Source of the DNA: a virus
Lineage: Duplodnaviria; Heunggongvirae; Uroviricota; Caudoviricetes
Reading direction: 5' to 3' (one strand)
Length of the DNA: 9,513 nt
IMG/VR virus record: IMGVR_UViG_2703718777_000005
Coordinates: 1-9,513 of that record
The position numbers and the translations under genes are program-made. Under the pieces are notes generated by a model. It ran no database searches, had not been told where the DNA came from, and saw only the letters and a list, made by a program, of their open reading frames with translations. Positions within the stretch are counted from its first letter, which is position 1, and each line of letters begins with the position of its first letter. Below, one piece after another: positions 1 to 9,513 of the stretch.

Positions 1-24
1 TCATTTTCTGGCGACCAACACAAG

Positions 25-408
25 TCATCTTGCTGTCAGTTGTTTTGATTTCCGGTAGCCTGCCGCGTAAAGAGCTACGTTTGGAAGACATACACCAGTT
101 TCTGGTTGCTTATGTCCAAACTCATTCGCGTACACAATGGCCGCTCGCTCCAGATTGCGTCTGTATTCTTTCTGTTGCCAGATCACGTCCTGTGCCATGA
201 ACTTAATTGGCTTAGCGTCTTCTATGCGCTCAGGCGTTTCGTGAGTACCTTTAGCCTGAATCTGCGCTCTGCTTAGAGTAGGGCGGTGTAATACTTCTGA
301 ACTTATTGCTTCTTCGCGGGCCAGCACGCCGTTAGCTAATGCCTTTGCCTTTAAACGCTCACGACGACGAGAACGTGAATTGCCTTTGAACTGAGTTCTG
401 CGTGTCAT
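25..408 (-). CDS. N: N-type transcription antitermination protein (P22 gp24-like)
   Basis: 127-aa ORF with an N-terminal arginine-rich motif (RSRRRERLKAKALANG) and a C-terminus (VALYAAGYRKSKQLTAR) closely matching the P22 gene 24 C-terminus as recalled. AGGAGG (rc of 414-419) lies 5 nt upstream of the ATG; a P22-type boxB lies upstream in the leader. Confidence 0.8.
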   Translation of the reverse strand: MTRRTQFKGNSRSRRRERLKAKALANGVLAREEAISSEVLHRPTLSRAQIQAKGTHETPERIEDAKPIKFMAQDVIWQQKEYRRNLERAAIVYANEFGHKQPETGVCLPNVALYAAGYRKSKQLTAR

Positions 409-423
409 ATAGACCTCCTGATG

Positions 424-560
424 AACTTTGGTGGTGTGGTAGGTGGGAGACCCATTTCGACCTGTTTCGGCCTACTTCAATTCGGCAATAGTCCCGCAGG
501 CCTCGCCGCTTTACGTGCGACATATTCCCGTCCATGAACCCTTCACCACACCCCAAAGTT
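424..560 (-). promoter_or_regulatory. Long-range inverted repeat in the N leader (arms 424-440 and 544-560), candidate RNA processing or translational-control stem
   Basis: Plus-strand AACTTTGGTGGTGTGGT (424-440) is the reverse complement of CACCACACCCCAAAGTT (544-560) apart from one extra base. Arm 1 ends 4 nt from the N Shine-Dalgarno; arm 2 lies just downstream of boxB in the leftward transcript. Confidence 0.4.
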
Positions 561-573
561 CACTTTGGTTATT

Positions 574-588
574 GCGCTTTGTCAGCGC
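574..588 (-). promoter_or_regulatory. nutL boxB hairpin
   Basis: Plus strand GCGCTTTGTCAGCGC; the leftward transcript reads GCGCUGACAAAGCGC, the P22 boxB sequence as I recall it (4-bp GCGC stem, UGACAAA loop). No convincing boxA was found upstream. Confidence 0.6.
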
Positions 589-657
589 CGTAGATTCATA
601 TTCGAATCGTTGTATATTCACCGCCCTGGTGAGTAATGCGTCCTGCTGACGACGATA

Positions 658-697
658 ATAATGAACCAATAGTTCGACATTATCAAGAACTATTGGT
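658..697 (-). promoter_or_regulatory. Candidate pL promoter with overlapping inverted repeat (possible oL)
   Basis: On the minus strand, TTGATA (rc of 681-686), a 17-nt spacer, then CATTAT (rc of 658-663). A 10-bp inverted repeat ACCAATAGTT (665-674) / AACTATTGGT (688-697) overlaps the -35 and spacer. Placement upstream of nutL is consistent, but the motif is unlike the oR palindromes. Confidence 0.3.
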
Positions 698-870
698 ACG
701 AATTTTGATGATTTATTAACTCTACGAAGTATGATTCTGATATATAAGGAAATTTATTTTTGAAAATGTGGCTGATGAAGGTTATGCGGCAGGGATCATA
801 ACTGCATGGTTTAGCGAGTTACATCAATAAATACAATTGGTTATGTTTTTTAGGTGGGCGAACGTGAGGC

Positions 871-896
871 AAAGAAAACCCGGCGCTGAGGCCGGG
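871..896 (-). terminator. Intrinsic terminator ending the cI-cargo operon (tIMM-like)
   Basis: Minus-strand hairpin CCCGGC-CUCAGC-GCCGGG (plus 879-896) followed directly by UUUUCUUU (rc of 871-878). It sits immediately after the last cassette ORF stop. Confidence 0.6.
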
Positions 897-1061
897 CTAG
901 ATTTTAAAGTATTTATCTTTTAGAGATGTAGATGTAAAACTTTTCGCCTTTGAAAATTTTTTGTCATCAGAAGGGCTTATGAACTCATCTTTTTTGTAGG
1001 GAACCGCTAATGCTGCATCACGTCTGCGAGGCAGCTTGCTTACTTCCTCGCGCTTTTTCAT
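897..1061 (-). CDS. Small basic hypothetical protein (54 aa) tightly coupled downstream of the kinase
   Basis: ATG (rc of 1059-1061) begins 2 nt after the kinase TGA stop; AGGA (rc of 1071-1074) lies about 9 nt upstream. Translation: MKKREEVSKLPRRRDAALAVPYKKDEFISPSDDKKFSKAKSFTSTSLKDKYFKI. The stop abuts the terminator hairpin. It is below the ORF-track size cut-off and is not in the supplied track. Confidence 0.3.
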   Translation of the reverse strand: MKKREEVSKLPRRRDAALAVPYKKDEFISPSDDKKFSKAKSFTSTSLKDKYFKI

Positions 1062-1063
1062 GA

Positions 1064-2110
1064 TCAGTTATCCTTTAATAACCTATACAGTTTTGTAGGG
1101 GTACATCCTGAGGATATTGTTAAGTTCGTAGCACGCCTTTTCCGCCCATCATCGTATAAACGAAAACCAGTAGTAGACGAATTTTCTGCGTCAAAAACTA
1201 TAGACAGTATAGCGTCCCCAGACTTTTTTTGCCATTCGCATGTGCCGTTAGTTGGTTTCGTCATCTGTAGACGCCAGTCAAGAACGCCATCACTTATAGC
1301 TGAGAGATCGTTTAGTACATCTAGTACGGATTGATATCTTTCATTTGGATCTACATGAATGCATTTGTTCACTATTGTTATTAATTTTTTATGTATATGG
1401 GGAGGATACTCTTTTAATGGATAGCAGCCATTAATTATCGACTCTCTGAGTTGTTCAATCGTGCTAAATGCAGATCTTTCTCTTTCAAAATTATCATGTC
1501 CAACACACATTCTATATATGGTTAATCCTGCCTGATATATGTCATATGTGAAATTATAATCATTTGTTGATAAAGAAAAATATTCCGGTGGCACATGAAA
1601 ATGATATCCAAACTCAGGCGCAGCTCTCGATTCCTCATTGACTAACTGAGATAATCCAAAGTCAGATAGCATGGCCTCATTTCTGTTTGATATCATAATG
1701 TTATTAGGTTTTATATCAAAATGCATAAGACCTTTTGAGTGTATATGATAAAGTCCACTTAAAAATTGAATGGAATACCGTATTATCTCCCTGCTTGTAA
1801 GATTATTTTTTTTCATTAATTGGTTTAGCGAACCATTATGATAAAATGGCATGGCTATATAGATATTGCTCTCACATTGAGCAGCATACTGAACTTGCAC
1901 AATATTTGGATGTGCATGTTTATAGAGAAGCCTTGCTTCATTAAAGTAGTCGTCGTGGTTAGTGTTTTCTTTTTTTTCTATTTCTTTAATCACCAAGTCA
2001 TGAGCTAGGTGTCTGTCATGAGCCAGATATACTTTTGAAAAACAACCCTGTTCTTCTAGATCACTAATCCATTCGAATTCTACATCAGCTCTTTTGTATG
2101 GAGTTAGCAT
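1064..2110 (-). CDS. Hanks-type (eukaryotic-like) Ser/Thr/Tyr protein kinase with a C-terminal extension of about 90 aa of unknown function
   Basis: 348-aa ORF with the full set of kinase subdomain motifs: Gly-rich loop QGCFSKVY, beta3 lysine in LVIKEI, catalytic loop HFDIKPNN, DFG (LSDFGLS), APE-like PPEY, DIYQAGLT, and a conserved Arg in PNERYQ. GGAGG lies 7 nt upstream of the ATG. It occupies the rex-like position between cI and pL/N. Confidence 0.85.
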   Translation of the reverse strand: MLTPYKRADVEFEWISDLEEQGCFSKVYLAHDRHLAHDLVIKEIEKKENTNHDDYFNEARLLYKHAHPNIVQVQYAAQCESNIYIAMPFYHNGSLNQLMKKNNLTSREIIRYSIQFLSGLYHIHSKGLMHFDIKPNNIMISNRNEAMLSDFGLSQLVNEESRAAPEFGYHFHVPPEYFSLSTNDYNFTYDIYQAGLTIYRMCVGHDNFERERSAFSTIEQLRESIINGCYPLKEYPPHIHKKLITIVNKCIHVDPNERYQSVLDVLNDLSAISDGVLDWRLQMTKPTNGTCEWQKKSGDAILSIVFDAENSSTTGFRLYDDGRKRRATNLTISSGCTPTKLYRLLKDN

Positions 2111-2565
2111 CCCCTTACCTCCGCAGATAGTGCAGCCAAAACAGCTTCATTTGTTTCAGTTGTAAAACCAGAATTATCGATTCCATTTATATTGCGGTGT
2201 GACTTCAATATTTCTTTATACTCGATCTCTGTTAGGTTCAATGATGATTTCATGCCAGATTTTCTAATAGTGTAATATTTTCTTACATCACTGCTTGAAA
2301 ATGCTTCTTGAATAACAGCTTCTATATAAAGGCGGTCAATGCTAAGATTATCAGAGTTTGATTCAGTAACGCGTATGGCAGCTAATTCAACATTATATAA
2401 ATTAAGAATGTCGAGGATGTTATTTCTCACATACTTTAATTTTTCTGGTGTGTCTAAGGTCGAAGGTATTTTAATAACATCAACACATTTGAGTGCAGAC
2501 TCATTAGTGCAATATACAACAAAAGATGTAACTTTGGGCGCCGCTCTAACACCTAGTATTCTCAT
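2104..2565 (-). CDS. Hypothetical protein (153 aa), translationally coupled to the downstream kinase
   Basis: ORF with AGGA about 8 nt upstream of the ATG. Its TAA stop overlaps the kinase start (ATGCTAA overlap on the minus strand). No family recognised. Confidence 0.6.
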   Translation of the reverse strand: MRILGVRAAPKVTSFVVYCTNESALKCVDVIKIPSTLDTPEKLKYVRNNILDILNLYNVELAAIRVTESNSDNLSIDRLYIEAVIQEAFSSSDVRKYYTIRKSGMKSSLNLTEIEYKEILKSHRNINGIDNSGFTTETNEAVLAALSAEVRGC

Positions 2566-2616
2566 TTTTTATATCCTATTTTAGAATCAGGCCGCATCTC
2601 TGCGACCATCCATCAT

Positions 2617-2631
2617 CCAAACGTCTCTTCA
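2617..2631. repeat. 15-bp direct repeat copy B (CCAAACGTCTCTTCA), immediately 3' of the 113-aa ORF
   Basis: Exact 15-mer identical to 2988-3002; it lies 1 nt after the 113-aa ORF stop codon (2633-2635) on the coding strand. Confidence 0.7.
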
Positions 2632-2632
2632 C

Positions 2633-2974
2633 TCATCCGAAGAAGCAGCAATCCGGGTTAGCACGCACAAGCTCAAGCGCATCAGTCAGCGAAAGTTCAG
2701 TACTGTACTGATGCCATTTCATATCCTTCCGCATCCAATAGATTTTCCATCTATCCAGAGAACGTATGTACTTGATTCTTGCTGATGGCAGGATGTTTGT
2801 TTCACCTGGATTGCCCTGCCACACGGGGCGCTGTTCGCCGATATCTATCGTTTGGTCATTGATGCTATAAACAATATCCAGTTCATTGCGGATATGTTCA
2901 GGCGGCCTTATGCTTTCAATGAATTGGTGAACTTCTTTTTTTACTGCTTGATATTCAAGGTCATTGAACGCCAT
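2633..2974 (-). CDS. Hypothetical protein (113 aa), first gene downstream of cI
   Basis: ORF with a strong RBS (AAGGAGG, rc of 2980-2986) just upstream of the ATG at 2974. The gene is bracketed by two copies of a 15-bp direct repeat. No confident family assignment (Trp-rich C-terminal half WKIYWMRKDMKWHQY). Confidence 0.65.
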   Translation of the reverse strand: MAFNDLEYQAVKKEVHQFIESIRPPEHIRNELDIVYSINDQTIDIGEQRPVWQGNPGETNILPSARIKYIRSLDRWKIYWMRKDMKWHQYSTELSLTDALELVRANPDCCFFG

Positions 2975-2987
2975 CTATCCTCCTTAC

Positions 2988-3002
2988 CCAAACGTCTCTT
3001 CA
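2988..3002. repeat. 15-bp direct repeat copy A (CCAAACGTCTCTTCA), immediately 5' of the 113-aa ORF
   Basis: Exact 15-mer identical to 2617-2631; it sits between the cI stop and the 113-aa ORF RBS. Confidence 0.7.
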
Positions 3003-3034
3003 GGCCACTGGTTACCAGCTATGTGACGATGAAG

Positions 3035-3742
3035 TCACGAACTTTTCAGCCACTCCCTTGCCTCGATGTCATCCAGATGGCGAGATTGCTTCAGAATACC
3101 AGCTACATACTCCACCTTTGCTACTTGATGATAAGGCAACGTTATAGGCCTGTGATCCTGGTTAATGCTTGTAAATTGGTATTCTCCATCTCTGTCATAG
3201 CCAAGAACCTTAATCATGTTGTGTCCTTCAACGGTTCTGACAAACACCTCATCACCCGGGAATACTTTGGTGTTAGGCTCAATGAGTACATATTCTCCTG
3301 ATTTTATTCTGGGCCACATGCTGTCTCCTTTCACACGAAGACCAAAGGCATCTGGATCATCGCTATAAATTTTGAGCCACCCATCGCGCTCTTCGGTCAT
3401 CTCGATGGCACCATCAACACCAAGAATTGCCTCACCAACCACGCGCACTAACCCTTTTTTTAATTTGCCAACAAATGAAAGAGTATCTTCATCATTCGCT
3501 CCATTTAACGAAGTGCCGTGCTGAAGCCAAACAACATCAACGTTTAGAAATTTCGCAAGCGCATTCATTTTTTCCTGACGCGGTAAAGACTCAGCATTAA
3601 ACCATTTGCTAACGCCTTTGGACGAAAGAGAAAGGGCACGGGCTATAGCCATTCCCCTACCATGTTCATCAAGACCAGCTTCTTTACAGGCTTGCGCTAG
3701 CCGCTGGGCGAATTCTTTGCGCACTTTTTCATTCTGAACCAT
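3035..3742 (-). CDS. cI: CI-type prophage repressor (N-terminal HTH, C-terminal LexA/S24 autopeptidase domain)
   Basis: 235-aa ORF. The C-terminal domain carries the S24 catalytic motifs (GDSMWP serine; lysine in MIKVL). It is divergent from cro across a 78-bp operator region, and its start codon sits at the edge of that region (leaderless-like, as for lambda cI from pRM). Confidence 0.85.
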   Translation of the reverse strand: MVQNEKVRKEFAQRLAQACKEAGLDEHGRGMAIARALSLSSKGVSKWFNAESLPRQEKMNALAKFLNVDVVWLQHGTSLNGANDEDTLSFVGKLKKGLVRVVGEAILGVDGAIEMTEERDGWLKIYSDDPDAFGLRVKGDSMWPRIKSGEYVLIEPNTKVFPGDEVFVRTVEGHNMIKVLGYDRDGEYQFTSINQDHRPITLPYHQVAKVEYVAGILKQSRHLDDIEAREWLKSS

Positions 3743-3761
3743 GAGTACGATACTAAAGCAC

Positions 3762-3805
3762 TTGCAAAAACTTTCAGTTCAACCATAATACGTACTGAAA
3801 GTACG
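3762..3805 (+). promoter_or_regulatory. Candidate pR promoter with operator-like palindromes (oR)
   Basis: -35 TTGCAA (3762-3767), 16-nt spacer, -10 CATAAT (3784-3789). Perfect 6-3-6 palindrome CGTACTGAAAGTACG (3791-3805) overlaps the predicted start site; related palindrome AACTTTCAGTT (3769-3779) lies in the spacer; a further short palindrome AGTACGATACT (3744-3754) abuts the cI start. Confidence 0.45.
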
Positions 3806-3820
3806 AAAAAGGATATTCCT

Positions 3821-4048
3821 ATGCAAAATCTTGATGAGCCGATTAAAGGTGTCGGCATCCCTGAAGTTGCGAAGGCTTGTGGAGTTAGCGAAAGGGCTGT
3901 CTATAAGTGGCTCAAAAACGGCTTCCTCCCTAAGACTGAGTTTTTTGGGAAAACTAAATACGCATCAAAAATCGAAGAGATTTCTGGTGGCAAATATCAA
4001 GCAAGCGAAATGCTTGAAATAAGCAAAAAGAACCTTCTGGCTGCATAA
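3821..4048 (+). CDS. cro: Cro-like HTH regulator
   Basis: 75-aa ORF divergent from cI, with AGGA 7 nt upstream of the ATG. HTH-like segment IPEVAKACGVSERAVYKWL; the C-terminus resembles Cro-family tails. First gene of the rightward operon. Confidence 0.7.
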   Translation: MQNLDEPIKGVGIPEVAKACGVSERAVYKWLKNGFLPKTEFFGKTKYASKIEEISGGKYQASEMLEISKKNLLAA

Positions 4049-4056
4049 GTAACACC

Positions 4057-4101
4057 GCTATTTTCACAATGGACATTCGTCCTACGTCGCTGACAAAGCG
4101 A
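4057..4101 (+). promoter_or_regulatory. nutR (boxA-like plus boxB)
   Basis: boxB TCGCTGACAAAGCGA (4087-4101) has the same UGACAAA loop as the nutL boxB, with a 4-bp stem. boxA-like CGCTATTTTCACA (4057-4069) lies 17 nt upstream. Confidence 0.55.
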
Positions 4102-4130
4102 GTCCCAATATATCTGACCAACTAAGGCCA

Positions 4131-4160
4131 TATGCGTTTCCACGCATACCTTTCAACTAG
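4131..4160 (+). terminator. Possible tR1-like hairpin between nutR and cII
   Basis: Stem TATGCGT / ACGCATA (4131-4137 and 4142-4148) with loop TTCC, followed by CCTTTCAACT. The T-tract is weak, so it may be rho-dependent or not a terminator at all. Confidence 0.3.
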
Positions 4161-4186
4161 CTATTCACTATTGGAAATCTTAAGAA

Positions 4187-4483
4187 ATGGAACAAACAAG
4201 TTACAGCAAACTATCACAGCGAGAAATTGATCGCGCAGAAACAGATTTACTCATCAACCTGTCAACGCTTACCCAGCGCGGTCTGGCAAAGATGATTGGC
4301 TGTCATGAATCGAAGATAAGCAGAACGGACTGGAGGTTTATTGCTTCGGTCCTGTGTGCTTTCGGAATGGCATCAGACATCAGTCCGATTAGCAGGGCTT
4401 TTAAGTATGCGCTTGATGGACTCACCAATAAAAAACGCCCGGCGGCAACCGAGCGTTCTGAACAAATACAAATGGAATTTTAA
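4187..4483 (+). CDS. cII: CII transcriptional activator homolog
   Basis: 98-aa ORF whose C-terminus (TNKKRPAATERSEQIQMEF) matches the lambda CII C-terminus as recalled. The N-terminal and HTH region is divergent but alignable (ESKISR..W versus KSQISRW). Confidence 0.85.
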   Translation: MEQTSYSKLSQREIDRAETDLLINLSTLTQRGLAKMIGCHESKISRTDWRFIASVLCAFGMASDISPISRAFKYALDGLTNKKRPAATERSEQIQMEF

Positions 4484-4505
4484 CAACATCCAACGAGGTA
4501 ATTAT

Positions 4506-4649
4506 ATGCGAAAAACGCAGGAAAATAAACGCGTTAATCACCGAAAAGATGTGCTACGTGACCAGTTTTATCAGGGGGTTAATCCAGCAATAGCTGTGCC
4601 ACTGAGAGAAATACTTAACAGGTACAAAACTTCGGAGAAGTCAAAATGA
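4506..4649 (+). CDS. Small hypothetical protein (47 aa)
   Basis: Internal ATG of the 4341..4649 track ORF with GAGGT 7 nt upstream. Its stop overlaps the start of the next gene (ATGA). The upstream part of the track ORF overlaps cII out of frame and is rejected. Confidence 0.35.
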   Translation: MRKTQENKRVNHRKDVLRDQFYQGVNPAIAVPLREILNRYKTSEKSK

Positions 4650-5377
4650 GCATGAATCTTATGGCTAAGGCCATGAATATAAAGGTTGGCAACCCACTGA
4701 GAAAACTGGTTCTGATTAAACTTGCCGATAACGCCAATGATAATGGCGAATGCTGGCCTTCATATCAACATGTCGCTGACCAGTGTGAGGTGAGCAGATC
4801 GACAGTAAAAAGTCACATTAGGGCACTGGAAGATATGGGGCTTTTGAAAAGGGAATTCAGAAGAAAAGGAGAGCTTAACCAGTCAAACGTTTTTTATCTG
4901 ACGTTGGATAATGCACAACAAATCCAACCAGAATTAGGTGGGGCAGGAGCTGACCCCAGAACCTATCACTCTTTTGAACCAGTCAATGAACCTAAAAACA
5001 TTAAGTTCGAACGTGTCCGAACGAAGTGCGAAAAATCATCTGACCGTCACGAAGAAACCGACAAGGCATTCGAGGAAATATTCTGGTGTGCAGGCATGCG
5101 GAAAGCCGGGAAGAAAAACGCAGCTTCGGCATTCAGAACACAGTTCAGGGAATGGCGTAAAACTACCGGGGGTACGGCAAGCGAGTTTGCCACGATGCTG
5201 GCAGAAGACATCGCATGCAGGAATGGTAAGCAGTTCGGATTCGACAGGTTGTTACCATCGAGCTACCTGAACGGTCAGCGCTGGAACGACGAGAAGCCAG
5301 AAACCATTCAACCACAAGCCAGACCATCATCCGCAATCACCGTATCGAAAACTGGCTACGTGTTTTTCGACAGGTGA
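4646..5377 (+). CDS. Putative replication initiation / origin-binding protein (N-terminal winged-HTH)
   Basis: 243-aa ORF in the position of lambda O, directly upstream of the primase-helicase. The N-terminal segment (LIKLADNANDNGECWPSYQHVADQCEVSRSTVKSHIRALEDMGLLKR) is HTH-like. The functional call is positional and motif-based only. Confidence 0.55.
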   Translation: MSMNLMAKAMNIKVGNPLRKLVLIKLADNANDNGECWPSYQHVADQCEVSRSTVKSHIRALEDMGLLKREFRRKGELNQSNVFYLTLDNAQQIQPELGGAGADPRTYHSFEPVNEPKNIKFERVRTKCEKSSDRHEETDKAFEEIFWCAGMRKAGKKNAASAFRTQFREWRKTTGGTASEFATMLAEDIACRNGKQFGFDRLLPSSYLNGQRWNDEKPETIQPQARPSSAITVSKTGYVFFDR

Positions 5378-5484
5378 ACCATGAAATCAAAAATCAAATC
5401 GCTACTGGTCGCTGGTTATAACCACGGCTGGTTAAGTATTTCGTTTGTCGATTTCTGGTTTAAAAATCTCAATCTGAGGGAATC

Positions 5485-7365
5485 ATGACGCCAAGTGAAC
5501 TTAGCGACCTGCTTTGGGCGCAGGTTGACAGGGTGGCTCCGCACCTGTTGCCAAACGGCAAGAAAGAGGGGCATGAGTGGGTTGCCGGTAACGTTAACGG
5601 TGACAAGGGAAACAGCCTTAAGGTCAACCTTAGCGGCAAGAAAAAATGGGCTGATTTCGCTGAGGGAGACGGCGGTGACATGCTTGATTTGTGGATGGCA
5701 TGTCGTGGAATTAACCTGCATCAGGCTATGCAGGAAGCGAAAGCATTTCTCGGTATCAAGGATGACGATCACCATTTCGATGCCAGACGTGAGAAGAAAT
5801 TCTCCAGACCTGATCGCAAGAAAATCGCCCGCTACGTTACCAGAACAGAATCCCATCTTGAGTACCTGCAATCGCGTGGCATATCGCCAGAAGTCGTAAA
5901 GCGCTACGAGGTTGTCAGCGGCAAGGTGTGGAATGGAGAACGAGAACTGGATGCTCTGGTGATTCCGTACAAACGCGATGGTGAGTTGTTGCAGGTCAAG
6001 CGAATCAGCACTGAGCGCCCGGACGGGAAGAAAGTCATTATGGCAGAAGGTGATTGCGAACCTTGTCTGTTCGGATGGCAGGCTCTGGACGCTGGCGTGA
6101 GGGCGGTTGTACTTTGCGAAGGCGAAATTGATTGTATGAGCTATGCGCAATACGGCATCTCGGCGTTATCCGTGCCGTTTGGTGGCGGGAAAGGTGCTAA
6201 GCAACAGTGGATTGAGTTTGAGTATCACAACCTCGACAGGTTTGAGGAAATATTCATCTCGATGGACGTTGATGATGTTGGTCGTGAAGCCGCAAGGGAA
6301 ATCGCAAGCCGACTCGGTGAACATCGTTGCCGTCTTGTTACTCTGCCGTACAAAGACATCAACGAATGCCTGATGAACGGTGTTACCGAGGATGAAATCT
6401 GGCAGTACATCGGCACGGCATCCTACTTCGATCCTGAAGAACTCTACAGTGCGCGAGAGTTTTACCAGGACACTATCAACGCTTTCTACGGCAAGCAGCA
6501 GTATCTGTTTAATCCACCGTGGGAATCTCTGGCAGATAAATTCCAGTTCCGTGAGGCAGAGTTGACGCTGGTCAATGGTGTGAACGGTCACGGAAAAACG
6601 GAGGTTGTCGGGCATATGGCACTTGAGGCAATGCGTCAGGGTGTGAAGACGTGCATCGCGTCACTTGAGCTGAAGCCTGGTATTCTCCTTAAGCGCCTTA
6701 CCCGTCAGGCGACGTGCTGCAAGATGCCGCCAGTGCTGGAAATTGACTCTGCATTTAAATTCTATGACGAAAGACTTTGGGTGTTTGGCCTGACCGGAAC
6801 GGCGAAAGCCGACAGGCTGATCGAAATATTCGACTACGCTCGCCGCCGGTACGGCATCCAGTTATTCATCATCGACAGCCTGATGAAATGCGGCATAGGT
6901 GACGATGACTATAACGGGCAGAAGGCGTTTGTTGACTCGATTTGCGACTTCAAAAACAAAACAAACTCCCACGTCATTCTCGTTACTCACTCGCGAAAAG
7001 GAGACAGCGAAGAAAAACCAACCGGGAAAATGGACGTAAAAGGCTCTGGAGCGATAACAGACCTGACAGACAACCTTTTCATCATCTGGCGTAACAAGGC
7101 TCGCGAGAGAGCGTTACAGAGAGTTCAGAGTGGTGAAAAGATGTCAGAGAAGGACGAACAGCTACTGGCATCTCCGGCATCTGTTTTGATGCTTGAAAAA
7201 CAACGTAACGGCGAAGGTTGGGAAGGTGGTGTCCCGTTGTTCCTTGACGAGCAATCGCACCAGTTCCTGCAACTTGAATCAGGATCGCCATATAGCTACA
7301 TCGCCAATATGCCGAAATCGGAATATGACGAGGCGTGGCGACAGGAAAACGTAACGGAGTATTAA
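5485..7365 (+). CDS. Bifunctional DNA primase/helicase (toprim domain plus DnaB/RepA-like RecA-fold helicase)
   Basis: 626-aa ORF. Toprim-like acidic motif VVLCEGEIDCMSYAQ; Walker A NGVNGHGKTEV; Walker B LFIIDSLMK. GAGGG lies 5 nt upstream of the ATG. It occupies the lambda P position. Confidence 0.85.
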   Translation: MTPSELSDLLWAQVDRVAPHLLPNGKKEGHEWVAGNVNGDKGNSLKVNLSGKKKWADFAEGDGGDMLDLWMACRGINLHQAMQEAKAFLGIKDDDHHFDARREKKFSRPDRKKIARYVTRTESHLEYLQSRGISPEVVKRYEVVSGKVWNGERELDALVIPYKRDGELLQVKRISTERPDGKKVIMAEGDCEPCLFGWQALDAGVRAVVLCEGEIDCMSYAQYGISALSVPFGGGKGAKQQWIEFEYHNLDRFEEIFISMDVDDVGREAAREIASRLGEHRCRLVTLPYKDINECLMNGVTEDEIWQYIGTASYFDPEELYSAREFYQDTINAFYGKQQYLFNPPWESLADKFQFREAELTLVNGVNGHGKTEVVGHMALEAMRQGVKTCIASLELKPGILLKRLTRQATCCKMPPVLEIDSAFKFYDERLWVFGLTGTAKADRLIEIFDYARRRYGIQLFIIDSLMKCGIGDDDYNGQKAFVDSICDFKNKTNSHVILVTHSRKGDSEEKPTGKMDVKGSGAITDLTDNLFIIWRNKARERALQRVQSGEKMSEKDEQLLASPASVLMLEKQRNGEGWEGGVPLFLDEQSHQFLQLESGSPYSYIANMPKSEYDEAWRQENVTEY

Positions 7366-7635
7366 ATGAATAAAAAACAATTAGCCATTCTCGAAAAGGC
7401 ATGGGATGCACAAATATCATGCGCTTTGAAAGAACAGGCACTACCAATAATCCAGACCAAATCGAAAATAGCCAGGCAGTTATGCGATGAAGGATTCCTG
7501 AACGAAGTTGAGATTACGCACCAGATGGTAACGTTCAAAGGGTATGAGATAAATCATCATGGTATAGCGGCGTATTGCTCCCATCTTCCTGATGACGTTG
7601 ACATTGATGAAATGGAAAGGGAGATGAAGCAATGA
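7366..7635 (+). CDS. Hypothetical protein (89 aa)
   Basis: ATG immediately follows the primase-helicase TAA (TAAATG); GGAG 7 nt upstream. No family recognised. Confidence 0.5.
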   Translation: MNKKQLAILEKAWDAQISCALKEQALPIIQTKSKIARQLCDEGFLNEVEITHQMVTFKGYEINHHGIAAYCSHLPDDVDIDEMEREMKQ

Positions 7636-7660
7636 CCATCTACATCACTGAGCTAATAAC

Positions 7661-7692
7661 AGGCCTGCTGGTAATCGCAGGCCTTTTTATTT
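7661..7692 (+). terminator. Intrinsic terminator (tR2-like) between the replication genes and the nin-region genes
   Basis: 8-bp stem AGGCCTGC / GCAGGCCT (7661-7668 and 7677-7684) with an 8-nt loop, followed by TTTTATTT (7685-7692). Confidence 0.55.
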
Positions 7693-7707
7693 GGGGGAGA
7701 GTAAATC

Positions 7708-7914
7708 GTGGCTGAGTTAATTTTCTCTGCATTGAGGATTCTCGGTGCTATGTGGATGGTGGCGACATTCATTGTTGTTGTCAGCAGTTTTGTCCGGTTG
7801 GTAGGCGAAGGTAAAGACCTGGTGGGTGTGCTTTTCGGTAGCATTCTCCTGTGGGTGATTATCGGTGTTGCGCCTGTTGCTGTAGCAAAAATGGCGTGGC
7901 GTTTTGTTAGTTGA
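7708..7914 (+). CDS. Small hydrophobic (two predicted TM segments) hypothetical protein, GTG start
   Basis: 68-aa ORF starting at GTG with GGGGGAGAG 7-8 nt upstream. Strongly hydrophobic (MWMVATFIVVVSSF ... LLWVIIGVAPVAVA). Confidence 0.5.
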   Translation: MAELIFSALRILGAMWMVATFIVVVSSFVRLVGEGKDLVGVLFGSILLWVIIGVAPVAVAKMAWRFVS

Positions 7915-8058
7915 GGTGACGATGAAGCAAATATCACTTCAATAAATCGCTTTTAAGGCATCACAATCGCTCTGTGGTGAGGTAAGCATGTGCAAGGCAT
8001 GTCGATAGGCAGCGAGAATGAAAAATGCGTCAGAATGCGTTTGAGGAGGTTTTAAGAA

Positions 8059-8274
8059 ATGAGTACGATAGCTGAGCTTGTCAGGGCTAATTTTCGTGAA
8101 GAGTTGGTGCGTTGGTATCGGTATCGTTCATCGTCCAGTTTGCCGCTTGATGAGTTGTATGAGCACTCACCTGCCGCACGGCGCTATCCGCGTGACCGTG
8201 TTCTTCGACGGTTGTTCAGACTCAATAATGAGTTTCAGCGCAACAGAATTATCCGGAGTCTGGATTTAAAGTGA
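8059..8274 (+). CDS. Hypothetical protein (71 aa, Arg-rich)
   Basis: ATG with GAGGAGG 9 nt upstream. Preferred over the overlapping out-of-frame ORF 8078..8269, which lacks an RBS. Confidence 0.45.
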   Translation: MSTIAELVRANFREELVRWYRYRSSSSLPLDELYEHSPAARRYPRDRVLRRLFRLNNEFQRNRIIRSLDLK

Positions 8275-8284
8275 AGGAGTGAGC

Positions 8285-8467
8285 ATGAGCGAGCAAATAT
8301 TCAGAGAGATTAAGCCACGGTTTTATCGCAAGGTAAGGGTGGTTTATCAGGACGAAAACAAGACATGTGCATACGCCATTCATAATGGTCGGTGGTCAGT
8401 GTTCGACACCAAAAACTTCGAGAAGAACTTCGAGAGGATTAAGGGTGATGAGGAAACTAACATTTGA
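8285..8467 (+). CDS. Hypothetical protein (60 aa)
   Basis: ATG at 8285 with AAGGAG 5 nt upstream. The track ORF starts at GTG 8279, but the ATG has the better RBS spacing. Its 3' end overlaps the ninB start by 20 nt. Confidence 0.4.
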   Translation: MSEQIFREIKPRFYRKVRVVYQDENKTCAYAIHNGRWSVFDTKNFEKNFERIKGDEETNI

Positions 8468-8864
8468 ACTAAGAAGCCCCATCCATCAGCAGAACGCCAT
8501 TCAAGCTATCCAGCAAATTCTTCCAGACCCAACCAAACCAATCGTAGTAACCATTCAGGAACGCAACCGCAGCATTCGGCAAAATGCACGCCTTCACGCG
8601 ATGCTATCTGAAATAAGTAAGAAGGCTACATATCACGGAAAAGCAAGAAATATTGAGTTTTGGAAGGGGTTATTCGTTTCTGGTTGGCAGATTGCAACCA
8701 ACCAGCACCCTGAGATTATATCAGGGTTAGAAGGTGAGCTAATAAACATCAGAGAGAGTACGGCGACTCTATCTGTAAAAAAAATATCCGAAATAATGGA
8801 CTACATAGAAGCATATTGTGCCATGAACTCAATTCATCTTAGCGAATGGAGGAATTATGATTGA
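8448..8864 (+). CDS. ninB: NinB-family recombination protein with a divergent C-terminal half
   Basis: From the internal ATG at 8448: MRKLTFELRSPIHQQNAIQAIQQILPDPTKPIVVTIQERNRS, near-identical to the lambda NinB N-terminus as recalled. Total length 138 aa versus about 146 in lambda. The ORF ends EWRNYD* instead of the lambda-type EWKARWGDRAA*. Confidence 0.8.
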   Translation: MRKLTFELRSPIHQQNAIQAIQQILPDPTKPIVVTIQERNRSIRQNARLHAMLSEISKKATYHGKARNIEFWKGLFVSGWQIATNQHPEIISGLEGELINIRESTATLSVKKISEIMDYIEAYCAMNSIHLSEWRNYD

Positions 8865-9459
8865 GGTTTGGGTAGATATCGAAGGGATTCCATTTTATCA
8901 GGTTAGCAATAAAGGAAATTTCAGGTCTATTACGAGGGAAGTTACAGTAACATCAACCAGACAGAGGCCATATAAGAAAATAATTAATGGCACTAGTGTA
9001 AAACCATTCAAGTGCAAGTCGACAGGATATCTTCAAATAAAGGTATACGGTAAGAAATACAGCGCCCACAGGATAGTTGCGAAAGCATTCTGTACAGGGT
9101 TCTGTGATGGCTTGGTAGTTAATCACAAAAATGGGCGAAGAGATGACAATAGGGCTGATAACCTTGAATGGGTATCACATTCTGAAAACTCAAAACACGG
9201 ATATAAACAAAATGGAAGAATACCTATATCGCTAGGTAAATTTAGTGGTGACCATCCTGCCAGTAAAGCTGTTATTTCTACTGACATGAAAACTGGGGAG
9301 GAGGTTTATTATGAAGCAGCTATGGATGCTGTCAGAGAAGGATTTGATAGTTCGTCAATTAGTCGTTGCTGTAATGGCGAAAGCTCATATCACAAAGGAA
9401 GATTCTGGCGATTTGCAAATGAAAAAATGAAAGCGCGATGGGGAGATCGGGCTGCATGA
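8857..9459 (+). CDS. HNH homing endonuclease (NUMOD4-like N-terminus plus HNH motif)
   Basis: 200-aa ORF. N-terminus WVDIEGIPFYQVSNKGNFRS (NUMOD4-like); HNH core AHRIVAKAF ... VVNHKNGRRDDNRADNLEWVSHSEN. GGAGG lies 4 nt upstream. The last 9 codons (KARWGDRAA) match the lambda NinB C-terminus. Confidence 0.8.
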   Translation: MIEVWVDIEGIPFYQVSNKGNFRSITREVTVTSTRQRPYKKIINGTSVKPFKCKSTGYLQIKVYGKKYSAHRIVAKAFCTGFCDGLVVNHKNGRRDDNRADNLEWVSHSENSKHGYKQNGRIPISLGKFSGDHPASKAVISTDMKTGEEVYYEAAMDAVREGFDSSSISRCCNGESSYHKGRFWRFANEKMKARWGDRAA

Positions 9460-9513
9460 CTATCAAATCAAATACGCCAGCACACAACAAGGACTGCTGG
9501 CAAACGCCGCTTT
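9456..9513 (+). CDS. Partial CDS (5' end only); possible phage Dam-type N6-adenine methyltransferase
   Basis: ATG overlaps the HNH stop (ATGA). Translation MTIKSNTPAHNKDCWQTPL contains the D-x-W-x-TP motif typical of N-termini of phage Dam-family methyltransferases. Only 19 codons fall in the window. Confidence 0.35.
   Translation, partial: MTIKSNTPAHNKDCWQTPL

Follow-up and report, generated by a model that had tools for sequence, protein, structure and literature searches.

Which of the genes between the repressor gene and N of this prophage belong together, and what might they do as a unit? The window, a 9,513-nt stretch of viral DNA (Caudoviricetes; positions 1 to 9,513 of IMG/VR record IMGVR_UViG_2703718777_000005), holds in this interval the ORFs described in a first-pass annotation, of 113, 153 and 348 amino acids, and the trailing ORF of 54, all real and all on the minus strand. 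That annotation placed them where lambda carries rexAB and proposed a three-gene exclusion or defence system, possibly undescribed, made of two proteins of no recognized family and a eukaryotic-like kinase. The slot is indeed equivalent to that of rex, with genes between cI and N in the same order as in phage 933W. The trailing ORF lies at 897-1061, just outside the interval 1064-2974 that had been assigned to the cassette.

The lysogenic transcript and its kinase

Over window positions 850-3800 the DNA is 100% identical to that of 933W (2951 nt, AF125520 9890-12840), and phi24B and Stx2 phage I are likewise 100% identical over this segment. This makes the kinase Stk itself rather than a protein whose orthology to it had been left open; the match to protein cluster P0076 is full-length and without a mismatch (identity and coverage both 100%), with 933W Stk (AAD25427) as the reference. 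Since this prophage kinase and its abortion of HK97 infection have been published, the core finding was known before, and the suggestion of a possibly undescribed system does not hold for the kinase.

In a 933W-type Shiga-toxin prophage this stretch forms the accessory portion of the lysogenic transcript from pRM, comprising cI, L0084, L0083, stk, L0081 and tM; the annotated order N, nutL, tM, L0081, stk, L0083, L0084, cI, oR is the same as here. The predicted pRM (pM) promoter maps to 3750-3777 on the minus strand by transfer of the 933W annotation within the identical stretch (933W position minus 9040; AF125520, HM208303) and overlaps the oR3-oR1 operators at about 3735-3805. The first gene of the transcript is cI (3035-3742, minus strand), encoding a repressor with a helix-turn-helix domain and an S24 peptidase domain (Pfam HTH_3 and Peptidase_S24) that is identical to 933W cI. 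It is followed on the same strand by L0084 (2633-2974), which is preceded by an AAGGAGG ribosome-binding site, and by L0083 (2104-2565), stk (1064-2110) and L0081 (897-1061). The L0083 and stk ORFs overlap by 7 nt (ATGCTAA), and the stop codon of stk is 2 nt away from the ATG of L0081. Directly after L0081 lies an intrinsic terminator (898-877, minus strand) with an 8-bp stem containing six G-C pairs, followed by TTTTCTTT. It coincides with the annotated tM of 933W and tRM of phi24B and is the sole minus-strand terminator-like site between cI and N, the latter at 25-408 according to the ORF list. This agrees with the proposed single transcription unit with cI, and co-transcription of stk and cI is described in a published report (PMC3564112). 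Furthermore, in one transcriptome comparison stk, the RuvC-like gene, DUF3024 and cI drop together, with log2FC of -1.2 to -1.4 (PMC10789677).

Stk is a Hanks-type (eukaryotic-like) kinase according to PF00069 (158.8 bits versus a cut-off of 31.7, E=2e-46). Its kinase domain comprises amino acids 21-260 (nt 1331-2050) and contains every catalytic motif, as the first-pass annotation had stated, with K42, D132, K134, N137, D150-F-G and P175-E176 being invariant. Its catalytic loop, HFDIKPNN, is typical of Ser/Thr kinases, yet phosphorylation on Tyr has been reported. The kinase domain of PKR is the top match in a search against PDB sequences (E=1.5e-21). A conserved C-terminal alpha/beta domain follows at residues ~262-348 (nt 1067-1327), and its model (pLDDT 86) matched no known fold, in line with what had been noted from the sequence.

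According to papers that cite the original study, the 933W prophage expresses Stk, which has little activity in uninfected cells, is activated by HK97 infection and excludes HK97 (PMC3681748); abortive infection is described as mediated by Stk (PMC6356687, PMC8008677). The earlier proposal of a prophage exclusion system is thus borne out, the kinase being the published HK97 abortive-infection determinant of 933W. Published accounts, as represented in citing papers, treat stk as a single-gene function without L0083 and L0081 (Friedman et al. 2011, Mol Microbiol 82:567, pmid 21985444).

Association of L0083, Stk and L0081

The two upstream proteins, for which no family had been recognized, can both be assigned: the 113-aa protein L0084 is DUF3024/PDC-S43, and the 153-aa protein L0083 belongs to phrog_3875 and shows a RuvC/RNase H-like fold in its model. 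PHROGs and several GenBank records label L0083 a RuvC-like resolvase. Its Pfam RuvC score (14.2 bits) is under the gathering threshold of 22.2, and a profile search against PDB sequences returned chance matches only (E of at least 0.4), with no similarity to any solved RuvC; the RuvC link is structural only. We mapped the catalytic tetrad of E. coli RuvC (D7, E66, D138, D141) by way of the Pfam alignment, in which residues 3-65 pair with profile positions 1-64, together with the order of secondary-structure elements in the model. The tetrad of a canonical RuvC resolvase is not conserved, as E68 and E140 alone are kept, the third acidic position (137) is variable and position 7 is arginine in 125 of the 126 representatives. 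Besides R7, the residues R47, E68, R78, E82, E87 and E140 are near-invariant in this set. As four of these are glutamates (E68, E82, E87, E140), L0083 may have a non-canonical nuclease activity. The family comprises about 440 representatives at 50% identity from at least six bacterial phyla.

Throughout this range L0083 relatives and Stk-like kinases occur together. Both genes are present in 197 of the 201 fetched loci holding either one, a partly redundant set in which one contig was often retrieved via several queries, and the four exceptions are contig ends or one shortened gene copy. Among the informative species-level genomes, which were found through the L0083 profile, the kinase gene lies directly downstream of the L0083 relative in 66 of 66, spanning Alpha-, Beta- and Gammaproteobacteria, Bacteroidota, Firmicutes, Cyanobacteria, Myxococcota and Acidobacteriota. 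All six distant kinases examined have a partner of 145-155 amino acids encoded upstream, and the identities of L0083 relatives and kinases co-diverge with a Pearson coefficient of 0.93. The cassette follows cI in Klebsiella and Proteus prophages, and elsewhere adjoins Abi_2 and PRTase-CE genes (Pseudomonas), an LlaJI restriction-modification system and ArdA (Elizabethkingia) or a type I restriction-modification system (Vibrio). Of the complete E. coli genomes about 4% carry it, and many of these carriers are Shiga-toxin-producing strains, e.g. O157:H7. L0083 is the obligate upstream partner of Stk.

A third gene is conserved in position. L0081, a small basic protein (phrog_4063, E=2.5e-39), is kept after Stk across Enterobacterales, down to 38-56% identity. 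Taking all 60 genomes of this comparison, an ORF of 45-95 amino acids starts between -35 and +70 nt from the kinase stop in every one, versus 25% of shuffled controls, and the commonest offset is a 4-nt overlap. Leave-clade-out HMMs compared with shuffles gave p of about 0.013 for the Proteus small ORF and about 0.06 for 933W L0081, and the result for Tatumella was not significant. Alignment of small-ORF clusters with hhalign supports a relationship of Proteobacteria with Bacteroidota/Firmicutes (E=1.4e-4) and linked the Enterobacterales cluster to no other cluster. Sequence homology between 933W L0081 and its counterparts in other phyla thus falls short of significance, and we therefore claim positional conservation only.

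L0084 behaves differently. It matches PF11225 over its full length (106.5 bits, cut-off 24.9, E=1e-30, residues 4-113 of 113) and the PADLOC model PDC-S43 (E=4e-41); comparison with the PDB gave weak matches only (E of at least 0.07), to an avirulence protein. A perfect 15-nt direct repeat brackets the gene, with one copy (CCAAACGTCTCTTCA on the plus strand) at 2988-3002 in the spacer to cI and the other at 2617-2631 in the spacer to L0083. The chance expectation for such a repeat is 0.03, and the flanking repeats travel with L0084. Its G+C content is about 0.45, versus 0.34-0.36 in the kinase cassette. In IMG/VR, about 35 loci have DUF3024 without the cassette and about 30 have the cassette without DUF3024, which is also missing from 65 of the 66 informative genomes, including all non-enterobacterial ones. 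DUF3024 is found behind other repressors as well, lambda cI included, with different cargo downstream. Thus, L0084 is a separable moron behind many different cI genes and stands outside the kinase cassette; it may be an independent defence candidate. Proteus prophages carry a divergent DUF3024 (37-40% identity) next to the cassette, and given this recurrence a loose functional association may exist.

Composition and proposed mode of action of the cassette

The evolutionary, and probably also the functional, unit is L0083, Stk and L0081, neither stk alone nor the trio of the first-pass annotation, which had included DUF3024, separable in both directions, and had treated the small downstream ORF as a trailer. 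As an overall explanation we consider it likely that the locus is cargo of the pRM transcript with L0083-Stk-L0081 as the real cassette, L0083 in a regulatory role and L0084 separate. Its three genes are translationally coupled and are exchanged as a single block among the prophages and defence islands found in many phyla. L0083 could act as a non-catalytic regulatory subunit, i.e. a sensor or a (possibly dimeric) scaffold, which restrains the kinase until a phage product or structure appears and then allows autophosphorylation. The infection would be halted by the large-scale phosphorylation of phage and host proteins that follows, with L0081 as a putative regulator or substrate. Whether Stk is the mere catalytic subunit of an undescribed three-gene anti-phage system, in which the RuvC-fold partner serves as a sensor or dimerising switch similar to PKR, we judge to be evenly balanced.

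Two other compositions have to be weighed. It is very unlikely that DUF3024, the 153-aa protein and the kinase make up one three-component defence system. The co-orientation of their genes in one transcription unit without an internal terminator, the recurrence of the order cI-DUF3024-partner-kinase in diverged Proteus prophages and the listing of DUF3024 as a PADLOC defence candidate would fit such a system, but the cassette-bearing loci and genomes that lack DUF3024, the loci where it precedes other cargo, its own travelling repeats and its deviating G+C content all speak against it. We also regard as unlikely that Stk acts alone, with L0083 as an ordinary phage Holliday-junction resolvase and L0081 as an unrelated small ORF that are mere neighbours. 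The papers cited above credit exclusion to Stk only, the database labels name L0083 a RuvC-like resolvase, and in PADLOC a kinase system like PD-T4-6 consists of one gene. Reportedly, stk alone on a plasmid suffices for HK97 exclusion; in that case neither L0083 nor L0081 would be strictly needed for this phenotype under over-expression. However, independent neighbours are difficult to reconcile with the strict linkage in at least six phyla, non-prophage sites included, with the ORF overlap and with the co-divergence of L0083 and Stk. A resolvase is further disfavoured by the arginine in place of the first catalytic aspartate, by the sub-threshold Pfam score and by expression during lysogeny from the cI transcript, a setting in which such an enzyme would have no evident purpose.

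Two further readings accept the partnership and assign its members other roles. A toxin-antitoxin-like module, with Stk as the toxin and L0083 or L0081 as a labile antitoxin that is removed or sequestered on infection and so frees the kinase, is somewhat more plausible, though still doubtful. Gene order and overlaps are typical of such modules, cassettes lie in defence islands, and Stk is reported to be little active in uninfected lysogens, where its partners are expressed too. On the other hand, the Pfam, PADLOC, PHROGs and NCBIfam scans detected no antitoxin-like DNA-binding domain in L0083 or L0081, and a RuvC fold of 150 residues rich in invariant charged residues would be unusual for a simple inhibitor. 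L0083 as an effector nuclease, whose remodelled site (E68, E82, E87, E140) is switched on through phosphorylation by Stk so that DNA cleavage aborts the infection, is about as improbable as a lone Stk. The four near-invariant glutamates are consistent with this role and nucleases are common defence effectors, but the first metal-binding aspartate, which every active RNase H-like nuclease has, is replaced by arginine in L0083, and the published phenotype is ascribed to the kinase activity itself.

With a regulatory L0083 in the three-gene cassette as the preferred reading, the added value of this analysis is a corrected unit of function, namely Stk with its RuvC-fold partner and a small downstream ORF, which travel together from E. 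coli Stx phages to defence islands of Bacteroidota and Firmicutes. In the libraries and papers searched on DUF3024, on RuvC and kinase defence and on PD-T4-6 we found no description of this partnership. Should the partners prove essential, the view drawn from 933W, in which a single kinase on its own responds to a phage protein, would have to be revised. PADLOC-DB v2.0.0 detects at most the kinase of the cassette, as PD-T4-6 via the kinase domain, and for rules of this type a new model that covers several genes would be required. A RuvC fold acting as a non-catalytic kinase regulator would, if true, be a new use of the fold. The cassette may also shape which phages superinfect the carriers among Shiga-toxin-producing E. 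coli.

Comparison with known systems

With 933W Stk the locus shares the gene (100%, no sequence difference), the cI-N position and the co-transcription from pRM, and therefore the same documented function in abortive infection of HK97. The HK97 trigger of Stk reportedly maps to an early gene (gp41). Lambda RexAB shares the slot between cI and the immunity terminator, expression from pRM in the lysogen and the abortive exclusion of heterologous phages (PMC3564112), yet RexAB and the 933W cargo have no sequence or domain relationship. Scans with Pfam and PHROGs assigned none of the four cassette-region proteins to a Rex family, NCBIfam yielded nothing for three of the four, and the PADLOC matches were confined to the kinase and DUF3024. 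Rex consists of a sensor and a membrane ion channel and is not a kinase.

Abortive-infection kinases of the Hanks type are found in staphylococcal Stk2 (Depardieu 2016), PD-T4-6 (Vassallo 2022) and 933W Stk, with a phage protein acting as the trigger in the case of Stk2 (PMC13276650). The best PADLOC model of PD-T4-6 matches Stk at E=1e-37 over residues 20-273, i.e. the kinase domain only. We rejected an identification with PD-T4-6, as the validated system is a single gene of 436 amino acids (ORF 62620-63930) and the match is confined to this domain; unlike PD-T4-6, Stk has 348 residues, a different C-terminal domain and partner genes that always flank it. One O157:H7 strain was scored as carrying PD-T4-6 and PDC-S43, which fits the 933W locus, though the locus is not named in that paper. 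The NCBIfam Stk1/PASTA model gives 122 bits with Stk (cut-off 450). The score for the MAD6 kinase of MADS is likewise below the threshold (NCBIfam equivalog, 122 bits versus a cut-off of 460), and the PADLOC mad6 match (E=7e-50) covers the kinase domain only.

L0083 differs from the RuvC resolvase and from the RuvC-fold pseudo-nucleases Cas12k, TEFM and the YqgF-like domain of Spt6/Tex in its constant coupling to a kinase. In PKR, sensing of nucleic acids is linked to dimerisation of the kinase, and the cell is shut down once infected; in the Bud32-Kae1 pairing, the small kinase Bud32 acts together with a partner that has an RNase H-like (ASKHA) fold. Homology of the cassette to PKR and Bud32-Kae1 is seen in the generic kinase domain only, and its likeness to them would be a functional and architectural analogy.

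The immunity locus is that of phage 933W

By ORF list and family scans, the window belongs to a lambdoid Shiga-toxin phage and comprises its immunity and early region. The minus strand carries N (25-408), a 54-aa ORF (L0081, 897-1061), the 348-aa kinase gene stk (1064-2110), a 153-aa ORF (L0083, 2104-2565), a 113-aa ORF (L0084, 2633-2974) and cI with HTH and S24 peptidase domains (3035-3742), while cro (3821-4048), cII (4187-4483), an HTH_36 replication initiator (4646-5377), a Toprim/DnaB-like primase-helicase (5485-7365), NinB (8367-8864) and an HNH/NUMOD4 endonuclease (8857-9459) lie on the plus strand. The 113- and 153-aa ORFs and the kinase are located where the first-pass annotation had placed them; its trailing small ORF exists as well, just beyond the 1064-2974 interval proposed for the cassette.

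Positions 850-3800 are 100% identical over 2951 nt to 933W (AF125520, 9890-12840; 933W position minus 9040 gives window position), with the same identity to Stx2 phage I and phi24B, to many further Stx phages, and to prophages in EDL933 and further E. coli genomes. In the 933W record the genes are called L0081, stk, L0083, L0084 and cI, and tM, pM/pR, oR1-3 and nutL are annotated as well; the phi24B record agrees, with L0083 called 'res'. The kinase protein matches cluster P0076 with 100% identity and 100% coverage. Orthology to 933W Stk had been left open, and judged by identical DNA and protein sequence the kinase is Stk itself, beyond a mere orthologue. Divergence from 933W is confined to the right half, in the replication module from about 4500, where other Stx2a phages match best; over the whole window the best matches are the Stx2a phages LC645439-41 (98% coverage). 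The replication module (4646-7365) encodes an HTH_36 initiator-like protein (243 aa) and a Toprim/DnaB-like primase-helicase (626 aa) and is unlike 933W O/P. Immediately 3' of ninB, the 200-aa HNH_3/NUMOD4 homing-endonuclease-like ORF (8857-9459) lies in a stretch of low G+C (0.375-0.40); it has probably entered the nin region as a mobile insertion.

Stk is reported to be produced in the lysogen, to have little or no activity without infection and to be activated by HK97, which is excluded (PMC3681748). Co-transcription of cI and the kinase, and abortion of superinfecting HK97 by the kinase activity, are described (PMC3564112), and Stk is counted beside Rex as a recognised prophage Abi system (PMC6356687, PMC8008677). 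That the rex slot holds an exclusion system based on a kinase is thus established knowledge, and with the published HK97 exclusion by 933W Stk the core of the finding was already in place; the system is not an undescribed one. In the phi24B transcriptome stk, the RuvC-like gene, the DUF3024 gene and cI shift together (log2FC -1.2 to -1.4; PMC10789677), consistent with a single transcript.

Between the cI start and N the sole minus-strand terminator-like site lies at 898-877, starting at the L0081 stop codon with an 8-bp stem (6 G-C pairs) followed by TTTTCTTT. There is a 7-nt overlap (ATGCTAA) between L0083 and stk, a GAGG/AAGGGG ribosome-binding site lies inside L0083, and 2 nt separate stk from L0081. 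L0084 is served by a strong AAGGAGG site of its own, 60 nt past cI. G+C is 0.33-0.36 in L0083-stk and about 0.45 in L0084 and cI. The locus forms one operon; the predicted co-transcription with cI, with no intervening terminator, agrees with this anatomy and with the literature.

Linkage of L0083, the kinase and a small ORF

IMG/VR loci were fetched separately with L0083, L0084 and Stk queries and all six proteins were scored against them. L0083 and Stk always adjoin, in constant order and offset, down to 48-51% identity. Both genes are present in 197 of 201 fetched loci carrying either, a partly redundant set as one contig is retrievable by several queries; the other four are accounted for by contig ends or by a single truncated copy. 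The latter, the sole non-edge exception (IMG/VR locus L152, 563-1435), is an stk that lacks its N-terminal part (aa 58-348 remain, 96% identity), has no L0083 upstream and looks like a decayed copy. Scanning species-level genomes with the L0083 family-alignment pattern yielded 67 loci from Alpha-, Beta- and Gammaproteobacteria, Bacteroidota, Firmicutes (Paenibacillus, Cohnella, Desulfitobacterium), a cyanobacterium, a myxobacterium and an acidobacterium. A Stk-like kinase lies directly 3' of the L0083 relative in all informative loci (66/66), and in most of them the two overlap (-4, -8 or -1 nt). Likewise, a 145-155-aa partner is found upstream of six out of six distant kinases (Pseudomonas, Acinetobacter, Elizabethkingia, Vibrio, Klebsiella and Proteus; 39-58% identity), and those that were aligned have the invariant residues in common. 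The identities of partner and kinase diverge in parallel (Pearson 0.93). By co-occurrence, L0083 accompanies the kinase as an obligate partner. Its family counts 442 cluster-50 representatives at E<=1e-3 and 253 at 1e-10 in an exhaustive HMM search; most of the 150 matches listed are stand-alone and about 150-165 aa long.

In Enterobacterales, stk is followed by L0081, which encodes a basic 54-aa protein (phrog_4063), at identities down to 38-56%. In 60 of 60 genomes with a complete kinase and sufficient downstream sequence a 45-95-aa ORF starts -35 to +70 nt from the kinase stop, compared to 25% of shuffled controls, most commonly with a 4-nt overlap. The 81 distinct small proteins fall into eight sequence clusters. 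Profile comparison relates the proteobacterial to the Bacteroidota/Firmicutes cluster (E=1.4e-4), and finds no significant link between the enterobacterial cluster with L0081 and any other of the eight. It is therefore the position that is conserved; homology of the small proteins across all clades would be hypothetical. The linkage of L0083, stk and the small ORF is strict.

The cassette occupies typical defence contexts: with Abi_2 and PRTase-CE genes and an integrase, with an LlaJI RM system and ArdA, elsewhere with a type I RM system, as a moron in a prophage tail region, and in Klebsiella and Proteus prophages immediately behind cI. In Acinetobacter prophages (L167 and L168, 4540-6235) the three genes lie among tail genes, between tail-tube and tape-measure genes and away from the repressor. 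The cassette therefore shifts as a unit among different moron sites.

Residues of L0083 and Stk

Sequence methods hardly detect L0083: Pfam RuvC scores 14.2 bits (threshold 22.2), and neither a meaningful NCBIfam match nor a PDB match by sequence was obtained. Position 7, which closes strand 1 and corresponds to RuvC D7 in Pfam alignment and topology, is Arg in 125 of 126 full-length family representatives. Across these 126 the third acidic position varies, E68 and E140 are retained, and R47, R78, E82 and E87 are likewise almost invariant. L0083 has a predicted RuvC fold with R7. Since R7 replaces D7 and the third acidic position varies while E68 and E140 persist, we infer a subunit without catalysis that serves in regulation, sensing or scaffolding; alternatively, its active site may be remodelled.

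In Stk, Pfam Pkinase covers residues 21-260 (E=2e-46), and among solved structures the best matches, restricted to the kinase domain, are PKR, Nek7 and similar eukaryotic kinases (E about 1e-21). All catalytic motifs are present, as the first reading had it, and a 32-member family alignment reaching down to 39% identity has these residues invariant: K42, E58, H130, D132, K134, N137, D150-F-G, P175-E176, D190 and R258. W279 and W293 are invariant in the C-terminal part. The catalytic loop HFDIKPNN (residues 130-137) is a Ser/Thr-type D-x-K-x-x-N signature; phosphotyrosine is what was reported for Stk, named a tyrosine kinase in the literature, and dual specificity is possible.

DUF3024, mechanism and known systems

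The 113-aa L0084, thought to lack a recognisable family, is a full-length DUF3024 protein matching the PADLOC single-gene candidate PDC-S43. Its grouping with the 153-aa ORF and the kinase as one system does not stand, as DUF3024 is separable both ways (about 35 IMG/VR loci without the kinase cassette; cassette without DUF3024 in about 30 IMG/VR loci and every non-enterobacterial genome) and has its own flanking repeat. This 15-nt perfect direct repeat (CCAAACGTCTCTTCA, plus strand; 2617-2631 and 2988-3002; 0.03 expected by chance) accompanies DUF3024 in both copies in 30 cassette-less loci, and a phage without DUF3024 has a single copy in the same place upstream of L0083. The travelling pair and the single copy, which would mark an empty site, suggest a cassette boundary or recombination site. 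DUF3024 lies behind several unrelated cI repressors, including lambda cI, where rexAB would be, followed by a 177-aa protein, a 351-368-aa ParA/MinD-like ATPase, 162-aa and 206-aa ORFs or others. Such varied cargo is seen in IMG/VR loci L103 (5278-6342), L074 (5226-7065), and L110 and L120 (around 6001-7650). Behind cI lies a hotspot for cargo, and by its distribution L0084 is a separate moron independent of the kinase cassette. Among 5426 complete E. coli genomes 223-225 carry the cassette, 227 DUF3024 and 185 the full arrangement (at least 80% of 850-3800).

L0083 may regulate Stk or sense on its behalf. As RuvC is dimeric, L0083 may be so too. Docking or trigger binding would likely take place on the family-specific C-terminal domain of Stk, the small basic protein could be a regulator or substrate, and activated Stk would arrest the infected cell by broad phosphorylation. 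Alternatively, L0083 or the small ORF would act as an antitoxin-like inhibitor, or the effector would be a nuclease switched on by the kinase, a reading that has R7 against it. That both are unrelated neighbours of stk has to be set against 66 of 66 loci for L0083 and 60 of 60 genomes for the small ORF. Overall, the first-pass observation is confirmed and its interpretation partly supported.

The PADLOC check it proposed returned mad6 and PD-T4-6 for the kinase, over the kinase domain only, PDC-S43 for L0084 and no match for L0083. One O157:H7 strain was scored PD-T4-6 plus PDC-S43 by PADLOC in a paper that does not name this locus, in line with the reading that current tools would give it. 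Membership of Stk in PD-T4-6, MAD6, Stk1 or PglW was rejected, because the PADLOC matches are domain-only, the MAD6, Stk1 and PglW NCBIfam equivalogs score far under cut-offs, and validated PD-T4-6 is a single gene of 436 aa, in contrast to the 348 aa of Stk. The three-gene architecture with a pseudo-nuclease partner was not found described in the searched libraries and literature. As the locus is 933W Stk the system is already known, and its conserved three-gene architecture represents a modest, directly testable lead rather than a new kind of system.

Follow-up and report, generated by a model that had tools for sequence, protein, structure and literature searches.

What is the origin of an exact 15-nt sequence that recurs on either side of one small gene behind a phage repressor, and does it have a role there? 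The window analysed here, a stretch of 9,513 nt, matches the immunity region of the Shiga-toxin phage 933W at 100% identity. The 15-mer CCAAACGTCTCTTCA, hereafter R, reads TGAAGAGACGTTTGG on the coding (minus) strand. It occurs exactly twice in the window, at 2617-2631 and 2988-3002, with a start-to-start distance of 371 nt and a 113-aa gene in between, just as the initial annotation had described. No further copy with up to two mismatches was found on either strand of the window, and R is the sole exact direct repeat of at least 15 nt among the repeats listed for it. A longer repeat was ruled out, since the identity between the 933W copies stops at exactly 15 nt and their flanks are unrelated. 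The bracketed sequence is 100% identical in 933W and in dozens of independently sequenced Stx phages, so the pair is not an assembly artefact.

Organization of the repeat-bracketed unit

All features discussed below lie on the minus strand. The 933W cI repressor gene (3035-3742; HTH_3 and Peptidase_S24 domains) is separated by 32 nt from the proximal R (2988-3002). The 113-aa gene (2633-2974) belongs to the DUF3024 family (Pfam PF11225, E 1e-30; PHROG 3467) and matches the PADLOC defence candidate PDC-S43 (E 4e-41). As previously noted, the bracketed unit holds this ORF and its ribosome-binding site, a strong SD (TAAGGAGG) within 2975-2987, and nothing else. The spacer at 2975-2987 consists of the last base of the upstream relic described below, a TAA stop and the SD of the gene (GTAAGGAGGATAG), and a spacer of this type is kept before DUF3024 alleles of E. 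coli and Salmonella SE1. The distal R (2617-2631) begins 1 nt past the DUF3024 stop and reads SEETFG-stop in a frame different from that of DUF3024. The GC content of the gene equals that of cI; no promoter-like site was found between the two genes, and no terminator was called after the DUF3024 gene. A DUF3024 profile search of genome contigs returned only four loci. We considered the DUF3024 protein as a homing endonuclease or transposase and rejected this, no such fold being found for its AF2 model (pLDDT 88) among the PDB matches listed.

Distal R is followed at 2587-2616 by the spacer ATGATGGAT, the hairpin GGTCGCAGAGATGCGGCC (2590-2607) and TGA. In eight other loci (L009, L026, L036, L039, L048, L106, L110 and L252), R is followed by this hairpin and a T-run, and compensatory variants of the hairpin occur in L131 and L206. 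Judged from this sequence comparison, 2587-2616 is the fossil of an intrinsic terminator with which relatives close their cI operon, and its T-run has here given way to the RuvC-like/stk module. The terminator scan gave no call at this position in 933W, and GC content drops here, from about 45% to about 33%. Beyond the hairpin, the AT-rich module that was joined to it starts with a 153-aa RuvC-like gene (2104-2565) and continues with the stk protein kinase gene (1064-2110; PD-T4-6/mad6-like), which according to literature quoted in PMC3564112 is cotranscribed with cI. The sole terminator-like site that the scan found on the minus strand downstream of cI (877-898) is probably the true end of a cI-DUF3024-RuvC-stk-orf54 operon.

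The repeat is the 3' end of lambda-type cI genes

Read in codons on the minus strand as T GAA GAG ACG TTT GG, R encodes (P)EETFG, the C-terminus of phage lambda cI immediately before the stop. The lambda gene ends in CAGTGGCC, TGAAGAGACGTTTGG, C and TGA; R alone accounts for 15 nt of this end, and the proximal copy together with CAGTGGCC for 23 identical nt. Distal R and the next 23 nt are likewise identical to the end of an intact cI and the sequence beyond it in two loci (L120 and L247). This coding identity of R was missing from the initial annotation.

A census of IMG/VR gave 124 exact occurrences of R in 120 loci. R closes an intact cI-like ORF of at least 150 codons (ending QWPEETFG-stop) in 67 of the 124 occurrences, is a non-coding relic with 6-43 open codons upstream in 44, and is unrelated in 12. 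The open codons upstream of the 933W copies number only 16 and 14, and the rest of the gene is absent; from their sequence, both copies are non-coding relics of the last codons of a lambda-type cI. The proximal one belongs to a 16-codon open relic closed by TAA (2984-3034) that directly follows the 933W cI stop in frame (KSS, stop, LHRHIAGNQWPEETFG, stop). Relics of this type also stand after the 933W/H-19B-type cI of many loci, and relic length across the IMG/VR loci ranges from 15 to about 130 nt. The short palindrome CTGGTTACCAG (3008-3018) pointed out earlier is indeed present, but it is part of this cI-tail relic and is varied or deleted in relatives.

Because the relic is open in frame with cI, we also considered whether translation is programmed to continue through the cI TGA. 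Relatives with a nonsense change (L054) or an 11-nt deletion (L003) in the relic make this unlikely. Besides, 933W cI seems to hold the equivalent C-terminal strand already, as judged by eye (BLASTP aligns only residues 131-169).

Copy number of R follows the presence of the DUF3024 gene

All 41 DUF3024 loci compared have a proximal R at no more than two mismatches. Where the gene is present there are two copies of R; where it is absent there is one, and the cI-15-mer is joined straight to the same downstream sequence. For example, DUF3024-free junctions have the form cI-R-ATGATGGATGGTCGCAGAGATGC in L120 and L247 and cI-R-hairpin terminator in L036 and L048. Comparison of the latter two with cI-R-DUF3024-R-hairpin loci (L009 and L011) reveals an extra gene between elements that are otherwise adjacent. 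In L131, the order is repressor, decayed R, hairpin, 153-aa gene and stk.

The empty site envisaged in the initial annotation is therefore found in part: one-copy loci that lack DUF3024 exist, whereas none has the exact 933W cI beside the 153-aa gene. The exact 933W-type empty site (relic-R-ATGATGGATGG) was absent from 5,426 complete E. coli genomes, compared with about 190 filled sites, and three synthetic-junction queries against these genomes and the phage collection recovered filled sites but none empty of the 933W type. They also recovered L247, in which a lambda-type cI-R-ATGATGGATGG junction leads into another module. Deletion by recombination between the two R copies is thus at best rare.

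R copies lie at the seams of mosaic exchange

Mosaic diversity is known to concentrate in the interval between cI and N, where accessory or abortive-infection genes are carried (PMC8585504, PMC3564112), and short conserved flanking sequences have been proposed as mediators of module exchange (PMC2327257). Megablast alignments with Stx and lambdoid phages break at window positions 2609, 2591, 2981/2986, 2993, 3007/3012 and 3026. None of these breakpoints is more than about 26 nt from an R copy, and most are 10 nt away or less. Around R we distinguished 14 upstream and 34 downstream sequence classes, which occur in 51 combinations. The lambda-immunity cI alone (at least 98% amino acid identity) is followed by at least 17 different modules that diverge right after TTTGG, with rexA in only 12 of 71 cases.

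Reassortment is also seen around nearly constant DUF3024 alleles: with 98%-identical DUF3024 there are three upstream types and three downstream modules, and nearly all combinations were observed. Two of the three downstream modules also stand directly after an intact cI-R (one in L072, L073 and L111, the other in L120 and L247), and in these loci R is the only sequence in common with the DUF3024 loci on that side. Since DUF3024-R and cI-R carry the same downstream modules and share only R, we infer that recombination took place within R. Other cassettes, two small hydrophobic ORFs, are likewise split by R copies and closed by the same terminator. The DUF3024 region of Rouxiella has a plain tandem duplication.

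A proposed history of the 933W arrangement

Taken together, we consider it probable that the R copies are cI-tail scars of out-of-register recombination, which also serve as short homology linkers between stacked cassettes. Their presence behind the repressor is a fairly ordinary outcome of phage mosaic evolution. The history would start from an operon made up of just lambda-type cI, R and a hairpin terminator (stage 0), an arrangement with the T-run that is present in L036, L026, L106 and L206. An out-of-register exchange, either illegitimate or unequal, would then have placed the DUF3024 gene right behind a complete cI, with a second breakpoint about 15-20 nt inside the end of the resident cI that left a second R before the terminator (stage 1). 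Loci of the form lambda-type cI-R-DUF3024-R are L011, L051 and L132. Replacement of the lambda-type cI by a 933W/H-19B-type cI would have left 48 nt of the old tail in place as the proximal R (stage 2); a 933W-type relic-R-hairpin-T-run arrangement is found in L048. Finally, the AT-rich RuvC-like/stk module would have been joined just after the hairpin with loss of the T-run, allowing read-through from the cI promoter (stage 3). Phages reassort their repressor allele, DUF3024 and downstream defence-type modules independently of one another at the R linkers. If this history is right, R therefore has no enzymatic role, and it would also act as a short portable homology, because every lambda-type cI has the same end.

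Several observations stand against this scar history. At 15 nt, R is shorter than the minimal homology of about 30 bp quoted for RecA- or Red-dependent recombination (PMC2327257). There is no R by R deletion among the 5,426 E. coli genomes. In addition, Kluyvera and Yersinia bracket DUF3024 with other direct repeats, which a single ancient event leaves unexplained.

The scar history accounts for a repeat that had no annotation, in one of the best-studied Shiga-toxin phages, and it lets the 933W immunity region be read as a stratigraphy. Behind the current cI come the tail of the lambda-type cI that was displaced, then DUF3024 and another cI tail, and lastly a terminator stripped of its T-run and the AT-rich RuvC-like/stk module. 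More broadly, many enterobacterial prophages have the last 15-24 nt of lambda-type cI as markers where cassettes meet in their cI-N defence slot. The cI tail could thus be used as a simple sequence tag to delimit lysogen-expressed accessory or defence cassettes, and R offers a concrete substrate for asking if very short conserved linkers, not purely illegitimate events, drive lambdoid module exchange.

Conservation of R and alternative explanations

Many relatives have decayed copies of R or of its relic. The relic has an 11-nt deletion in L003 and a TGG to TGA change in L054; proximal R has two mismatches in the LC616xxx/L006 group, R has three in L131, and each copy in SH2026Stx1 has one. 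Distal R is strongly diverged in the L009 and SE1 alleles, and decay was also recorded for L004. Repeated crossovers inside R would be expected to leave a 5'-to-3' decay gradient; the mismatches of distal R fall at both of its ends. In Erwinia, Izhakiella and Rouxiella, lineages with nearly saturated synonymous sites, both the core of distal R (GAGACGTTYGG) and the hairpin are kept better than expected. Conservation of core and hairpin between 933W and Erwinia aphidicola amounts to about 80-88%, compared with 41-54% identity at third codon positions of the flanking genes. The core is retained in E. tasmaniensis, Izhakiella, Rouxiella and Enterobacter, and the junction of the DUF3024 stop with R has a near-constant position in Escherichia, Salmonella, Enterobacter, Rouxiella, Erwinia and Izhakiella. 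Lineage-specific substitutions are common to both copies (TTCGG in Erwinia, TGATGAGA in SE1). Such conservation of core and hairpin, a near-constant junction and shared substitutions would not be expected of a purely passive scar; they hint at constraint or concerted evolution.

A broader interpretation is, in our view, possible though rather unlikely. The locus would be an integrase-free, homology-driven array of the form cI-R-(cassette-R)n-terminator, whose core and hairpin would additionally be a candidate cis element under selection. Exchange at the cI-tail copies would let defence genes expressed in the lysogen be stacked, swapped and deleted, and GAGACGTTYGG with the hairpin might serve the next cassette as leader or attenuator, or be bound by the DUF3024 protein. 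Retention and covariation of the core in both copies across genera of Enterobacterales would follow from a selected cis element.

It is unlikely, in our view, that R, or the core with the hairpin, is a functional cis element under selection between the cassettes of the cI operon, acting in translation (re)initiation of the next gene, in RNA processing or stability, or in binding of a protein such as DUF3024. The contrast with synonymous sites in the Erwinia aphidicola comparison, where distal R and hairpin reach about 88% over about 43 aligned nt, and the wide retention of the core argue for such an element, as do the compensatory hairpin changes (GGTCGC/GCGGCC versus GGCTGC/GCAGCC), which occur even without the T-run (L131). 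Furthermore, the ATG start codon of many downstream genes overlaps the cI stop (GTGATG), which makes the cI tail their 5' leader. However, the 933W gene after proximal R has a strong SD of its own, the relic copies of close relatives show mismatches, deletions and nonsense changes, and no R is present 3' of DUF3024 in Kluyvera, Dryocola, Yersinia and Rahnella. The earlier suggestion of a repeated RNA element gained no support: Rfam gave no match at E <= 1 over the whole window, and proximal R folds no better than shuffled sequences (z -0.89). The distal stretch folds better (z -2.38) and includes the 2590-2607 hairpin; hairpins within R and within the palindrome are weak. Short frames after distal R are not conserved as peptides, and the conservation itself could reflect repeated exchange with intact, coding-constrained cI genes. 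Were the conserved core to have a function, it would count as a new regulatory element in repressor operons.

That the DUF3024 unit is a mobile cassette, inserting beside repressors and duplicating a 12-24 bp target either as a target-site duplication or through Campbell-type integration of a circle, appears distinctly improbable. Significant direct repeats do flank the SD and DUF3024 in 9 of 17 gene copies at 16 loci from at least five genera, and three distinct repeats are involved: R, TGGTCGGCGCATRGYTGGTGA in Kluyvera and GGCTAGCCCAYAG in Yersinia. The presence of the unit tracks two copies of R versus one, and the substitutions common to both copies also fit this model. Yet these repeats vary in length (12-21 nt), and the unit was seen only in the repressor-proximal slot or in remnants of this slot. 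Its sole protein has 113 aa, and no nuclease, transposase or recombinase fold is among the PDB matches listed for the confident model (pLDDT 88). Terminal inverted repeats are lacking, the left ends vary in length and sequence (9-45 nt before the ATG) with only the SD and ORF conserved, unrelated cassettes are also separated by R, and excision products number zero in the 5,426 E. coli genomes; the plain tandem duplication in Rouxiella is a further argument against mobility. No recombinase was found among the scanned ORFs of the cI-N interval, and R is not palindromic and has neither dyad symmetry nor an attC-type fold. We found no evidence for R as an att core or a transposon target duplication, given that an integrase is lacking and that neither terminal inverted repeats nor cassette ends kept between loci were found. 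Of the proposals made in the initial annotation, the scar of an inserted cassette holds in that R marks the borders of an insertable unit, whereas the site-specific attachment core and the transposon-type duplicated target site gained no support.

Chance recurrence, with no history or function, is practically negligible, in line with the earlier judgement: exact pairs of any 15-mer are rare but not vanishing in a random 9.5 kb (about 0.04 expected by our own estimate), but none of 200 dinucleotide shuffles gave two or more R matches, and the comparative data already rule it out, with R at homologous seams of hundreds of phages and at the end of the lambda cI gene.

Comparison with known systems

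The scar-and-linker reading can be set beside several known arrangements. Target-site duplications of transposons and IS elements are similar in that direct repeats lie immediately beside an inserted unit. The unit behind cI differs from these in lacking a transposase and terminal inverted repeats and in occupying one constant insertion site; its repeats measure 15-24 nt, and R is a gene end common to many phages. Integron cassette arrays share the layout of promoter-proximal gene, repeat, (cassette, repeat)n and terminator, as well as independent assortment. In contrast to integrons, the locus lacks an integrase, R shows neither dyad symmetry nor an attC-like structure, and general or phage homologous recombination would be the route of exchange; the likeness is one of analogy only.

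The linker or boundary sequences of lambdoid phages are also comparable. The idea of modular evolution is said to come from Susskind and Botstein, and boundary sequences were reportedly described for HK620 by Clark et al. 2001; PMC2327257 alludes to such sequences through its ref. 9. As in those cases, a short sequence stands exactly at module borders between unrelated neighbours that reassort freely on either side; R lies at such borders and is common to phages that differ on one or both sides. Unlike the lambdoid linkers, R has an identifiable origin in the last five cI codons, exists as non-coding duplicates between stacked cassettes, and at 15 nt is below the homology usually held to be efficient.

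Morons and scars of illegitimate recombination in phage genomes, reportedly the subject of the Juhala/Hendrix model, are similar in having an extra gene between elements that are adjacent in relatives (cI-R-terminator versus cI-R-DUF3024-R-terminator). They are similar also in the gene-fragment relic at the joint and in the strongly different GC content of the RuvC-like/stk module. Unlike a moron, DUF3024 has no promoter or terminator of its own, has the GC content of cI and rides on the cI transcript.

Finally, the cI-to-N slot has been described as a mosaic hotspot (Degnan et al. 2007, as cited in PMC8585504). We found no mention of copies of the cI 3' end at or between cassettes in published accounts of the slot, although Degnan et al. 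2007 and Tyler et al. 2004 may have noted relics. The rexAB genes of lambda and its relatives, BstA and the Stk abortive-infection system resemble the arrangement described here, with defence-type genes of the lysogen occupying the same slot and expressed from the repressor promoter. In Dryocola, the DUF3024 gene is itself followed by rexA and rexB.

The repeat and its setting in the 933W immunity region

The window contains exactly two copies of the 15-mer CCAAACGTCTCTTCA (hereafter R), one at 2617-2631 (distal copy) and one at 2988-3002 (proximal copy, nearer to cI), and no further copy with two or fewer mismatches was found on either strand of the window. The identity between the two copies stops at 15 nt, with no extension into the flanks. 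Among the exact direct repeats listed for the window, no other reaches 15 nt; the two R copies are spaced 371 nt apart, and 200 dinucleotide-preserving shuffles never yielded two matches to R. The initial annotation of two identical 15-mers around a 113-aa gene is thus confirmed. We estimate the chance expectation for any exact 15-mer pair in a random 9.5-kb sequence at about 0.04; by statistics alone R is unusual but not overwhelming, and it is the comparative data that settle the matter.

The unit inside the repeats consists of a strong Shine-Dalgarno sequence and the 113-aa ORF, a DUF3024 gene (2633-2974, minus strand). The distal R begins 1 nt past the stop of this ORF, and the proximal R lies 32 nt past the stop of cI (3035-3742, minus strand). 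Window positions 2050-3800 are 100% identical to Shiga-toxin phage 933W (AF125520 / NC_000924) and likewise to many other Stx phages. Beyond DUF3024 follow, all on the minus strand, the RuvC-like gene of 153 aa (2104-2565), the stk kinase gene (1064-2110, matched by the PADLOC models PD-T4-6 and mad6), a 54-aa ORF (897-1061), and N (25-408); the only terminator-like site (877-898) comes after the 54-aa ORF, while cro, cII, and the replication genes lie to the right of cI. A 19-nt inverted repeat (95% complementary) flanks the immunity region, with arms between PL and N (575-593) and between cro and cII (4082-4100), which we take to be the positions expected for nutL and nutR. The gene order places both R copies within the cI-to-N interval, and no annotation of the repeat was found in the public records inspected. 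In lambda, this slot is occupied by rexAB. The cI-to-N slot has been described as a hotspot of mosaic diversity with lysogen-expressed accessory or abortive-infection genes (PMC8585504; PMC3564112).

Origin of the repeat from the end of lambda-type cI

On the coding strand R reads TGAAGAGACGTTTGG. The lambda cI gene ends in CAG TGG CCT GAA GAG ACG TTT GGC TGA (QWPEETFG and stop), and by this match R represents the last codons of a lambda-type cI. At the proximal copy, the identity to the lambda cI end reaches 23 nt (CAGTGGCC+R). Scanning IMG/VR for exact matches gave at least 124 occurrences of R in at least 120 loci. Among the matches listed, R truly ends an intact cI-like ORF (150 codons or more, terminating in QWPEETFG and stop) in 67 of 124 occurrences, belongs to a relic with just 6-43 open codons upstream in 44, stands in an unrelated context in 12, and is cut by a contig end in one. 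Both 933W copies are relics, i.e. non-coding leftovers of a lambda-type cI 3' end.

The proximal relic is in frame with the 933W cI, past its stop (KSS, stop, LHRHIAGNQWPEETFG, stop): on the minus strand of window 2984-3037, the cI TGA is followed by 16 same-frame open codons ending in the canonical lambda cI C-terminus. This frame is probably open by chance, since a nonsense change or an 11-nt deletion is found at this place in relatives, and for the same reason readthrough of the cI stop into the relic is unlikely. The cI stop sits in a TGA-C context. The distal copy reads SEETFG and stop, in a frame different from that of DUF3024. The palindrome noted earlier beside one copy (3008-3018) is present but lies inside the proximal relic and is variable in relatives (GCTGATAGCCAG, GCTAGTAACCAG); in Lambda_2E9, part of this relic is deleted.

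An older and decayed relic of a cI tail may be present in lambda itself: compared by eye, the sequence TCGGCAAGGTGTTCTGGTCGGCGCATAGCTGATAAC directly past its cI (2180-2227 in the lambda locus) looks similar to the 3' part of a different cI allele, ATAGGCAAGGTAGTTAAGGCGCAGTGGCC. Fragments of this post-cI sequence recur beside R in other phages (compare window 3012-3026) and bracket DUF3024 in Kluyvera (L250).

The repeat as a mosaic seam

Megablast breakpoints among related phages fall at window positions 2591, 2609, 2981/2986, 2993, 3007/3012, and 3026. None is farther than about 26 nt from an R copy, and for most the distance is 10 nt or less. H-19B shares with 933W the C-terminal half of cI, the relic, and one R, followed by unrelated DNA; the LC616xxx Stx2a phages have cI, DUF3024, and the distal R in common with 933W and diverge beyond; and SH2026Stx1 carries the R-DUF3024-R unit behind a different cI. 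At 115 immunity-type R sites, the sequence upstream falls into 14 classes and that downstream into 34, and 51 combinations of the two occurred.

In 80 loci sampled independently of R and encoding lambda cI proper (at least 98% identity), we found at least 17 downstream modules that diverge directly after ...TTTGG; the last Gly codon's wobble base and the stop codon travel with the downstream module. The rexA gene comes next in only 12 of 71 loci. The start ATG of several downstream genes overlaps the cI stop (GTGATG). The seam is not absolutely fixed, since at one locus (L210) the junction lies within R (EETFS and stop). Elsewhere, R copies separate two small hydrophobic ORFs (MREYLIVGVVTLLSVVAIVLMVA and MRIGIAFPVIV...) and the hairpin terminator described below closes the row, an arrangement that gives the architecture cI-R-(cassette-R)n-terminator. 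Small hydrophobic ORFs of this kind (MREYLIVGVVTLLSVVAIVLMVA, MRIGIAFPVIVFIVAVAFMAWFVVGGYATPGG), in tandem downstream of cI and each bracketed by R, were observed at L062 (7551-7652), L105, L110, L119, and L124; the TGA of R is the stop codon of the first of them, and they look like small membrane peptides or toxins.

The distal flank and the downstream module

The distal R is followed by ATGATGGAT and then by the hairpin GGTCGCAGAGATGCGGCC (2590-2607). The cI operon of many relatives ends in this hairpin with a T-run, located a few to about 30 nt after R, whether behind intact cI, behind DUF3024 (L009), or behind arrays of small ORFs, and the hairpin stem shows compensatory variants (GGCTGC...GCAGCC). 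In 933W, TGATTCTAAAATAGG and the AT-rich RuvC-like/stk module stand in place of the T-run. The GC content steps from about 45% (cI and DUF3024) to about 33% (RuvC-like/stk, 1064-2565) exactly at the hairpin, and by its composition the module stands out as foreign. What flanks the distal R is a fossil end of the cI operon. No terminator was called at the distal hairpin in 933W; this and the loss of the T-run fit the reported cotranscription of stk with cI (PMC3564112). Compensatory stem changes persist in E. coli KSC207 (L131), where the hairpin has no T-run. A 9-codon mini-ORF (ATG ATG GAT GGT CGC AGA GAT GCG GCC TGA; window 2587-2616, minus strand) runs from directly past the distal R through the hairpin.

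Sites with and without DUF3024 and the proposed history

All 41 loci with DUF3024 followed by R have a proximal R-type copy with 0-2 mismatches, located 371 nt upstream in 40 of them and 370 nt in L147. This copy is preceded by a 933W-type cI with its relic, by a variant relic (CCAGAAGAAACGTTTGG), or by an intact 238-aa lambda-type cI. Three modules occur beyond the distal R, and nearly all upstream/downstream combinations were seen with a 98%-identical DUF3024.

The suggestion that related prophages might offer empty sites was borne out in part. Junctions free of DUF3024 comprise intact cI, R, and ATGATGGATGGTCGCAGAGATGC... (L120, L128-130, and E. coli L247), where the sequence from R on matches the 933W distal R and its next 23 nt exactly; intact cI, R, hairpin, and T-run (L036); a 933W-type relic, R, hairpin, and T-run (L048); and, in KSC207, a different repressor with a decayed R (TGATTAGACATTTGG) ahead of the hairpin, the 153-aa gene, and stk. 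However, when 5,426 complete E. coli genomes were queried with synthetic junctions, about 190 filled sites were recovered but no empty one in which the exact 933W cI relic leads into the 153-aa gene.

The best explanation is that the repeats are scars, each downstream module keeping the tail of its former cI. A minimal operon of cI, R, and terminator would have received DUF3024 behind a complete cI by out-of-register exchange; at the other junction, the DUF3024 3' end would have been joined about 15-20 nt inside the resident cI end, duplicating R. A 933W/H-19B-type cI would then have replaced the lambda-type cI, leaving 48 nt of the old tail, and the RuvC-like/stk module would have been attached directly past the hairpin. 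The first two stages are present in other phages; the order of events in 933W we infer. Since every lambda-type cI ends with R, the scars supply short shared homology. The same downstream modules lie behind DUF3024-R and behind intact cI-R, with R as the sole common sequence on that side, which argues, from sequence comparison, for past exchange at R.

Alternative explanations

Several points fit poorly with passive scars. For RecA and Red to work efficiently, approximately 30 bp of homology is quoted as the minimum (PMC2327257), and R has only 15 nt; nor did any of the 5,426 E. coli genomes show an R x R deletion product. DUF3024 homologues occur across Enterobacterales, nearly always first after a prophage repressor or beside dinI in prophage remnants, and are followed by varying modules: Stk, RexAB (Dryocola), a ParA-like gene (the Salmonella locus SE1), an AAA ATPase with a methylase (Yersinia), P63C, or an M78 peptidase. 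Erwinia aphidicola keeps the whole arrangement of R, DUF3024, R, hairpin, 153-aa gene, and kinase; its proteins are 60-86% identical to those of 933W and third codon positions just 41-54%, while the distal R and hairpin are about 88% identical. E. tasmaniensis, Izhakiella, Rouxiella, and Enterobacter likewise retain the core GAGACGTTYGG, and lineage-specific changes are common to both R copies (TTCGG in Erwinia, TGATGAGA in SE1). The DUF3024 unit of Kluyvera and Yersinia is bracketed by different direct repeats, each significant against shuffles.

These points could reflect selection on the R element, concerted evolution through recurrent exchange with local cI genes, which are under coding constraint at their ends, or repeated de novo duplication. 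We consider it rather unlikely that R and the hairpin are kept by selection as a cis element, or that they are the point of exchange in a cassette array driven by homology. The variable lengths of the relics (15 to about 130 nt) and the decay of some of them support passive scars.

In Erwinia aphidicola (L249, 2935-5130), DUF3024, the 153-aa RuvC-like gene, the 348-aa kinase gene, and a small ORF form a block conserved in a prophage remnant, with amino acid identities of 60%, 86%, and 77% for the first three. Given this conservation in another genus, the three genes may work together rather than as independent cassettes. Rouxiella badensis (L260, 1852-2842) has two tandem DUF3024 genes after an S24 repressor, the second with R-like copies and DUF333 fragments on its flanks, an arrangement that is evidence for unequal crossing-over in the post-repressor slot.

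The initial proposals of a repeated RNA element and of an attachment core or duplicated target site found no support: there was no Rfam match and the fold of the proximal region was not significant. Against an att core for site-specific recombination, an integron cassette, or a target duplication by a transposon stands the lack of a recombinase among the scanned ORFs of the interval, of terminal inverted repeats, of dyad symmetry in R, and of conserved cassette ends.

Relation to known systems

R lies in the known cI-N accessory hotspot. Three features appear to be undescribed in the accessible literature: a seam sequence that is the cI gene's own tail, copies of that tail separating stacked cassettes, and the two nested copies in 933W. 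Among known systems, R belongs with the conserved boundary or linker sequences at lambdoid module junctions and with the gene-fragment scars of mosaic recombination.

Follow-up and report, generated by a model that had tools for sequence, protein, structure and literature searches.

How does the gene of an HNH endonuclease come to end with the last nine codons of an altogether different gene? The question is raised by the 3' end of ninB, which encodes the recombination mediator known in lambda as Orf, in the 9,513-nucleotide stretch of Shiga-toxin phage DNA analyzed here as a whole (hereafter referred to as the window; all features discussed are on the plus strand). A first-pass annotation had described a NinB-like reading frame that closes with EW-RNYD and a stop, followed by an HNH frame that overlaps this stop and closes with KARWGDRAA and a stop, and had read the pair as a freestanding homing endonuclease gene inserted into the 3' end of ninB. 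Both frames and both endings are present as described. The first, ninB (orf), occupies 8448..8864 and encodes a NinB of 138 amino acids, identified from the list of open reading frames, the Pfam NinB family, a phmmer match to lambda Orf (1PC6) and the annotated NinB of phage P27. The second spans 8857..9459 and encodes 200 amino acids, with a core that runs to 9428 and a final 9 codons derived from ninB.

By sequence and by predicted fold, the product of the 200-residue frame is a putative endonuclease of the I-HmuI type. Pfam places NUMOD4, HNH_3 and I-HmuI NUMOD-like domains in it, with scores of 51.3 bits for PF07463 (cut-off 23.4) and 43.5 bits for PF13392 (cut-off 24.8), and of 19.2 bits for PF22083, which is under the cut-off of 27. 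I-HmuI itself (PDB 1U3E) is the only significant match by sequence in the PDB, with an E-value of 3.7e-14 at an identity of only ~29%, and this homology ends at residue 186, 14 residues ahead of the stop. The AF2 model of the protein, with a pLDDT of 95.3, returns the same structure (1u3e) as its sole significant Foldseek match in the PDB (E = 3.5e-12 over 194 columns). H90, the catalytic histidine, and N102 and N111, the metal-binding asparagines, do not vary across 60 aligned homologues, and H90 falls opposite the His of the DHKDG motif in I-HmuI.

The endonuclease gene has translation signals of its own, a Shine-Dalgarno sequence and an ATG within 8848-8859, with a start 8 nt ahead of the ninB stop codon (8862-8864), which is in another frame. 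The Shine-Dalgarno sequence GGAGG (8848..8852), read from the sequence and marked as a ribosome-binding site in the P27 annotation, sits within the last ninB codons and therefore encodes part of the new NinB tail W-R-N-Y-D. As no plus-strand promoter-like site and no terminator was found in 8000-9513, a promoter or terminator belonging to the gene itself was discarded as a candidate for this interval, and we take the gene to be expressed from the nin operon transcript. An intron-encoded (group I) endonuclease was likewise rejected, since an Rfam search of 8300-9513 returned no family at E ≤ 1 and no intron-like RNA, and since the coding sequences overlap on both sides.

The right-hand side of the locus is the simpler of the two to read. 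The HNH protein ends ANEKM-KARWGDRAA, and its nearest relatives end ERMAA or similar, without KARWGDR; LALEWKARWGDRAA is the ending shared by lambda-type NinB in SfI, mEp506 and E. coli AF46. The likeness of this ending to the NinB C-terminus, noted in the first-pass annotation, is not due to chance, as the 30 nt that encode KARWGDRAA and the stop (9430..9459) are identical to SfI ninB at 30 of 30 positions and the homology continues into the next gene. Indeed, 9429-9513 of the window is 97.6-98.8% identical to insert-free ninB-dam junctions. The start of dam (9456..9513, a phage N-6-adenine methyltransferase gene that runs off the window) is supported by this same 97.6-98.8% identity and by the annotation of P27, SfI, mEp506 and AF46, and its ATG overlaps the HNH stop (ATGA, 9456-9459) just as it overlaps the ninB stop in insert-free phages. 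The endonuclease frame runs through the last 9 codons of a resident lambda-type ninB, now displaced, as had been proposed.

The left-hand side departs from the first-pass description, in which NinB followed the lambda protein as far as its final EW. DNA alignment, tblastn and the 1PC6 alignment all speak against this, and only residues 1-42 are lambda/HK022-like. The corresponding DNA (8448..8573), which was delimited by comparison with insert-free loci and may serve as a left homology arm, is 98.4% identical to the insert-free locus of E. coli AF46 (L166) and 82-86% identical to SfI and mEp506, with its last 36 nt (8538-8573) conserved in all ninB types compared. Codons 43-134 (8574..8849) belong, by tblastn and a subfamily alignment, to the variant “GLEGEFINIRESTA” subfamily, and their product is ~37-39% identical to lambda-type NinB. 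In a tblastn search of the phage collection, this variant allele occurs at >80% identity only in records that carry the HNH gene, and the next best match is at 44%. On these comparisons the window NinB is a chimera, its 5' part being of the lambda/HK022 type and its 3' part drawn from a different NinB subfamily.

Insert-free ninB-dam junctions are found in SfI, mEp506, AF46 and many other related phages and prophages, AF46 being the nearest insert-free prophage, and they bear out the first-pass proposal that a freestanding HNH gene had entered the 3' end of ninB. Alignment to these loci (SfI, mEp506, AF46) gives sharp breakpoints at 8573/8574 and 9428/9429, which recur relative to AF46 and many other insert-free loci; homology ends at 8573 in every insert-free comparison. 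Between the breakpoints lies a cassette of 855 bp (8574..9428), comprising the variant 3' two-thirds of ninB together with the HNH gene, that replaces 284 bp of lambda-type ninB relative to AF46. It is compositionally foreign and AT-rich, with a GC content of 39-40% vs. 46-53% in the flanks. What is found at ninB is presence/absence polymorphism at a fixed position, with definable empty sites, as expected of a freestanding homing endonuclease gene.

The insert had been placed at ~8850-9429, and this placement is borne out in part. The 8-mer CGAATGGA at 8843..8850, seen in the SfI and mEp506 alignments and in prints of the sequence, matches, letter for letter, the stretch of lambda-type ninB next to the retained tail and shares 2 nt with the right junction. 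This match marks a possible left insertion junction and fits a precise insertion between TGG and AAA at ~8850/9429; it could also be microhomology or chance, the latter estimated at roughly 1e-3 to 1e-4. The protein alignment points the other way. With phmmer, window NinB residues 1-130 align to lambda Orf 1-126 (E = 1.4e-31), and because the alignment ends at lambda 126, an ungapped extension pairs the window “SEW” with lambda S128-D129-E130 and not with E136-W137. The comparisons suggest that the left junction of the endonuclease gene proper is ambiguous, since the phage collection and IMG/VR hold no insert-free copy of the variant ninB allele at >56% identity. The unit that is foreign to the resident gene is in any case the 855-bp cassette and not just the endonuclease gene of ~580 bp.

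The window NinB ends HLSEW-RNYD, with the W codon at 8847-8849. Only 8 residues remain after the end of the 1PC6 alignment, and the C-terminal alpha-5 helix of lambda Orf is absent. In lambda Orf this helix covers approximately residues 131-146, and its residues R132, W137, R140 and W141 add modestly to DNA binding (PMC4118853). Tails are short and variable in the other members of the window's NinB subfamily, which have 127-147 amino acids, and are very variable in distant members that lack an HNH gene. NinB ends of the form W-R-x-Y-D/N also precede two other HNH types (loci L196 and L198), and so the RNYD tail appears tied to the ninB allele as well; that it is merely the ribosome-binding region of the nuclease gene is partly true.

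The distribution of the cassette bears on how it may have moved. More than 30 loci with differing flanks carry it at 98.5-100% identity, and in these it is followed by dam, ninC, ninD, ninE or a second HNH gene and preceded by left flanks of HK022 type or lambda type (81-85% identical), with left crossover points scattered through the 5' part of ninB; at one of these loci (L195) ninB carries a further interruption. Across cassette-bearing loci the 30-nt tail is polymorphic, changing in step with the downstream gene, and the junction AATG/AAAGCG is constant. All E. coli copies share this one common junction, so that the in-frame fusion in that clade is a single event. Salmonella phage SEN22 carries a version that is ~75-77% identical and has the same left breakpoint region; its right junction differs, with only AA and the stop of a P22-type ninB kept. 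The cassette occurs in 77 of 5426 complete E. coli genomes, with ~1700 carrying other ninB or dam arrangements, and hence has not swept the species. The suggestion of active or recent homing is plausible in that a near-identical cassette sits in many different flanks, but the association of HNH genes with ninB is itself old and widespread, and the pattern of an identical cassette, variable left crossovers and a tail that changes along with the downstream gene could also be yielded by ordinary recombination.

We consider it probable that the window holds a freestanding homing-endonuclease cassette lodged in ninB, made up of foreign ninB codons 43-134 and the I-HmuI-like HNH gene, and from the sequence comparisons we infer that the nuclease drives its homing; the HNH gene would then probably be selfish. 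The resident ninB would survive as two pieces, with codons 1-42 joined in phase to the foreign segment, which would yield a chimeric but complete NinB, and its last 9 codons and stop serving as the tail of the endonuclease. Since this end is read as the HNH tail, the stop/start overlap with dam would be unchanged and the element silent inside the nin operon transcript. During co-infection, or when a phage meets a prophage, the HNH enzyme would nick or cut a cassette-free lambda-type ninB, and the break would be repaired from the cassette-bearing copy, the conserved 5' region of ninB providing homology on the left and the ninB tail, alone or together with the downstream gene, on the right. The divergent ninB segment would be co-converted along with the HNH gene and, as it presumably lacks the target site, would make the carrier immune. 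The retained 30-nt tail, which we propose to be both a right homology arm and a translational-coupling adaptor, would permit entry into any lambda-type ninB, whichever gene comes next.

Much of this could have come about through ordinary lambdoid mosaicism, in which the variant ninB and the HNH gene would be passengers (a “moron”), moved about as a module when homologous recombination, whether general or Red-mediated, acts on short stretches conserved in ninB, with no part for the nuclease and with the tail as a scar. In its favor, the two breakpoints fall in sequence that ninB alleles share (a block of 36 nt at 8538-8573 on the left, the tail of 30 nt on the right), the nin region is mosaic throughout, with one and the same dam preceded by any of three ninB types, the cassette allele is in the minority in E. 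coli, and the exchange of lambdoid modules at conserved boundaries could by itself spread a ninB-flanked cassette. We nevertheless regard this explanation as unlikely, given that the cassette (≥98.5% identity) is far more uniform than either flank across at least 5 downstream contexts, that three HNH types share the architecture of a displaced end fused to a nuclease at the ends of ninB and dam, and that the endonuclease is under purifying selection with an intact catalytic motif.

The evidence on selection bears on the function of both genes. For the variant part of ninB, dN/dS between the E. coli and Salmonella SEN22 versions is 0.028, and the HNH gene is also under purifying selection across this divergence, with a dN/dS that can be given only as an upper bound since its dS vs. 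SEN22 is saturated. The Pfam NinB domain (PF05772) is matched at profile positions 2-129 of 131 with an E-value of 2.8e-40. That the insertion may have altered NinB function, as the first-pass annotation supposed, is unsupported by a complete domain, a dN/dS of ~0.03 in the variant part and a subfamily whose tails are short and variable; with both genes under purifying selection, the chimeric NinB is probably not crippled. Such strong constraint on the HNH gene over the E. coli-Salmonella divergence, together with its tight linkage to a recombination mediator gene, might also be expected of a domesticated nuclease that mainly serves its phage, for instance through harm done to lambdoid genomes, co-infecting or resident, in which the protective ninB allele is missing (interference competition or marker exclusion), or through recombination that it stimulates jointly with NinB; its own spread would then be a by-product. 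Competition between co-infecting phages is reported to be mediated by an intron-encoded endonuclease of phage PhiPA3 (PMC11620839). As frameshifted or IS5-interrupted HNH copies persist in prophages, which is what would be expected of a dispensable element, we think such a primary role quite improbable, though it is compatible with homing and does not exclude it. That the arrangement is native, with the HNH protein naturally ending KARWGDRAA or resembling NinB by chance and ninB never interrupted, is scarcely credible and on the sequence comparisons already refuted by nucleotide continuity and empty sites, for although the variant NinB does not stand out in length within its subfamily and has a complete Pfam domain, the 30/30-nt identity with the end of ninB continues into dam, I-HmuI homology stops at residue 186, the ends of the closest HNH relatives lack KARWGDR, the tail changes with the downstream gene, and insert-free sites are abundant.

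Relatives of the HNH gene bear on the homing interpretation beyond this one cassette. They lie directly after ninB in 19 of the 23 loci examined, with three of the remainder after a DUF1367 gene and one after an unidentified gene. At five junction types the HNH frame clearly continues in phase into a NinB-like tail, with another two borderline and no out-of-frame case, and several relatives have no recognizable NinB tail; this, and the relatives that follow a DUF1367 or unidentified gene, indicates that target specificity is not absolute. At one locus (L225) the 3' end of ninB is visibly present twice. Three different HNH types cluster at the ends of ninB and dam, with the displaced end fused to the nuclease in each. 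It is possible, although we hold this wider view only tentatively and with somewhat more doubt than belief, that an I-HmuI-like clade found from enterobacterial to Pseudomonas-type phages has specialized on the 3' end of ninB and travels with a recoded, presumably cleavage-resistant replacement of its target. The tail would then be a functional adaptor and not a scar, providing a short right homology arm for entry whatever gene follows as well as termination-reinitiation coupling, and ninB-dam would be a multi-endonuclease hotspot at which at least three unrelated HNH types employ a mirror-image trick, the displaced N- or C-terminal end of the gene being fused to the nuclease and a recoded copy restoring the gene.

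With this locus, temperate lambdoid phages, among them the Stx2a phages of E. coli O157:H7, provide a tractable setting in which homing-endonuclease activity is probable and in which lambda genetics makes the decisive crosses easy. If the HNH enzyme is active, it would act as a site-specific driver of recombination in the nin region and explain one class of the sharp mosaic junctions in Shiga-toxin phages. For annotation, it follows that the NinB of cassette-bearing phages is chimeric and that NinB contributes the final nine residues of the “HNH endonuclease”.

Among known systems, the protein itself is closest to I-HmuI, with which it shares the order of its domains (an N-terminal beta-rich DNA-binding region, the HNH(N) catalytic motif and a NUMOD-like helix-turn-helix) as well as the conserved catalytic H, N and N residues. 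Unlike I-HmuI, it is not intron-encoded, with an ATG and a Shine-Dalgarno sequence of its own and a stop codon ahead of it, and its C-terminus is longer by 14 residues, of which ninB supplies 9.

In its genetic setting it resembles the T4-like freestanding homing endonucleases (seg, mob; mobE), which also sit between or at the end of conserved genes and show presence/absence polymorphism. Carriers of these endonucleases are protected by sequence divergence at the target. Spread by break repair with flanking co-conversion would be expected in both settings; in the “intronless homing” of mobE, gene conversion is reported to mobilize the endonuclease gene together with flanking DNA (PMC2790892). 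The window differs from the T4-like systems in that the host is a temperate lambdoid phage or prophage, in that homing is proposed from sequence comparisons, and in that the element overlaps host-gene coding at both ends and reads into the displaced tail.

A literature search for an HNH gene within ninB of Stx or lambdoid phages found no specific prior description. Fusion proteins of Orf/NinB and HNH (the DUF968 family) have been noted (PMC4118853), as has a “NinB+HNH” architecture (PMC2034487), and these too combine NinB-related sequence and an HNH nuclease in one polypeptide. The DUF968-type fusions, from Gram-positive phages, place a zinc-finger HNH domain after an Orf-like domain at the N terminus; in the window the order is reversed and only 9 NinB residues are involved, which would make the fusion a by-product of insertion and not a functional domain fusion.

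The nearest parallel to the locus as a whole is found in the “gene hybrids” formed by mobile ORFs in fungal mitochondria, namely in atp6 of Allomyces macrogynus and in atp6, atp9, cox2 and nad3 of Glomus (PMC3630166). The order of parts is identical, with a gene core, an in-phase foreign C-terminal part, an endonuclease ORF and a native C-terminal remnant, which in the window correspond to 8448-8573, 8574-8864, 8857-9428 and 9430-9459, respectively. In both cases the native remnant is near-identical to relatives and the inserted part divergent (in the window, 30/30 nt vs. ~37-39% at the protein level). The fungal endonucleases are LAGLIDADG or GIY-YIG enzymes of organelles, whereas that of the window is an HNH enzyme in a phage, and the window remnant, unlike those in fungi, is only 9 codons long, is translated as the tail of the endonuclease and preserves the stop/start overlap with the next gene. 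By this analogy, the locus is a clear phage example of the gene remodelling already described for fungal mitochondria, and the architecture of foreign gene end, endonuclease and native remnant would extend from these organelles to bacteriophages, with the twist that here translation makes the native remnant the end of the nuclease and operon coupling is kept.

The HNH ORF ends in the displaced 3' end of ninB. The ninB ORF (8448-8864, + strand, 138 aa; Pfam NinB E=2.8e-40, profile positions 2-129 of 131) terminates in ...HLSEW-RNYD, while the HNH ORF (8857-9459, + strand, 200 aa; NUMOD4, HNH_3 and I-HmuI NUMOD-like domains), which starts 8 nt upstream of the ninB stop behind a Shine-Dalgarno sequence GGAGG (8848-8852, + strand), terminates in ...ANEKM-KARWGDRAA. 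The C-terminus of lambda-type NinB (SfI, mEp506 and E. coli AF46) reads ...LALEWKARWGDRAA, and 30/30 positions agree between the final 30 nt of the HNH ORF (9430-9459) and the SfI ninB 3' end. The identity runs on from the tail into dam, with 9429-9513 being 97.6-98.8% identical to insert-free ninB-dam junctions, and ATGA forms the stop/start overlap with dam here just as it does for ninB in insert-free phages. The resemblance of the two C-termini reported in the first-pass annotation is therefore not a coincidence, since nucleotide continuity with ninB is present.

The foreign DNA, which had been placed from about 8850 onward, reaches further upstream. The search for insert-free relatives that had been proposed does find them, the best being an E. 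coli AF46 prophage (L166) whose junctions align to the window with 98.4% identity over 8446-8573 and 97.6% over 9429-9513; between 8573 and 9429 the window has 855 bp and L166 has 284 bp of lambda-type ninB. Homology to the window ends at exactly 8573 in every lambda-type ninB of the phage and E. coli collections, so only codons 1-42 are lambda/HK022-like and the ORF does not, as had been stated, follow lambda NinB to EW. Codons 43-134 are a different allele; HMMER aligns window NinB residues 1-130 to lambda Orf 1-126, and an ungapped extension from there sets the window SEW opposite lambda S128-D129-E130. By tblastn in the phage collection this variant allele is found above 80% identity only in 63 Stx-type records and Salmonella phage SEN22, all with the HNH gene, and the next best match is at 44%. 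It belongs to the 'GLEGEFINIRESTA' NinB subfamily, widespread in metagenomes, and no insert-free copy of it was found in the phage collection or IMG/VR. The GC content of the cassette is 39-40% vs. 46-53% in its flanks.

For the endonuclease gene proper, a left edge near 8850 is probably right, because the 8-mer CGAATGGA (8843-8850) is the lambda-type sequence directly before the retained tail (the junctions overlap by 2 nt), although by comparison with L166 foreign DNA is already present from 8574. A precise insertion at TGG/AAA would leave just such an abutting 8-mer, for which we estimate a chance probability of roughly 1e-3 to 1e-4. In ninB, the middle and most of the 3' part have given way to the cassette, which yields a chimeric NinB, leaves the last nine resident ninB codons as the tail of the endonuclease and keeps both stop/start overlaps intact. 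We regard this structural account as close to certain; the ninB cassette is a clean, well-supported case, which amends the first reading in detail.

In the PDB the enzyme has I-HmuI as its sole significant relative, by sequence (1U3E, E=3.7e-14; residues 55-186 vs. 36-170 of 174) as well as by predicted fold (Foldseek E=3.5e-12; model pLDDT 95.3), and the HNH(N) motif residues H90, N102 and N111 are invariant in 60 homologues, so that sequence, motif and modelled fold all point to the I-HmuI group. Homology to I-HmuI stops at residue 186, and the last 14 residues, which include the nine from ninB, are modelled at lower confidence as a terminal helix. Neither intron-like RNA nor a + strand promoter or terminator was found in the region; the gene is freestanding, embedded in the nin operon, and shows in silico the empty sites, lack of an intron and own translation signals of a freestanding homing endonuclease gene.

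The cassette recurs at 98.5-100% identity to the window in more than 30 IMG/VR loci, and the first 126 nt of their ninB are HK022-type (96-100% to the window) or lambda-type (81-85%). The tail is followed by dam, by ninC (L088, L194), by ninE (L173, L175, L184, L190, L195), by ninD (L182) or, at L185, by a second HNH gene. The junction ...AATG/AAAGCG... is constant in all of these loci, the 30-nt tail has about six polymorphic positions that covary with the downstream gene, and on the left side the positions at which the loci last differ from the window spread from 8452 to about 8560. The SEN22 cassette (~75-77% identity) shares the left breakpoint region, and at its right junction only GCCGCATGA (AA and the stop) of a P22-type ninB is kept, followed by ninD. 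The full arrangement occurs in 77 of 5426 complete E. coli genomes. From these alignments, an invariant core with flanks switching at variable points in short conserved ninB sequence is the product expected where gene conversion or recombination has repeatedly brought the cassette into different resident ninB genes. Passive spread via ordinary lambdoid recombination is the main rival explanation of how the cassette moved, and we consider it unlikely.

We lean modestly toward a spread driven by the nuclease. The enzyme would nick or cleave cassette-free ninB, and repair would copy the cassette from a carrier, with homology arms provided by the conserved 5' part of ninB and by its tail. The divergent ninB segment would be co-converted, making carriers immune, and an in-frame tail may have been retained for its ability to maintain coupling to the following gene and to make the right arm independent of that gene's identity. 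Taken as a whole, the structural account together with nuclease-driven spread is likely.

Selection acts on both parts of the cassette. Comparison of the window with SEN22 gives dN=0.078 and dS=2.8 (dN/dS=0.03) for the variant ninB part and dN=0.14 with saturated dS for the HNH core, which indicates that both are maintained. A competitive or domesticated role of the nuclease, compatible with homing, seems improbable, more so than passive spread. The variant NinB has no counterpart of the lambda Orf C-terminal alpha-5 helix; point mutations there (R132A, W137A, R140A, W141F) lower DNA binding only modestly (PMC4118853), and 'GLEGEFINIRESTA' subfamily members without HNH have likewise short, variable tails. 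Given this and the selection on ninB, the suggested alteration of NinB function finds no sign of disabling.

Some copies are damaged. Three E. coli HNH proteins (P0004, P0005, P0007; 190-191 aa) are frameshifted versions with 97-98% identity over the first 74% that end ...GDLQMKQ, so decayed copies exist in some genomes. At L174 the HNH gene is broken after CTAG from ~2049 (window ~8996) by an element with end GGAAGGTGCGAACAAG and an ORF starting MSHQLTFAD..., which we take to resemble IS5. The A8 run in variant ninB (window 8777-8784) is seven A in cassette loci L088, L193 and L194, frameshifting ninB (...SVKKYPK) with the HNH gene intact; this could be sequencing error or real ninB inactivation.

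HNH homologues with 43-97% identity occur in Yersinia, Serratia, Cronobacter, Pantoea, Klebsiella, Pseudomonas, Achromobacter, Aeromonas and metagenomes, and lie directly 3' of ninB in 19 of 23 readable loci, the others following a DUF1367 gene (3) or an unidentified gene (1). Their C-termini vary past a conserved ...HKGxxWRF, and many are NinB tails of differing types and lengths, such as ...SDASRLEIEWATRWGKS (L224), ...GTEHGVKWADEAKAA (L225), ...AFGTQRGVEWSPTSLGRAA (L222) and ...ERGVVWSDRARQEIVDDWESA (L097). At L225, where NinB upstream ends ...AFGAEHDVKWGEAT and the HNH ORF then runs on to ...FGTEHGVKWADEAKAA, the 3' end of ninB is present twice. When the last 25 codons in all three frames were scored against NinB C-termini with 200 shuffles, a test that leaves out tails as short as AA, five junction types had an in-frame NinB tail above all 200 shuffles, two were borderline and none scored out of frame; a recognisable NinB tail is absent in several relatives. 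After the DUF1367 gene (upstream ORFs ~2535-2993; L090, L092, L093) the HNH relatives, at 63-65% identity, end ...ERMAA or ...EKAAA; possibly the DUF1367 gene stands in for ninB at this position, or the cassette was carried there together with its two-codon tail.

Other endonuclease genes are found nearby. Variant-subfamily ninB genes are followed, at the position of the window HNH gene, by two further HNH types in L196 (1910-2461; NinB ending ...DDWRGYDN) and L198 (1913-2371; NinB ending ...STWRVYNG), and the enzyme of L196, with HNH_3 and a weak AP2 match, ends in the NinB tail AIEWASRFGDKQRAAA. A different HNH_3 gene lies between intact ninB and dam in E. coli SH21PTE31 (L167, 1941-2995) and also at L185 (2476-3416), where it follows a window-type cassette, giving two endonuclease genes in tandem. 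The ORF of this HNH_3 gene opens with the first 9 codons of dam (MTIKSNTPA), and dam restarts 3' of it with a recoded 5' end (IKHKSETPKEVRDCWQTP...); this is the mirror-image case on the opposite side of the ninB-dam junction. At L195 (IMGVR_UViG_2751185961_000005, 912-1905) codon 33 of ninB is the insertion site of a third endonuclease gene (HNH_3 plus AP2), whose ORF opens with the displaced first 32 codons of window-type ninB (MRKLTFELRSPIHQQNAIQAIQQILPDPTKPI...), and ninB restarts downstream with its 5' end recoded (MKCVKYHLTNES...). This ninB thus has an endonuclease gene on either side, with a displaced gene end fused to each.

The sequence of the window comes from the early region of a Shiga-toxin-converting lambdoid phage; phage P27, Stx2 phage 86 and dozens of E. 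coli O157:H7 Stx2a phages match it at 100% identity over 8400-9513. Its gene order is typical of such phages: N (25-408, - strand), a eukaryote-like Ser/Thr kinase (1064-2110, - strand; Pkinase E=2e-46), cI (3035-3742, - strand), cro, cII, a helix-turn-helix replication initiator and a toprim/DnaB-like primase-helicase, then small ORFs and the nin region. Between N and cI, besides the kinase gene, lie a 153-aa ORF without Pfam match (2104-2565, - strand), overlapping the kinase gene by 7 nt, and a DUF3024 gene (2633-2974, - strand). The primase-helicase, one 626-aa protein (5485-7365, + strand), replaces lambda O/P as replication module; its 3' end (6935-7369) shares 99.1% identity with the insert-free AF46 prophage and ~85% with SEN22. 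Phage P27 has an identical ninB-HNH region yet O/P replication genes, so the surroundings of this region are highly mosaic.

Our literature search found no description of this arrangement in ninB or in Stx/lambdoid phages, and GenBank records label the genes merely "HNH endonuclease" and "NinB". The cassette is unusually tractable for homing tests in temperate phages. It parallels the intronless homing of the T4 seg/mob genes (PMC2790892), and it has the same order as the endonuclease-borne "gene hybrids" of fungal mitochondria, known for Allomyces atp6 and Glomus atp6, atp9, cox2 and nad3 (PMC3630166): core, foreign C-terminal part, endonuclease and native C-terminal remnant.
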